Position numbers and translations under genes: made by a program
In this document: positions 1 to 57,197 of the stretch, piece after piece
How positions within the stretch are numbered: position 1 is the first letter of the stretch
Layout: every line of letters starts with the position of its first letter
IMG/VR virus record: IMGVR_UViG_3300025759_000110
Coordinates: 1-57,197 of that record
Source: a virus
Taxonomy: Duplodnaviria; Caudoviricetes
Length of the DNA stretch: 57,197 nucleotides
Strand: one strand, 5' to 3'
Notes under the pieces: model-generated
What the model saw: only the letters and a program-made list of their open reading frames with translations
What the model was told of the DNA's origin: nothing
Databases searched by the model: none

Positions 1-155
1 AAACAATTCAACAGTTCTGGCCCCTGTCCCTGCCGATGTATCATTGGCAGAACTACTTGAAACCTTTAAAACAGAGGCCGCAGATAAGTATGAGTATAAA
101 CCGCCTTGTTGCCATATAGTTTCTGTTACATTTGCAACTGCCGCATTGTTACCAA
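1..155. repeat. Terminal direct repeat, copy 1 (circular-assembly overlap with 57043-57197)
   Basis: Bases 1-155 match 57043-57197 except position 28 (C) versus 57070 (A). Implied unit genome length is 57042 bp. Confidence 0.95.
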
Positions 156-258
156 ACTTGTAAACTGCCTCGTGATAAGCAACCTGCCCACGAGCAACTT
201 GAAGCTCAAACGGCTCGCTAGTACCGACTCTGGATATAGAACTTACTTCACGAGCCAT
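1..258 (-). CDS. 5' part of a ~266-aa virion-associated protein spanning the contig junction (continues at 57042 down to 56500)
   Basis: ATG at 258 (MAREVSSISRVGTSEPFELQVARGQ...) reads in frame through the overlap into ORF 56500..57048 (258+543 = 801 nt). Confidence 0.8.
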   Translation of the reverse strand, partial: MAREVSSISRVGTSEPFELQVARGQVAYHEAVYKFGNNAAVANVTETIWQQGGLYSYLSAASVLKVSSSSANDTSAGTGARTVELF

Positions 259-268
259 AATTTACCCC

Positions 269-544
269 CTAACTATAGAAAATAGTCATAGCCGTGACGT
301 TTGTCGCAACAGAAACATACAGATCATTGGTAAACAAAACACCCTCGTCCGGAATGTTCACAGAGTGTGAATCCGATGCTAAAAAGTCGATGTCGAGAAC
401 AGTTGCGCCCCCGTTACCGTCTGTCAAAGTCAAACGACCCGCGCCAGCGCCTGTCAAAACCTGCACCTGACGAAGACGGTTGCGACCAATACTAGCCGCT
501 CCTGTCCCAGTCAGACGTTTTGTTTTTACGTCTGAATTAGCCAT
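269..544 (-). CDS. Small virion structural/hypothetical protein
   Basis: 91-aa beta-rich ORF, translationally coupled in the operon downstream of the capsid gene. Confidence 0.7.
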   Translation of the reverse strand: MANSDVKTKRLTGTGAASIGRNRLRQVQVLTGAGAGRLTLTDGNGGATVLDIDFLASDSHSVNIPDEGVLFTNDLYVSVATNVTAMTIFYS

Positions 545-756
545 TATTTGCTCTCCGCTTTCTTCGTTGTTTTCTTAGCAACTTTTTTGGGAGCAGCTTT
601 TTTTACAGGTTTTTCCACCCACGCCTCGTTGACGTCTGGCGTCGAAGGATCATCAGCCTTCAAAGTGCCGTCGTCATTACGTGCGCGAACTTTTTCGACC
701 TTAATGCCGCGAGCTGCTAGTTCTTCATCAGAAGGTGGACGAAACCGATTACTCAT
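544..756 (-). CDS. Hypothetical protein with Lys/Ala-rich C-terminus
   Basis: 70 aa, coupled to neighbours, tail KKAAPKKVAKKTTKK. Confidence 0.65.
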   Translation of the reverse strand: MSNRFRPPSDEELAARGIKVEKVRARNDDGTLKADDPSTPDVNEAWVEKPVKKAAPKKVAKKTTKKAESK

Positions 757-767
757 GTTTCACCCCC

Positions 768-1010
768 TTACGCTGAAGCGGTAGCGCCAGTATCTACACG
801 AATCCAGTTGGAACCGTCAGAAAACACTAAGTTGCCAGTGCCGTTACCGGTTGTTTCAGAAGCTTTTAACGCGTCAGAAGCATAAAGAACGGTGCCCGCA
901 CCCGCTGAAGCAGCGGCAGGAAGTGTAGCAACAGTGTATGATGGAACTTTGATGTCGCCGACAAAACCATTTGTGGATGTCACTGGACCATTAAAGGTAG
1001 TTGATGCCAT
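768..1010 (-). CDS. Small virion protein (possible capsid decoration/fibre)
   Basis: 80 aa, MASTTFNGPV..., AAGGGG RBS, lies directly after the MCP terminator. Confidence 0.7.
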   Translation of the reverse strand: MASTTFNGPVTSTNGFVGDIKVPSYTVATLPAAASAGAGTVLYASDALKASETTGNGTGNLVFSDGSNWIRVDTGATASA

Positions 1011-1019
1011 GGTATATTA

Positions 1020-1105
1020 CCCCTTGCACAAGGTTTCGCCTCGTAGTCTGTGCAACGTCAGGAGGGCAGATACCTGTCTACGAAGCTAATATGTTACGCC
1101 CTGCC
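1020..1105 (-). ncRNA. Putative structured cis-regulatory 5' leader of 768..1010
   Basis: Interleaved complementary segments GCUUCGUAG/CUACGAGGC, UUGCACA/UGUGCAA, CAGG/CCUG and GGCAG/CUGCC. A TATAGT -10-like box lies just upstream. Confidence 0.45.
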
Positions 1106-1127
1106 AAAACTATAGCCCAGCTTTAAA

Positions 1128-1158
1128 CAAAAAGAAAGGGGCCACATAAGTGGCCCCT
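1128..1158 (-). terminator. Intrinsic terminator after the major capsid gene
   Basis: AGGGGCCAC-TTAT-GTGGCCCCT followed by TTCTTTTT on the minus strand. Confidence 0.85.
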
Positions 1159-1215
1159 AGTTTGTATTCAGGGAGGTGGTTTATGAAAAAAAAACCAATT
1201 CCCTTATAACACAAA

Positions 1216-2124
1216 TTACGCTGCGCCGGGAGTCCCGAATACACAACGCCAGTCAGAAACGCCGAAGCTGTAACGCTCACGCGCTTTAAAGCGCATGTTA
1301 CCGGTGTCAAAATCACCTTCCATTGCCGTTTTAATTGGCGAACGGTTGAAATATTTGAAGCCGTTTGGAGCGTCAGTCTTAATGAAGAATGCGTCTGTGT
1401 CTGTTAGGAAGTGGTTAACCACTGCACCTTCAGGCAACATACCCATTGCTTTCATCGCGTTCAGATCGTTGTCCGCTGTACCAGAGCGCAGGTTCGAGTT
1501 GATAACTCGCTCTGCGATGAACTGAAGCTCTTTCGGGATGATTAGCTTCATACCGCGAACCGCAATCTTTAGACCACGTTCGTCTGTCAAACCTGCGATA
1601 TCAATCAACATCTGCTCAAGCGAAGTTTCGTTCAAGTCAGCCGCTGTTGTTAGCAGGTTGCGCTGGTTACCCGATAGAGATGGGTGTGCGCTTGAGCAAA
1701 GTGCTGCACCGTCGCCGACTGGGCTGCTTGTGCTGAACGCGTTGTTCAGGATAGACGCAGCTTTAATCTGCTTGGTCTGCGCCATAGAGCGAGCCAATGC
1801 TTTGGTGTAGCGTGATGCAAGACGATCATAAAGGTTATCTTCGATAGCCTCCTCAGTGATCGAAAACGCCAACGCGATGGTTTCGTGTGTGTAACGAGCT
1901 GTGTAGGTTTCCTGCGCCTCGTCAAAACTGATGGCTCCGCCTTCAGATTTTGTCGGTGCTGTAGAAAAGCCCCCAAGCATAACTTCTTCTTCGAATGCAC
2001 GGTCAGATGACTCTTCTTCGAAAACTTCAGAATGCTCATTCTCGTAACGGTTATATTCAAGGCCGAACAAGGCATTAAGGCCGGGTTCCAGCTCTTTCGC
2101 TAATTGTGCGCGAGAGATAGCCAT
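1216..2124 (-). CDS. Major capsid protein
   Basis: 302 aa. MAISRAQLAKELEPGLNALFGLEY...KARERYSFG is typical of marine podophage MCPs. It lies after the scaffold gene and before a strong terminator. Confidence 0.9.
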   Translation of the reverse strand: MAISRAQLAKELEPGLNALFGLEYNRYENEHSEVFEEESSDRAFEEEVMLGGFSTAPTKSEGGAISFDEAQETYTARYTHETIALAFSITEEAIEDNLYDRLASRYTKALARSMAQTKQIKAASILNNAFSTSSPVGDGAALCSSAHPSLSGNQRNLLTTAADLNETSLEQMLIDIAGLTDERGLKIAVRGMKLIIPKELQFIAERVINSNLRSGTADNDLNAMKAMGMLPEGAVVNHFLTDTDAFFIKTDAPNGFKYFNRSPIKTAMEGDFDTGNMRFKARERYSFGVSDWRCVFGTPGAA

Positions 2125-2138
2125 TGATTAAGCCCTCC

Positions 2139-2789
2139 TTACAAGCCTGTGGAATCCGCGGTGGTTTGAGAATCAAACCGGCGAGTTCCAGCGTTAAAGT
2201 GTGCGTTCAGACGAACGATAAGCGGAATACCAGCGGCTGTATAGTCGCTGTTTGCTTCGTCATCCATGATGCCAACGATACGAAGAGGCAATGTTGCCGT
2301 CACCGCAATTGACGAAACACTCAATGCAGAGTTTGACGAACCCGTATTGGTAGAACCAGTACGAGCTGACGTACCTAGAGACGCGTTAGCGAATACACCT
2401 GCCAAAGCAGTTGCGCGGTCAGTCAGAGAAGCGTCAGACGCTACTTTAAAGAGTTGGTTAGGGTTGTCAGCTACAAACGCCTTGACAGGGTAGTTTGTGT
2501 CTACGCTGACTGAACCTGAACCGGGCCAGTAGTTTAGCCATACAGGTTTTTTCTGTACGGAATCATGATACTCCACACCCATCAGGACACCAAGCGCCTG
2601 CGTAGTACCACCGTTTGTGGCACCAGCATAGTCGATAACGCCGCTCGCAGTTGGAACAACGATACCGTACTGGTAAATCGCATTGGTGTTGTTAGAAGCG
2701 ATCTCATACTGGGTTACACCAGTTGAGTTTGCACCGCTGCCAACAAGCCCGATAGGACGAAGACCGTAGGCTGTCGATTGGTTAGCCAT
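2139..2789 (-). CDS. Minor capsid/head structural protein
   Basis: 216 aa, Gly/Ser/Thr-rich, immediately upstream of MCP. Confidence 0.7.
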   Translation of the reverse strand: MANQSTAYGLRPIGLVGSGANSTGVTQYEIASNNTNAIYQYGIVVPTASGVIDYAGATNGGTTQALGVLMGVEYHDSVQKKPVWLNYWPGSGSVSVDTNYPVKAFVADNPNQLFKVASDASLTDRATALAGVFANASLGTSARTGSTNTGSSNSALSVSSIAVTATLPLRIVGIMDDEANSDYTAAGIPLIVRLNAHFNAGTRRFDSQTTADSTGL

Positions 2790-2815
2790 TGTTTCTTTCT
2801 CCTATTGGGGTAGCC

Positions 2816-3283
2816 CTATCTTTTGGGGCCACCGAAGGTTACACGAGATTGACGGTCAGGCTTGCTGATCGTCATGGTTGAATGTGCATTCTCGCGCATC
2901 ATGTCAGAATCAACAGCTTGCATTTGGTCCTGATTGCGTTGTGCAAAATATTCAGAACGCTCTGCTACAGTTTCCTCTGGAATACGAGCGAGAAGCAGTC
3001 CGCCTACTCCAAACACACCTTGGTATTTACCTGAATCGACAACTGGCGCTTCAAAATCAGGATACTCGTCCTTACGAACCAGTTCCCAACCTTCGCGCAT
3101 TTTCGCACTAATGTTCTTCGTGTCATCAAAACCACGCGTTTCCGCGCGAATCCAACGATGCTTGAAGCCATCAGGGGCAGGCGGTGCATCTAACATTGAC
3201 GGGGGAGCCCAAGGCTTACGAACGGCCTGTTTCTCCCGGGTTTGGTTAGCGCGAGAAGTTCGATTTATACTTTGTTCAGTCAT
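2816..3283 (-). CDS. Conserved head-module hypothetical protein
   Basis: 155 aa with WAPPSMLDAPPAPDGFKHRWIR...EGWE motif, between scaffold and capsid genes. Confidence 0.75.
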   Translation of the reverse strand: MTEQSINRTSRANQTREKQAVRKPWAPPSMLDAPPAPDGFKHRWIRAETRGFDDTKNISAKMREGWELVRKDEYPDFEAPVVDSGKYQGVFGVGGLLLARIPEETVAERSEYFAQRNQDQMQAVDSDMMRENAHSTMTISKPDRQSRVTFGGPKR

Positions 3284-3287
3284 GCTC

Positions 3288-4154
3288 TTACTCCTTCACG
3301 TATTTCGCATATTCTTCTAGCGGCACACCCAATTTCTTCGCAATAGCGACTTGGCTCGGGGTGAGTCGAACCTTTTTCCCACTGCGCCCAGTATTTGAAG
3401 TTCTCGAAGCACCAACAACCGTCTGAGCGGCACGTTTATTGGCACTTTTCCCACCATTTCCGAACTTGTCGGATATACGGCGGTCGAGTTCAGTATAGTA
3501 GTCATCGCTCTGTGGGTCAAATCCTTCGTCTTCGACGAGCTTTTTGTGTATCCCAAAAGCGGCATAGGTCATGGCTTCGTCTTGACCAAACCATGAGTTT
3601 TTCAACGCCCACTGTTCCGCCTTTGGATCAGGCCGACGCGGTTGTTGTGCAGGCATTGGTTGTTGCGCGGGCTGTCGCGCCGCAGCTTGCTGTTGCTGCG
3701 CATAACGCTCTTGCTGTACTTTAGCTTGCTGCGCACGGTCTGCTTGAATAGCCAAATTTGTCAGCTTACGCTGCGCTTCTACCGTTTTCTTAGAATCTCC
3801 AACCTCAATAGCACGAGCCAACTCGTTTTCAGCTTGCTGGATTTCAGTATTAACGCGGTTGGTGTACTCATTAACATAGTTTGTATCCATGCTGCTCATG
3901 CGCTGCTTGAGCGTTTGAGCCTCAGTCTGTACAGCTTGCGCGTATTTAAGGGCTTCCTGCTCACGGCGTTCAGCTTCGCGCATTTTTTTTGTCAAACGGT
4001 CAATACGCTTTTGCGTAGCATTTTCCGCCCGACGGAAATTCTCATCGGAGCCACCATCGTCTTCAGCTTCAGCGCCTTGCGCCTCTACCTCAACTTCGGT
4101 TTCCTCTCCTTCAAAATCAAGTTCTACCTGATCTTCGTCTCTTACTTCGTTCAT
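3288..4154 (-). CDS. Capsid scaffolding protein (putative)
   Basis: 288 aa; acidic N-terminus, long coiled coil, C-terminal AIAKKLGVPLEEYAKY helix; position in head module. Confidence 0.75.
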   Translation of the reverse strand: MNEVRDEDQVELDFEGEETEVEVEAQGAEAEDDGGSDENFRRAENATQKRIDRLTKKMREAERREQEALKYAQAVQTEAQTLKQRMSSMDTNYVNEYTNRVNTEIQQAENELARAIEVGDSKKTVEAQRKLTNLAIQADRAQQAKVQQERYAQQQQAAARQPAQQPMPAQQPRRPDPKAEQWALKNSWFGQDEAMTYAAFGIHKKLVEDEGFDPQSDDYYTELDRRISDKFGNGGKSANKRAAQTVVGASRTSNTGRSGKKVRLTPSQVAIAKKLGVPLEEYAKYVKE

Positions 4155-4163
4155 GATGCACCT

Positions 4164-4649
4164 TTATAAATGATGGATGTCTTCTGGGTCCAGAATTTGA
4201 GCCAATATCTCGTCATCGTTGAGAATACGGACTTCTCCGCCATCGATCTGAAAGCGCGAACCAGCATAGCGAGCAAACATTACCCACTGCTTTTCTTCAC
4301 ACCACGGACCGGACGGAAACTTTTCGGTGTCTTTGTATGCCAAAGGACCGACTTTTAGGACATATCCTACCTGCGTGGAAATGTTGCTTTTCTCCTGCAC
4401 TTCGCTTGGAATGTAAATTCCGCCCGCAGTTTTAGCTTTTCCTTGGTAGGGGAGGATCAAGATACGCCAACCAGTCGGGTTGGGCATACGATCCAGAAGA
4501 CTTGCGCCAATCGCATCAGGATTAAGACGAGGTTTTTCGACGTAAGCGTCGGCGATACTGAGCTTTTCTGGCTCGTTATCGGTGGTTTTTGCCATTGCAG
4601 CTACGCCTTCGGCGGCAGCCTTTAAGTCAATTTTTGCTGACTCAGTCAT
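4164..4649 (-). CDS. groES: GroES/Cpn10-like co-chaperonin
   Basis: PTGWRILI...KTAGGIYIP mobile loop...VLKVGP...FARYAG...RILNDDEILA. Confidence 0.9.
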   Translation of the reverse strand: MTESAKIDLKAAAEGVAAMAKTTDNEPEKLSIADAYVEKPRLNPDAIGASLLDRMPNPTGWRILILPYQGKAKTAGGIYIPSEVQEKSNISTQVGYVLKVGPLAYKDTEKFPSGPWCEEKQWVMFARYAGSRFQIDGGEVRILNDDEILAQILDPEDIHHL

Positions 4650-4839
4650 CAGATAGCTCCTGTTTATCTAGCAGGCCCTTGAGTTCCTGTTCCACGTGAT
4701 TTAGGCATTCAAGGTTGCCCATAAGCTCACGATAATGCTCCATAGACTTTACGTTTCCATTAATCATAAAGTCCTGACAGCCTTGGCGGCGTTCACGGAT
4801 AATCCGAAACACCGCCTCGGCTATATATATTTCATTCAT
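4642..4839 (-). CDS. Conserved hypothetical protein
   Basis: 65 aa, GAGG RBS, overlaps the groES start. Confidence 0.7.
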   Translation of the reverse strand: MNEIYIAEAVFRIIRERRQGCQDFMINGNVKSMEHYRELMGNLECLNHVEQELKGLLDKQELSDD

Positions 4840-4844
4840 CCAGC

Positions 4845-4895
4845 CCTCGCATATTATCGAACATTATTCGATAACATCCTAGCATCTCTTATATG
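4845..4895. promoter_or_regulatory. 10-bp-phased TCGCATA-like boxes upstream of the head-assembly operon
   Basis: TCGCATA-TTA-TCGAACA-TTA-TTCGATA in the intergenic gap. Confidence 0.45.
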
Positions 4896-4896
4896 C

Positions 4897-5535
4897 TTAC
4901 ATCAACCACTTATAAATTTTTTTGGTTTTGTCCAAGCGATCATCAAGGCCGTGAGTGCCGCCGTTCACACGACGTGTGATTTCAGTAATGACGTCGTCGT
5001 TTACCCCTTTGTCTGCGATCTTAAACAAGCCGTTACGCTGAAAAAACCAAAAGGCGCTTTCAAAAGCATATTCTGTAGCCACCAAATCAGGGTCTTTCAT
5101 AACGTCTGGTAAGCGCATTTCCGCCGCAAACTTACGGTAATTTGTCCGACCGGTGCATTGTAAAAATCCACGGCCTCGCCAGCGCCAGCCATCGCCATCT
5201 TCGGTATTACCAAGAGCGCCACCTTTTGATCTGTTTTTATCCATATAAACGTAATTGGCGATCTTCTCTGGATTACGTGCGTAATCTGCGGCATTTTCTT
5301 TGCCTTCGCCAAAGTAACGACGGAACACACGGTTTAAAGCGTCTTCCGAATAGTTAAGGTTTTCTTCGGTTAGTTTGAAAAAACCGCTTTCGTGAGCAGA
5401 CTGTCCAAGTAAGTGCGCTGCGCGTTCCGGCGACAATTCGTACTGTTTTGCAATAGCTTTCGCCGTGTTTGGGCCAAAAGCACCGTCCGGTGTCGCCCCA
5501 CAACGAGCTTGCAAAGCTTTCATTGCTGCGCTCAT
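4897..5535 (-). CDS. Endolysin, glycoside hydrolase family 19, with N-terminal peptidoglycan-binding-like segment
   Basis: HESG, ENLNYS, RGRGFLQCTGRTNY and RRVNGG motifs; N-terminal DGAFGPNT. Confidence 0.9.
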   Translation of the reverse strand: MSAAMKALQARCGATPDGAFGPNTAKAIAKQYELSPERAAHLLGQSAHESGFFKLTEENLNYSEDALNRVFRRYFGEGKENAADYARNPEKIANYVYMDKNRSKGGALGNTEDGDGWRWRGRGFLQCTGRTNYRKFAAEMRLPDVMKDPDLVATEYAFESAFWFFQRNGLFKIADKGVNDDVITEITRRVNGGTHGLDDRLDKTKKIYKWLM

Positions 5536-5897
5536 TTCATATCTCCCTTCATATCAAGCATTCCCTCGTGGTCACGATTGATGTATTTGAGTTCGTTTTC
5601 TAGTAGCGCGACGCGTTGTTGAAGTGTAGTAATTGCTTTTATCGTAGAAGCAAGCTGTTCATGGTCTTCCCAAATTTCTTCGGTTTCATTCCACAGATAC
5701 TCAATCTCCATAAACGCGTCTTTGACGTCACGCTTCAAATTGACGTTATCTTCAATAGCCATCTTAGACCCAAGTTGGCTAACAGTTTCTTCTAAACTTG
5801 CAACAGTTGCGGCCTGTTGTGATACCCACCAGACACCGCCAGCAAGTTGCACAGCCATCGCCGCCACAAGAGCTATAGGTACTTTAAGGTTATCCAT
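5532..5897 (-). CDS. Membrane-anchored coiled-coil protein (lysis module)
   Basis: N-terminal hydrophobic helix followed by a coiled coil, between holin and endolysin. Confidence 0.6.
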   Translation of the reverse strand: MDNLKVPIALVAAMAVQLAGGVWWVSQQAATVASLEETVSQLGSKMAIEDNVNLKRDVKDAFMEIEYLWNETEEIWEDHEQLASTIKAITTLQQRVALLENELKYINRDHEGMLDMKGDMK

Positions 5898-6286
5898 TAT
5901 TTTTTACCGCCAAAGAATTTGGTAGCTGACCTTACGGCAAAGCTACTAGCTACGATTACACCCAACGTATATTGATACCACTCCGGCATCTGCTCCAAAG
6001 CTGCAAAGCCTTCTGCTACCGTGGTGCGGCCCCAATCTCCTGTAAAACAGAGAATTAACGGGATCGAAAAGAGTAGAACGAGGTATTCGTCTTTCCACGA
6101 GTTCATGGTGCCCTGCGCCATGATCTTTTCCCACTCCGCCTCAGACGTAGCGGCAGACTTCATTATGGTCGCTTTCGCTTCCGCCTCCACGAGCTTTAGG
6201 TTAGCCGCCGCTGCTTGTGCGTCTGCTTTACCCTTGAGCCAGCCCCCCGCCAGCTCAGTTAGAGGTCCGATTAGAGCCTGTAGCAT
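5897..6286 (-). CDS. Holin (3TM, GTA-holin-like)
   Basis: Likely start MLQALIG; SWKDEY-hydrophobic helix and PEWYQYTLGVIVASSF pattern. Confidence 0.7.
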   Translation of the reverse strand: MLQALIGPLTELAGGWLKGKADAQAAAANLKLVEAEAKATIMKSAATSEAEWEKIMAQGTMNSWKDEYLVLLFSIPLILCFTGDWGRTTVAEGFAALEQMPEWYQYTLGVIVASSFAVRSATKFFGGKK

Positions 6287-6587
6287 TCTTAGCCTCCATT
6301 GCGTTAAATCCAAAATATGCTGCGGTTACACCCGAAACAGACACCACATAAACCGCCGCAATGTCCGCAATCAAAGTCGCTGCGTCATTCAAGCCCATCA
6401 AAGAGGAAAATAAAATTACGAGGGGATATAAAACCATGCCCGATAGGGCAAACCAAGTCATGTTTCGTTGCGCATCACGCTTTGCGTCCGCGTCTTCCAT
6501 TCTACGACGACGGTCTTCCAGCATGATCTCCCGTTCATCTGGATCGATTTTACCGTTGCCGTTTAAGTCATAGTCTTCCTTAGTCAT
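6255..6587 (-). CDS. Membrane protein with two TM helices and an EF-hand-like N-terminus
   Basis: DLNGNGKIDPDE loop followed by two hydrophobic segments. Confidence 0.65.
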   Translation of the reverse strand: MTKEDYDLNGNGKIDPDEREIMLEDRRRRMEDADAKRDAQRNMTWFALSGMVLYPLVILFSSLMGLNDAATLIADIAAVYVVSVSGVTAAYFGFNAMEAKNATGSNRTSN

Positions 6588-6750
6588 CCAAGTACCTTTC
6601 GGCTATACGCTTATGCGTGGTCAGTATAATGATTTTTCCGTTTTTGTCATATACAACATATTGACCCAGCTTATTCGAGCGTAACTTGGAGGCAGAAAAG
6701 CCCGGAGTTTTGGTGTTTTCTGAGGACTTTTGCTTCTGCTTTTTGGTCAT
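6580..6750 (-). CDS. Small hypothetical protein (not in ORF track)
   Basis: 56-aa ORF ending YVVYDKNGKIIILTTHKRIAERYLDD; start uncertain. Confidence 0.35.
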   Translation of the reverse strand: MTKKQKQKSSENTKTPGFSASKLRSNKLGQYVVYDKNGKIIILTTHKRIAERYLDD

Positions 6751-6835
6751 AACATGCGTCTTCAGTAGGAAATGTACCTAATTGATAATACTCCATGTTG
6801 CCGTTTAAAAGATGTATCCAGACCAAAACCCACAT
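6671..6835 (-). CDS. Small hypothetical protein with hydrophobic N-terminus and two Cys (not in ORF track)
   Basis: 54 aa MWVLVWIHLLNGNMEYYQLGTFPTEDAC...FCLQVTLE; TAATG coupling to the upstream stop. Confidence 0.55.
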   Translation of the reverse strand: MWVLVWIHLLNGNMEYYQLGTFPTEDACYDQKAEAKVLRKHQNSGLFCLQVTLE

Positions 6836-7308
6836 TACCAACGACCTTGATTTTTACCAATCACCCAAATGACGAAACTCATAATGACGATGCCTATCGC
6901 TGCGGCTAAAATACCCACGATCCACTCAATAATTTTGCGTTTCAACTCTTCTTTACGATAAAGCTCTTCTTTGCGCTGCTTACGCATTTTAGCCTCAATA
7001 GACAGCACTTCTTCCCAAGCAGACGGCCCATAGTGCCAGCTAATATAGCTTTTTATCTCCTTGCGCATATTTTCCATTTTCTTTTTCTGCGCAAATATCT
7101 CTAAAGCAGTCTCCTCATCCGAACCTTTAAAGGAATACCACGGAGGATTCTTACTTTTCTCTTCTGCGTAGTTAAAATCGGAAAACGCCTTACCCCATTG
7201 GGAAAGCTGACCTGTCATGTCTTGGAGGTCGCGGCCCACAGATATGCCATGCTTAATCGCGTTAAACGCGCTCGTGGCAATTCCTGCCGCTGTAATGGGA
7301 TCAATCAT
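6835..7308 (-). CDS. Hypothetical protein with C-terminal TM helix
   Basis: 157 aa MIDPITAAGIA..., GGGAG RBS. Confidence 0.7.
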   Translation of the reverse strand: MIDPITAAGIATSAFNAIKHGISVGRDLQDMTGQLSQWGKAFSDFNYAEEKSKNPPWYSFKGSDEETALEIFAQKKKMENMRKEIKSYISWHYGPSAWEEVLSIEAKMRKQRKEELYRKEELKRKIIEWIVGILAAAIGIVIMSFVIWVIGKNQGRW

Positions 7309-7358
7309 AAAAAGCTACTCCCGTAAGACAGGAATAACTTATCACAAAATTACATAAC

Positions 7359-7562
7359 TTAGAACACGCCTTGAAACCGCTGCGGTCGGGCAATCGGGCT
7401 AAAACCCTTCACCACGCCACCTCGCGCCATACGCGTTGCCTTGTCTTCGCCAGCTTTAGACAGAGCAATCGCCACCGCTTGGTTCTGCGGATAGCCCTCA
7501 TCCTTTAGCTTAGAGATGTTGCTGCTTATCGTTTTCTGGCTTTTACCCTTTTTCAAAGGCAT
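7359..7562 (-). CDS. Small basic protein
   Basis: 67 aa from [16 protein letters not shown]; contains MARGGVV. Confidence 0.65.
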
Positions 7563-7563
7563 C

Positions 7564-7731
7564 TTAGCAACCCATGTGCATGGTGCCTTTAATTGCAGCA
7601 CCCGTACCACGCGTTTTTACCTTGCGCATCTTGTCGCCAGCCATCGGAGCAGGCTTTTGCTTGCCAACCATCTCTGGCTTTGGAGCATCCTTCGGCGCAG
7701 AGCCGTTCACTTTTACTTTACGATTTTTCAT
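7564..7731 (-). CDS. Small basic protein (not in ORF track)
   Basis: 55 aa [10 protein letters not shown]...[17 protein letters not shown]; ATGA overlap with the portal stop. Confidence 0.6.
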
Positions 7732-10190
7732 TGTGGAGTTCCTCTGTTGTTACGTTGTTTAAGCAGCTCGCGCTCCATAGCCGACTGAATACGAGCTTGC
7801 GTCTGACGCTCCTGAGAAGACAACCGCTGTTGGAACTGATTCGCCCGCATCTGCTGGTTCTGTGCATCCAACTGCAACTTCGCCTGATCGATCTGATCGT
7901 CCGCCTGCGCCTCTTGTGCGCGTTGCTGCAATTCCGCTTCCTTGAGCTGTACCAAAGGATCGGGGGCCCCGGCTCCTGACAACTCGGCAGACATCTGCTT
8001 GACCTGCTGCAAGCCCTCCGCAACAAACTGAGCCGTAAGCTGCTCCAATTGTAACATTTGTTCGTCCGCAGCCATCGGACCGCCTTGTTGCTGCATCATC
8101 TGCATCATTTGCTGTTGAGCCTGCTCCTTCGCAGCAATCTGCACATGCTCCATAACGTGTTTCTGCAAATTAATCGCCAAAGGCGGCATCTGAGAAACCA
8201 TCGGTGTCGAACCAAATACCAAGTGTGCCGTAATGTGCGCCTGATGGTTCTGACCCTCAAACGCCGTCAACGGCAACTGATCCAACGCATTGATGTTTTC
8301 CTGCGCCGGATCAAGAGGCTCCGGTATCTCCGCAGGCGTCGCCTTCATCAAACGATCAATATCGCTAACACCCAAAGCCTCATACATGTCACGGAATACC
8401 TCGTGCATGTTGTGTATCTCAGGGGCTTGGGCCGCGAGCTGTAATTTGGTCTGCGCGAGCATAATACGCTGCGACTGACTAAATACATTCGGATTGCTAA
8501 CCGGTATTACATCCACACGATCATCAAAATCCTGCGCCATAATCGTCTGATCGCCACCCGCAATCGAATACGGATACTCCTGCGGCAAACTCTCCGACAT
8601 CACACGAGCTAGTATCTTAAACTCCTGACGCATCGCATAGTGCAATCTCTTATGCACTGCGCTCATGACCCGCGAGCCTTGTTCCATCATCGCAATGGTC
8701 GTGCCAACAGGTGCCTGTTGATTGCCGTCACCAACCTTCAAATCAGTGATCGTCGCAAATCTCTGCCCAGCCTGAACCACAAAACCCAACAAATTAAACA
8801 GTGTCTGGTCCGGACCCTTAAATGGCAGCGGCATTAGGCTGTCACGAATAGCCCCTCCGGGTGCGTCCACGTCTCTGAACTCACCGGGCTGCAACGGATC
8901 ATCGTCATCCCTGATCCGTAGTCCACGGGCCTTGAAACCCGCTGGGAGATTGGACAACGTACCAGCATCGATCAACTGTCGCAGTGCCGCCGTGGCAGTT
9001 CGTGACAAACCGCCAATGGTATGGATAAGACCCAAGCCGTAAAAGCCAAAACCGGGCAAGAATTTAAAGTGCGTAAAGTACGCAATCTTCTTCTTTAACT
9101 CGTCCTCTTCGCGGTAATTCCGACGAATAGACAAAATCTGACCATTATCCAGCGACATTGTGACAATGTAAGGGACCCGAATACCTGTTGGTTCGCCCTC
9201 ATCGTCAAGCTCTTCATACCCCTCAAGGTCCAAATCAACGTGGCACTCAAGGATTGTACAGTCATAATCAATCTGAGAAGGCTCAATACCGTCAATCCGG
9301 TCAATAGCATCCTCAACTTCATTCAATTCCCGCTGCGCAGGAATAACTTCAACGTCCAAATAAACGCCCGCCAACTGACGCTTGCGCAAATCATTCAACG
9401 GCATACGCACAACTTGCGTAATATTAGGACATGTTTCGAGGTCCGCGGTTTCATATGGAACAACCAAGTTCTCCGCAGGGACAAACTTGGATACCGCACG
9501 ACCTAGCGTCTCGTCATAATAAGTCTTCTTAAACGTCGAACCAGCAAGCGGCAGATAGAACAACATTTGGTCCATATCTGGCGTGTATTCCTCCATCACA
9601 TTCGTGATGTAGTAGTTCATAAACGTTCTTACGCGCTGCGACTGAGCAACCTTGGCGCTCGTCTCGTCGCCCATAACAACAGTACGGACAGGACCCGCAG
9701 GAGGTAACAATTCATTAAACGCCTGCGCCTGAAACTGCGTCGCAGCTTCCGCCAATAACGGATGAGTCACACCAGAGGCTCCACGGAATGGCTGCGTCCG
9801 CTCCTCATAGTTAAAGCCCAAAAGCTCCAAACCATCCTTATACGCGTCTTCCCAATCCTGACGGCTTGCCTTGTTAGCGTCGTACTCGTCCAACAACTCA
9901 CCAGCAATCCTTGCCAGCTCACGGTCCGGCATCTCTTCCGCCAAGTTAGCATAAAAATCGTCATTCACGCCGCGCTGATCCTGCGGCTCAAAGTCAATCT
10001 CTACCCCACCGTCCTCAGTCGGGTTAATTCCAATCTCACCGACGTTCTCAGCCTGAATCATCGCCATAACGTCATTCTGTGCCTGCGGCAGCTCAATCTC
10101 CAGCTCCGCCCGCAACTCATCTTCGTTGAGCTGAGTAGGAACCGCAGTCTCCATCAAACTGCTCTGGTATCCATTACGTGGTTCAGCCAT
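7728..10190 (-). CDS. Portal protein
   Basis: ~820 aa directly after terL; HPLLAEA and GFYGLGL motifs; Gln-rich C-terminal barrel as in P22-like portals. Confidence 0.9.
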   Translation of the reverse strand: MAEPRNGYQSSLMETAVPTQLNEDELRAELEIELPQAQNDVMAMIQAENVGEIGINPTEDGGVEIDFEPQDQRGVNDDFYANLAEEMPDRELARIAGELLDEYDANKASRQDWEDAYKDGLELLGFNYEERTQPFRGASGVTHPLLAEAATQFQAQAFNELLPPAGPVRTVVMGDETSAKVAQSQRVRTFMNYYITNVMEEYTPDMDQMLFYLPLAGSTFKKTYYDETLGRAVSKFVPAENLVVPYETADLETCPNITQVVRMPLNDLRKRQLAGVYLDVEVIPAQRELNEVEDAIDRIDGIEPSQIDYDCTILECHVDLDLEGYEELDDEGEPTGIRVPYIVTMSLDNGQILSIRRNYREEDELKKKIAYFTHFKFLPGFGFYGLGLIHTIGGLSRTATAALRQLIDAGTLSNLPAGFKARGLRIRDDDDPLQPGEFRDVDAPGGAIRDSLMPLPFKGPDQTLFNLLGFVVQAGQRFATITDLKVGDGNQQAPVGTTIAMMEQGSRVMSAVHKRLHYAMRQEFKILARVMSESLPQEYPYSIAGGDQTIMAQDFDDRVDVIPVSNPNVFSQSQRIMLAQTKLQLAAQAPEIHNMHEVFRDMYEALGVSDIDRLMKATPAEIPEPLDPAQENINALDQLPLTAFEGQNHQAHITAHLVFGSTPMVSQMPPLAINLQKHVMEHVQIAAKEQAQQQMMQMMQQQGGPMAADEQMLQLEQLTAQFVAEGLQQVKQMSAELSGAGAPDPLVQLKEAELQQRAQEAQADDQIDQAKLQLDAQNQQMRANQFQQRLSSQERQTQARIQSAMERELLKQRNNRGTPQ

Positions 10191-10207
10191 CCGCCGCCTT
10201 TCCAAAA

Positions 10208-11671
10208 CTAATAATACATCCGCACTCTAGCAGAGTTTTGCTCATCTTCCCAGTCATCTGTTGGTAACTGCACAAAATTTCCTTGCCTATATCGCATAAG
10301 TGCCTGCGTCATGCTGTCAACCAAGTCGTCATGCTCACCATTCGGAAATGCAGCAACCTCCTCAACCAACTCATCCGCCCAAGTCTCGTCGGGGACCCAA
10401 ACCATCCCCGCCTCAAACAAGGGCGACACACTGTGAACCCGCGTCACCTTGTCATTACCTCGACTCGGCGTGAAATTCACAACCGGTATACCCATGTTCC
10501 GCAATTCATGCGTCAAAGGCATACCACTCGCCTTCGCTTCAATTATCACAGTATCCGGTTCCCAAAAATTGTAAAGGTCCAAGGCGCACTGCTTCAATTC
10601 CGGGAAATCCCATCTTCCCTTCTTACTGTCCAAAAGTATCAAGTTAGGACCCGAACCACCTTCATTCGGATAGAATACCCCCCACGTTGTGATAGCCGAG
10701 TAGTCGCTCGTCTCCCGCTTGCTAAACGCCGTATCGTAACTCTGGATAACATACTCCAACTGAGGGACCGTATCCCGCTCCCAAGTCCGCCACCACTCAC
10801 GCTTAATGATCGCGTTCTCCTCACCAGTAGGATTTTGCTGATACTGCGCGTTCCACTTACTCGGAGGAATAGATGCGCGGACCGCGGTCAAATCCTCAAG
10901 GCTCCAAAACTCAGGCCAACACGGAGTCCCATCATCAAAAATTGCCGGTAACTCAACAACCTCCCACTGATCCGCCAACGGGTCCTTTGCCATCGCCCTC
11001 AATAACTGCCCCGTCATGTCCTTCTCAGACCACCTAGTCTGAACCAAAACAATGCTCCCACCCGGCTGCAAACGCTGACGAGGTCCACCCGTGTACCAAT
11101 CCCAAGCATCATCAAAACCACTATTGCTCATAGCAGTCTGCTCCGAATGTGGGTCGTCAATAATCACCAAGTCACCACCACGACCAGCCAAGTTACTCCC
11201 AACACCAACAGCGTAATACATACCACCCTTGTTCGTGTCCCATCGACCACTCGCCTTACTGTCCGCAGCCAGCTTAACCTCCGGGAATATCTCACGATAC
11301 TCGTCGCTCTCAATCAAATTCTTCGTCTTACGACCAAAATTTACCGCCAGCTCAGTCGTGTGCGTCGCCTGAATGATCTTCTTGTTCGGCATACGGCCCA
11401 TGAACCACGCAGGAAACAAATAACTCGCAAACTCACTCTTCGTGTGCCGCGGTGCCATGTTAATAATAAGTCGTTTTAGGTCGCCTTTTGCGACTCTATC
11501 CAACTTTTCAGCAATGATCCGATGATGACGGCCCGCGATGAAGTCAGGCCAAACTGTTTTCACGAAAGTTAAAAAATCATCTTGGCACTTCTCGTTCTTC
11601 TCAAGCTGCGCCAACCGCAGCTCAAGCTTCAATTTCTTCTCTTCTAAAGCAGGATTACTAGCTATATTCAT
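10208..11671 (-). CDS. terL: Terminase large subunit
   Basis: Walker A-like APRHTKS, Walker B IIDDPH, QTRW coupling motif, RNase H-like nuclease (SYDTA...HDDLVDS). Confidence 0.95.
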   Translation of the reverse strand: MNIASNPALEEKKLKLELRLAQLEKNEKCQDDFLTFVKTVWPDFIAGRHHRIIAEKLDRVAKGDLKRLIINMAPRHTKSEFASYLFPAWFMGRMPNKKIIQATHTTELAVNFGRKTKNLIESDEYREIFPEVKLAADSKASGRWDTNKGGMYYAVGVGSNLAGRGGDLVIIDDPHSEQTAMSNSGFDDAWDWYTGGPRQRLQPGGSIVLVQTRWSEKDMTGQLLRAMAKDPLADQWEVVELPAIFDDGTPCWPEFWSLEDLTAVRASIPPSKWNAQYQQNPTGEENAIIKREWWRTWERDTVPQLEYVIQSYDTAFSKRETSDYSAITTWGVFYPNEGGSGPNLILLDSKKGRWDFPELKQCALDLYNFWEPDTVIIEAKASGMPLTHELRNMGIPVVNFTPSRGNDKVTRVHSVSPLFEAGMVWVPDETWADELVEEVAAFPNGEHDDLVDSMTQALMRYRQGNFVQLPTDDWEDEQNSARVRMYY

Positions 11672-11711
11672 AGGGGTCCCTAGCTAACTTTTCATACGCA
11701 GTTTTTCACGA

Positions 11712-11729
11712 ATGTTTCACGTGAAACAT
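11712..11729. promoter_or_regulatory. parS: parS site (perfect chromosomal consensus palindrome)
   Basis: ATGTTTCACGTGAAACAT; the core 11713-11728 is TGTTTCACGTGAAACA. Confidence 0.8.
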
Positions 11730-11819
11730 AGCACGTAATGTATGCGATTTTAACCGCAAATATACAACAGTTAAACCTCGTTCAAAAAATCACGTAATTA
11801 TTTGCGAGAAACATGGCCC

Positions 11820-12140
11820 TAGCCACCGTGACACGACCGCGGGGGCGGGTGCCGTGCGGCGCGGATTTTGGCGCGTTTTCTGCGCTTTTTGACCCGATAT
11901 GCGGGGGACCCTGAACGTAAATAATGACCCGGCGTTTGCGGTGCTGGGAACATCCGCCGCGGGGATTGATGACCGATCCGCTGCCCGATCCGTTGGCCCT
12001 CGGCCCGCTGCCCTCGGCCATTGCCCGCGGTTAATTTTCACGGGCTGGGCTGCCCGATCCGCTGCCCGATAACTGCCGCCAACTGGCCCACGATCCGCGG
12101 CGCGGTAGGTTTCGCCCACGGTGCAAGGGGCGCGGCCCGC
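11820..12140. repeat. GC-rich, probably non-coding region with short direct repeats
   Basis: Recurring CCGATCCG, GCTGCCCGAT and GCCCTCGGCC; the overlapping ORFs are low-complexity and lack an RBS. Confidence 0.55.
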
Positions 12141-12167
12141 CTTATTTAACTGTCAAACACTGGGCAT

Positions 12168-12193
12168 AAAAAAGGCCCGCACAATGGCGGGCC
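12168..12193 (-). terminator. Intrinsic terminator of cassette 12217..12663
   Basis: GGCCCGC-CATTGT-GCGGGCC followed by T6; identical to 13320-13345. Confidence 0.85.
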
Positions 12194-12216
12194 GTGTCGT
12201 CGTTTGGGGTTCTGGT

Positions 12217-12663
12217 TTATTCTAGCGTTATTTTGAATTTGGCCTCATATTGCATAAATTCGCGCACTGCGTCGTTGATGTCGTCTTCGCTTGGGATATC
12301 GTCAACGCGGTCTTTCATGTCTTCAATGTCGCCTTGCATGTCTTCAAGGCGTTCATCCATCAAACGATTAACCATGCCCTCCAGTTCGGGCCGAATGATT
12401 GACAACAATGCGGCGGCGGCGGCGTCGCGTTGTTCGCAAACGGCGTTGTAATTTGCTTCCCGCGCTTCCGCTCTGGTTTCCATTTCCGCGGCGCGGTCTT
12501 TCCATTTTTGAACGTCCGCGCTTGTTTCGTTGATTGTCTTTTCTAGTGTCCAACCATAATCACGCAAGTTTTTAATATCGTGCGCGGCCATGCGAACATC
12601 CTTTTCCGTAGCGTTGTCAGATAGATTTATAAGTTGATCGGGGTTTGTGTGTAGTTCGATCAT
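12217..12663 (-). CDS. Early cassette gene, coiled-coil hypothetical protein
   Basis: 148 aa with its own promoter, leader hairpin, CTACGGAG RBS and terminator. Confidence 0.75.
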   Translation of the reverse strand: MIELHTNPDQLINLSDNATEKDVRMAAHDIKNLRDYGWTLEKTINETSADVQKWKDRAAEMETRAEAREANYNAVCEQRDAAAAALLSIIRPELEGMVNRLMDERLEDMQGDIEDMKDRVDDIPSEDDINDAVREFMQYEAKFKITLE

Positions 12664-12672
12664 GTCGATTTT

Positions 12673-12742
12673 CTCCGTAGTTAAAGATTAAGGGCTTGCC
12701 CGCCCTGCTGCGATAATATGCGATAACTTTATAAAAAGTAAA
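12673..12742 (-). promoter_or_regulatory. Cassette promoter, leader hairpin and RBS
   Basis: TTTACT-N18-TATTAT, AGGGC-GGGCAA-GCCCT, CTACGGAG; near-identical to 13239-13311. Confidence 0.75.
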
Positions 12743-12750
12743 GTAGGAAC

Positions 12751-12775
12751 AAAAAAGGCGGCCAATGCGGCCGCC
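12751..12775 (-). terminator. Intrinsic terminator of cassette 12801..13229
   Basis: GGCGGCC/GGCCGCC stem followed by T6. Confidence 0.85.
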
Positions 12776-12800
12776 CTCGGTTGTCGTTTGGTGGTCTGGA

Positions 12801-13229
12801 TCAATCGAACCGCGCGACCTTAAAACGCCCTGTTTTTGTCTCGACTACCGCGGCAACGCCGTAATCGTAAACATAACAGAAAAACTTGCCCTCAAAACCG
12901 AACCGCGCAAGCGGTTCCATGTCTGGGTCGTCGTCGTTGGTGGCCTGATAAACGCCGCTATCTGTCACGTGTCCAGACCATGCATATTTAAAACCGCCAA
13001 ACCCGTAGGCCTCATCCATTGCCTCGCAAACGTTCTCTAACGTCTGGGGGATTTCGGTGTTGTTGGTTTCGATACATGCCGCGCAAAAGAAATCGGGAAT
13101 AATCCCGCACGCCTCAATAATATCGGCGGGCACTGCCGCGCCAATGTCAGGGTTGCGGGTGGGATTTAAAACGCGATCAAGCAAAATGTCGCTTGGGCGG
13201 AAATGTGTTTGAATAATATTGGTTGCCAT
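12801..13229 (-). CDS. Early cassette gene, hypothetical protein
   Basis: 142 aa (EACGIIPDFF...YGFGGF...YVYDYG) with its own promoter, RBS and terminator. Confidence 0.8.
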   Translation of the reverse strand: MATNIIQTHFRPSDILLDRVLNPTRNPDIGAAVPADIIEACGIIPDFFCAACIETNNTEIPQTLENVCEAMDEAYGFGGFKYAWSGHVTDSGVYQATNDDDPDMEPLARFGFEGKFFCYVYDYGVAAVVETKTGRFKVARFD

Positions 13230-13238
13230 TGTGTGGCC

Positions 13239-13311
13239 CTCCGTAGGTTAAAGTTAACGAGGCTTGCCCGCCTCATCTGCGACTATATGCGATAACTTTA
13301 TAAAAAGTAAA
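13239..13311 (-). promoter_or_regulatory. Cassette promoter, leader hairpin and RBS
   Basis: TTTACT-N18-TATAGT, GAGGC-GGGCAA-GCCTC, CTACGGAG. Confidence 0.75.
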
Positions 13312-13319
13312 GCCCCAAC

Positions 13320-13345
13320 AAAAAAGGCCCGCACAATGGCGGGCC
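13320..13345 (-). terminator. Intrinsic terminator of cassette 13369..14562
   Basis: Same hairpin and T-tract as 12168-12193. Confidence 0.85.
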
Positions 13346-13368
13346 AGTCTATAAGGCGGGGCGGGTGT

Positions 13369-14562
13369 TTATGCTGTGACCTTGTCCAACAATGCGCCCG
13401 CCTTGCGTTCAACTTCTATCCGCGCGTCCTGATGCGGAACATCGCGGGCAATCGCTGTTATCGCTTGCGCTGCATCCCAAACGGTTTCAACGGGGCGGCC
13501 TTCCTCTTGCAAGTGGCGGGCATTTGCTGCCTTAGCCATGCGACCAGATAGGCCCGCGCGTTTGGTCAAGAAATCCAAACGTTCGTCATCATCCGCCGCA
13601 ATCTTGGCCGCCTTCGCTGCCTCGACCCCTTCGACAAAAGTTGCGGTCGAACCATGTGCGAAACTTTCAAGGGCGGGGCGGGCCTCATATGCAAAGCGAT
13701 CTGGCGCAAATTTTGTGTGACGAATTTTAATTTCTTGGAAATTTTCAACGCCCCATAAATTGCGGTTCATGCAAACGCCACGCAAATACATCGCCGCAAT
13801 GCCCGCGGTTTTGCTGCCTGTTTCGCTGTTCCATGCATAGAACCCGCGGAACATTAAATCAGGTTCGCCGTTCGCAAGCTTGCCGACTTCGATAGGGTTG
13901 CGATCATCCACCAAGAAAACAAAAACATCACGATCCGACGCAAACAAGGTTGTTGTTTCCATGCTCACGGGGATTTCTGGATCATAAACGGCCAAGCCAT
14001 TGCGCGACCCAGTCATCATGCCCGGCACTTTCCAACGGCCGCCGCTTTCCTCAACTAGATTTTTGATCGGTTCCAAAATTTCCCAATCGTAAATCCGCCC
14101 ATAATCTGGACCAGTAGCGGCCCGCAATTCGCCGCCGCCAATATTCTGCGACCCGTATACCTTAATCAATTCTTTGCCGCGGTTGTGACGCAATCCCCAC
14201 TGGATGCAATCCGCCGCAATAGGTGCGGGCAAGTCTTTAAGGTATCCCGCGGGTGCCCCTGCCAGTTGTGAGATTTGACCAAACGACCAATTGGTGGGCG
14301 TATGTAAATGCTCACGGCGGTTGTCATCAGTGTATTCAATAAAGATATTCCCGCGACTGGGGTTGTCGTGATCGACGTCGCCAACAATTTTCATTCGATG
14401 CGTATCGACCACGGTCGATTGCATTTGGCGGGCATCCTGTTTTTTGAACGTCAACATGTCATCCAGTGACAAAAATTTCTGATCGTCTGGACGTGAAAAC
14501 CACTGTGAAGAAACTGCGCTGTTCCCGATTCCATGCGCAAAAGCGTTAGTTGTGTAAGTCAT
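13369..14562 (-). CDS. DUF932-like protein
   Basis: ~397 aa from MTYTTN; SSQWFSRPDD, FASDRDVFVFL, WNSETGSKT, CMNRNLWG and IRHTK motifs recalled from DUF932 proteins of mobile elements. Confidence 0.7.
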   Translation of the reverse strand: MTYTTNAFAHGIGNSAVSSQWFSRPDDQKFLSLDDMLTFKKQDARQMQSTVVDTHRMKIVGDVDHDNPSRGNIFIEYTDDNRREHLHTPTNWSFGQISQLAGAPAGYLKDLPAPIAADCIQWGLRHNRGKELIKVYGSQNIGGGELRAATGPDYGRIYDWEILEPIKNLVEESGGRWKVPGMMTGSRNGLAVYDPEIPVSMETTTLFASDRDVFVFLVDDRNPIEVGKLANGEPDLMFRGFYAWNSETGSKTAGIAAMYLRGVCMNRNLWGVENFQEIKIRHTKFAPDRFAYEARPALESFAHGSTATFVEGVEAAKAAKIAADDDERLDFLTKRAGLSGRMAKAANARHLQEEGRPVETVWDAAQAITAIARDVPHQDARIEVERKAGALLDKVTA

Positions 14563-14570
14563 GTCATTAA

Positions 14571-14650
14571 CTCCGTAGTAAGACAAAATAAAACGGGGCA
14601 GGATTACCCCGCCCCGATGTTATCGCATAAACTCGCATATAATAGCAAGC
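14571..14650 (-). promoter_or_regulatory. Cassette promoter region, leader hairpin (also terminator-like) and CTACGGAG RBS
   Basis: Two TCGCATA boxes 10 bp apart; CGGGGC...GGGTAA...GCCCCG hairpin followed by TTTTATTTT; TGTCTTACTACGGAG. Confidence 0.65.
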
Positions 14651-14665
14651 TAATTTTTACAAAAG

Positions 14666-15361
14666 TTATTCCGCGCCAATGTCGCCCGCAACATGGTGGC
14701 GGATGATCGACCGCGGCGGCAATGATTTTGCAAACCGCAAAAGCTTTTCGCCGTCGGTTTCCTCTTGTTCCCCGTTCGCGGTTTCGTTCCACCAAATACG
14801 ACAGTTGCCCGCATCCGCATAGCATCCGCCGCGGGTTTCTAAATCGGCGGCCTTTTTCTTGCTAGGACCATGCGCAGTAAAGCCAATAATATAATTACGA
14901 TCTCGACGCGCACATAATGGATCGCCGTTACCACACTGGGCGCAAGATATATCGCGATATTCTGCGGGGCATCTTACAATGGTTTTCCCGTGGGGTGCTG
15001 CTGTTTTGCGACCGTGCCAAAATGTTTCGGGCACGACAACCACCGTCGGAACATATTCGGCCGCAATGTTGGCGTTTTCTAAATATTCCGTCGAATAGTT
15101 TACAACCGTCTTGCCCTCCCAGTGATTTCGAAACCACTGGTTCCAGTGAAAATGCGTGTAGGTAAACGAGACGCCCTTGGGGGGTACAGCATCCAACAAC
15201 GCGTCAAAATATTTCCAATCTATTTCGGCCGCGCCTTTACCACTGCAATTCATTTTGCAATCGCTTGGGCAAGTTGCGTATTTCTCGCCACTGCCCGCCC
15301 GATAAGTTACCGCGATGCCCGCGGTTTTTTTGGCCCGACTAATTTCTACAGTCTTTAACAT
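14666..15361 (-). CDS. Cys-rich hypothetical protein (possible Fe-S/metal binding)
   Basis: Start MLKTVE after CTACGGAGG; TCPSDC, CPAE...CAQCG...LCA, GCY and RHHVAGD motifs. Confidence 0.75.
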   Translation of the reverse strand: MLKTVEISRAKKTAGIAVTYRAGSGEKYATCPSDCKMNCSGKGAAEIDWKYFDALLDAVPPKGVSFTYTHFHWNQWFRNHWEGKTVVNYSTEYLENANIAAEYVPTVVVVPETFWHGRKTAAPHGKTIVRCPAEYRDISCAQCGNGDPLCARRDRNYIIGFTAHGPSKKKAADLETRGGCYADAGNCRIWWNETANGEQEETDGEKLLRFAKSLPPRSIIRHHVAGDIGAE

Positions 15362-15404
15362 GGTTTGCCCTCCGTAGGTATAAGACATGTCGCATATTAT
15401 AGAA

Positions 15405-15440
15405 CAAAGAAAAGCCCGCGGTCAAGCGGGCTAATTTTTT
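15405..15440. terminator. Bidirectional intrinsic terminator
   Basis: AGCCCGC-GGTCAA-GCGGGCT flanked by A- and T-tracts. Confidence 0.75.
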
Positions 15441-15442
15441 AT

Positions 15443-15577
15443 TTATTTACGACGTCTGCGGATGCGCTGTTTCGGTCGTTTCATCGGTCGGGCGCGGCGT
15501 TGTTTCTGTTCAAACTCCTGCACTTTGTCGGGGCCGTGTTTTAGATATGCCCACAATTTTGCAAACAATACCATCAT
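15443..15577 (-). CDS. Small Arg-rich protein (not in ORF track)
   Basis: 44 aa MMVLFAKLWAYLKHGPDK...RIRRRRK; ATGA coupling. Confidence 0.55.
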   Translation of the reverse strand: MMVLFAKLWAYLKHGPDKVQEFEQKQRRARPMKRPKQRIRRRRK

Positions 15578-15789
15578 TCCCCCCAGTCTTTTTGGTCGCC
15601 ATTGTTTCGCGCTCTAATATACCCCGCTTTATATGCGTTGACTTCCGCCAAGGTCATATCCGCCTTTCCTACGCGGTCGGTCGTATACGTCGCGCCTTTG
15701 TAATAGTGGGGATCAAAATCCCGACCATACCAATAGTCTGCTCCGCCTCGGTCGAACGGTCCGCCGTGTCTATCGTCGTAGGTTCTCAT
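15574..15789 (-). CDS. Conserved phage hypothetical protein
   Basis: 71 aa RHGGPFDRGGADYWYGR...AYKAGY. Confidence 0.75.
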   Translation of the reverse strand: MRTYDDRHGGPFDRGGADYWYGRDFDPHYYKGATYTTDRVGKADMTLAEVNAYKAGYIRARNNGDQKDWGE

Positions 15790-16010
15790 GCGCCCGCCCT
15801 CTCAAATTTTGGCAAAACTTCTTTTCTAAATTTGTCTGCCAAATCGATATAAAACGAACCAAATTCCTGATCCATTACTTCTGCCAAAGGTGGGATTGCA
15901 TCGTTGGTCTTTCCTCCGTTCTGGTCAACATATTCCTGCGACCATACATGAATGTGATGTAGGATAAAATTCTCCAACTGTTCTTGGTTCAACGGTAACT
16001 GCTTATGCAT
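15786..16010 (-). CDS. Hypothetical protein
   Basis: 74 aa, translationally coupled. Confidence 0.65.
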   Translation of the reverse strand: MHKQLPLNQEQLENFILHHIHVWSQEYVDQNGGKTNDAIPPLAEVMDQEFGSFYIDLADKFRKEVLPKFERAGA

Positions 16011-16197
16011 CTTTCATCTCCTTCAGCACTGCCTTCACCACCACTCGGTACGCGTTCACATCTGCAAGATCATCAAACTCGCAACCCCCAGTCACAGAGT
16101 TCACATCGTCAACAGTGTACGCAGCGCACCAATAATCCAAATCCGCAAGGTGATTGCTCAAGATCGCAATCGCCTCCTGTCTCAGTTGATCACGCAT
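16003..16197 (-). CDS. Hypothetical protein
   Basis: Likely start MRDQLRQEA after GGAG. Confidence 0.6.
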   Translation of the reverse strand: MRDQLRQEAIAILSNHLADLDYWCAAYTVDDVNSVTGGCEFDDLADVNAYRVVVKAVLKEMKDA

Positions 16198-16525
16198 TTT
16201 GTTTCTCCACCAAAATTTCCATGACTTCGTAACTATCGTCTTCTGACAGGGCATAAGTTTTGCGGTGGCCTTCGCCCTCACAGGCAAGTTTGTACGCGTG
16301 GTCTTCGTCATAGGCTTCGACTTCGTAAACCGCTGAAGACGTGTAATGACGGATCACCTCAAACTTTTTCTTTTGCGGTTCGGGTGCGTCCGCTGACATT
16401 TTTTCCAAGTGGTCTAACAACGGTCCCAACACTGTTGAGTCGGCGACCTGAAGAATGTGCTTCAAAGCTCTCGCTTCGTCCGCGTCCACAAAGAAACAAA
16501 GTTTATCCATCTGTAAATTGTCCAT
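16190..16525 (-). CDS. Hypothetical protein, first gene of an early operon
   Basis: 111 aa; TTACGGAGG RBS; upstream TTGATT-N17-TAACAT promoter with three phased boxes. Confidence 0.7.
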   Translation of the reverse strand: MDNLQMDKLCFFVDADEARALKHILQVADSTVLGPLLDHLEKMSADAPEPQKKKFEVIRHYTSSAVYEVEAYDEDHAYKLACEGEGHRKTYALSEDDSYEVMEILVEKQNA

Positions 16526-16551
16526 CTCATTTCCTCCGTAATTTAAAGAGA

Positions 16552-17031
16552 CTATGCGATGTTATGCGATCCTATGGGACTAATCAAGTCAAAAATTACA
16601 TTCCAGTCTGGATCACCCTCACACTCGAATAAAGGCTCAACGTCTAAACCCTCCAGCTTCAAATCCATTGCTGCGTTTGCAGGATACAAAAATACTTTTT
16701 GCGGCATCTTTTTGGTTTTCTTTTTCAGGACCAAAACCCACGCACTGGCATGAGCATGGTTAGAAAGCCACGCGACTTGGTGCGGACGCAGATCGACTGC
16801 ACGACCACCTGTCGCTTTCAATTCTACAAAGTGAAAGTCGCCTTCTTCGTCACACAACAAAACATCAGGAACCCCGGGCATCGCCCACGTTTCAAGCCTA
16901 GTTGGGATGATCTTCCTCGTAGTCTTCTCCAGCCCCGTCTTCATCATTCGCCAGAAGTCTGACTCTCGCTTTGTCGCGGTTGCTGGAATTTGTCTGTCCT
17001 TCGGGAGTAACGTCGATAGTGATCGGGGCAT
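16552..17031 (-). CDS. PD-(D/E)XK nuclease (VRR-NUC / Holliday junction resolvase-like)
   Basis: ESDFW...RLE...GVPD...FVELK...LRPHQVAW. Confidence 0.8.
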   Translation of the reverse strand: MPRSLSTLLPKDRQIPATATKRESDFWRMMKTGLEKTTRKIIPTRLETWAMPGVPDVLLCDEEGDFHFVELKATGGRAVDLRPHQVAWLSNHAHASAWVLVLKKKTKKMPQKVFLYPANAAMDLKLEGLDVEPLFECEGDPDWNVIFDLISPIGSHNIA

Positions 17032-17536
17032 AGCTCTGCTTTATTTCCTCAAGCGCCTTTAGCACGTCATCTTTGCTCATGCTGTCGATACTGCCGTGGC
17101 GGATTTCTGACTTACTTACATAGATGTCGCCCTGCGCTTGCCCCCGTCGATACTCAGCTTGGACGGCTGCTGAGTATGCGCCGTTTTGCAATGCCATATC
17201 ACGGATGGTTTGCAAATCTCTTAAATGGCGTTGGTACGTCACGCCAAACTTTTCATCCAGCTCTGCTCTGTACGCTTGGATTGCGTTCACAACATGCGGA
17301 CTAATGTGTGGGTTGGTTAGCTCATACGCCCGAGTGTGAGCAGATGAGGCAGGATAACCAGCGTTGATTGCTGCTTCCCGCATTGTAATCTGTCCGTCCT
17401 TAGAAACCAATTCTTTTACAAACAGTTCCTGCTTTCGGGTCAGTGGTTGTGCCTTCGTTGCTCTGGGTCGCCCTGCTTTTCTTTTCTGTACAACAGGTGT
17501 GGATTTGGCGACATCCCCTTGTTTTCTTCGAGCCAC
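16898..17536 (-). CDS. terS: Terminase small subunit-like protein
   Basis: LTRKQELFVKE...AAINAGY...AYEL..PHI HTH typical of TerS; AAVQAEYRRG helix. Confidence 0.7.
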   Translation of the reverse strand: MARRKQGDVAKSTPVVQKRKAGRPRATKAQPLTRKQELFVKELVSKDGQITMREAAINAGYPASSAHTRAYELTNPHISPHVVNAIQAYRAELDEKFGVTYQRHLRDLQTIRDMALQNGAYSAAVQAEYRRGQAQGDIYVSKSEIRHGSIDSMSKDDVLKALEEIKQSYAPITIDVTPEGQTNSSNRDKARVRLLANDEDGAGEDYEEDHPN

Positions 17537-17559
17537 TTTATTCTCCAGTTAATAAGCGG

Positions 17560-17830
17560 TAGTTTCCTTAAATTAACCCTTCTTTATATATATAGCCAGA
17601 AATATTTTTTTTATTTTTTTTTCGTCAGACCCCCCTTAACGCACTTCTGCCCTTTCTTGGTTACATAAATTTTGGTTACGTTACACTTTTGTTTTTCTAT
17701 TTATGAAACTTGTAAGTCTATATATATAAAAGACTTTTTGCTGAAAGTTACACGGTTACACCGGTTACGGGCATTTTCACTTTAAAATATTTTTTCTATT
17801 TTCAGCTCTATATATAAAGGGAGACGTTTA
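17560..17830. other. AT-rich non-coding region with GTTAC repeats (candidate replication origin or packaging site)
   Basis: Six GTTAC copies (17660-17768), three (TA)n tracts, poly-T runs and imperfect inverted repeats. Confidence 0.5.
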
Positions 17831-17880
17831 ATTTGTTCCCCGAGCCGCGGTCCGTGGGTCGTGATCCGCGATACATCCAC

Positions 17881-18018
17881 CTAGAACGGCGGCTCTTGCC
17901 CATCGTACTGTGGGGTCCACGGCACGTGGTCCGCGGGCTTTGAGGGGGGGATGGGGTTTTGTGGTTTACGGACCCCGATCTTGTCGAGGTCCGCTTCTAT
18001 GTGTGGAGGGAGGGTCAA
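17881..18018 (-). CDS. Small Pro-rich protein ending QEPPF (not in ORF track)
   Basis: 45 aa; TTG start overlaps the upstream TGA. Confidence 0.45.
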   Translation of the reverse strand: MTLPPHIEADLDKIGVRKPQNPIPPSKPADHVPWTPQYDGQEPPF

Positions 18019-18386
18019 TTCATTTTCTTTCTTTTACGACGTTGTATTCCGCCGTCGTCATCGAAGAAACCATCATCAATCTTATTTAGCATATCGCGGG
18101 CTACGTCTCTAAGTTCGTCTCCTGTTTCTGCCATTTCGATGTTTTCTTGCCAAATAGCTTTGGTTTGTAATTCTTTGAGCAGATCGCCCATTGAAGCATG
18201 AATTTGCTCGACCATGGAATGTTGGAACTCGTATGAGTTACTTTCGAACTCTGGGTCGAAGTCGAACCTGACAGTTAGGAAAGGTTCTCCGTCTTCCATG
18301 TTTATTGACGTGTGGATTTTCATTGTTTCCCGAAAAGGTTTTGTGATGTTTGTTGCTTCGGGGAATAGGGTGGTTTGTTCAGTCAT
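18015..18386 (-). CDS. Hypothetical protein
   Basis: Likely start MTEQTT after GGAG. Confidence 0.65.
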   Translation of the reverse strand: MTEQTTLFPEATNITKPFRETMKIHTSINMEDGEPFLTVRFDFDPEFESNSYEFQHSMVEQIHASMGDLLKELQTKAIWQENIEMAETGDELRDVARDMLNKIDDGFFDDDGGIQRRKRKKMN

Positions 18387-18444
18387 TTTATTACTCCATT
18401 GTTTAGACATTTATTATACGGATCGTCTCACCTTCACCAAGAGT

Positions 18445-18696
18445 TTATTCTTCGTCGTCATCGTCTATGTCCCATAGCTCGGCCTGTTCTGGTTCGAGGG
18501 CCGGTTTTTCTGTGACGGCAAGGATGTACGTTGTATTGAAGAGGACGGCGACATCGTCTTCGAGTTGGATTCGTAGTCCGTGCATTTGGTCCCATTCCCA
18601 GTGTACGACGTTATTGTAGAGTACGGTTGGGTTTGGTGATTGTGCTGACGGAGCGAAGGTGACGGTTATGTCGAGCAGTTTATCTTCAGTCATCAC
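18445..18696 (-). CDS. Hypothetical protein
   Basis: 83 aa, GGAGG RBS, acidic tail. Confidence 0.65.
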   Translation of the reverse strand: MMTEDKLLDITVTFAPSAQSPNPTVLYNNVVHWEWDQMHGLRIQLEDDVAVLFNTTYILAVTEKPALEPEQAELWDIDDDDEE

Positions 18697-19093
18697 TCAA
18701 CCTCCAACTGTCTATGTCAACCAGACCCTTTGTTGCATCACGAATAGATTTAGCGTGTAAGACGTTTGGTATGGTTTCCCCTTTCATGTAACGGCTGATT
18801 GTGGGCTGCGATATTTTAGTCAATTCGCTCATTTTTCTTTGAGTAATCTTATGCGCTTTCATGTATGCATCTAAAGTCCATTTAGCGTTTATGTCTTCAG
18901 GCAGTGCAAATGGGTTTTTAAAGGTCGCTGGGGTTTTCTTAACGATATACTCCTGCTTTCTCGGCACACTTATTTTTCCTGTCTTTGGTTTTGCTGTCAG
19001 CATTTGTTGTTGCAACGATATCATTTGACGTTGCGCTTCCATCACATTCTTCTGACATTCGATCACATACCTTAAATCATTTTCTGTCGTCAT
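18686..19093 (-). CDS. XRE/Cro-like HTH protein
   Basis: LDAYMKAHKITQRKMSELTKISQPTISRYMKGETIP...IRDATKGLV. Confidence 0.8.
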   Translation of the reverse strand: MTTENDLRYVIECQKNVMEAQRQMISLQQQMLTAKPKTGKISVPRKQEYIVKKTPATFKNPFALPEDINAKWTLDAYMKAHKITQRKMSELTKISQPTISRYMKGETIPNVLHAKSIRDATKGLVDIDSWRLSDD

Positions 19094-19440
19094 TTGTTTT
19101 CCTCATATTGTTCCGCGAGGCTTTCGCCTATGTTTTTTGCGGTTTCTTCATCGACGAAGGTTGCTCTGGTCATTGGCTTGGTGCGGAAGAACCCTTTGTA
19201 CTGCGGGTTGTAGTGCATGAATAGCCGAGCGTAGAGCGCGATGAAGTCGTTAGAAATTTTGTAGTCGTCTCCGGTGGTGACGATCATTGTCTCCCACCGG
19301 ATGCGATTTACGATTAGCCAAGCTGACAAGCGTGTATGTCCACGTTCGATAGCTTGGAAGGTGAAGCGTTCGAAGAGTTTGTAGAACTCTGGATTTTGTT
19401 TATGCCACGCCCACCATCTTTCTTTCAGGTCTTGCTTCAT
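19090..19440 (-). CDS. Conserved phage hypothetical protein
   Basis: NPEFYKLFERF...NRIRWET...YKISNDFIALYAR. Confidence 0.75.
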   Translation of the reverse strand: MKQDLKERWWAWHKQNPEFYKLFERFTFQAIERGHTRLSAWLIVNRIRWETMIVTTGDDYKISNDFIALYARLFMHYNPQYKGFFRTKPMTRATFVDEETAKNIGESLAEQYEENK

Positions 19441-19913
19441 GTGAATAGCATGACAGCTATACCAGCTAACAAGGCTCCTACTATGGCTTGAGCTATATAG
19501 CGTTTTGTTTTGGAAGGCTCCTCGACAGGCTCGAAATCATAAAGGTCGTTAGCACCTTCGTTATAACGTGCGGCATCATCTGGCTGCAAAGCTTCTTTGC
19601 CAAACAAGGCATTGAGCCCCGGTTCGAGTTCCGTGGCGAGTTCTTTTGCGGTAACGGGCGCTTGTTTTAGCTTCTTGGTGCTTTCCTTCAAATCCTTGAC
19701 GGGCTGCTTGAGCCATTCGGGGTCGTTGCCTTTGAGGAGCCAACCCATGACTTCGCCACGTTCCCAACGGTTAACCTTGTTTGGTCCCTGCTTGTTGGTC
19801 GATTTGACTTTCTTGGGTTTTGGAAAGGTGCCGTTCTTTACGCGACGGTAAACTGTCGGTTTAGATATTTTAGCTATTTTGCATACTTCGTTGATGTCGA
19901 TTAAATCTTTCAT
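19437..19913 (-). CDS. AlpA/excisionase-like HTH protein with capsid-like peptide and C-terminal TM helix
   Basis: LIDINEVCKIAKISKPTVYRRVKNGTFPKP...RW..GEV..W; internal ELEPGLNALFG; terminal IAQAIVGALLAGIAVMLFT. Confidence 0.8.
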   Translation of the reverse strand: MKDLIDINEVCKIAKISKPTVYRRVKNGTFPKPKKVKSTNKQGPNKVNRWERGEVMGWLLKGNDPEWLKQPVKDLKESTKKLKQAPVTAKELATELEPGLNALFGKEALQPDDAARYNEGANDLYDFEPVEEPSKTKRYIAQAIVGALLAGIAVMLFT

Positions 19914-19936
19914 GTGTATCTCCATAGTTGTAACAC

Positions 19937-19972
19937 TATGAGATCATATGCGAGGCTATGCGATGTTGTCAA
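19937..19972 (-). promoter_or_regulatory. sigma70-type promoter with three phased operator boxes
   Basis: TTGACA-N18-TATGAT; TCGCATA-GCC-TCGCATA-TGA-TCTCATA. Confidence 0.75.
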
Positions 19973-20256
19973 TGGATTTCGTCATTGCCCGGATGGGAGA
20001 CGACTGTCGTATCGATACTGAATGCAGCGTTAGTGATGCAAGATGAGAGCATACCCATTGCGGTTGGTGTATCGGGAGATATGGCAATGAGGTGCGTTAT
20101 GATTGTTGTGAGTGCCCCGCCGAGGGCGGGAGCTGTCTGCAATCCCATAGCTTCAAACTCTTGCAGCAGTTCTGTGGTGCAGTCTACTGCGCAGACGAAA
20201 TCTTCTTTAGCTTGTTCAGCCTGTAAGGATGCGCTGCCACGCTTTTTCGAGTTCAT
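19969..20256 (-). CDS. Hypothetical protein
   Basis: 95-aa ORF within an operon. Confidence 0.55.
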   Translation of the reverse strand: MNSKKRGSASLQAEQAKEDFVCAVDCTTELLQEFEAMGLQTAPALGGALTTIITHLIAISPDTPTAMGMLSSCITNAAFSIDTTVVSHPGNDEIH

Positions 20257-20392
20257 ATACTTTCAACTTTTTTACCTCTGGTTCCAAGGTAGCATCTTTT
20301 TCTACAGCCGTCATTTGTTCATTAACGGCGGCGTTTACTTGACGCACTGCCCAGCCCCAGTCAATTTCGTTCACTCGCTTTTCGGCTTCCAT
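20216..20392 (-). CDS. Hypothetical protein
   Basis: Likely start MEAEKR after GGAGG. Confidence 0.6.
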   Translation of the reverse strand: MEAEKRVNEIDWGWAVRQVNAAVNEQMTAVEKDATLEPEVKKLKVYELEKAWQRILTG

Positions 20393-20586
20393 GTATCTAC
20401 CTCCGCATACCATTTGCCGTTACGGCTTTCACAAACTTGTACGTTAATCCACTCGTCTGTCTGACCCGTGAGCCACGAGGCGAGGTCTTCTCTTTTAATA
20501 CTGAGATTACATTTTATCCAGTCGGGAGCGTTGTCGCGTGGTTTTTTAGCCATGAGGCCATCGACGAAGACTTTTTGATTTTCCAT
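20371..20586 (-). CDS. Conserved phage hypothetical protein
   Basis: 71 aa, AAGGAG RBS, NAPDWIK...KWYAEVDTWKP. Confidence 0.75.
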   Translation of the reverse strand: MENQKVFVDGLMAKKPRDNAPDWIKCNLSIKREDLASWLTGQTDEWINVQVCESRNGKWYAEVDTWKPKSE

Positions 20587-20601
20587 GATTTACTCCTTTG
20601 G

Positions 20602-20682
20602 AAAGAAATGCCCCCAGCCGGGGGCAACCGAACTGGGGGCGATGTCTCTACTACGGAGCGTGGCTTCAAGACCCGAGCCACG
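20602..20682 (-). ncRNA. Putative ~80-nt small RNA antisense to early-gene leaders
   Basis: Promoter TTGATT-N17-TAAAGT (20717-20689), 5' hairpin, unpaired CUCCGUAGUAGAGACAUC, 3' GC hairpin with UUGCCC loop and a U-rich tail. Confidence 0.6.
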
Positions 20683-20720
20683 AGAGAGACTTTACCCCAC
20701 ATATATGCGATAATCAACAC

Positions 20721-20912
20721 TTATTCGCATAGATCGGGTGGAATTTCTGCATTTTCCGCAGAATCTTGGATCACGAGCTTACATGTATTGCACTGCCGTG
20801 TAATCCTTTCTTTATTCATTTCAATGACTTGCAAGTATTGGTCGCATTTCGGGCAATGATTTTTCATCAGACGCTTGTGGACTTCACCCGCGTCGCTGTT
20901 CCAATCGCTCAT
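20721..20912 (-). CDS. Zinc-ribbon protein
   Basis: CPKC...CNTC. Confidence 0.65.
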   Translation of the reverse strand: MSDWNSDAGEVHKRLMKNHCPKCDQYLQVIEMNKERITRQCNTCKLVIQDSAENAEIPPDLCE

Positions 20913-21063
20913 CGGTTACTGCCATGTTGTTGTTAGCTTTGTACTCATCGAAGACAAGGCGAAGCTGCCCACCGATGGTACGCCCTTCAGCTTTAGATAG
21001 TTCTTTGATCTCTTCATACACTTCTCGCGGTACGAGGATACTTTTCCAACGTGTTGTGTCCAT
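20884..21063 (-). CDS. Ribbon-helix-helix-like DNA-binding protein (not in ORF track)
   Basis: 59 aa MDTTRWKSILVPREVYEEIKELSKAEGRTIGGQLRLVF; GGAG RBS; upstream TTGCAA-N17-TAATAT. Confidence 0.7.
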   Translation of the reverse strand: MDTTRWKSILVPREVYEEIKELSKAEGRTIGGQLRLVFDEYKANNNMAVTDERLEQRRG

Positions 21064-21351
21064 AAACTCTTTCTCCAGTTGCCCGGCATGTCTACGATAT
21101 TATAAGATGATATACAAGATTGCAAGAAAAACGGGTGTTTCAATGAGCTATGTACTCTTCGGACAGATGTCTGATCCAAACATTGCCGCGGTCCGCGAAT
21201 ACTTTGATCGTATTGTTGAGGGTGCGATTGGTCGTGCGATTCGGGACAAGTTAGCGCCACCCTAGCGCCACCCGTAAGTCATTGGAAATAAAATCGGAAT
21301 AGTTCTTAGCCGATATAAATGAGGGCAAGTTAGCGCCACCCTCATTTTCCC

Positions 21352-21377
21352 AAAGAAAAGCCCCGCCGAAGCGGGGC
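21352..21377 (-). terminator. Intrinsic terminator after the DNA polymerase gene
   Basis: GCCCCGC-TTCG-GCGGGGC followed by TTTTCTTT. Confidence 0.85.
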
Positions 21378-21427
21378 CAGTTGTTGAGGTCAGGCCACAG
21401 GCGTAGCCGACGAGCAGTATGGAGTTG

Positions 21428-23326
21428 CTATTTCGCTTCGCCCCATGAGGGACCGATTTCCACGTCACACTTTGACGGTACTTCAAGCGGAACAGCGTTA
21501 ACCATAATTTGCGCTATTTCGTTTGCTTCGTCAACATTTTTAACCGACATAGCAATTTCGTCGTGGATTTGGATCATGGGTAAACGCCCAGTCTTGTAGA
21601 TATCCACCATTGCTTTCTTGGTCATGTCGGCTGCGGATGCTTGGATCAAGCGGTTTAGAGCCTTGTAAGTGTAGGCCCGCTTTAATCGCGTGGTCGCGCC
21701 GTAGGTATCGATAGCTTCTTTGTAAGGCAAGGCTTTGTTCATCTCAAACGTGTCCGGCTCCCACAGGTCAAAGCGGCACTTACGCCCAAGGATAGAGCGC
21801 AGCGATCCGCCAGACGATTTGTCGTTTAGCCTGTTGGTTACGCCGTTCATCAGACCTTTCACAAACGGAACGCGTGTGTGGTACTGCTTAACAATCGCTT
21901 TGGCTTCTTCGACGCTGATGTCTAGCTGGTCGGACAGCTTGTTTACGCCCATGCCGTACATCATGCCAAGGTTAATTGTCTTGGCCTGCTTACGCGGGAT
22001 GTTCGCCATCTCTGCAACCATGGTATGGAAATCCGTACTCGGGTCGTTGTTGTATGCTTCTACAAACTCTGCCGCGCCCTCCAATGGTAGGTTGCGCATT
22101 TTGCCATAGACGTGTGCGTAGTGGGTCAGGATGCGTGGTTCCTGTTGCGAGAAGTCAATGGCTGCCCACTGGTCGCCCTCTTCTGGCAGGAACAAACTGC
22201 GGATCAAGGGACCAAGCTCTGGGTCGCGGGCCGGGATTTGTTGCAGGTTGGGGTTGGACATTGAGAACCGCCCACTGACCGTGCCGCCATCATCTGACCT
22301 GATTTGGTTGATGTGTGCGTGGATGCGCCCGTCACTGTGGCAATGCTTCATGATGCTGTTGATGAACGTGCCTGACGTTTTATTCAGGTTCCGCGCTTCG
22401 ACAACCAGCTTTGCGAGCGGGTGTTCGTTCTCTTGTAAGAACGCTTTAGTGAATGACGGTGCGCCTTTCTCTGTCTTTGGATAGACTATGCCGACACTGT
22501 CGAATGCTTTGGCAAGCGATTGCGCTGCCCAGATTTCTACGTCACTACCTGCAATGTGTTTGATCTGCGCGTGTGCTTCTTTCTCGCGCTTGAGCAGACC
22601 GTCACGGACGCGCTCTACTTTGTCCAAGTCTACGCGAACGCCACGCATGGTCATGTCTACCAGACAAGGCAGTAGGTCCAGTTCGAGGTTTGCGATAGGC
22701 CACAGCTCTTCCTTGCCAAGCTGCACAGAAAAGTACGACCAAAGCTCAAGGGTTAACTCTGCATCAGCCTGTGCGTAAGGGCCGACATACATGGCGGGCA
22801 TCTTCCACATCTCGGCCTTTGGGTCGATTCCAAACTCACGCGCGGCTTCGACAAGGGCTTTCTCTGATTTGGTTTTGTTTAGGTGGTCATAACAAAGCGC
22901 ATTCAGGCTGTAGCTGAAACGGTTTTCGTCCAGCAACGAGGCGACGACCATTGTATCGATGATGCGTCCGTTAACCTCAAACCCTTCTGCTTTGATCCAG
23001 CCCAAGTCATACTGGGCGTTGTGCATGATCTTGTCTGCGGGACACTCGAATACTTTCTTCAGCCACCGCCGCACAATCTTTTCGTCTAGGTTACCACCGC
23101 CGAGGTGTTTGACAGGCAGGTAGCCTGCCCAGTCATCCACGGCGATAGCATAGCCCACGATGTATCCATCTTTGGTGGGCCAGCCCGGTCCGTTCTGCTT
23201 TAGGTTTGGGTCCTTGGTTTCTACGTCAATTGCAATGCGCTTGGCTGACGTTATATCAGGTAGTTCTAATGGAGGCACCCATTCACTTTTTGGAGCGAAC
23301 ATTGCCATTTGTAGTCCTCGTGCCAT
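21428..23326 (-). CDS. polA: DNA polymerase family A (3'-5' exonuclease + polymerase), Leu762 type
   Basis: ExoI IDVET, ExoII HNAQYD, motif A DFSQQEPR, motif B RKQAKTINLGMMYG, motif C QIHDE. Confidence 0.95.
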   Translation of the reverse strand: MARGLQMAMFAPKSEWVPPLELPDITSAKRIAIDVETKDPNLKQNGPGWPTKDGYIVGYAIAVDDWAGYLPVKHLGGGNLDEKIVRRWLKKVFECPADKIMHNAQYDLGWIKAEGFEVNGRIIDTMVVASLLDENRFSYSLNALCYDHLNKTKSEKALVEAAREFGIDPKAEMWKMPAMYVGPYAQADAELTLELWSYFSVQLGKEELWPIANLELDLLPCLVDMTMRGVRVDLDKVERVRDGLLKREKEAHAQIKHIAGSDVEIWAAQSLAKAFDSVGIVYPKTEKGAPSFTKAFLQENEHPLAKLVVEARNLNKTSGTFINSIMKHCHSDGRIHAHINQIRSDDGGTVSGRFSMSNPNLQQIPARDPELGPLIRSLFLPEEGDQWAAIDFSQQEPRILTHYAHVYGKMRNLPLEGAAEFVEAYNNDPSTDFHTMVAEMANIPRKQAKTINLGMMYGMGVNKLSDQLDISVEEAKAIVKQYHTRVPFVKGLMNGVTNRLNDKSSGGSLRSILGRKCRFDLWEPDTFEMNKALPYKEAIDTYGATTRLKRAYTYKALNRLIQASAADMTKKAMVDIYKTGRLPMIQIHDEIAMSVKNVDEANEIAQIMVNAVPLEVPSKCDVEIGPSWGEAK

Positions 23327-23645
23327 TCCGAGCATCCTCTATGATTTGTTCGGTACTACGGTTTTGTAATGCTACAAATTCTGCTCCGAGTGCCGTGTAT
23401 CCTGCCTTATCAACCCATGAGTCTTCATGGTTGATTGTTTCTAGCAGACGACTTGTCTTTACCCAATCCATCATTAGGGCCACGTGGGCCGGGGTTAGGT
23501 AGCCGGGGTCGTTGAGTGCCCCGCGTAGGATGATGTTCCAGCCTTCTGCTATGCGACCATGGTTGTCGTATGCGTCACCATAGTCTTTTGCGCGGTCGCC
23601 GCTGATGAGATTACCTGCGGCGTCCAACAGTTCTTGTCTATTCAT
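23283..23645 (-). CDS. DUF6378-like protein
   Basis: GDRAKDYG...W...VALMM..VK.SR...HEDSWVDKAGY. Confidence 0.75.
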   Translation of the reverse strand: MNRQELLDAAGNLISGDRAKDYGDAYDNHGRIAEGWNIILRGALNDPGYLTPAHVALMMDWVKTSRLLETINHEDSWVDKAGYTALGAEFVALQNRSTEQIIEDARNGTRTTNGNVRSKK

Positions 23646-23818
23646 TAGTGTACCTTCCCTTCATATCCAGTCAGAACGAACTTCTGAAGCTCATGGTCCC
23701 ACGTAAAGTGAACAGCGGGGATGTCTTCATCCTTTGTGTTTGGATGTACCTGTTGTTTGATTTCGTCCTGCGTCATTAATTTGTATTCATCGTAGGTGAT
23801 CTTCTTCATCTTCGTCAT
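23645..23818 (-). CDS. Small hypothetical protein (not in ORF track)
   Basis: 57 aa MTKMKKITYDEY...GYEGKVH, translationally coupled. Confidence 0.5.
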   Translation of the reverse strand: MTKMKKITYDEYKLMTQDEIKQQVHPNTKDEDIPAVHFTWDHELQKFVLTGYEGKVH

Positions 23819-23966
23819 CCTTTGGGTAATAAACTTCTACGTGGCTTCGGCAATTAGGACAGTGGAAATAGGTCACCATTGCATATTTATCTGCTCCGGG
23901 TTCCCACTCCTCTAAGTCACTATCGCTGTTCCAGATCAACGGAGTTTGGCAGTGCCAACAATTCAT
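23787..23966 (-). CDS. Small zinc-ribbon protein (not in ORF track)
   Basis: 59 aa MNCWHC...HCPNC...; ATGA overlap with the helicase stop. Confidence 0.65.
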   Translation of the reverse strand: MNCWHCQTPLIWNSDSDLEEWEPGADKYAMVTYFHCPNCRSHVEVYYPKDDEDEEDHLR

Positions 23967-25480
23967 AGGTCATAGCTCCTTGAGACATCTTCAGCATCGA
24001 CGATAAACAGGTTTTGCTTGGTCCGTGTGACGCCGACATAAAACACACGGTGCATATCATCTGGGTTAATCCGCATTTCTTCGTCTGCGGCTGGACTGAG
24101 GTCCGTGAACAACACAACGTTGTCCGCTTCACCGCCCTTTGACCCGTGGATCGTGGACGCCGTGATGCGAGGGATGCCATTGAACTTTTCGCCACGGCGC
24201 AACAAGGCTGTTATGTAGGCCCGATCTGTTTCAGGTAGCTTGTCCATGGCTTCGGACCAGATCATTGAGTTATCGATTAGCAAACCGTAGTTGGCGCGTA
24301 ACTCGTCCAGTTTTATTAGATCGTCATCATCCAGATTAGGCAGCTTTTTGAAGCCTCGTTTGACGCGATCACCTACCGACATGAAGCTGTAAATCTTACG
24401 AGCGGTCGCACCGGAAACTTCGTTTCCTTTACGCAACTGCTCCCAACCATTTACGGCATCAGAAATTTTTTCACTGATGCTACGATGTCCGCGGTACGTG
24501 AACAGATAACCGTTTGATTTCAAGTCGTTAGCTACTGGCGTTAGCTGGTATCCTGCCTGCGACAAAATAAGCCAAGACCCTTGCGTCATGTCCAAAGAGT
24601 TAATAGTGTTGATCCGCGTCACGTTGCCCGGTTCCTCACGGGGTTCGTATTTTTTCGGAAACCTTCGGGCAATGCGACGCACGACACCCTCTGCAATTTT
24701 ATGTACACGGCTTGGCACCCTGTAAGATTGGGACAGGATTTCTGATCCGCCGGGTAGATTGATGAACTGGTCCACGTCTGCGCCAGCCCAACGGTAGATG
24801 GCTTGGTCATCGTCGCCTGCGGCATACATGCGGTTGGAGTTGGTATCCAGTATGTGAGCAATGTCCCACTGCAAGGGGCTTAAATCCTGCGCTTCGTCAA
24901 GAAAGCAAAGGTCAAACTCAGGACAGAATTTGCCAGACTGATCGACAAAGGCTTGTAGCATGTCGGTGAAGTCGTAGAGGTTGAGCTTGTTCTTGTAATC
25001 CCGCAGGCAGGTATCGACGTAGTTAACTGTGTTCCAGTCTGGTTCGATATTGCTACGATTGTATTGGTCCCGCAGCGACACCTTTCGGAGCCGCGCGAGG
25101 TTAATAAGCCCAAGGATTGGATCGTTAGATGATACCATTGTTGGGATGTCATCGTCAAAGTTTCCAGCCTTTGCGCCACCAAGCGATACACCGATGGCCT
25201 GACCCAGCTCTTTGTAGTTTTGCTCCTGCATAACCTGCTCTGGACGAATGTCCGTCATGGTCAGCGCCAGCGAATGCAGGGTGCGGAAGTAAATCAGGTC
25301 TTTCTTTGGGTCCAGACCAAACCTTGCTGCGGCGCGTTCCTTGGCTTCGTTAGCGGCTTTGCGAGTAAAGGCTAGGAAAGCAATCCTATGAGGATGCGTC
25401 CCCTTCTCCAGTGCATCGTCTACCATGTTTAGCAGGGTTGTAGTTTTGCCCGTGCCCGGCGGTCCAAAGATTCGAAACAT
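23963..25480 (-). CDS. UvrD/Rep-like SF1 helicase
   Basis: GPPGTGKT, AFTRKAA, TLHS, DEAQD, GDDDQAIY, STIHGSKGGE, YVGVTR. Confidence 0.92.
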   Translation of the reverse strand: MFRIFGPPGTGKTTTLLNMVDDALEKGTHPHRIAFLAFTRKAANEAKERAAARFGLDPKKDLIYFRTLHSLALTMTDIRPEQVMQEQNYKELGQAIGVSLGGAKAGNFDDDIPTMVSSNDPILGLINLARLRKVSLRDQYNRSNIEPDWNTVNYVDTCLRDYKNKLNLYDFTDMLQAFVDQSGKFCPEFDLCFLDEAQDLSPLQWDIAHILDTNSNRMYAAGDDDQAIYRWAGADVDQFINLPGGSEILSQSYRVPSRVHKIAEGVVRRIARRFPKKYEPREEPGNVTRINTINSLDMTQGSWLILSQAGYQLTPVANDLKSNGYLFTYRGHRSISEKISDAVNGWEQLRKGNEVSGATARKIYSFMSVGDRVKRGFKKLPNLDDDDLIKLDELRANYGLLIDNSMIWSEAMDKLPETDRAYITALLRRGEKFNGIPRITASTIHGSKGGEADNVVLFTDLSPAADEEMRINPDDMHRVFYVGVTRTKQNLFIVDAEDVSRSYDL

Positions 25481-25889
25481 GTGGGTCTACCTCCTCAATT
25501 GCTGCAATCAGCTCTTTCAAGCTGCGCCGACCAAAATTTGGTTCTTTCATTACTTCTTCAGGCGAAACGGTGTCGATGAACAAAAGCAAGTTCAAATCTG
25601 CGACACCCATATTCAACAAGGCGTTTCTAACGCGTATCGAAATATCCAGTGCGCCAACCGGCATCTTGCCGTTTGTCTTCCTACTGGCTTCCGCCCAGCG
25701 TCTGTGCTTCATCAGGTTTTGTGCTTTGAAAACAATCTGACGAACACGCTCTCGGGAAATGTTATACTTTGCCCCGATGCTATCCAGCGTTCGCTTTTCA
25801 ACAACGCGCATACGGTAGATAGCCCAATTCCGCTCTCGGTACGGTTCCGTAAAGTCATAGCGGTTTGTTCGAAATACATTCTCCGTCAA
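25386..25889 (-). CDS. sigma70 region-4 HTH fused to an RNAP alpha-CTD-like domain
   Basis: TLDSIGAKYNISRERVRQI (sigma4.2-like) plus LDISIRVRNAL...PNFGRRSLKEL (alpha-CTD-like). Confidence 0.75.
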   Translation of the reverse strand: MTENVFRTNRYDFTEPYRERNWAIYRMRVVEKRTLDSIGAKYNISRERVRQIVFKAQNLMKHRRWAEASRKTNGKMPVGALDISIRVRNALLNMGVADLNLLLFIDTVSPEEVMKEPNFGRRSLKELIAAIEEVDPHVSNLWTAGHGQNYNPAKHGRRCTGEGDASS

Positions 25890-27421
25890 AACGGTGCCTC
25901 CCCTTGGTTCCCAAACTGTGGTGGGTCGATTTCAATATCTACGCTGTCAAATGCAGGTATTTTCCACACACGTACTGCGCGGCCTTTGATCTTCAGAACA
26001 ACGCTTTCACCGTTGATGTCACGCAAACGCTGGGCAATCTTGTGGGATTTGTATTCAAAGAACTTGTTCTTACGCAGGAACGCTTCGAAGTCTTTCAGGC
26101 GGAAGTATGTAATCTCTTCCTCTTCGTCGGTCCAAGGGCGGCGGAGCAAGATTTCTTCTTTGTCTTGCGCTTGCTGTAAGTGACGGCAGAACTCTTCGAG
26201 GTAATCATAGAACTGACCACTGATGCTGGCATCCTGCGCCACTTCTATAATCGCGCTCTCGTTATCGCGCATTTCAGAAAGCAGTGTGCTGATGCGGCTT
26301 TCCCATTGCTGGTTGGCAACGGACCGCGGCATGAAGTTAAGTTGCTCCATGCAGATATACTGGAACCGCTTCTGGTTCATCATCGCTTCTGTGTCTAACT
26401 CCAGAGGCTCCCCGTTGACGTCCATAAACCACACTGGGGGAGTAGAGTTATACTTTCGCAGGTTCGCGATTGTAGCCCCTGCTACAGCGGCTCCTATGCC
26501 ATTCTTTCTGGTGCGGCATAGCTCCTTGTTGCAGTAGGCGTTGATTGGAGCGTCGTTGCATTTGTAAGCATAGTCTTTGCGCTGGACCTGCTTGGCAACT
26601 ATGTTGACCTCCGGCAGTGGAAGCGGCGGAGATAGGTACTCCATATTGTATTTAAGGATTTCGGATTCCCAACTATCTGGATAGGCTTTTCGTAAATAAA
26701 CCCCGATGTTGAATAACCCATTATTGCGGCCTCCTTCGCTGATTCCCATCTTACAAAGTATCTGTAGACAGGGCGGGCCATCCTTCAGTAGTTCAGTCTC
26801 GCCGCTACCTACTACTTGCAGCTTAACAACTTCTTCAGGGGTTTGGACAAATTTATCGTACAATCCGAAAAATTCTTCTATTGACGCGCTGGTTCCGTCA
26901 TCCAGAAACGCGTAACGCAAACCCTCTTCGTGGTTATAATATGGCAGGTTCAGAAAGTTACCGACATCACCACGGTCCAAGTGTAACTTTACCTGCTTTG
27001 GGAATATCTCGCTCTCCCCATAGCCAAGGGCCGCGGACATATGTTGCAGAGCCTTCTGCATGTCCCGGGCTTCTATCCAATCCTTGGTGAAGAGGAAGCA
27101 GTGTGCCCCGCCAGACTTTGAGCGGCACACGACGAGCGGCAAATTCAGCCGACGTATTTTTTCTATTAGAAGTTTGTGGTCGAGCGGATACTGATCGATG
27201 TCGATGCAGCCCCACTTGCACATGTTATCTTCGTTAATTGGAATGATGCCTAGACCATTCCCCTTGCCCGACAGGTGGTTTTCCCACAGCTTCGCGGTCC
27301 GCGGTTCCCGTAGTACGCCCGCTTTACCTTTGGCTTTGCCGTTGGTTCCTGTTTTTTCTATTTTGAAGTAGCCGTAGGCTTCTTTCAGTCCATCAAATAT
27401 GGACGCAAATTTCTCTAGCAT
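25886..27421 (-). CDS. DNA primase (AEP-like, with PriCT-like region)
   Basis: WGCIDID, RSKSGGAH, EIFPKQ, GNFLNLPY, PPCL...EGGRNN; located in the replication block. Confidence 0.75.
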   Translation of the reverse strand: MLEKFASIFDGLKEAYGYFKIEKTGTNGKAKGKAGVLREPRTAKLWENHLSGKGNGLGIIPINEDNMCKWGCIDIDQYPLDHKLLIEKIRRLNLPLVVCRSKSGGAHCFLFTKDWIEARDMQKALQHMSAALGYGESEIFPKQVKLHLDRGDVGNFLNLPYYNHEEGLRYAFLDDGTSASIEEFFGLYDKFVQTPEEVVKLQVVGSGETELLKDGPPCLQILCKMGISEGGRNNGLFNIGVYLRKAYPDSWESEILKYNMEYLSPPLPLPEVNIVAKQVQRKDYAYKCNDAPINAYCNKELCRTRKNGIGAAVAGATIANLRKYNSTPPVWFMDVNGEPLELDTEAMMNQKRFQYICMEQLNFMPRSVANQQWESRISTLLSEMRDNESAIIEVAQDASISGQFYDYLEEFCRHLQQAQDKEEILLRRPWTDEEEEITYFRLKDFEAFLRKNKFFEYKSHKIAQRLRDINGESVVLKIKGRAVRVWKIPAFDSVDIEIDPPQFGNQGEAPF

Positions 27422-27481
27422 TGGTGCCCCCATACGAAAAAAAAGTGGGGTATACACAAGCGTATATACCCCACGTGACAG

Positions 27482-28255
27482 TTAGAACGGTGTTGAACCG
27501 CCTTCATCGTCCTTCGTATGTTTCACTTCAACATCGCCAGCCAAGATGCTCTCTGCAAATTCCTTTGCACGTGTGTACATACCCGCGTCTTGGATTGGAC
27601 CATCAAGGCTCATCTCCCAGCCATGCCAAGAACCTTTGGAGTTTTCTTCACCAATGGTCTTGAGGTGGTAAATGTGTGAGAAGCGGGGCGGCGTGAACGG
27701 CCCGTTCTTACCTTGCATCTGACGAGACATCATCATGCTATTCCACTTACGCGACTTTTTAAGCTGCGTAGATTTCATTGCAATCAGGGCTGTCTCCGCA
27801 GAACCATCCTCCTTCAATACAATCACGAAGTGTTGGTGTGTCTCTTCGATGTAGTCTCCGTCACCGCCAACAACGTAGTCTTTGTTGTCGTCTGACGAAC
27901 GCTCCGTCTTTGGACGCTCCTCATTAGGTTCGTAAATTGCCACGGGCGCACCGCTACCACTGCCACGTGGTGCCCACTGGATAAAACGTCGCTGGTAAGC
28001 ACACGGGATTACGCGGATACCCACCTTACCTTTGACGCATTCACCAGTCACGGTGTTGTAAATGTCGCCCTTACGAGCCTCTTCGTTCTCATCCAATACA
28101 GGGTCATTACCTGACAGAACTTTAAGGAAGGGAAGAGCCATGTCCTCCTGCCCTAAGTTCTCCATGCCACGGCCTGCGTCGGCTTCAAACATTGATGGAT
28201 CAAAGGCCGCTACTGCGGTCTGTTCTTTTTTAGCTACTGCTTTTGCTTCGGTCAT
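27482..28255 (-). CDS. Single-stranded DNA-binding-like protein
   Basis: 257 aa, MKSTQLKKSRKWN motif, acidic C-terminus DDEGGSTPF. Confidence 0.6.
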   Translation of the reverse strand: MTEAKAVAKKEQTAVAAFDPSMFEADAGRGMENLGQEDMALPFLKVLSGNDPVLDENEEARKGDIYNTVTGECVKGKVGIRVIPCAYQRRFIQWAPRGSGSGAPVAIYEPNEERPKTERSSDDNKDYVVGGDGDYIEETHQHFVIVLKEDGSAETALIAMKSTQLKKSRKWNSMMMSRQMQGKNGPFTPPRFSHIYHLKTIGEENSKGSWHGWEMSLDGPIQDAGMYTRAKEFAESILAGDVEVKHTKDDEGGSTPF

Positions 28256-28839
28256 TATTTTCTACCTTTCTTGATAACTGCGCGTTGACCAACCCATGCT
28301 CCGAAAAGCTCCATGGGAAATGCATCCCCTTCTTCCACACGTTCCTTTACGAAAGCGCGTAGCGTCTGCGGGTGTATTTCTGTCTTTTGCTCTGGAACAT
28401 ACCCTTGTTTCTGCGCGAACGCAGCGAAGGCGCTTGCTTGATCGTCCTCTCCACGTCCAAACTGGCACAAGACAGTATTCTTGATAATGTCGTCATACCC
28501 GTTGTCACGCAGCCATTCGTAGGCTTTTGGACGATTGTCTACGAGGATTGATGCCCCGTAGGTTTGTTTAACTTCGACTTGTGATCCGTCGTCGAGGCTA
28601 AACGAAGAGATGCCAATCTCTGCAAGCATGGCTGGCATATCTTCATCCGTGAGCTTCAGAAGAGCCTTCTTCTCAGCCTTGAGGTCATCCTCTAAGCTTT
28701 TGATGCGGTCCTCTTTGTCTCGGATTTGGCGGGCCAAAGCGGCTATTGAGGTAAGCCCCTCTTGGTCTACTTTTTCGACCGATGTCGCAAGCGTATCTTC
28801 AAAGTCTTGCTCCATCATCTTCATGATGTCGTCACTCAT
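28255..28839 (-). CDS. Conserved replication-module protein
   Basis: 194 aa, coiled coil plus AYEWLRDNGYDDIIKN and IHPQTLRAFVKE. Confidence 0.75.
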   Translation of the reverse strand: MSDDIMKMMEQDFEDTLATSVEKVDQEGLTSIAALARQIRDKEDRIKSLEDDLKAEKKALLKLTDEDMPAMLAEIGISSFSLDDGSQVEVKQTYGASILVDNRPKAYEWLRDNGYDDIIKNTVLCQFGRGEDDQASAFAAFAQKQGYVPEQKTEIHPQTLRAFVKERVEEGDAFPMELFGAWVGQRAVIKKGRK

Positions 28840-28878
28840 CGTTTTTCTCCTATCGTGGTTAAAGGCACCGTTCGGGCC

Positions 28879-28919
28879 TTGACAAAAACAGATAATATCT
28901 TATACTCGGCTCTTGTCAA
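28879..28919. promoter_or_regulatory. Overlapping divergent sigma70 promoters
   Basis: Plus strand TTGACA-N16-TATACT; minus strand TTGACA-N16-TATTAT. Confidence 0.7.
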
Positions 28920-28942
28920 GCAGTAAATTACGGAGAATAAAA

Positions 28943-30391
28943 ATGGGAGGTTTTGAGTTTAAAACCCAGCCTTATCAGCACCAAAGAAATGCACTGAATG
29001 ATTCGTGGGCCGCGGAGTATTATGCGCTTCTGATGGAGATGGGTACAGGCAAATCCAAAGTAGCCGTAGACAACATGGCTATACTATATGAGCGCGGAGA
29101 TATAACCGCTGCATTAGTTATTGCACCAAAAGGCGTGTACGACAACTGGGTAAAAGGAGAAATTCCTACCCACCTACCGGACCGCATTAAGCGCAACGTC
29201 ATGCGCTGGACCCCAAAGAAGACACAACGGTACGAGCAAGAGCTGCGGGACTTTATCTTGAGCAAAGAACCAGAGCTGAAGGTGTTTGTGATGAACGTCG
29301 AGGCGTTCTCTTCGCCCCGTGGCGTGGAAGCAGCGCAGGCTTTTCTGTACCAGAACAAGAAAAACATGGTGATTGTGGACGAAAGCACGACCATCAAGAA
29401 CCGCAAGGCGCAGCGCACAAAGAATATTGTAAAGCTGCGTGAGCTGTCGAAGTATCGTCGCATCCTGACAGGATCACCCATTACAAAGTCGCCAATGGAC
29501 TTGTTTAGCCAGTGTGATTTTTTGGAAGAGAAGTGCCTTGGCTTTAACAGCTACTTTGCTTTCCAAGCCCGGTACGCGAACGTACAAAAGCGCACCATGG
29601 GACACCGCAGTTTCCAACAGATTGTAGGCTACCGTCGGTTAGACGAGCTATCTGACAAGCTGGACCGCTTCAGCAACCGTGTTTTGAAAGAAGACTGTCT
29701 GGACCTGCCAGACAAGGTGTATATACGCCGTGAAGTTCCGTTGACCACGGAGCAGGAGCGTCTGTACGTGCAGATGAAAAAGCTTGCTCTGGCAAAGATG
29801 GAAAGCGGCGAGTTAGCCACGACCGCCAGCGTTTTGACGCAGATCATGCGCTTGCAACAAATCTGTTGTGGTCATTTGGCACCAGATGACGAGGAAATTA
29901 AGCCCATCAAGAATAATCGCTTGGACGACCTGCTTAGTCTGGTTGAGGAAGTGCAAGGCAAGGCGATTATATGGGCTACTTACTCGTATGACATTGAGCT
30001 AATCCGCAAAGAAATTGCCAAGATGTACGGCGAGGACAGTGTGGCGACGTATTATGGGGCGACGCCGCAAGATGAGCGACAAGAGATAGTTCAAAATTTT
30101 CAAAATAAGAACCATCCCTTGCGCTTCTTCATTGGTCAGCCGAAGACGGGCGGATATGGGATTACACTTACTGAGGCCAACACAGTCATATACTACAGCA
30201 ATAGTTATGATTTGGAAATACGTTTGCAGTCCGAAGACCGCGCTCACCGCATTGGTCAGACCAACAAAGTTACCTACATCGATCTGGTGTCCCCAGACAC
30301 CGTAGACGAGAAGGTTCTAGCTGCGCTGCGTCAAAAGATTGATATCGCAGGTCAGGTTTTAGGCGAAGACGCTAAAGATTGGCTTCGTTAA
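28943..30391 (+). CDS. SNF2-family (SF2) helicase
   Basis: EMGTGKS, DES, LTGSP, GGYGITL, QSEDRAHRIGQ; TTACGGAG RBS; the only large plus-strand gene. Confidence 0.92.
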   Translation: MGGFEFKTQPYQHQRNALNDSWAAEYYALLMEMGTGKSKVAVDNMAILYERGDITAALVIAPKGVYDNWVKGEIPTHLPDRIKRNVMRWTPKKTQRYEQELRDFILSKEPELKVFVMNVEAFSSPRGVEAAQAFLYQNKKNMVIVDESTTIKNRKAQRTKNIVKLRELSKYRRILTGSPITKSPMDLFSQCDFLEEKCLGFNSYFAFQARYANVQKRTMGHRSFQQIVGYRRLDELSDKLDRFSNRVLKEDCLDLPDKVYIRREVPLTTEQERLYVQMKKLALAKMESGELATTASVLTQIMRLQQICCGHLAPDDEEIKPIKNNRLDDLLSLVEEVQGKAIIWATYSYDIELIRKEIAKMYGEDSVATYYGATPQDERQEIVQNFQNKNHPLRFFIGQPKTGGYGITLTEANTVIYYSNSYDLEIRLQSEDRAHRIGQTNKVTYIDLVSPDTVDEKVLAALRQKIDIAGQVLGEDAKDWLR

Positions 30392-30548
30392 GCGTTATCT
30401 GTGACGGACAGTAAGCATCGGGGTGTACCACAAAGCGTCTTGGGCGCGGTGCATCCTCTGACACATAAGTACAGACTTTGACAAATGTGTTTTCTCCGTC
30501 AATCCAATAGTGGGCATAGCCCACCATTATCAAGACGTAGAGCGTCAC
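30372..30548 (-). CDS. Small protein with hydrophobic N-terminus and two Cys (not in ORF track)
   Basis: 58 aa; GTGA overlap with the stop of 30545..33061. Confidence 0.45.
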   Translation of the reverse strand: MTLYVLIMVGYAHYWIDGENTFVKVCTYVSEDAPRPRRFVVHPDAYCPSQITLNEANL

Positions 30549-33061
30549 CCCGGCATCTCGTAAGCGGCGTATTGTTTGTAAAACTCTATGCCGCGGGCTT
30601 CTTCCTCTTCAGGCGGGCGCTGCATGATGTTGGGAATAAACGGACGTTCTTGCTTTTCTTGCTTTGGCTCCTGCATTCCAGAGAAGACGCCGCCAATGCC
30701 TGACATCAAATATTCGCTTTGTACAGGTTGCGGTGGAACATATGATTCGGTGCCAAACCCTTCTGGACGCAATCTTGGCTTCGGAGACGGCTCCTGACCT
30801 TCTTCGCGAATGTAGAAATCGTTCATGCTGGGCAGAATTTCGGCGGTATCTACGCCGTGGATCATAGCAACATAATTACGTGTTTCCTCAAAAGGAGGCA
30901 CACCGTTATATTTACGCACATTACCGGGGCCAGCATTATAAGCAGCAAGGGCCAAGGGCACTGATTGGAACGTATCGAGCTGTTGACGCAGGTAACGTGC
31001 GCCGCCACGGGCGTTTTCGATTGGAACGTTCGGGTCTACACCCAGCTCCGCTGCCGTTTGGGGCATAAGCTGCGTTAGACCGATTGCGCCAGCTTCACTG
31101 ACAGGTCCTTGGCGACCGCGGTTTTCGGTATACATGAGGCGTAGGAAAAGCTCGGGATCAACGCCTTCTTCCATAGCAATATCTACAGGATCAAAGCCGT
31201 AGTCTTCCATGACCTTGGTACGCATGTCGGTCAAGTCTTGTGGCGTAATGACGCCTACTGCTCCACCTTCAGCAAAGAAATCGTCCATGTCAGACGGTAA
31301 GCCTTGCGCCTCGTTTATCCGTGCCTGCTCCGAGGTCCGATAAGCTTCAATCTCGGCTTCTGTTCTACCCATGTCACGCATTTTCAGGATTTCGTCTTCC
31401 ATGGTGCGGTACATGTTTCTGATCCGCATGGCGTCGATTTCTTGTGTAAGATCGGACGGTGTTTCGCGGACCATGTTTAAGTTGCCGGGGTTATCAATCA
31501 TCTCGTTTCGGTAATTTAATAATGATTCCCTAGCAGAGACGGGGTCCTCGAAATCTTCAAAATATGCTCTCGCATTTGGAAATCTATCAATGCCGTTTGC
31601 ATCTTTCGCAAGGTGCATCCCACGACGTTGTACTTCCTGTGCTAATCGTACAGAATTTTCTCCATCGTCTACAAGCCGTTGATTGCCCATGATGCTTTCG
31701 TACTGAGGTTCAATAAGAGTTTCCAAAGCGTCATCCGGTATGTTCTTAACCGCTTCTGAAAACTCTTCGGGGTCCAACCCAATGATCGCATCAAATACTT
31801 CGTCGATAATTTCATATTCTGCGGTTTGTATGGCTTTATTAGCCTCATCCACAGCGGCTTTTTCATCGGGTAACATTCCACTGCTACGAGGGTTGTCTAA
31901 AACCTCGTTTACAACTGCATAACCTTCATCTATTTGACGACGAAGCTCTTTGATGTTCGCCACCGCCATATCAAGCGGGTTAATACGTGCTTTTGCCGCC
32001 GCTTTCGTTGCTTTGCCCACGGCTTCTGATGCTTCCATGACAATGTCTGGAGCAATGGCTGCAACGCCTGCCGTAGCTGCGGCACCCTTCAAGAAGGCAC
32101 GACGGCTTGGATCACCAAGTGTATCTTCAGCGACATCCTTGGTTGCACCCGTCGGTGTCAGAATGTCCATCAAAACGGCTTTTGCAGGCTGCTTGGCTGC
32201 TGCACCCATGCCAATCATGCCCACTGGCGCAAGGGTTTCTAAGGCCGCTTCAATACCTGCTTCTCTGCGTTGTTCTGGCGTAAGGCTTTCGTCAAACGCA
32301 CGACCACTGGCTGCCATACCGCGCATGATGCCTTGTGCCGGGTCTAGCGCAGAGGCCAAGTTTATAAACTGACGCCCTTTTTCCTGTAACTCAGGCGGAA
32401 TGTAGTAGCCTATACCACGACTTGTGTCTTCTACCGCTGCGGCGCGAGCTAAATCTTCTTCTGTTGGAACAGGTGGAGGAACAATACCGCCCTCATCAAA
32501 GCCCATGGCAGACGATCCAAATCCTGACATACCTGCCAAACTTACTTCTGGGTTAGACCCAAAGTTTTCACGACCCGCAGTGTAGAATTGACCGGGCGAG
32601 GACATAACAGCTTGTGCCGTCGCGCCAGCATTACCACGCCGTACAGCGCGGGCTTCAGCTTCTTTGATAAACGCATCCACGTCGCCTTGGCTAAAACCGG
32701 GGTCTTCTGGAGCAACTGGGGCTGATCCGCCTTCAAAGACAGGCGCAGTCCCTACCCACTCGCCGGGAGATGGGGCATATCCTGAATATTGATCGTAGGG
32801 CGTCGTGCGGTCAGTCTGGTTCCAAGCAGCAATGGCGTCGTTGTACGCATTAGCTTTCTCGCGCCACGCTTCCAAATCAGCGTTATATTGGTTTACCAAA
32901 GCGTTATGGGCGTCCACCTTTGCTTGATATTCGCCCGCTTGCGTTTGATACTGTCCCAACGCCTCGTTGTAGAGATTAATCCGGTTATCATAATCTTCCA
33001 TGATATTCCGGTCGTATTTGTAATACCGGGCTTCGGGTGATGCGTACTGTAAAATAGACAT
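30545..33061 (-). CDS. Internal virion/ejection protein with soluble lytic transglycosylase domain
   Basis: TENRG...VSEAGAIGLTQLMPQTA...GARYL...ALAAYNAGPG...ETRNYV. Confidence 0.85.
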   Translation of the reverse strand: MSILQYASPEARYYKYDRNIMEDYDNRINLYNEALGQYQTQAGEYQAKVDAHNALVNQYNADLEAWREKANAYNDAIAAWNQTDRTTPYDQYSGYAPSPGEWVGTAPVFEGGSAPVAPEDPGFSQGDVDAFIKEAEARAVRRGNAGATAQAVMSSPGQFYTAGRENFGSNPEVSLAGMSGFGSSAMGFDEGGIVPPPVPTEEDLARAAAVEDTSRGIGYYIPPELQEKGRQFINLASALDPAQGIMRGMAASGRAFDESLTPEQRREAGIEAALETLAPVGMIGMGAAAKQPAKAVLMDILTPTGATKDVAEDTLGDPSRRAFLKGAAATAGVAAIAPDIVMEASEAVGKATKAAAKARINPLDMAVANIKELRRQIDEGYAVVNEVLDNPRSSGMLPDEKAAVDEANKAIQTAEYEIIDEVFDAIIGLDPEEFSEAVKNIPDDALETLIEPQYESIMGNQRLVDDGENSVRLAQEVQRRGMHLAKDANGIDRFPNARAYFEDFEDPVSARESLLNYRNEMIDNPGNLNMVRETPSDLTQEIDAMRIRNMYRTMEDEILKMRDMGRTEAEIEAYRTSEQARINEAQGLPSDMDDFFAEGGAVGVITPQDLTDMRTKVMEDYGFDPVDIAMEEGVDPELFLRLMYTENRGRQGPVSEAGAIGLTQLMPQTAAELGVDPNVPIENARGGARYLRQQLDTFQSVPLALAAYNAGPGNVRKYNGVPPFEETRNYVAMIHGVDTAEILPSMNDFYIREEGQEPSPKPRLRPEGFGTESYVPPQPVQSEYLMSGIGGVFSGMQEPKQEKQERPFIPNIMQRPPEEEEARGIEFYKQYAAYEMPG

Positions 33062-36000
33062 TTAACCCCTCATTAAGCTGCCGATACCAAGGAGTTCTCT
33101 GTCCTCCGGAAATAAAGCCGCGAACCGAGCCCTATCCACTGGCCCTGAAGACTGTATGGGTGGCCTTTGTGGGGCCGCAGAAGCCTGTTGGACGGGACTG
33201 GTTGCAGCTCCACCGCCCTGAGTGGGAAGTCGGGCTGGTGGAAGTAGTGACCCTTGCTGGGAACTATCGGGTAAAGCAGGAACCGTGGGCGCTGGTTCGG
33301 GAACCGGTAGCCTTTCGGGAGGCGCACCGCTACCGGGCACCTCTTGCTCCATTACGTTTTGTACGGCAGGCACTGTGCGGCGAATTGAACTCATAATGCC
33401 GTTATCGATTAATCCTTGGATTAGAGCCTGACCAATACGTTGCTGTTCCGCTTCATCTGCACCACGGCGCAAGACCGTTGCAAGAAGCTGCGGGTCTTCA
33501 ACGATTGTAGTGATGACATCCATTCGCAGCGAAGCAGGTAGCTCTGACAGGTACTGGTTTACGACGTTTTGCGCAAACTGCGAACCTGCTTGGCGAGCAA
33601 TCAAGCTTTGTGTACTGCCGCTCATCATACGTTGACCCAATGCACCAAGCTCAGAACCTGAGATACGTGTTGCCAACATAAATAGTGGGCCGACCTGTTG
33701 CGCAAACTCTTCAATTTCGCCCGGTTTGGCGCGAGAGGAGAAGGCTTGGATTTGTGCCATGCGGCCTAGCAAACGACGTGTACGGGCAATGTCGCCCTCA
33801 CTCATAATACCGCGTTCGACCATCCAGTCTGCCAAAACAACATCGTTTGGCGAGTTCGGATGAGGTTCAAACATGGTGCGATAAGCGGACTCAATGTCGA
33901 AGATTGGGCCGTTTTCACCAGCGCGGTTAAAGACGCTGTCCATAATGGAGCGACGGAACCCGTTAATCAGCTCTTGTTTGCTGAAAGTCTGACCTGCAAG
34001 GGGACCGCTTGTGACAGAGAAACCTTCGTCTCCCATATTGTCTACATAAGCCCAGAGGTCGTTTAGATCAGCAAATGGACGCTCGTTTGTTAGCGAGATA
34101 GCACGAGAAACCTGCGTTGCAGGGTTCATTGTCTTGTCTGGCAGTAATTCATACAAACTTAGGATGCCACGACGACGGGTGGCGTCCATCTGACCCGCTT
34201 CTTCTGTTGTTCTTGTCAGAAGCTGACGGGCGGTGCCTATGTTTTCCAAGTCCATCTTGAGTGCAGGCATTGCATCCAATAGACGGGCATTGTCTGGACG
34301 GGCCATCCAACGGCGCAGAGCATCAACATTTAGAGTTTTGCTTTCTGGATCAAGGGCCGCTTGCCGTGCAGAACGGAGCAGCATCTCTGAAGCACCACGA
34401 ATGTCCGCATTTGCGGTAATCATTTCCGTTAGGTTTTCACGAAGCCCCGGAATAGCGTCGATTGCTGCCGAATTGTCATCAAACCAAGAATTAAACGCTT
34501 GGCGGTCAATCATGCGCGTTTGAGGGTCAATAACGCCTGCGCCTGTTGCAGCTTCAAGCAGTGCCTGTCCCGCTGGGCGGTCCCCTTCGCTAAGTAAGGT
34601 AGTTAAAGCAGTACCAAACTGCGCTTGACCAATCATATCTAGCTGTTGCGCTCGCAGATAACCTGCGTCACCAGAGAACATACGGTTTGCAAGCACCCCT
34701 ACAGGAACCGCGGGTGCCCCTGTTTTGCGTGTGCCAAGAACATCACCTGCATACATGCGTGTAAATACGTCGTTGTACGCTCGGCTGTAAGCACGGGCAT
34801 TGTCGTATGCCGCGTTTGCACCTTCTGGGAAAGAGTCGAGGTCCGCGAGCAATGCTTCGGCAAACTCGTATGCAATCCGCGCTTTATCCTGACGACCCGC
34901 CGCTGATAGTTCACGACCCGCTTGTAGAGCAGTATTCCGCATTGCGAAGATTTCAGATGCGTTCAAACCGCCCGTAGGAGCGGGTGTTCCGTCCATCGCG
35001 GGCTGTTGTGTCTGTGCAATAAGCAGTTCTGCCTGACGATCTAGTGCGTTCGCGTAATCGCGACTACGTGGCGTAGACAAACGACCGCGGTTTGAGCTTG
35101 CTTCCTGACGCAGACGACGCACAATTTCTTCTGTGCTACTGTCAAACTGGTCAGTCTTTAAACTTTCCATTAAAGTATTGAAGCGGTCGCCAAAAGTGGT
35201 GCCGTCAATCTTCAAGAAGGCGGCATCAAAGCGAGTTTGCTCTGGTAGAACGGCTCCTCCGCCATCACCATTGCCACCAAAGCCCGGAAGACCCAGCTCT
35301 TGCCCCTTACGGCGTACAAAGTCGTCAATGTCACGCAGCTCTGGAACACGTAAGATAGGATTACGCGCTTCTGGCATACTTTCATCGGGCATCAAATTCA
35401 TCCACTCACGGATGAAGTTTGGTGTATCTGAAGCATTGCCGTTTAGGTCGATAAACTCGTCAATTTCTATATTTTGTGGAATTTGTTTCCACAACGAACG
35501 CTCTTGTGTACGCATCGCACGTTGTTGCGCACTTAGAACTTCGATCAGACGTTCTGCGCTTTCAAGGTTATCGGCGTCTGCGCCCACTGTTCGCATGTTT
35601 TCTTGCAAACGGTTGGTTGCAGCTTGAATTTGACCTGTAAGTTCAGCGTCCCAAAGAGCTGTTTGTACATTCGCCAGCTCACCAAGCGCCTGACGGTCGC
35701 CGTTGGCATACATAAACAGAATGCCGCGACGCAGCGCATCAACAGCTTTTTGCTGGTTAGATTGACCAGTCCCTGTTCCGCCTTGTGTGCCGCGCTCCAT
35801 CTGCAAACGCAGCAATGTGGGGCTGCCTGTAAGCTCTGCGGCACTAAGCTGGATAGGATTACCCGTTTCATCAACTAAGAACTGAGCAAAATCGTCAGAA
35901 GTAAGCAAATCAATGACCGCTTGTGGGTCTTCACCGTTCGCTTCCAACTGCGTCAGCAAGTAATCGGCAGCATCCGCCATCTGAGCGTCGGTTAACGCGC

Positions 36001-37054
36001 CCTGTGCGTTTGCAGCATTATTTGAGCGATACCGTCTAATTAAGTTAACAATACCGTCTTTTGCCAAGCGGATAGCTTGTGGCACACGTTGGAAAGCAGC
36101 ATCGCCAACCAAACCGCCGCCAACACCGCCTACTAACTCTGCACCAAAGCGCACATAAGGGTCGCCCGGAGAGACCTCTTCGGCACCATAAGCTGCGCCA
36201 CCTGTTCCAACGACGGATGTTAGTTCCGCACCAACAAGACCTGTTTGCGCCAGCGCCCCTTGTTGCCCTCTCGCAACACCTCCAACACGCTCAAGGCTGC
36301 TTTCAATACCGCGGACAAGACGCGTGGACCGCGGTGCGACCACATCGGCTGCCAGATTGTCCAATACGGCCCGTGCGCCAAGGTTTACTTTGTTTCCGAT
36401 AAGAAACGGCATCGGCAAGAACGCCAAAGCGCCCATGGTCGATTTACCAGACTCAAACGCTGCGGCGGTGCCCGGAACAAACGTCGGTTCTGGACCAACA
36501 AGCGCCTCTTGTGCAGTGCGGGTTGCCCAATCACCAAAGATTGCGCCTCCAACACCAGTTATAATAGGAACACCAATGCGAACTGCGGCAGTCCATGGTG
36601 TGACAGGAGGAACGCCTGCAACGGCAAGGTTACCTGCTTTCATACCTGCATAAAAACCGGTAGCGGCACCTCCGGCAGGAGCTACTTCACGCGCAAAACC
36701 TTCCCAGAAACCGCCGCCTTCTTGGATCGGACGCCCTTCGGCGTCACGGGCAAATAAAGAGATGATTTGAGCGTCTGTCAGACCGCGGCCCTGTTCAATG
36801 CCTAGATCACGTAAAACACCCGCGTCTCCAGTACGCAAAGCGTCATAATTTAGGTAATTACCACCACGATCTTGAATGCGAGCATCGCGTGAAAGTGTGT
36901 TGGTAAGCATACGGGCAAACCCCGGTACGGGGTCGCCCTCTGTTCTTAGAACATCTACTACCTCTTGGAACTCGTCCCGACCAAAAGTTGCTCGGGGTAT
37001 AAAGAGTTCGTCAGTAGCGGGGACTGTGTTGTCTGGAGTGTTTTCATCAGCCAT
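33062..37054 (-). CDS. Large internal virion (ejection) protein
   Basis: 1330 aa, helical with Gly/Ala-rich hydrophobic segments, at the end of the virion operon. Confidence 0.7.
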   Translation of the reverse strand: MADENTPDNTVPATDELFIPRATFGRDEFQEVVDVLRTEGDPVPGFARMLTNTLSRDARIQDRGGNYLNYDALRTGDAGVLRDLGIEQGRGLTDAQIISLFARDAEGRPIQEGGGFWEGFAREVAPAGGAATGFYAGMKAGNLAVAGVPPVTPWTAAVRIGVPIITGVGGAIFGDWATRTAQEALVGPEPTFVPGTAAAFESGKSTMGALAFLPMPFLIGNKVNLGARAVLDNLAADVVAPRSTRLVRGIESSLERVGGVARGQQGALAQTGLVGAELTSVVGTGGAAYGAEEVSPGDPYVRFGAELVGGVGGGLVGDAAFQRVPQAIRLAKDGIVNLIRRYRSNNAANAQGALTDAQMADAADYLLTQLEANGEDPQAVIDLLTSDDFAQFLVDETGNPIQLSAAELTGSPTLLRLQMERGTQGGTGTGQSNQQKAVDALRRGILFMYANGDRQALGELANVQTALWDAELTGQIQAATNRLQENMRTVGADADNLESAERLIEVLSAQQRAMRTQERSLWKQIPQNIEIDEFIDLNGNASDTPNFIREWMNLMPDESMPEARNPILRVPELRDIDDFVRRKGQELGLPGFGGNGDGGGAVLPEQTRFDAAFLKIDGTTFGDRFNTLMESLKTDQFDSSTEEIVRRLRQEASSNRGRLSTPRSRDYANALDRQAELLIAQTQQPAMDGTPAPTGGLNASEIFAMRNTALQAGRELSAAGRQDKARIAYEFAEALLADLDSFPEGANAAYDNARAYSRAYNDVFTRMYAGDVLGTRKTGAPAVPVGVLANRMFSGDAGYLRAQQLDMIGQAQFGTALTTLLSEGDRPAGQALLEAATGAGVIDPQTRMIDRQAFNSWFDDNSAAIDAIPGLRENLTEMITANADIRGASEMLLRSARQAALDPESKTLNVDALRRWMARPDNARLLDAMPALKMDLENIGTARQLLTRTTEEAGQMDATRRRGILSLYELLPDKTMNPATQVSRAISLTNERPFADLNDLWAYVDNMGDEGFSVTSGPLAGQTFSKQELINGFRRSIMDSVFNRAGENGPIFDIESAYRTMFEPHPNSPNDVVLADWMVERGIMSEGDIARTRRLLGRMAQIQAFSSRAKPGEIEEFAQQVGPLFMLATRISGSELGALGQRMMSGSTQSLIARQAGSQFAQNVVNQYLSELPASLRMDVITTIVEDPQLLATVLRRGADEAEQQRIGQALIQGLIDNGIMSSIRRTVPAVQNVMEQEVPGSGAPPERLPVPEPAPTVPALPDSSQQGSLLPPARLPTQGGGAATSPVQQASAAPQRPPIQSSGPVDRARFAALFPEDRELLGIGSLMRG

Positions 37055-37057
37055 CTA

Positions 37058-39985
37058 TTAGTTCCCCTGTCCAGTCGCTCGGTTCATAATTTCCTGCGCT
37101 CTTTCCAAATCTGCGGCATTTGCAGTTGTTGAAAGTGTTAGGATTGGGCCAAGCAGACCTTCCAAGCGTTCGATTTCAAACAATTTCTGGCTAAGAGTGC
37201 TGTTAAGCGCACTGTCGATAGGCGTACCGCTTGCACGAAGTGTAAGAATACGCGCTTTTTCTGTGCGCAGCTCTTCTGCCAAACGAGTAAGTTTGCGAGC
37301 TTCCGTTTCTGGGTTGCGGAAGAAGGCGCGTTCGTCTGGGAACAACTGTGCGGTTGTTTCCAAATCTGCGACCGCAAAACGAGGCGATGCAGATAGAGCC
37401 GAACGACCAAATACTCGAACCATTTCGATGTACTGACGGGCATCCTGAGTATCGCGGAACATTTCGCTGAAATACTGCGGAGCAATCGTACCACCGATAA
37501 GACCGTCGATACCCGCATACACCTTGGACCAGAAACCAGTACCCAAACGTGCTTGACGCAGTGCGTCGCGGACGTTGGCCTTTGTTTCTTGGCTCAGTGG
37601 GTTGCCTTCCGCATCTGTCATGCCGCCAACAAGGTCACTTTCCATTGCATCCAAGGCTTCTTGCGCACCCGCGCTGACGCGAGCGTTGCGGTTAACTTCG
37701 TAAGCAATGGTGTTAGACACCTCAAAGCCGTTTGACGGAATGGCATGTTGAACACCGTTGGTATCTGTAAAGGTCCGACCGCCGTCATAACTTGTGTAGA
37801 CGCCGCTTTCGTAGCCTTCACCCGCTGGAACATAAAAGCCACGAGGCGTGATATCTTCTGTACCAAGACGGAACATTGTGGCTGTACCCGGCGTTGCAGA
37901 GTTAAGACGGTTAACATCCGCCACAACCGCCTGCCCTTCAGGTGTTTTGATGTCCACAACACGTGTAATCGGCTGACCTTGAGCATTTGGCATCGTGACG
38001 CGGAAGTATGACGGCGTGACAGAGACGTCACGATCCAAGATATTCATGGTTTCGCCAGTGCGCTCGTTAATCCGAACGACTGTAACGCTGCCATCCTCAC
38101 CTTGAAGCGTTTCAAAGCGATAATCGGGGTCAATACCAAGGAGAACCTGACGATCTTCAAGCTCCAAGGCTTCAAAACCGTTGCGGTCCATACCAAACTT
38201 GCCAAAGTAATCGCGGTCCGTAAGGACAGGAAGACCCTGCAAGTATTGTTTCTGGGTATCATCTAACGCGTTAAAGGCCGCTTCGTTCATACCAAAGCGG
38301 TTGAAGTAATCGCGGTCACTAATCGGAGCAGTATATGCGGTGTAAGCATCTGCGCCATAATTATTAGCGATTGAATTACGTTCCATTGTGGTCAAGTTCG
38401 GTGAAGAACCTGCGCGATATGTGCGGTTACCGATGGTTACATCCATTGTAAGCGTTACCTGCTCACGATCTGTACCCATGCGTGTTAGCTGATCCGCACT
38501 CATGCTGCTTAGACGCAAGCCACCCGCTCTCAAGACATTGTCATAATAAGCAGTACCGGGAACCGCGGCTGTTTGGCTACCGTCCGCTAGTACAAAGTTT
38601 TCTGCACTTTGCGGCGTTGCACTGACATCACCCATGGCGTTTCCGCCCGCTGCGATAATGTCCATATATGCTTGTGTTCCGGGGATCGCGGTCCGTATGC
38701 TACCGTCTGGCATCTGGAAATTTTCCGCCTTTTGCGGAGTGGTAGAAGTTGACGGAATTGCACGAATAGTTACGTTTTCTTCGCCATATGTGCTGTAAAG
38801 CTCTTCTAGCTGATTACGGGTCAAGGGCCGTGTGCCAAGGCTTCTGGTTACAGGCGTACCATCTACTGTTTCCGTAACGGCAACAGAGTAGATATCACCA
38901 ATATCCTTCTCTCCCGCAGCTAATTCGGCCTGACGCTCGGCAGAATACAGGCTTTGTGAGCCTTGTAGTGCCGCTAAATCAAGCTGACGTTGTTCTGCTT
39001 TTTGAGCTTGCTTGAATTTACCAAACTCGCCAGCCCGCGCCCCGATATTACCAAGAACAGGTGTAAAGGCTGATGCCAAACGCTGCGCTGGGGATTCACC
39101 CGGTTGACCCGGAGACGCAAACGCTAGGCCGCCTTGAGCAATGTCGAACAGCATTTGGGCTTGTGTAAGACTACGTTGCTCTTCGAGGTCCGCAGCGCGG
39201 TCCGTTGGGTCGAAGAGCTGTCCGTACAAAGCGCGTTGCTGCTCAAAGAGTTCTTGTTGACGTGCGTTAGGCAGGGCGACGCCGCCCGGTTGCATATACT
39301 GAACCGCGCCGCCTTGGTTAAAATTTACAGGTGCTGGGCCTCCTTGACCCGGCATCATTTCTTCTTGTGGCATATTAACCGTGGACATGATCCCGCCCGC
39401 CATATCGCCTTGTACTGGCGTATTCATCGCTTCGGGTGCCACGCTGCCGATGCCTTGATCGACCAAGGCTACCTGCATGATTGGCTGAACCAAAGTTAGA
39501 ACCGACTCTGGGGTTTGTGCCGCATCGGCATCCCCAACAATCCCAGCAAGCTCTTGGCGTCTCTCTTGTAGAGGTGCCTGATCGCCTCGGATCGTGTTGA
39601 TGATCTGTTCGTAATCTTCGGTTTCCGCCGCTGCATCCAAATTACCAAAAGAACCAGCGGCTTGCTGGAGCATTGATTCGAGGACCGCGGGGTCTATCCC
39701 TTGTTGCATTGCGCCCGCTGCGGCTGCGTCCATCGGCATGTCCTGTGGAACAGGAAGACCTGCCGCAGAAGGAGATGGGGGCATTCCCATACCGCCGGGA
39801 GGAGCTGGGGGAGGTGGCATTTGTGCGGCAGCCATCATTGGGTCGCCGCCTGCTTGCATGGGAATAACACCCCGACCCATCAGGATGTCCTTCTGGGTTA
39901 CTTTGTTGTCGCCACTCAGGTCAGGAAATCTAGCGGCACCGCCGTTCCTAAACATCTGACGATCCATTACGCCTCTATTCATCAT
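37058..39985 (-). CDS. Internal virion (ejection) protein
   Basis: 975 aa, Pro/Met-rich N-terminus with several [FM]xxGG motifs. Confidence 0.7.
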   Translation of the reverse strand: MMNRGVMDRQMFRNGGAARFPDLSGDNKVTQKDILMGRGVIPMQAGGDPMMAAAQMPPPPAPPGGMGMPPSPSAAGLPVPQDMPMDAAAAGAMQQGIDPAVLESMLQQAAGSFGNLDAAAETEDYEQIINTIRGDQAPLQERRQELAGIVGDADAAQTPESVLTLVQPIMQVALVDQGIGSVAPEAMNTPVQGDMAGGIMSTVNMPQEEMMPGQGGPAPVNFNQGGAVQYMQPGGVALPNARQQELFEQQRALYGQLFDPTDRAADLEEQRSLTQAQMLFDIAQGGLAFASPGQPGESPAQRLASAFTPVLGNIGARAGEFGKFKQAQKAEQRQLDLAALQGSQSLYSAERQAELAAGEKDIGDIYSVAVTETVDGTPVTRSLGTRPLTRNQLEELYSTYGEENVTIRAIPSTSTTPQKAENFQMPDGSIRTAIPGTQAYMDIIAAGGNAMGDVSATPQSAENFVLADGSQTAAVPGTAYYDNVLRAGGLRLSSMSADQLTRMGTDREQVTLTMDVTIGNRTYRAGSSPNLTTMERNSIANNYGADAYTAYTAPISDRDYFNRFGMNEAAFNALDDTQKQYLQGLPVLTDRDYFGKFGMDRNGFEALELEDRQVLLGIDPDYRFETLQGEDGSVTVVRINERTGETMNILDRDVSVTPSYFRVTMPNAQGQPITRVVDIKTPEGQAVVADVNRLNSATPGTATMFRLGTEDITPRGFYVPAGEGYESGVYTSYDGGRTFTDTNGVQHAIPSNGFEVSNTIAYEVNRNARVSAGAQEALDAMESDLVGGMTDAEGNPLSQETKANVRDALRQARLGTGFWSKVYAGIDGLIGGTIAPQYFSEMFRDTQDARQYIEMVRVFGRSALSASPRFAVADLETTAQLFPDERAFFRNPETEARKLTRLAEELRTEKARILTLRASGTPIDSALNSTLSQKLFEIERLEGLLGPILTLSTTANAADLERAQEIMNRATGQGN

Positions 39986-41874
39986 CCAAATAACCCCGCT
40001 TTCTGTGCGCCGCCGTAAGCCGACAGACCTGCTATGCCAAGACCCAAGATTTGCTGGGCAGGCGATGCTGTTGGTGCAGTGGTGCCAGTAATACTTTGTT
40101 GAGACGATGGAGCGCCTTTATAAATATCTGACAAGAAACCCACACGTTGATATGGTTCGTAAAGTTGCTGCAACTGTGTCTGGCGTTGTGCTTCCAGAGT
40201 TGCTTGCTGTTGAGCTTGTTGCTGTTTGCCCAGATCGAACAAGAACCCTTGCTCGCGCTGACCCATTTGCTGCCCAAGTTCGCCAAGCGACGCTTGACGT
40301 AGACCAAGCGTACCAAGCGCCTCGCCTTGTGCCAGACCAAGCTGACCGTATTGTGCGCCAAGACCGCCAATACCTTGGCCCAAACGACCAAGAGCTTCCT
40401 GACCCGCCAGACCAAGTTGGCCCGCGGCTTGTGAGCCTTGTACGCCAAGTCCGGCTTGCGCCTGACCCAACTGACCCGCTTGCAAACCAAGCTGTCCAGC
40501 CAATTGTTCGGCACCGATGCCCATTTGACCAGCCTGACCAGCAATCTGAGCCTGTGTTTGTGCGCCCTGAAGACCTAACTGACCAGATTGACCCGCTAAC
40601 TGACCCGCTAACTGAGCTGCGTTCATGCCTGTAGAGGCAGCCAATTGCTCAATATTCATGCCCGTTTGTGCCAAAGCCTGCGCATTTGCGGCAGCCATCT
40701 GCTCACCAGATAACCCAAGCTGACCCGCAACCTGTGCCGCCTGAATACCCTGCGCACCCGCTGCTTGAGCGGCCTGAATACCAGCCTGTGCGCCTTGTGC
40801 GCCAAGTGCCCCAGTAAGTTGTGCCGCTTGCTGACCACGCGCTTGTTGGGTTTCATAAGCCTGCTGTGCGCGTTGCGCGGCGCTTTCAAAGCCCGCCTGA
40901 CGCATCTGCGCTGCCGTCCGCCCTTGCTGTTCAAGGATGTTACGGCCTAATTCTTGTTCCGCTACGGCTTGACGAGAACCGCCAAATGCGCCCGCACCAA
41001 CCGCTTGCGCTCCAACCTGTTGTTGCTGAATATCACCCGCGCGTTGAATATCCTGAAGGGCTTGCTGCACCGCGGCATCTTCATAAGCACTCATAAACGG
41101 GCTAATTTGACCCGGATCAAAGCGTTCAGTTGTGCCTTCTAAGCCAGCAATACCGGTTAATGCAGCACCTGTACCCAAAGCACCCGCCTGACGCAGAGCT
41201 TCTGCGGCACCCGCTGCACTTCCAAGAGCGCCTTGGCCCATCGCACCGTATGTACGTGCGCCTTCGGTAGCCGTTCCAAGCTGACCCGCAAGAGTTTGAC
41301 CAACCCCTGCTCCGCCAAGAGCTGCGCGGTCCGCGACTTGTTGTCCGATGCCCGCGGCAAGACCCATACCGGTCTGCGCTTCAGTAACTTGTCCGGGTAT
41401 TTGATCGTATGCGCGAAGCTGATCTGCCATAGACTGAGCGGCAATGTCCCGTGCGCCTTGGGCCGCGCCTGACATAGCACCTGTCGCGGTTTCTACACCC
41501 TGCGCACCGTAGCCTAAATTAGCTGCAATACCTTCTTGTGCGGCAGTAATCTGGCCCGGGATGTTCTGAATGCCCGTTTCCATGGCTCCGAGGGCCGCGG
41601 TCTGGTAAGGAACCGCCCCTGCCATAACACCGCCAAGAGCGGTTTGGGCATCACCAAGCGTATATCCTGCTTCTTGTAAGTATGGTTGGTATCCACCAAC
41701 CCCTGCCGCTGCGAGTTCGCCCGCAGTGACCTGCAATTGCGACATATCCGCCACGAGTTGTGGCGGAATGGTTATGCCTTGGTCTGCTAATGCCTTCGCG
41801 GATTGTAAGAGGCCAATTTTATAGGCTTCAATATCCGGGGCTTCGCGGACTATCTGTTCGGTAACTTCAGACAT
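39982..41874 (-). CDS. Gln/Ala/Gly-rich ejection (pilot-like) protein
   Basis: 630 aa; GAFGGSRQAV motif, quasi-repeats, hydrophobic C-terminus. Confidence 0.7.
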   Translation of the reverse strand: MSEVTEQIVREAPDIEAYKIGLLQSAKALADQGITIPPQLVADMSQLQVTAGELAAAGVGGYQPYLQEAGYTLGDAQTALGGVMAGAVPYQTAALGAMETGIQNIPGQITAAQEGIAANLGYGAQGVETATGAMSGAAQGARDIAAQSMADQLRAYDQIPGQVTEAQTGMGLAAGIGQQVADRAALGGAGVGQTLAGQLGTATEGARTYGAMGQGALGSAAGAAEALRQAGALGTGAALTGIAGLEGTTERFDPGQISPFMSAYEDAAVQQALQDIQRAGDIQQQQVGAQAVGAGAFGGSRQAVAEQELGRNILEQQGRTAAQMRQAGFESAAQRAQQAYETQQARGQQAAQLTGALGAQGAQAGIQAAQAAGAQGIQAAQVAGQLGLSGEQMAAANAQALAQTGMNIEQLAASTGMNAAQLAGQLAGQSGQLGLQGAQTQAQIAGQAGQMGIGAEQLAGQLGLQAGQLGQAQAGLGVQGSQAAGQLGLAGQEALGRLGQGIGGLGAQYGQLGLAQGEALGTLGLRQASLGELGQQMGQREQGFLFDLGKQQQAQQQATLEAQRQTQLQQLYEPYQRVGFLSDIYKGAPSSQQSITGTTAPTASPAQQILGLGIAGLSAYGGAQKAGLFG

Positions 41875-43796
41875 TAAGCCATGGCCCTCCCGCGGCTTTC
41901 CAGATTACGCATGACCGAGTACATGTTCTGGATGCCATTGTTTAGGTTTCCGTTCCCCAAGCCGCGTACTGCGTCTGTCGTCATGACAAACTCACCCGGC
42001 ATGAGCATTGCGCGGACACTGTCCTGCCCCGGAATACCCTCATTGGGCATGATGCCGCCATTGCGGCGCGGGAAAATCTCGCCACCTTCCGCAGCATACT
42101 GAACAGGCCGTGCAAACGGTCCGCCCGGTGTACTACCTTGAAGGAAGTATTGGTTAGGATTGTAAGTAAATTGTGTTGGCACGTTGTAAGTATCGTAGTT
42201 TGGCGCTCGGATCGTCAGATCGTTAAGTGCCCCTACTGAATAACTGTCACGAGGCACGTATTCACCAGTGTTTGGATCAAGAACCACACTGCCTAGATCG
42301 CCGACTAGGTACTTGCTTGGATCAGCCGCTACCAAATCTTCACCCGTAATAACGTTGCCATCTGCGTCACGCTCTGCAATCCCTAGCTCTTCGGCTGGAA
42401 TTGGCTCAAATGCGCCTGCGGCAGTCGCTGCGGTCAAGCCCGCGGTTGCCAATGGTGCATATGTGCGCAAGAAGCCCGGTCCAAGAGACGAGGCTGTTAC
42501 ACCTTCCGCGGCTTTTGCAGCAACCTGTGTGGCAAGAGAGGGATCGATGCCTTGTGAAATTTGCTGACCAAAGGTTGTTCTCGCTGTATTTGCTTGCGCA
42601 GCGGCAACTTGATCTGCCGTTGGACCCGCTGGGAAGAACGCATCTTTCATGCCTTGTGTAAAGCTTATGTCGTCGCCCGGAGTAAGTGCGCCTCGAAGAC
42701 TTTCTGTAAAGCTCGGAGGTTCGTAAGTCGGAACAGTAGGCGCTGTTGTTGGATTTACTGTCGCACCTGCTGGAATTTGTCCGCCAGAAGGTATTGTAGC
42801 TGTTTGACCGGTGGTCAATGTTACATCTACTGGACTTCCTGTGTTGTTCAAACGCGCTACTGCGGTATCCGCGTTTCTAAGAGCCTCTGTTGCGGTCGCT
42901 TGTGAAGGCGTTTGTGACGTTACAGCGTCGTCGATTACATCTGGAGGCGCATCTCTAGTTGAAATACGAACATTATCAGCGACCGCAGCTTCAGTTGGAA
43001 CATATTCGCTAAAGAAGGTCTGTTTGCCAGCGTTAGCTGCTTGAGCTGCTTCGCCGCCAAAGACATTGGAAAGCGACGTTTGTGCGCCAGAAACAGTCTG
43101 ACCAAAACGACCAATCGGGTCAGCCAGACCAGACTGTACGTTTTCTAAGAATTTACCGGGTCCTGTGAAGCCTTGGAATACCGCGCCAGTTGCACCCGCA
43201 ACCAATGCTGACTTCAAAGCGTCCTTAATAGAACCGCCTTGGATAAGTGTACCAATGCCTGAACCAAGAGCTGCACCGTAAATAGGTCCGAGAGGCGTGA
43301 ACGACAAAGCGATAGGAAGGATAACGGGGGCAACCTTCTTGACCACTTTAACGACCGACTTAACGATTTTCTTTACGGCATTACCAACTTTCTTAAAAAT
43401 CTTTTTTATAAACTTAAAAAATTCGGGAGCGCCTGTTTCAGGGTTAATGCTGTTTGCATCCGAGCCAACAACGTAACGTTCAGGGTCCTCGACGCCCGCT
43501 TCACGTAGTTTTTGAAAAATTGCTTCTTTAAACTCAGGATCGTCTTTAAAGAAGTCGGCAGGAATAACAAGCTCACCAGTTTGAACGTGAGCAATAGTAT
43601 CGTCACCCTCGCGGCCCATTGCCGCCATTTTCTTTGTCAAAGCAGGGAACTGGGCAATGCCCTCATCGCCGTATTCTTCTACGCCGTCATCATCGTCACC
43701 GTATGCCGCTTCGAGTTCGTCATCATCCATGACGAAGTTGCCAATACCACCGTCGGGAACGGTTAACTCTTCAATTTGTTCTGCTTCTAATGCCAT
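41874..43796 (-). CDS. Internal virion / DNA-transfer protein
   Basis: 640 aa; GREGDDTIAHV...INPETGAPEF, basic amphipathic helix, C-terminal DSVRAMLMPGEFV. Confidence 0.7.
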   Translation of the reverse strand: MALEAEQIEELTVPDGGIGNFVMDDDELEAAYGDDDDGVEEYGDEGIAQFPALTKKMAAMGREGDDTIAHVQTGELVIPADFFKDDPEFKEAIFQKLREAGVEDPERYVVGSDANSINPETGAPEFFKFIKKIFKKVGNAVKKIVKSVVKVVKKVAPVILPIALSFTPLGPIYGAALGSGIGTLIQGGSIKDALKSALVAGATGAVFQGFTGPGKFLENVQSGLADPIGRFGQTVSGAQTSLSNVFGGEAAQAANAGKQTFFSEYVPTEAAVADNVRISTRDAPPDVIDDAVTSQTPSQATATEALRNADTAVARLNNTGSPVDVTLTTGQTATIPSGGQIPAGATVNPTTAPTVPTYEPPSFTESLRGALTPGDDISFTQGMKDAFFPAGPTADQVAAAQANTARTTFGQQISQGIDPSLATQVAAKAAEGVTASSLGPGFLRTYAPLATAGLTAATAAGAFEPIPAEELGIAERDADGNVITGEDLVAADPSKYLVGDLGSVVLDPNTGEYVPRDSYSVGALNDLTIRAPNYDTYNVPTQFTYNPNQYFLQGSTPGGPFARPVQYAAEGGEIFPRRNGGIMPNEGIPGQDSVRAMLMPGEFVMTTDAVRGLGNGNLNNGIQNMYSVMRNLESRGRAMA

Positions 43797-44029
43797 TATC
43801 CCGCTCCACCAGTGATACCTTGCGGCATGGTTACGTTAATAATTGTACTTCGCTTTTCTCCTCCAGTCCATGAAGAACCGCACTGTGGGCAATTCCCGTC
43901 TGGGTAAGATGCTATTTCTTCAGGTGTATCCACCTCATTACTACATGTAACACAATGCACCACATCTCGGCTAGTAGAAGGATGCCATTTACTGCCATCA
44001 GGCATAGTAATTACTGTATTTTCACTCAT
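43796..44029 (-). CDS. Small zinc-binding protein
   Basis: CVTC...CPQC. Confidence 0.65.
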   Translation of the reverse strand: MSENTVITMPDGSKWHPSTSRDVVHCVTCSNEVDTPEEIASYPDGNCPQCGSSWTGGEKRSTIINVTMPQGITGGAG

Positions 44030-44322
44030 GATGTTGTTACCGTGACGTCTCCCACGGCCCCCGTTGCTTGCTGACCACGAACATGAGGCGTGTCAGCAAG
44101 CGTGATTTTTACGAATCCATCTTGCTGAAATAGAGCGCCAGTCTCTAATCCGCTATCGTCAGTCTGTAGGTTGGTTAATACCAGTTGCGTGTGTCTCCCC
44201 TCACCCGGGTTCTGCATATTCTCCAAATATGTAGAGAAAGAACGCACTAACTCTGCAAAATATTGTTGAGTATATTCACCGGGAGGTATCGGGAAGAACG
44301 GACGAACTAGGTTTCTTGACAT
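44026..44322 (-). CDS. Virion structural protein
   Basis: 98 aa, coupled to the nozzle gene. Confidence 0.65.
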   Translation of the reverse strand: MSRNLVRPFFPIPPGEYTQQYFAELVRSFSTYLENMQNPGEGRHTQLVLTNLQTDDSGLETGALFQQDGFVKITLADTPHVRGQQATGAVGDVTVTTS

Positions 44323-46439
44323 TAACGTCTCCCATCTGGACGAACATCAAGACGTGGCGAGCCAAGCCGCCAAGCAATACCCGTATCGGTCGTTTCAATA
44401 CGGAATGCAAACGATCTGCCACGCAAACGTAAGTGAACTTGATCGGTAAACTGTTCAACAGGCACAGAAGCCGTCTTTTCTATAGTCGAAGCCGTGCTAT
44501 TGGCATATGCATCACCCGGGAAATTACGCATTTTGACCGTCATACTGGCCCCCGGCGTCTCATTCGTACTGTCTCTGAACGTCAAATCAGGCACAATCCT
44601 GCGCACAAACGCAAAGTTATCACCCTCGCCAATATCTAACTGACTGCTCTCAATATAGGACGTAATTGCCGACGCTGGATTGGTCGAACCGTCGTCCAAA
44701 CCAAACTCCTGATAGTAAAGCGCGTGGTCCGTGGACGCCGCAACGGGATACGCGTCCACCCCGCGGTCCAACCAACATGTACGGGAAAGCGTACCGTAGT
44801 ACCAAATCTGTTGCTGGTAGTTGTAAACCACATAACGGTCATTTTCAGTGCTATTCGCTGACGGATAGAACCACCAAACTTCAGAATATGCCGTGTTTGT
44901 CGCAGCCGTAACCTTGTCAATCTGACCTTCGTTAAAGTCACTAAACACATAGTCGCGGACCGTGCATGGCAAACGCTGTACCGTACCGCCATAGACGTAG
45001 AACTCTTCCGCGCCCATCCAAAACACGTTGTCTTCCACAGAAACCGCGGCAAGTGGCCCCGCAATCGTAATGTTTTCCGACACCAAGTTAATGCCGAAGG
45101 TGAAGGGTGGTCCCAAATACTGCATTGCGTGTAGCGAAACGTCGGTAAACACAAGGATTTGCTGGCGCGTTTCAATCGCGTTAACAATCTCGGACCCCGA
45201 ACCTAACCGAAGGTCACCAGCGGTGTTTGTCGCTTGTGCAGCCCAAACCAACGGGTTCTCTTGGTCAGAGAACCGGATTAACAAAGGGTCTTGTGTGCCA
45301 ATGTCGTTTTCAGGATCGCAACCAAAAGCAATAATGTGTCTGTCGCGGTCTGAAACCAAAACCTTTTTGGCAATTGTCGGCGTTGTACTGTCCGCACCCG
45401 CCAAATCTTTTAGCTCAACAGCGCGTGTGGTCAAACCGTTGGTTTTATCCCAGTAGTAAATGCCGCCGTCGCGCACATTAATAAGCAGGTCTTCACCAAA
45501 GTTATCGTGCGACCAAATACGCAATGTCGAACCTTGTACAGCCAAAGACGCGCCCGAACCCCACGTGCCACGTGCCCAAGTGCCTGCGCCCCAGCCCGTA
45601 CCTGTAACCGTGGTGTCCAAACCAGACTGGATTTGATACGTGCCAACAACAGAAGCTCCGCCATTACCCGTGTCAGAAGCCGTCGCAAAGACGTAAGTTG
45701 GCGTATAGCCCGTTGTTGTTGTTATTGAGTTCAGTGTTGCCACTTCACGCGCTTCGACCAAGTAGGTGTCATTGTCTACAACGTGACTAATCTGGTATTC
45801 TTGGTTCAAGATGTCGGCGGTTATAGCGTCGCCAAGCGTTGTAGCTCCGCTAAACGTTACAAAGTCATTATCCTCTGCACCGTGGGCCGTGTCTGATATA
45901 GCGATGGTCGCGCACTTTACGGCGTCACCACTTGTGTGCGCTGCGGCGTCCGTGCCATTAAAACCACGCTCCAAGCCTACCAAATCACTACCGCTAATTG
46001 CAGCGTAGCGAATAACTTCGTCGTTAATCTTAATAACGCCTGTTTCAGGAAACCCGGTAGAACTTGTCAGTGTGAGCATTGTGTCGGCAATACTGACGTT
46101 TCCGTTCAAAGTATTAGCTGCCGCGGCGAACGTTACGTCGCCCGCAGAAGTCGTTGCACGAATGGGCGTAATATCGGAATACCCGCCACCTTCGTTAATG
46201 TAATACTTCAGGTGCGTACCAACGCCCAGATACCGCGAACCGTCGAGCGCGACCCACGGGTGTAAAGCGCGGCATGTACCTAAGTGAAAGGTGGCGGAAG
46301 TTTTCTCCCAGCCACCTATTTTTTCAGGGAAGCCAAAACGAAACCGTACCTTGTCACAGTCAAACCAACCACCCTCGTTACTATACGAGGTGGTTTCTCG
46401 GTTAACACCGGGGCGGAATTGCAACTTGGTAAACGGCAT
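44322..46439 (-). CDS. Tail nozzle / head-stabilisation protein (P22 gp10-like role)
   Basis: 705 aa, beta-rich; DPLLIRFSDQE and EVWWFYPS motifs; precedes the ejection genes. Confidence 0.7.
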   Translation of the reverse strand: MPFTKLQFRPGVNRETTSYSNEGGWFDCDKVRFRFGFPEKIGGWEKTSATFHLGTCRALHPWVALDGSRYLGVGTHLKYYINEGGGYSDITPIRATTSAGDVTFAAAANTLNGNVSIADTMLTLTSSTGFPETGVIKINDEVIRYAAISGSDLVGLERGFNGTDAAAHTSGDAVKCATIAISDTAHGAEDNDFVTFSGATTLGDAITADILNQEYQISHVVDNDTYLVEAREVATLNSITTTTGYTPTYVFATASDTGNGGASVVGTYQIQSGLDTTVTGTGWGAGTWARGTWGSGASLAVQGSTLRIWSHDNFGEDLLINVRDGGIYYWDKTNGLTTRAVELKDLAGADSTTPTIAKKVLVSDRDRHIIAFGCDPENDIGTQDPLLIRFSDQENPLVWAAQATNTAGDLRLGSGSEIVNAIETRQQILVFTDVSLHAMQYLGPPFTFGINLVSENITIAGPLAAVSVEDNVFWMGAEEFYVYGGTVQRLPCTVRDYVFSDFNEGQIDKVTAATNTAYSEVWWFYPSANSTENDRYVVYNYQQQIWYYGTLSRTCWLDRGVDAYPVAASTDHALYYQEFGLDDGSTNPASAITSYIESSQLDIGEGDNFAFVRRIVPDLTFRDSTNETPGASMTVKMRNFPGDAYANSTASTIEKTASVPVEQFTDQVHLRLRGRSFAFRIETTDTGIAWRLGSPRLDVRPDGRR

Positions 46440-46451
46440 TCATCACTCCAC

Positions 46452-46688
46452 CTAGTTAACGACTTCTGCTTCCTCTACCTCTTCTTGAGGGTTTTCGAGG
46501 GCATCCGCCAATAGTTCAACGAACTTCTGACGCCCAATAGACAGTTGGTCCAAGTTAAACTGAGCGTTGCCCAGCTTGCGGTCCAAATCCTGAACGTGGT
46601 TCAGGTATGCCTTTTGAGTGTCGTTCATGTCTTCGACAAAGTATTCTGTGTCGTTGACTGTGATGGGTGTCTTTTCATTTTTTCCCAT
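46452..46688 (-). CDS. Small coiled-coil protein following the tail fibre
   Basis: 78 aa, AGGAG RBS. Confidence 0.7.
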   Translation of the reverse strand: MGKNEKTPITVNDTEYFVEDMNDTQKAYLNHVQDLDRKLGNAQFNLDQLSIGRQKFVELLADALENPQEEVEEAEVVN

Positions 46689-46710
46689 GCTAGTCTCCTA
46701 TGTTAAAGTT

Positions 46711-46932
46711 TTACGAGTTAGCTGCAATAGCAGCGTTAACCGCAGTCATATCTTCCGTTGTCCAGAAGTCTTTAGCAACCATCAACTGTAGATGCTCTAC
46801 GTTGCGTGACACAGTGTCAGCCCATTCAGCATCGTCCATGCCCTCTGGTTGCCCAGCGTTTAATAGATCAACAGAGTGACCCATTGCTGTGTAGTGTTGT
46901 GCGATTTCTTCCGCAGTTGGTGTATCAGTCAT
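46711..46932 (-). CDS. Small tail-fibre-associated protein
   Basis: Start MTDTPT after AAGGAG. Confidence 0.7.
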   Translation of the reverse strand: MTDTPTAEEIAQHYTAMGHSVDLLNAGQPEGMDDAEWADTVSRNVEHLQLMVAKDFWTTEDMTAVNAAIAANS

Positions 46933-46960
46933 GTCTTTCTCCTTTTCTGACTGGTTACGA

Positions 46961-49900
46961 TTATGCACTTTCCAGTGCGGCTAAACGAGCTTCCAACTCA
47001 TCGTTTTTAGCGGATAGCTCTTGAATTGCTTTAATCATGTGCCAAGTAAGTTCGTCTTCTTGAACAGTGTGAATACCTCTGTCGTCTGTTCCGACTGCAC
47101 TTGGTATAACCTGTGCTAACTCTTGAGCTATACAGCCAACCTGAATTCCAGATTTATTTACAGCTATTTGTGTTTTATCATAATCCTGTAGGTCAGGGTC
47201 TGTTATTTCATCAGCCGTTCTATACTCAAAGTTTCTAACCCTGATCTGATTTATTTCGGATAGACCAACAGTGCTGTCCGTGATGTTTTTCTTTATGCGC
47301 TCATCAGAAGTAGTATTCCAAGACGATGTATTGCCTGTGTTATAAACACCTCCACTGCCCACTACTCTAAAAGAGCTATTAGCTGCAAAAGTGCCTACTC
47401 CTGCGCCTAAAGCCACTGCTCCAACACGACTTGTATTGTCTGTGTCAGCATCTTGACCAACACAGACGTTACTGTTTCCACTTATACACAAATCTCCTGC
47501 TTGATACCCTAAGAATGTATTGTAATACCCTTCTACAATAGAAGAACCAGCAGCGTACCCCACAGCCGTGTTGTTCATGTTATTTACAGTTGAACCCGGA
47601 GCATTTTGGCTTTGTAATGCGTAGTTACCAATGGCAACATTGCGACTGCCAACGTCCTCTGCCACCAGAGCATTTCTGCCAATAGCAACATTTAACTCAC
47701 CTAAAGTCATTGACTGCATGGCTTGGAAGCCAACGGCAGTGTTGTCGCTGGCGGTGGTGTTGTTAGTGAGGGCGTTAGAACCAACGGCAACATTGTTATT
47801 ACCTGTTGTGTTGTCATAAAGTGCTACATCACCAATGGCAGTATTGTTTGATGCAGTACTATTAGAGTGTAAAGCATAGTCACCAAATGCTGCGTTATAC
47901 TGACCAGTAGTATTAGAATAAAGGGATTGATACCCAACCGCTGTGTTGGCATTGGCGGTGGTGTTGTTTTGCAAAGCATCACCACCAAGGGCTACGTTAT
48001 AGCTGCCCGTAGTATTATCAAACAAAGACAAAGCACCAACAGCCACGTTATCCGCACCTGATGTGACAACATACATTGCGGCATTACCAACGGCTACGTT
48101 TTCTCCACCTGTTACACCTGCACTATTGCCGCCAAGTGCCAAACGACCAACAGCAACTCCAGATGGGCCTGTTGTTACTCCGTAACCAGCCCTATAGCCA
48201 ACATAAGTTGCTTCTACGTTAGTAGCATTATATCCAGCTTGATAGCCTAAAGCCGTGTTTTCACTTGATGTTCCTATCGTATAAAGTGACTGATACCCAA
48301 CAGCCGTGTTGTAGCTGGCGGTGGTGTTGGAGAATAGTGAACTTTCCCCTACAGCCGTATTATAAGACCCTGTGGAGCCTGTTCTGTAGGCATTTGTACC
48401 GATAGCAACGTTCTGAGTACCAGTAGTATTTCCATGCGCAGCATCTCTACCTACTGCAACGATGTTAGTACCTGAAGTATTACTGTAAGCAGCCTCATAA
48501 CCAACGGCGGTGTTAGTTATTCCATTAGAATTATAAAGAGAACGATAACCTACGGCAGTGCTTAAACCCGCAGTAGTAGCGGAAGCTAAGGCTTGATGCC
48601 CCAATGCTGTATTATATGACGATGTGGTCATAGCAGCAGCAGCATCACGGCCCACTGCTACATTGTAGCCTGCGGTAGTAGTTAATCTCAACGCTGCTAA
48701 ACCAATGGCTACGTTATTTGTGCCTGTAGTATTTGTATAAAGCGCCTGATACCCCACAGCCGTATTGTCGCTGGCGGTGGTGTTACTATATCCCGCCTGA
48801 TAACCCACTGCCGTGTTGTTGCTGGCGGTGGTGTTGGAGAGTAATGCACGGTATCCTAAAGCAGTATTATAACTACCCGTAGTATTAATTCCTAATGAAC
48901 CACTACCAAACGCAGAGTTAAACCCACCTGTCGTATTTGCGGCCATAACCTGATAACCTAGGGCCGCATTGTCCCTACCGCTGGTATTTGCAGCTAAACC
49001 ACTATGTCCGACTACGGTATTTTGTCCTACTCCTGATGCAGACCCACCCATTGTGTTACCGCCAATAGCAATACTTGGCCCAGAAAGTGCAGTTGTTATA
49101 CCTAGTCCCGCTTGATAACCAATTGCAATAGTGCTTGATGCAGTTGTAACATTTTGACCTGCTTGTCTGCCAATAAATGTATTCTGCGCCCCAGTAGTAT
49201 TACTATACCCCGCCCTAAAACCAACAGCGGTGTTATTACCTGCAGTAGTGTTTGAATAAAGACTTTCCATACCCAAAGCTACGTTGTAACTGCCTGTAGA
49301 GTTTGTGTAGAAAGCAAGGCCACCAAGTGCTAAGTTTTGTTCTCCAGTGGTATTACTAAATGCAGCCTGTCGGCCCATAGCCGTGTTGTAGTTTGCGGTG
49401 GTGTTTGCATACAACGACTGATAACCCACTGCCGTGTTGTAGTTGGCGGTGGTGTTAGAACGTAGTGCATCTCGACCCAAGCCTACATTGTATATACCTG
49501 TCGTATTGCTTAATAGAGAACTCACACCAACCGCAGTGTTTTCTCCACCAGTGGTATTTGAGTATAGCGCATTATAGCCATACGCCGTGTTATAATTCCC
49601 AGTCGTACTTGAGAACATAGAAACGTAACCTGCGGAAGTATTGCCGTTGCCTGTAGTATTACTATAACCAGCCTGATACCCAACCGCAGTGTTGTTGCTG
49701 GCGGTGGTGTTGGAGTAGAGGGCACTATCACCTAATGCTGTGTTGTAGTTTCCTGTTGTATTAAGCAGCAACGCCACATATCCGACGCCGGTATTTGAAA
49801 CACCTGTCGTGGTTTGTTGCACTGCATTTGCACCAAAACCTGTGTTTTGAGACCCTGTACTATTGCCATAACCAGTTCTGCGACCAAAATAAGAATTGTT

Positions 49901-51301
49901 TTGCCCTGTACTATTGCCAAAGCCAGCCTGATACCCCACAGCGGTGTTGTTGCTGGCGGTGGTGTTGCTAACTAGCGCATCATGCCCCATCGCAGTGTTG
50001 TATGAACCAGTATTAAAATACAGCGAGTTCATACCTAAGGACGAGTTCGATGTTCCTGTTTGGTTTGTGTACTGTGAGCCGTATCCTACTGCAGTGTTGT
50101 TGGATGCGGTGGTGTTGGAGGTAAGAGCCTGACGGCCTAATGCTGTATTGTATGAGCCTGTGGTGTTTGCGTCTAATGTTGCCGCACCCATTGCAACATT
50201 GTCACCCCCACTTGTATTAAGCGCCATAGAAGATGCACCAACAGCGGTGTTATTTGAGCCTGTGTTTGCTGTTAAAGATGCATCACCTATTGCGACATTA
50301 TAATTGCCGACACTTGCATCATCTAATGCAGCATTACCCAACGCCACATTCTCTATACCAGTAGGATAATTCCCATCCAGCTTGATCGTGCCGCCATCGA
50401 CGCTGACGTTACCAGCTACAGTAAGGCCATCTGATGTAACAGTGCCGTCCACGTTAAGTGATGTATTAAAATCAACTGCGCCCGTAACCGTAAGAGCCGC
50501 TGTATCAATCGTCATTGCGGTAGACGCGTCAATATCAACAGTAGGTGCAACAATTTCAATCTCAGTATCCGCGTCAATGTCCAGTTGCCCATCGGCAGAA
50601 GAGCTGATCTTCAACGCTGTGTCGCGAAACTGAAGCTCATCGGTTGTTGTCATCTGAATAGCATTGCCACCAGATGTATTGCCGTTAGCGAGAACCTCGG
50701 ACAGTTCGTTGTTCGCACCAACCTGTGCGTCAACATAAGCCTTGATCGACTCAGATGTCGCAATGTTCGTCGCCGCAGCCGTCGCCATTGTATCGTCGTC
50801 GATAATCTCAGTGACCGAAACAGAACCCAAACGCAGGCTGTCAAAGTACGCATTGTTAAACACGTTCGCCGCTACCGCGCCAGAACCCGCACCGTCAAAG
50901 TAAATAACCGCAGTCGTTCCCGCAGGAAGCTCGTAGTCGTTACTCGCGTTATACGTCCCTTGGAACAGGATAATGCTGCGCGATCCCGCCAGATCGTTGC
51001 GGATGTAAATAATCTTTTCCGCGTCATTCGGCGTCAACTGCACATAGGCCGTCGCACCTAGATCGCCGCCATCGTTAAAGATAACCATGCGGTTACGACC
51101 ATCGGACGCCGCACCGTCGCTAATCGCCAGTGTATTCGGAGAACCAGAAGTCCCTGCGCTCGGCAGGGTAACCGTGACCTGACCGTCAAGAGCCGTATCA
51201 ACCAAGCTCAAGTTTGTGTTCGTTGTATCGCCCCACGTACCGGACTGTTCACCGGTTGCTATAAGTTCGATACCGTTATTCAGTGTATATGTACTGGGCA
51301 T
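46961..51301 (-). CDS. Tail fibre with ~14-aa beta-helix repeats and C-terminal peptidase S74 chaperone
   Basis: Repeats of the type NTAVGYQALYSNTTG; SDERIKKNI...GCIAQE...KAIQEL coiled coil. Confidence 0.88.
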   Translation of the reverse strand: MPSTYTLNNGIELIATGEQSGTWGDTTNTNLSLVDTALDGQVTVTLPSAGTSGSPNTLAISDGAASDGRNRMVIFNDGGDLGATAYVQLTPNDAEKIIYIRNDLAGSRSIILFQGTYNASNDYELPAGTTAVIYFDGAGSGAVAANVFNNAYFDSLRLGSVSVTEIIDDDTMATAAATNIATSESIKAYVDAQVGANNELSEVLANGNTSGGNAIQMTTTDELQFRDTALKISSSADGQLDIDADTEIEIVAPTVDIDASTAMTIDTAALTVTGAVDFNTSLNVDGTVTSDGLTVAGNVSVDGGTIKLDGNYPTGIENVALGNAALDDASVGNYNVAIGDASLTANTGSNNTAVGASSMALNTSGGDNVAMGAATLDANTTGSYNTALGRQALTSNTTASNNTAVGYGSQYTNQTGTSNSSLGMNSLYFNTGSYNTAMGHDALVSNTTASNNTAVGYQAGFGNSTGQNNSYFGRRTGYGNSTGSQNTGFGANAVQQTTTGVSNTGVGYVALLLNTTGNYNTALGDSALYSNTTASNNTAVGYQAGYSNTTGNGNTSAGYVSMFSSTTGNYNTAYGYNALYSNTTGGENTAVGVSSLLSNTTGIYNVGLGRDALRSNTTANYNTAVGYQSLYANTTANYNTAMGRQAAFSNTTGEQNLALGGLAFYTNSTGSYNVALGMESLYSNTTAGNNTAVGFRAGYSNTTGAQNTFIGRQAGQNVTTASSTIAIGYQAGLGITTALSGPSIAIGGNTMGGSASGVGQNTVVGHSGLAANTSGRDNAALGYQVMAANTTGGFNSAFGSGSLGINTTGSYNTALGYRALLSNTTASNNTAVGYQAGYSNTTASDNTAVGYQALYTNTTGTNNVAIGLAALRLTTTAGYNVAVGRDAAAAMTTSSYNTALGHQALASATTAGLSTAVGYRSLYNSNGITNTAVGYEAAYSNTSGTNIVAVGRDAAHGNTTGTQNVAIGTNAYRTGSTGSYNTAVGESSLFSNTTASYNTAVGYQSLYTIGTSSENTALGYQAGYNATNVEATYVGYRAGYGVTTGPSGVAVGRLALGGNSAGVTGGENVAVGNAAMYVVTSGADNVAVGALSLFDNTTGSYNVALGGDALQNNTTANANTAVGYQSLYSNTTGQYNAAFGDYALHSNSTASNNTAIGDVALYDNTTGNNNVAVGSNALTNNTTASDNTAVGFQAMQSMTLGELNVAIGRNALVAEDVGSRNVAIGNYALQSQNAPGSTVNNMNNTAVGYAAGSSIVEGYYNTFLGYQAGDLCISGNSNVCVGQDADTDNTSRVGAVALGAGVGTFAANSSFRVVGSGGVYNTGNTSSWNTTSDERIKKNITDSTVGLSEINQIRVRNFEYRTADEITDPDLQDYDKTQIAVNKSGIQVGCIAQELAQVIPSAVGTDDRGIHTVQEDELTWHMIKAIQELSAKNDELEARLAALESA
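47751..50113 (+). repeat. Ten co-oriented GCGGTGGT(GTT) motifs within the tail-fibre repeats
   Basis: Starts at 47751, 47955, 48318, 48774, 48825, 49395, 49446, 49701, 49956 and 50106. Confidence 0.85.
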
Positions 51302-51312
51302 TTTCTAAAACC

Positions 51313-52710
51313 TTATGCTGCAATCCGCGTCCATGTCGGGTCTTGAGACGGCGTCTCTTCTGAATACCCGGGAGACTGAACTGGCGTCTCCTCACTATAA
51401 CTCGGATTTTGATTTGGAACAATGCTGCCGTATACCAATACTTGGCCCACGGAAGATGTCATTTCGAGGCCGGTGACAGGAACATCTGAACCCGCGGTGA
51501 CAGTTGCAGTTCCAACCTCACCCGTTCCTTCAACACCGGTTACATTTACGCTGGCTCGAACTTCAACAGTAACCGAGCCAACGCCCGCTGTTGCTTCAAG
51601 ACCAGTTGTGGGCGCTGTCGCCCCAGCGGATACTTCAATAAATCCGCCATATACAAAACCTTGGGCCTGCAAGCCCGAAGGTATTTCAACGATAGCGTCG
51701 GCCTCAACAATAACGCCACCCTCTGTTTCGTTGATGATGTCTGTAGAGCCGTTAGTACCGTCAAAGTGCAGAAGTGCCGTTGTGTCGCCGTCTACTGCGT
51801 AATTAACAGTTGGTTCAGTGAAAGACGTGCCCCCATAACGAGCAACGGAAGACAGACGCAGTTCATCAATGTATCCATTGAAATCACCAAAGCCGTTCTT
51901 TCCAATAGCAAAGACGCCATCATCTGGGCGGTTTCCAGTAGAACTTGATGCCTCTAACACCCCATTGATGTAAAGCCTGTGAACACTCCCTTCTCTTTCA
52001 ACAGAGATCATAGTCCAGACGTTCGCGGAAATTCTGGTACTAGATAAAAAGAGTGTTGTTGACCCTGCAACAGTGCCTTGAACCTGATCTCCAATCAAAT
52101 ACACATTAAGCAGAGAGCTTGTACCTGACTGCCACAAGCCTTTGTAGCCTGTAACACTTGTTGGGCGAATCCACATATCTACTGTGAAATCACCAGAACT
52201 TAGGTCAATGTTATCGTCAGACGTTACAAAATCATCTGTACCATCAAGCAGTAGTGAAGCTGAACCAAATTTGGCTTGGGCTGTTGAAAGCTGCGCAGTG
52301 CCATCCGCCGTAAAGGCAGAACCACCGGTTGGAGTTAGGGCCTCCGCGGAAACGCCAGTAACACTAACGTTTGCGTCACCTTCCATCGTGACGGTTCCGA
52401 CTGCGCCCGTAGCTTCTAGTCCCGTTACACTTACATCTGCATTAGCCTGAACTGCGACTGAACCAACGTTGCCCGTTGCTTCCAGCCCCGTGACAGGGAT
52501 GTTTGCTTCCCCGCTTACGGTTACAGTTCCAACCGCGCCAGTGGCCTCTAATCCGGACGGACTTACATTTGCGTCTGCCGTTACCGTGACCGCGCCCACC
52601 GCGCCTGTAGCTTCTACGCCGTCTACCGATACCTTTAGTATCGGTGTGCCAAAGGAACCGTCACTCCAAGTGGAACGACCCCACCCTTCATATAGAGTTG
52701 ACGATGCCAC
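51313..52710 (-). CDS. Tail protein with ConA-like lectin/LamG domain flanked by VTGLEATG repeats
   Basis: KFGSASLLLDG...DFTVDMW...FNGYIDELRLS...ALLHFDG. Confidence 0.8.
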   Translation of the reverse strand: MASSTLYEGWGRSTWSDGSFGTPILKVSVDGVEATGAVGAVTVTADANVSPSGLEATGAVGTVTVSGEANIPVTGLEATGNVGSVAVQANADVSVTGLEATGAVGTVTMEGDANVSVTGVSAEALTPTGGSAFTADGTAQLSTAQAKFGSASLLLDGTDDFVTSDDNIDLSSGDFTVDMWIRPTSVTGYKGLWQSGTSSLLNVYLIGDQVQGTVAGSTTLFLSSTRISANVWTMISVEREGSVHRLYINGVLEASSSTGNRPDDGVFAIGKNGFGDFNGYIDELRLSSVARYGGTSFTEPTVNYAVDGDTTALLHFDGTNGSTDIINETEGGVIVEADAIVEIPSGLQAQGFVYGGFIEVSAGATAPTTGLEATAGVGSVTVEVRASVNVTGVEGTGEVGTATVTAGSDVPVTGLEMTSSVGQVLVYGSIVPNQNPSYSEETPVQSPGYSEETPSQDPTWTRIAA

Positions 52711-52720
52711 GGCCTTATCC

Positions 52721-53149
52721 TTACGCTATCCGGATAATTGCGTTTGACGCGTCTGCCGTTGGAAAGATGATTGTAAAATCACCGGCGGTAGATGTCTTAT
52801 CCGATCCAAAGTCCAAAACAACAACCGCACGGTTGCCATTTGTAGAGTTATAAATCAATGCACCCCGCGCTGTGATCGTCGCCGTTGAAAACGTAAAATC
52901 AGCAAAATCACAAAACGCTGTTGTTCCAGACGTAGTCGGATCAATATTTGTCAACGTGCCGCCGCCCGCAGTATATCCTGTGCCGCTAATCTCGCCGGTA
53001 GTTGTGTATACCGTCGTAGAGGCATCAAGCGTTGCGGTGTTGTCGTACAACGCAATTTTGTAGGCATTTGCGCCTACATTAAAGTCGTGCAAACCTTCCA
53101 AGACTTCTTGCTTAAAAGACGTACACATGTAGTTTCCGGTAAAAGCCAT
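52721..53149 (-). CDS. Virion structural protein
   Basis: 142 aa MAFTGNYMCTSFK...ARGALIYN...FPTADASNAIIRIA. Confidence 0.75.
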   Translation of the reverse strand: MAFTGNYMCTSFKQEVLEGLHDFNVGANAYKIALYDNTATLDASTTVYTTTGEISGTGYTAGGGTLTNIDPTTSGTTAFCDFADFTFSTATITARGALIYNSTNGNRAVVVLDFGSDKTSTAGDFTIIFPTADASNAIIRIA

Positions 53150-53175
53150 GTATCTTCTCCTTTTCTAAGCCTAAC

Positions 53176-53826
53176 TTACTGTTTCGGCCTAATTACCTTT
53201 CCAGTTCTGTACTCGTCGGTAACCTCTTTAGATTCGCCGAACATCTTCAGTCCAGTGATCGCTTCCGCAAAACGCTTCTCATATTGCGCCATTACGTCCT
53301 GCTCACCCTTCATATAGATATACGCTTCAATCAACGAACCGTATAACAACGCTAACTCTGCATTTTCACTCAACCAAGTGGTGCCAGAACCCGATCCAGC
53401 GGTCAAACTAGCTGGTCTATAGAAATAATGCAGCTCTACAGCGTAACTTGAGTCCGGTGTCGGCCCCAAAACGAAGTTATCAATGTCAAAAACCGCGTAA
53501 TAACGCGGATTCCCCGTCGTGGTGGCGTCTGGATTGAAAGATTGGACGAAATCTACGTCTTTAAAATCCAAAAACACGTGATCGCTGTCCGAATTAACAA
53601 AAGAAAGCGAATATGGAGCCAAAAAGTCGCTCGGACAAGCCAAATACTTGTTAGAAGACGTCATATTGCCACTAACATTCTTCCGAAACAGGCTTAATTG
53701 CACATTTTTAAGAATGCGCTCCTCCGCCTGACGGATAAACAACGGCAAATTGTTCACAAAAGACGTTTCGTCGTTCTCTGTGTAGTCCTGAATGGCCTGT
53801 TTTAGTTCATCGTATGTAAAGCTCAT
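53176..53826 (-). CDS. Tail adaptor-like structural protein
   Basis: 216 aa; GNPRYYA...PTPD...LLYGSL. Confidence 0.7.
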   Translation of the reverse strand: MSFTYDELKQAIQDYTENDETSFVNNLPLFIRQAEERILKNVQLSLFRKNVSGNMTSSNKYLACPSDFLAPYSLSFVNSDSDHVFLDFKDVDFVQSFNPDATTTGNPRYYAVFDIDNFVLGPTPDSSYAVELHYFYRPASLTAGSGSGTTWLSENAELALLYGSLIEAYIYMKGEQDVMAQYEKRFAEAITGLKMFGESKEVTDEYRTGKVIRPKQ

Positions 53827-54128
53827 GACGTACTCACCGTAACTTGCCCAACTTTACCAAATGCCTGCGGCGGAAGAAGGTTTGGTGCCTCTACAAGAGG
53901 AATACCAACAAATACATCCAGCGGCTCAATACGGTCAGGTCTTGCATTCTCAAGAGCCTGCGGGTCTACAACCTTGCGAAACGGCCCAAGCTGCGGGTGT
54001 TTTGGCTCATACTCGTCGGGACCCACAAGCAAACCATTCCACTCGCGCTTCATCACCTTATATGGATAACGAAACCCAGAGCGGTCAGATATTGCCCACG
54101 AATCTTTTCCCGAAGCAAACTTAGCCAT
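53823..54128 (-). CDS. Virion-module hypothetical protein
   Basis: AISDRSGFRYPY...EPKHPQL. Confidence 0.7.
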   Translation of the reverse strand: MAKFASGKDSWAISDRSGFRYPYKVMKREWNGLLVGPDEYEPKHPQLGPFRKVVDPQALENARPDRIEPLDVFVGIPLVEAPNLLPPQAFGKVGQVTVSTS

Positions 54129-54797
54129 CTACCCCGTCCTATAATATTCGTATTTCGGAACAACGTTGAACGACGACCGATCACGGTCTTCCGTTGCAGC
54201 GCGTTCGAACTCTTCTTCGTATACAGCTTTGAGCATTTGCACACGATTAGGTGCCCGCTTCAAAGCAATGTAGTAAGCCAAGCCTGCCGCCAGACAGGGA
54301 TAGAACCGAAACGGCATATCCATCGTGTCTGTGTAAACATCCGCGTCATCCATGCGGGTCAACGCGTCGTAAATCACAACATCGGTGGTGTTTTCAGGCG
54401 TAGGCCATATTTTTAGGTTTGGAGTGAGCTGACGATCCAAGAAAAACTGGTTTGGTCGGCCCTGCGTGGTTTTTGTAGGAATTGTAAGGTATTCGTCCCG
54501 GCTCAAACGCTCTAACGAATAGTCTGTACCGTCACGACGCACAATAACCGACAGAACGTCGATTACGTCTGTACCCAGATCGTATTCGCCGTCACCAATC
54601 GCTAGTGTGACTGTGCGTTGTTTGATTGTCCATTGGTTCAAGCCACGGTTAGCCCAATCTGCAAGCAACAGATTAAGCGAACGCTTTGCCGTCTTTAGGT
54701 CGTAACCAGTACGAACCTCAAGACCACAACGCTCGAACGCTTCTTCGACGTACTCAGCGACGTCTAGCTCAAAATCTGTGCTTCCTGATGTAGCCAT
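54129..54797 (-). CDS. Head-tail adaptor-like structural protein
   Basis: EEAFERCG...RSLNLLLADWANRG...GRPNQ...WPTP...GLAYY. Confidence 0.75.
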   Translation of the reverse strand: MATSGSTDFELDVAEYVEEAFERCGLEVRTGYDLKTAKRSLNLLLADWANRGLNQWTIKQRTVTLAIGDGEYDLGTDVIDVLSVIVRRDGTDYSLERLSRDEYLTIPTKTTQGRPNQFFLDRQLTPNLKIWPTPENTTDVVIYDALTRMDDADVYTDTMDMPFRFYPCLAAGLAYYIALKRAPNRVQMLKAVYEEEFERAATEDRDRSSFNVVPKYEYYRTG

Positions 54798-54798
54798 C

Positions 54799-54921
54799 TT
54801 ACTTCTTCACCATGCCGCCTTTGCGCATCTTTTTAACCATGCCACCACCGCGCATTTTCTTTACCATACCGCCGCCACGCATCTTTTTGACAGGCGCTTT
54901 CTTACGTGGTTTCATTGCCAT
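54799..54921 (-). CDS. 40-aa basic peptide with three KKMR(G/K)GGMV repeats (not in ORF track)
   Basis: MAMKPRKKAPV-KKMRGGGMV-KKMRGGGMV-KKMRKGGMV-KK; AGGAG RBS; codons differ between repeats. Confidence 0.75.
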   Translation of the reverse strand: MAMKPRKKAPVKKMRGGGMVKKMRGGGMVKKMRKGGMVKK

Positions 54922-55495
54922 CTTTCAATCTCCTATATAGGCGTTCCCGCTTTTCATAGATTTCACGGGCGTTATACTGGCTATTATACGTGTCATAATA
55001 GCCTTTTTTATCCAGCTTGTCTGCCGCTTCTTGCAATTTCGACAAACGCTGCACAAAAATCATGGCATATTCAGCATCCACATGAGGCTCGAAGTCAATA
55101 TCCTCTACAAACTCGCTTTCCTCGTCATGCGGGTGAAAACCCATAACCCAGATGTCTTTGTCAATAAACATACCGTCTGCAATGACGTCATTCATCTCGT
55201 CTAGGTAGGTGTGAAATACTTCAGGGTCTTCGTAGAATTTAAAATCGACGATAATGGCTAAATCAAAGTTATCGTCAAACATAGAGACAGTGTTGTACAA
55301 ACACTGCTTGTTGCTTTCATACTTAAACATGACTGCAACACGATCATCAGCCCAAGCCTGTTGCGCATAAGGACACGGCGGCAAATTATTAAAGTGCGGG
55401 CTGGCTTTAGACAAAACTTCTGACGACCAGTCGATCAATTCCCGATGGACTGCTTTTTCTACTTCGAGGGAGGGCGTCAAAAAAGCTAAGTTCAT
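54902..55495 (-). CDS. Conserved hypothetical protein (PPCPYA motif)
   Basis: Start MNLAFL; LPPCPYA...MGFHP...VQRLSKL...GYY. Confidence 0.7.
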   Translation of the reverse strand: MNLAFLTPSLEVEKAVHRELIDWSSEVLSKASPHFNNLPPCPYAQQAWADDRVAVMFKYESNKQCLYNTVSMFDDNFDLAIIVDFKFYEDPEVFHTYLDEMNDVIADGMFIDKDIWVMGFHPHDEESEFVEDIDFEPHVDAEYAMIFVQRLSKLQEAADKLDKKGYYDTYNSQYNAREIYEKRERLYRRLKDGNETT

Positions 55496-55875
55496 GCCTG
55501 CGTTACCGAACCTTTCGTTCTCTTGCGCCGACCGTTCATCACGGCCCCGCAACCCCTAGCAACCGCAGTACCCGCCTGCGATTTACCACGAAAAGGACGT
55601 TTAGGCTTCGTTTCAGTAACCGCGCCACCCAGCGCCATACCTTTTACTTTTGCCTTTTTAGTATTCGATACAACCTGCTTGCCTTTAGAGCCTTCTCGCT
55701 TCTTTTTACGAGCCGTAGAAGCCCGCTCAGACTGCGTAAGACTTTCAGCTTTGCTGCGAGGTAGGCAGCGGTCAGGGTTCTTTTTATTCTTAGAAGTACC
55801 GCATTTACCTTTGATTTTACCATCAGTTCCAATTCTTACCCAGTCTTGGTCCCGCCATTTCTTCAGCTCACCCAC
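55492..55875 (-). CDS. Basic hypothetical protein
   Basis: GTG start; LKKWRDQDWV...CLP...MALGGAV...ARGCGAV. Confidence 0.7.
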   Translation of the reverse strand: MGELKKWRDQDWVRIGTDGKIKGKCGTSKNKKNPDRCLPRSKAESLTQSERASTARKKKREGSKGKQVVSNTKKAKVKGMALGGAVTETKPKRPFRGKSQAGTAVARGCGAVMNGRRKRTKGSVTQA

Positions 55876-56056
55876 TTTTCTTCCCCTTCGCTTTTTTGGC
55901 GTAATTGGGGTCTTTACAATACTTCGACGCAGCCATGTTTGCATAAGCCGAAGGGTAAGTGTCGAATGTGCGCTCCGCCCAAGCCTTGCCTGCGGGACAT
56001 ATTTTGCTGCCCTTACTTTTAGACGAGGACTTCTTGGACTTGCGCGAATAGGCCAT
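55868..56056 (-). CDS. Basic hypothetical protein
   Basis: MAYSRK...FDTYPSAYANMAASKYC. Confidence 0.7.
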   Translation of the reverse strand: MAYSRKSKKSSSKSKGSKICPAGKAWAERTFDTYPSAYANMAASKYCKDPNYAKKAKGKKSG

Positions 56057-56214
56057 CAGAAAAACCTTTCTGCCAAAGCGGAAGCTATGATTAAAGCGGC
56101 AATTCCCCAAAGACGGATATCCAGCTTGTCTAGCTGCGCATCAATCTTTGCGTAACGACGGTTGCACTCTTCTTCGTGCTTTTCGAGGAGTTTTAATACT
56201 TCTTCTACCTTCAT
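56056..56214 (-). CDS. Small coiled-coil + TM protein (XhlA/holin-like)
   Basis: 52 aa LEKHEEECNRRY...LWGIAALIIASALA. Confidence 0.65.
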   Translation of the reverse strand: MKVEEVLKLLEKHEEECNRRYAKIDAQLDKLDIRLWGIAALIIASALAERFF

Positions 56215-56215
56215 C

Positions 56216-56500
56216 TTACCACGCCTTACAGGACCAGTATCTTGCACTAAATTTGTCTTTAGCCGTGTCGCAATTGTGTCTTGCACGGAAGCTTTTACGG
56301 CGACTTGGTTGATCTTTTTTAATCGACATCTTGCTATCTCCAAAGCGAACAAGTTTGACTTGATCGCCTTTTTTAGCGAGAACTGCACTTTTCTTAGCTT
56401 TTCCGGGAGTGCGTTTGGGTTTATTATATCCGGCAAAGGTTTCACCTCTATAACTTAGTCTTCCAGAAGGCAGTCTCTTAACATCTTTTGTGGAAGCCAT
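56216..56500 (-). CDS. Basic conserved phage protein
   Basis: GYNKPKRTP...KLVRFGD...RRKSFRARHNC...ARYWSCKAW. Confidence 0.8.
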   Translation of the reverse strand: MASTKDVKRLPSGRLSYRGETFAGYNKPKRTPGKAKKSAVLAKKGDQVKLVRFGDSKMSIKKDQPSRRKSFRARHNCDTAKDKFSARYWSCKAW

Positions 56501-57197
56501 TACAACTCATCCCCATTTTTAATGTAGATGATCTCAAAAGCCGCAGATATGTCAAAGGTAACACTTGCTGAAGACGACACCGCCCGTACTTCTATGTCCG
56601 TTTTTTCAGTAAATTTTACCGGAACAACCAAGGTGTTTTCGATGTGCATCCCCGTGGTAAGAGACTTTACATCTTTACTTTGAAACACCTCTCCATACGG
56701 TCTAGCTACCAATGTCATTTTACACACGGCAGGTGTATTAGATGTCGTACCGTTAGAAACATCGTATTGCATCAGATAAGCCGTATAGCCTGCGGGTACA
56801 GTCCACAACGCCATTAAAGTCTGGTTTGTACCGTCACCGTTAATCGTAGCGTAAATATTTGCAGGAACACCTGCGGTAACAGTGCCCGTTCCTGCATATA
56901 TTATACCAGCGTTAGAACCGCCAGAACCTGCGGATCGCACAATCATCCGATTTATACGAAGATAAGACTGTGTGCTATTTACCGCCGTTTGTCCGTTTAA
57001 GGTAACTACCTCATTGATTTCATTGTAGTCACCATCCAAGCCAAACAATTCAACAGTTCTGGCCCCTGTACCTGCCGATGTATCATTGGCAGAACTACTT
57101 GAAACCTTTAAAACAGAGGCCGCAGATAAGTATGAGTATAAACCGCCTTGTTGCCATATAGTTTCTGTTACATTTGCAACTGCCGCATTGTTACCAA
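56500..57197 (-). CDS. 3' part of the junction-spanning virion-associated protein (start at 258)
   Basis: Frame is open to the contig end and joins 1..258 via the terminal overlap. Confidence 0.8.
   Translation of the reverse strand, partial: GNNAAVANVTETIWQQGGLYSYLSAASVLKVSSSSANDTSAGTGARTVELFGLDGDYNEINEVVTLNGQTAVNSTQSYLRINRMIVRSAGSGGSNAGIIYAGTGTVTAGVPANIYATINGDGTNQTLMALWTVPAGYTAYLMQYDVSNGTTSNTPAVCKMTLVARPYGEVFQSKDVKSLTTGMHIENTLVVPVKFTEKTDIEVRAVSSSASVTFDISAAFEIIYIKNGDEL
57043..57197. repeat. Terminal direct repeat, copy 2
   Basis: Matches 1-155 with one mismatch. Confidence 0.95.

What the first reader, a model, noticed from the sequence alone, without database searches (positions are those of the whole stretch)
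20602..20717. Candidate phage trans-acting sRNA with two-point antisense complementarity to a family of early-gene leaders
Seen: on the minus strand a TTGATT-N17-TAAAGT promoter precedes an ORF-less ~80-nt unit. It consists of a CGUGGCU/AGCCACG hairpin, an unpaired CUCCGUAGUAGAGACAUC linker, a GCCCCCAG/CUGGGGGC hairpin with a UUGCCC loop, and AUUUCUUU. The linker is the reverse complement of the CUACGGAG box covering the RBS of genes starting at 12663, 13229, 14562 and 15361, and 7/8 matched (UUACGGAG) for 16525 and the SNF2 helicase at 28943. For the DUF932-like gene, pairing extends to 15 bp with one bulge (mRNA UGUCUUACUACGGAG). Independently, the UUGCCC loop is complementary to the loops of 5' leader hairpins of three of these mRNAs (GGGCAA at 12696 and 13264; GGGUAA at 14604 via G-U), in the correct antiparallel order. 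The RHH gene leader (~21078-21084) also carries GGGCAAC. Established: the CUAC part is not explained by 16S anti-SD pairing, and loop-loop kissing followed by RBS occlusion is how many antisense RNAs act. Inference: one phage sRNA silences translation of a dispersed early regulon, as a timing switch, carrier-state control or superinfection immunity. I know of no description of this in such phages.
Basis: partly seen in the sequence, partly recalled or inferred. Interest (0 to 1): 0.88.

Follow-up and report, generated by a model that had tools for sequence, protein, structure and literature searches.

The report
Phage small RNA matching ribosome sites
A short, conserved, non-coding RNA gene in a family of uncultured marine phages carries two exposed sequences that are the exact complements of the ribosome-binding regions of many of the phage's own genes, so it probably switches their translation off.

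Summary
At 20600-20717 (minus strand) a promoter is followed by a 5' hairpin, an unpaired CUCCGUAGU, a terminator hairpin with a UUGCCC loop, and a U-run. There is no Rfam match.

A covariance model finds one copy in the window and in 57 of 79 related phage contigs. Both hairpins show compensatory changes, while the linker and the loop hardly vary.

The complement, (A)ACUACGGAG(G), forms the Shine-Dalgarno region of promoter-proximal genes in the window and throughout the relatives. A second site class, GGGGGCAA, lies in leader hairpin loops and in the primase, SNF2 and DUF7227 start regions. It matches the terminator loop.

Two variant clades change seed and box together. Two others do not, and two further co-variation tests were weak.

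In other clades a new promoter follows the RNA, so there it is a stand-alone unit.

My best reading, at about 0.6, is a trans-acting anti-Shine-Dalgarno sRNA with two seeds. No expression or repression data could be obtained. I class it as a new variant of a known kind.

The parts
20704..20731 (-). Operator-like inverted repeat TATGCGAA-N-ATCGCATA spanning the -35 hexamer. The same ATCGCATA-type boxes sit at the other promoters of this gene block.
   Evidence: Sequence. TATCGCATA with up to 1 mismatch occurs 17 times against 10.3 expected, with copies at 12717, 13286, 14621, 15388, 16553, 16563, 19957 and 20704. TATGCGATTAAGTGTTGC-ATATCGCATA is conserved in relatives.
20689..20717 (-). Sigma-70-like promoter: TTGATT, 17 nt, TAAAGT. 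The predicted start lies about 7 nt downstream, at the foot of hairpin 1.
   Evidence: Sequence. It matches 8 of 12 consensus positions and was not listed. Relatives have TTGCAT/TTGCTT and TATAGT/TATAAT/TATACT at the same place, 6-7 nt before hairpin 1.
20659..20682 (-). Hairpin 1, the 5' stem-loop (CGUGGCU ... AGCCACG).
   Evidence: Folds. In all 37 versions folded singly, a helix ends within 3 nt of the box. The stem sequences differ between clades. In the model-fitted alignment this helix has 6 of 7 pairs with changes on both sides, but only 70.7% of cells are paired because the register shifts.
20650..20658 (-). Seed 1: unpaired CUCCGUAGU, complementary to the (A)CUACGGAG ribosome-site boxes.
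   Evidence: It is unpaired in the fold from the predicted start. T33 and G36-G39 of the box are invariant and C32, C34 and C35 are nearly invariant across 37 versions. The box variants in this set are CUUCGUAG, CUCUGUAG and AUCCGUAG.
20610..20640 (-). Hairpin 2, a terminator-like stem. It has an outer stem of 7-8 bp, an inner stem of 3 bp, and a UUGCCC loop at 20622-20627 (seed 2).
   Evidence: Terminator scan. Seven of 10 pairs show compensatory changes. Helices 2 and 3 are 98.3% and 97.6% paired. The loop letters are invariant in A1.
20600..20609 (-). U-rich tail (AUUUCUUUCC) after hairpin 2.
   Evidence: Sequence. Most relatives have a T-run here, but it is weak in L007/L008/L009, which read CACCTCGTTT.
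20371..20599 (-). Downstream gene (71 aa, no family match). Its AAAGGAG ribosome site starts directly after the tail and it has no promoter of its own.
   Evidence: Its ribosome site lacks the CUAC extension in 20 of 20 distinct upstream regions from loci with the canonical element.
12673..12706 (-). Leader of gene 12663: a hairpin with a GGGCAA loop (12691-12706) and a CUACGGAG box (12673-12680).
13239..13274 (-). Leader of gene 13229: a hairpin with a GGGCAA loop (loop at 13264-13269) and a CUACGGAG box (13239-13246). It is a near copy of the 12663 promoter-leader cassette.
   Evidence: The reverse complement gives a weak hit to the RNA model at 13204-13297 (17.9 bits).
14571..14586 (-). Ribosome-site region of the DUF932 gene (start 14562): UGUCUUACUACGGAG. 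This is the longest complement to the linker.
   Evidence: -24.1 kcal/mol.
15365..15377 (-). Ribosome-site region of the DUF7227 gene (start 15361): CUACGGAGGGCAA, with both site types abutting.
16534..16541 (-). UUACGGAG at the ribosome site of gene 16525.
28928..28935 (+). UUACGGAG at the ribosome site of the SNF2-type helicase gene (start 28943).
   Evidence: Relatives mostly have GGGGCAA there instead.
27425..27431 (-). GGGGGCA in the start region of the primase gene (ATG 27421). It is complementary to UGCCCCC of the terminator loop.
   Evidence: The motif is present in 13 of 16 distinct primase upstream regions in loci with the canonical element, against 6 of 31 in others.
21078..21084 (-). 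GGGCAAC in the leader of the ribbon-helix-helix gene (start 21063).
   Evidence: There is a weak RHH_5 match.

Best explanation
The locus is a gene for a small non-coding RNA of about 80 nt. It has its own sigma-70-type promoter and an intrinsic terminator.

The RNA starts with a stem-loop and then exposes CUCCGUAGU (seed 1). It ends in a terminator hairpin whose apical loop region exposes GUUGCCCCC (seed 2).

Seed 1 pairs with the (A)ACUACGGAG(G) box that forms the Shine-Dalgarno region of promoter-proximal phage genes. Seed 2 pairs with GGGCAA hairpin loops in the same leaders, and with GGGGGCAA-type Shine-Dalgarno regions of other genes (primase, SNF2 helicase, DUF7227, RHH).

Pairing covers the ribosome site, so translation of these mRNAs would fall as the RNA accumulates.

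Shown: the conserved structured unit, the complementarity and its conservation, and partial co-variation.

Inferred: the transcript ends, pairing in the cell, the direction of the effect (repression), and the timing role.
For: 1. Real conserved unit. There is one strong model hit (56.8-90.4 bits) in the window and in 57 of 79 related loci, with two weaker hits. A pattern scan found at least 118 stretches in viral contigs. Stems vary with compensation while the seed and loop are nearly fixed. In the model-fitted alignment 87.0% of cells pair, against 71.9% in shuffles (0 of 500 reached the observed value) and 40-48% with slid partners.

2. Seed exposure. CUCCGUAGU is unpaired in the fold from the predicted start.

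3. Targets. The box is enriched and sits at ribosome sites in the window. It is conserved at orthologous leaders: DUF932 in 8 of 10 distinct upstream regions. Internal or control genes g17031 and g28839 show 0 of 27 and 0 of 32.

4. Self-exclusion. The element's own downstream ribosome site lacks the CUAC extension (0 of 20).

5. Two-site colinear complementarity. The reverse complements of leaders give weak hits to the RNA model. A pattern written from the RNA picks up the antisense of leaders (L184, L169, L173, L254). GGGCAA loops have covarying stems in several leader families.

6. Second site class. It tracks the canonical loop: primase 13 of 16 against 6 of 31; SNF2 6 of 15 against 2 of 20; DUF7227 9 of 10 against 0 of 2; RHH 9 of 36 against 1 of 61.

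7. Co-variation. L117/L119/L120 have the seed (C)UCCCGUAG and boxes CUA(C/U)GGGAG. L039/L090 have the seed CCUUCGUAGUUGAA with leaders AGCUACGAAGG and UUCAACUAUGGAGG. Own seeds bind their own leaders better. On L120 leaders they give -20.0 to -21.5, against -11.8 to -19.0 for main-type seeds. On L090 leaders they give -16.6, against -6.0 to -11.2 for all other seeds.

8. Stand-alone units. In L075/L093, L058, L065, L117, L119/L120 and the L068 group, a new promoter follows the terminator.
Against: No transcript evidence was obtained. The single RNA run holds assembled contigs, which cannot show ends or strand, and no listed piece covers the element.

Co-variation is partial. The CUCCAUG clade (L093) and the CUCUGUAG clade (L085, L055) show no preference for their own seed. 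Complementarity beyond the 8-nt core is hardly longer for own pairs than for cross pairs: 1.59 against 1.24 nt. G-U-compatible mismatches do not significantly exceed A-C ones in the core: 36 against 28, p = 0.19.

In the window-wide duplex scan the leaders rank high but are mixed with non-leader sites.

The sequences are related, so the shuffle controls overstate significance.

In the main clade the next gene has no promoter of its own, so a cis role as a leader or terminator cannot be separated from a trans role.

The U-run is weak in some relatives (L007-L009).

The host, and whether it has an RNA chaperone, is unknown. In the genome scan 0 of 80 held loci carried the element.
Confidence: 0.6

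Rival explanations
1. Cis-acting leader only. The unit is the 5' leader and attenuator of the downstream operon (genes from 20586 on), and also the terminator of the RHH/zinc-ribbon operon upstream. The conserved linker and loop are contacts for a factor that controls read-through, or an anti-Shine-Dalgarno for the gene's own ribosome site. The match to other leaders has no function.
For: In the window and the main clade the ribosome site of the next gene begins about 10 nt after the terminator and no promoter intervenes. No terminator separates the upstream operon from the unit. CUCC could pair with the GGAG of the downstream ribosome site.
Against: In at least four other clades the RNA unit is followed by a fresh promoter, so it is not the leader of the next gene. 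Own-site pairing would be only 4 bp, and the downstream site never carries the CUAC extension. This model does not explain why the 4-5 nt after CUCC and the loop match remote ribosome sites, nor why they change with them in two clades.
Confidence: 0.17
2. Protein-site model. CTACGGAG (and GGGGCAA) are recognition sites of a phage protein that binds DNA or RNA. The copy in the element is one more site that happens to be inverted. Sites change together because they follow the protein.
For: Concerted change of all sites in a clade is also expected for protein sites. A ribbon-helix-helix gene and a zinc-ribbon gene lie directly upstream. The wobble test that could separate RNA pairing from DNA identity was not significant.
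Against: In targets the box is always in the sense orientation and its GGAG serves as the Shine-Dalgarno, 5-9 nt before the start. The single inverted copy lies in an exposed stretch between two covarying hairpins of a terminated unit. An RNA-binding protein would not recognise the complement. In L039 the element and the leader differ at two positions on the DNA level, yet both differences give G-U pairs over 14 nt. A separate operator-like motif (ATCGCATA) already marks these promoters.
Confidence: 0.1
3. Relic. The unit is an inverted, degenerate copy of a promoter-leader cassette. It acts as a terminator and has no regulatory pairing.
For: The reverse complements of leaders resemble the unit enough to give weak model hits. 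Promoter-leader cassettes are duplicated in this genome (12663 and 13229).
Against: The order of the two motifs is that of an antiparallel partner, and they are kept nearly invariant while the flanking stems drift across contigs with 81-94% polymerase identity. A relic would decay in the unpaired parts first.
Confidence: 0.05

Closest known systems
c4 antisense RNA of phages P1 and P7
   Same: It is a phage-encoded RNA of about 77 nt that does not overlap its target. It pairs through short complementary stretches, thought to lie in loops, with the region around a ribosome-binding site and blocks translation (review PMC12197685, passages read).
   Different: c4 has one target operon (ant). From my own recall, it is cut out of the same transcript that it controls. 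Here the RNA has its own promoter and terminator, and several to many dispersed targets in two site classes. No Rfam family matched, and I recall that Rfam holds a C4 family.
sar RNA of phage P22
   Same: It is a small phage RNA (68/69 nt) that pairs with the ant mRNA and interferes with translation initiation (review PMC12197685, passage read). From recall, the P22 region also encodes ribbon-helix-helix repressors (Arc, Mnt), as an RHH gene lies upstream here.
   Different: From recall, sar is transcribed from the opposite strand of its own target. Here the targets lie 4-8 kb away on the same strand, or on the other strand for SNF2.
VpdS of vibriophage VP882 and PreS of lambda (trans-acting phage sRNAs)
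   Same: They are phage-encoded, trans-acting base-pairing sRNAs. VpdS shifts phage and host mRNA levels and competes for Hfq (review PMC12197685, passage read).
   Different: As described in that passage, those act largely on host RNAs or host genes. Here the evident targets are the phage's own leaders, which carry a shared tag at the ribosome site. No sequence relation was tested.
RegA translational repressor of phage T4 (from recall, no call)
   Same: The logic is the same: one phage product binds the start regions of many earlier phage mRNAs and shuts their translation off.
   Different: RegA is a protein. Here the proposed effector is an RNA that recognises its targets by base pairing.
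Bacterial sRNAs that use C-rich loops or terminator loops
   Same: E. coli SdsR, RseX and ArrS need the loops of their intrinsic terminators to repress fepA, and the 5' part of SdsR pairs with the start region (PMC11979758, abstract and section headings seen). From recall, C-rich loops of RsaE/RoxS pair with Shine-Dalgarno sequences.
   Different: In the fepA case the authors' heading says the loops act 'likely without base-pairing'. Here the loop is complementary to 6-10 nt of its proposed targets.

Membership tests
Any described RNA family (Rfam 15, including phage antisense RNAs) | Score at or above the family's gathering threshold | tested here: not met
   There were 0 matches in the whole window at gathering thresholds. 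In 20500-20800 at E up to 10, the only match was a chance snoRNA hit at 12.5 bits against a threshold of 70.
Trans-encoded base-pairing sRNA (functional class) | Own promoter and intrinsic terminator, no conserved ORF | tested here: met
   Promoter hexamers and the terminator are conserved in position. In several clades a new promoter follows. Loop and linker lengths vary among versions. Coding potential was not tested formally.
Trans-encoded base-pairing sRNA (functional class) | Conserved single-stranded seed complementary to several unlinked mRNAs | tested here: met
Trans-encoded base-pairing sRNA (functional class) | Discrete transcript detected; regulation lost by seed mutation and restored by a compensatory change | not testable with these tools
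   Only contigs of one RNA run were available. No experiments were possible.
Trans-encoded base-pairing sRNA (functional class) | Seed and target sites co-vary between lineages | tested here: inconclusive
   Own-seed preference was seen in 2 of 4 variant clades. The extension and wobble tests were weak.
Cis-encoded antisense RNA (sar/OOP type) | Transcribed from the strand opposite its target, overlapping it | tested here: not met
   Nothing on the plus strand opposite 20600-20717 carries a box-bearing gene start. The targets lie at 12.6-16.5 kb, 27.4 kb and 28.9 kb.
Transcription attenuator / regulated leader | Lies between a promoter and the gene it controls, with the terminator before the ribosome site | tested here: inconclusive
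   Met in the window and the main clade. Not met in L075/L093, L058, L065, L117, L119/L120 and the L068 group, where a promoter follows. I did not search for a conserved alternative (antiterminator) fold.

The most novel reading that the evidence does not exclude
The RNA is a global, RNA-based translational shut-off of the phage's own replication and accessory genes, doing by base pairing what RegA does as a protein in T4.

It uses two seeds that read two interchangeable address tags built into Shine-Dalgarno regions: CUACGGAG and GGGGGCAA. Orthologous genes switch between the two tags. For example, SNF2 has UUACGGAG in the window and GGGGCAA in relatives.

The neighbouring RHH repressor is itself a target. 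RNA and repressor would then form a mixed feedback loop that times the infection programme in a widespread group of marine phages.
Probability: 0.3. Interest if true: 0.8.

Novelty: new variant of a known kind. Interest (0 to 1): 0.64.

Why it matters
Few phage-encoded RNAs are known to regulate phage genes, and the classic ones (c4, sar, OOP) each act on one neighbouring target. Here one small RNA appears to address a whole set of dispersed phage mRNAs through a tag built into their ribosome-binding sites.

These come from an uncultured marine phage group distantly related to pelagiphage HTVC023P: 50.6% polymerase identity, and 58.2% to phage DSL-LC04.

If confirmed, it would be an RNA counterpart of protein translational repressors. 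It would give a compact, portable pair of tag and RNA for controlling translation. It would also give a handle on gene timing in phages that cannot yet be grown.

Tried and rejected
Expression. The look-up of sequencing runs gave one RNA run (X1, share 0.07) and DNA or unknown runs. Read laying showed only contigs of relatives, and no listed piece covers the element. Contigs cannot show starts, ends or strand, so this says nothing either way.

Host or prophage. The pattern scan of bacterial and archaeal genomes gave 120 stretches. The RNA model hit 0 of the 80 held loci, so I treat them as chance matches of an 18-base pattern in a very large collection.

Nearest cultured relative. Phage DSL-LC04 (L082, 58.2% polymerase identity) has the same gene order but no model hit at E up to 1.

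DNA similarity. The megablast search against phage records found nothing.

Co-variation beyond the core was weak: 1.59 nt for own pairs against 1.24 nt for cross pairs.

The wobble-versus-A-C test gave 45 against 25 in 12-13-nt windows. With a looser filter on the core it gave 36 against 28 (p = 0.19), and many plain GGAG sites that are probably not targets entered that count.

The MAFFT alignment did not put hairpin 1 in one register, so RNAalifold missed it. I used single-sequence folds and a model-fitted alignment, which leans towards the model's structure.

My rule-of-thumb sorting of the viral pattern hits into RNA units and antisense leaders made errors both ways, so I give no counts from it.

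Literature. Searches for the motif letters, for phage sRNA with anti-Shine-Dalgarno, for HTVC023P, for c4 and for trans-acting phage sRNA found no description of this element. Only listings were seen, except for the passages read from PMC12197685 and the abstract and outline of PMC11979758. Supplementary files were not opened.

I did not use the protein-search, structure-prediction or complex tools, because the finding is an RNA.
Full report
WHAT THE WINDOW IS

The window is a complete 57,197-base virus record. Its DNA polymerase is 58.2% identical to that of phage DSL-LC04 (host given as Gammaproteobacteria) and 50.6% identical to that of Pelagibacter phage HTVC023P. A megablast search of phage records found nothing closer.

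Most genes run on the minus strand. In order, they are:
- a replication block (28839 down to 21428: primase, helicase, polymerase);
- a ribbon-helix-helix gene (21063) and a zinc-ribbon ORF (20912);
- the element (20600-20717);
- a run of small genes;
- a set of single genes, each with its own promoter and terminator (16525, 15361 DUF7227, 14562 DUF932, 13229, 12663);
- a 487-aa ORF (10208-11671), which I take by eye to be the terminase large subunit; it was not scanned against any family library.

THE OBSERVATION

- CTACGGAG is enriched: 5 copies against 0.97 expected. Four copies lie on the minus strand 5-9 nt before start codons. The fifth is the complement inside the element.
- With a Y in first place there are 8 copies against 2.34 expected. 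Two of the added copies are ribosome sites (16525 and SNF2). One, at 48178, lies inside a coding region.
- From the predicted start, the RNA folds into hairpin 1, nine free bases (CUCCGUAGU), and hairpin 2. The A-rich part of the linker pairs with the U-run.
- If transcription came from upstream instead, the extra 5' bases would pair with part of the linker.
- One sub-claim fails. In the 14562 leader, GGGUAA is not a loop, because GGG sits in a 10-pair stem.
- GGGCAA as a bare hexamer is not enriched. What counts is where it sits.

IS THE UNIT REAL?

Searching with the polymerase gave 80 related contigs with 81-94% protein identity, plus L037, which is 100% identical over the part it covers.
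- The intergenic unit is recognisable by blastn in 50 of them.
- I aligned 37 distinct versions (A1) and built a covariance model from them.
- The model finds exactly one strong copy (56.8-90.4 bits) in the window and in 57 of 79 related loci. L027 and L074 score lower, and DSL-LC04 gives no hit.
- Many loci without a hit end within a few hundred bases of the polymerase gene.

The structure evidence is as follows.
- Hairpin 2 has 7 of 10 pairs with changes on both sides.
- The inner stem changes from CGG/CCG to CGC/GCG, UGG/CCA and CUC/GAG, while the UUGCCC loop stays fixed.
- Hairpin 1 differs in sequence from clade to clade, but in all 37 single folds a helix ends within 3 nt of the box. In L012, L015 and L017 the partner strand reaches into the -10 region.
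- On a model-fitted alignment of 42 versions, 87.0% of cells pair. Shuffles give 71.9% (0 of 500 reach the observed value) and slid partners give 40-48%. This alignment leans towards the model, and the sequences are related.
- The -10 hexamer ends 6-7 nt before hairpin 1 in the relatives.
- No Rfam family matches.

I therefore regard the conserved, structured, promoter-to-terminator unit as established at the sequence level.

THE PARTNERS

The complement of the linker is not peculiar to this window.
- In the relatives, (A)ACUACGGAG(G) sits 5-9 nt before the start codon of the first gene behind promoters that carry ATCGCATA-type boxes.
- By orthologue, the DUF932 gene has the box in 8 of 10 distinct upstream regions.
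- Two control genes have it in 0 of 27 and 0 of 32: g17031 (internal) and g28839 (a promoter-proximal replication gene).
- The gene behind the element has it in 0 of 20 regions from loci that carry the canonical element.

GGGCAA hexaloops, closed by stems that covary (GGGGC/GCCCC, GAAGC/GCTTC, AGGGC/GCCCT, CGGC/GCCG, GGGAC/GTCCC), lie upstream of boxes in several leader families.

GGGGGCA(A)(C) also forms the Shine-Dalgarno region of several genes in the relatives:
- primase: UUCCGUAUGGGGGCAACAAUG;
- SNF2: AAUAGGGGCAAAAAUG;
- DUF7227: AACUAUGGGGGCAACCAUG, a 10-nt complement of GGUUGCCCCC.

It also occurs in many RHH leaders. In the window the primase start region reads UAUGGGGGCACCAAUG.

These motifs occur mainly where the canonical loop is present:

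| Gene | Loci with canonical element | Other loci |
|---|---|---|
| primase | 13 of 16 | 6 of 31 |
| SNF2 | 6 of 15 | 2 of 20 |
| DUF7227 | 9 of 10 | 0 of 2 |
| RHH | 9 of 36 | 1 of 61 |

The 'other' group includes contigs that end before the element, and the comparison is confounded by relatedness.

The two-site match is strong enough to show up in two independent ways. The reverse complements of leaders give weak hits to the RNA model. A pattern written from the RNA also picks up the antisense strand of leaders in other contigs.

CO-VARIATION

The seed is almost invariant in the main clade, so only divergent clades are informative. A second polymerase search added 69 loci, of which 11 have a model hit. 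At the same genomic place other clades carry analogous terminated units with other seeds.

Clades that support co-variation:
- L117, L119 and L120 have the seed (C)UCCCGUAGUU. Their leaders read AACUA(C/U)GGGAG, so one extra C in the seed matches one extra G in the box.
- L039/L042/L044/L090 have the seed CCUUCGUAGUUGAA. One leader reads AGCUACGAAGG, an exact compensatory change. Another reads UUCAACUAUGGAGG, giving 14 pairs with two wobbles.
- In a seed-by-leader duplex matrix, own seeds beat foreign seeds for these two clades.

Evidence that does not support it:
- The CUCCAUG clade and the CUCUGUAG clade show no own-seed preference.
- Complementarity beyond the 8-nt core is barely longer for own than for cross pairs.
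- The wobble test is not significant.

I count co-variation as suggestive, not proven.

CIS OR TRANS

In the window and the main clade the next gene's ribosome site follows the terminator directly, so a leader or attenuator role is possible there. In L075/L093, L058, L065, L117, L119/L120 and the L068 group, a new promoter follows the terminator. There the RNA is a stand-alone product. This, together with the absence of the box from the element's own downstream ribosome site, favours a trans role. The two roles may coexist.

MECHANISM

I propose the following steps.
1. The RNA is made from a promoter of the same operator family as its targets.
2. Seed 1 pairs with the box, giving 8-16 bp that include GGAG.
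3. In the 12663/13229-type leaders the terminator loop can kiss the GGGCAA loop in antiparallel, colinear order.
4. At GGGGGCAA-type start regions the loop region itself would cover the ribosome site.
5. Ribosome access falls.

Only the complementarity and its conservation are shown. Transcript ends, pairing in the cell, the sign of the effect and its timing are inferred. 'Early' is not established for the targets. They are promoter-proximal genes lying between the replication block and the ORF I take to be the terminase gene, plus replication genes.

COMPARISON WITH KNOWN SYSTEMS AND NOVELTY

The closest known cases are c4 of P1/P7 and sar of P22 (review PMC12197685, passages read). A role for the terminator loops of E. 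coli sRNAs has also been reported (PMC11979758, abstract and section headings seen).

The element is not a member of any Rfam family, and it is not a cis-antisense RNA. My literature searches found no description of it.

I class it as a new variant of a known kind: a base-pairing translational repressor RNA, here with two anti-Shine-Dalgarno seeds and a genome-wide tag in the phage's own leaders.

VERDICT

| Claim | Estimate |
|---|---|
| The unit is a real conserved RNA element | confidence about 0.9 |
| It acts in trans on the tagged ribosome sites | about 0.6 |
| Interest | 0.64 |

Noticed in passing
window 12713-12742, 13282-13311, 14621-14640, 15388-15425, 16553-16571, 19957-19972, 20704-20731, 21095-21125 (minus strand): The promoters of this gene block share ATCGCATA-type boxes. 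Target promoters have two direct copies 10 bp apart over the -10/+1 region. The element's promoter has an inverted pair around the -35. This is probably the operator of a phage repressor, and the RHH protein encoded just upstream is a candidate.
   Followed up: partly
window 12680-12690 and 13246-13258 (minus strand): The leaders of 12663 and 13229 read UUAAUCUUUAA and UUAACUUUAA just before the box. From recall, the second is the 'epsilon' translation-enhancer sequence of the T7 gene 10 leader.
   Followed up: no
window 12640-12800 and 13205-13370; terminators at 12174-12193 and 13326-13345: The promoter, hairpin and box cassettes of genes 12663 and 13229 are near copies of each other. The two terminators GGCCCGCCATTGTGCGGGCC are identical. 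This is a duplicated expression cassette around unrelated small genes.
   Followed up: no
window 27425-27440; L008, L014, L021 and others: The primase start region reads UUUCGUAUGGGGGCA in the window and UUCCGUA(G/U)GGGGGCAAC in relatives. In the relatives it carries CCGUAG in the same sense as seed 1, next to the complement of seed 2. The same-sense part is unexplained.
   Followed up: no
L068:2639-2790, L071:5451-5610, L078:8134-8285, L089:3973-4130: A more distant clade has a different terminated RNA at the same place. It has no CUCC seed after the 5' hairpin. Its terminator loop reads UUCCUCCCUGU, which contains the canonical anti-Shine-Dalgarno CCUCC. Loops in L119 (CCUCC) and L075 (UUCUCC) are also pyrimidine-rich.
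   Followed up: partly
L013:6536, L014:8943: In these relatives a second CUCCGUAG lies at the very start of the leader of the helix-turn-helix gene (orthologue of window 19925), right after an ATCGCATA-type promoter.
   Followed up: no
window 28879-28919: Two strong back-to-back promoter matches (each 11 of 12) lie between the SNF2 gene (plus strand) and the replication block (minus strand). This is a divergent control region.
   Followed up: no
L037 (IMG/VR contig of 10,478 bases): This contig from another sample is 100% identical to the window over the polymerase part it covers and over the 201 bases around the element. The same or a nearly identical phage was therefore assembled twice.
   Followed up: no
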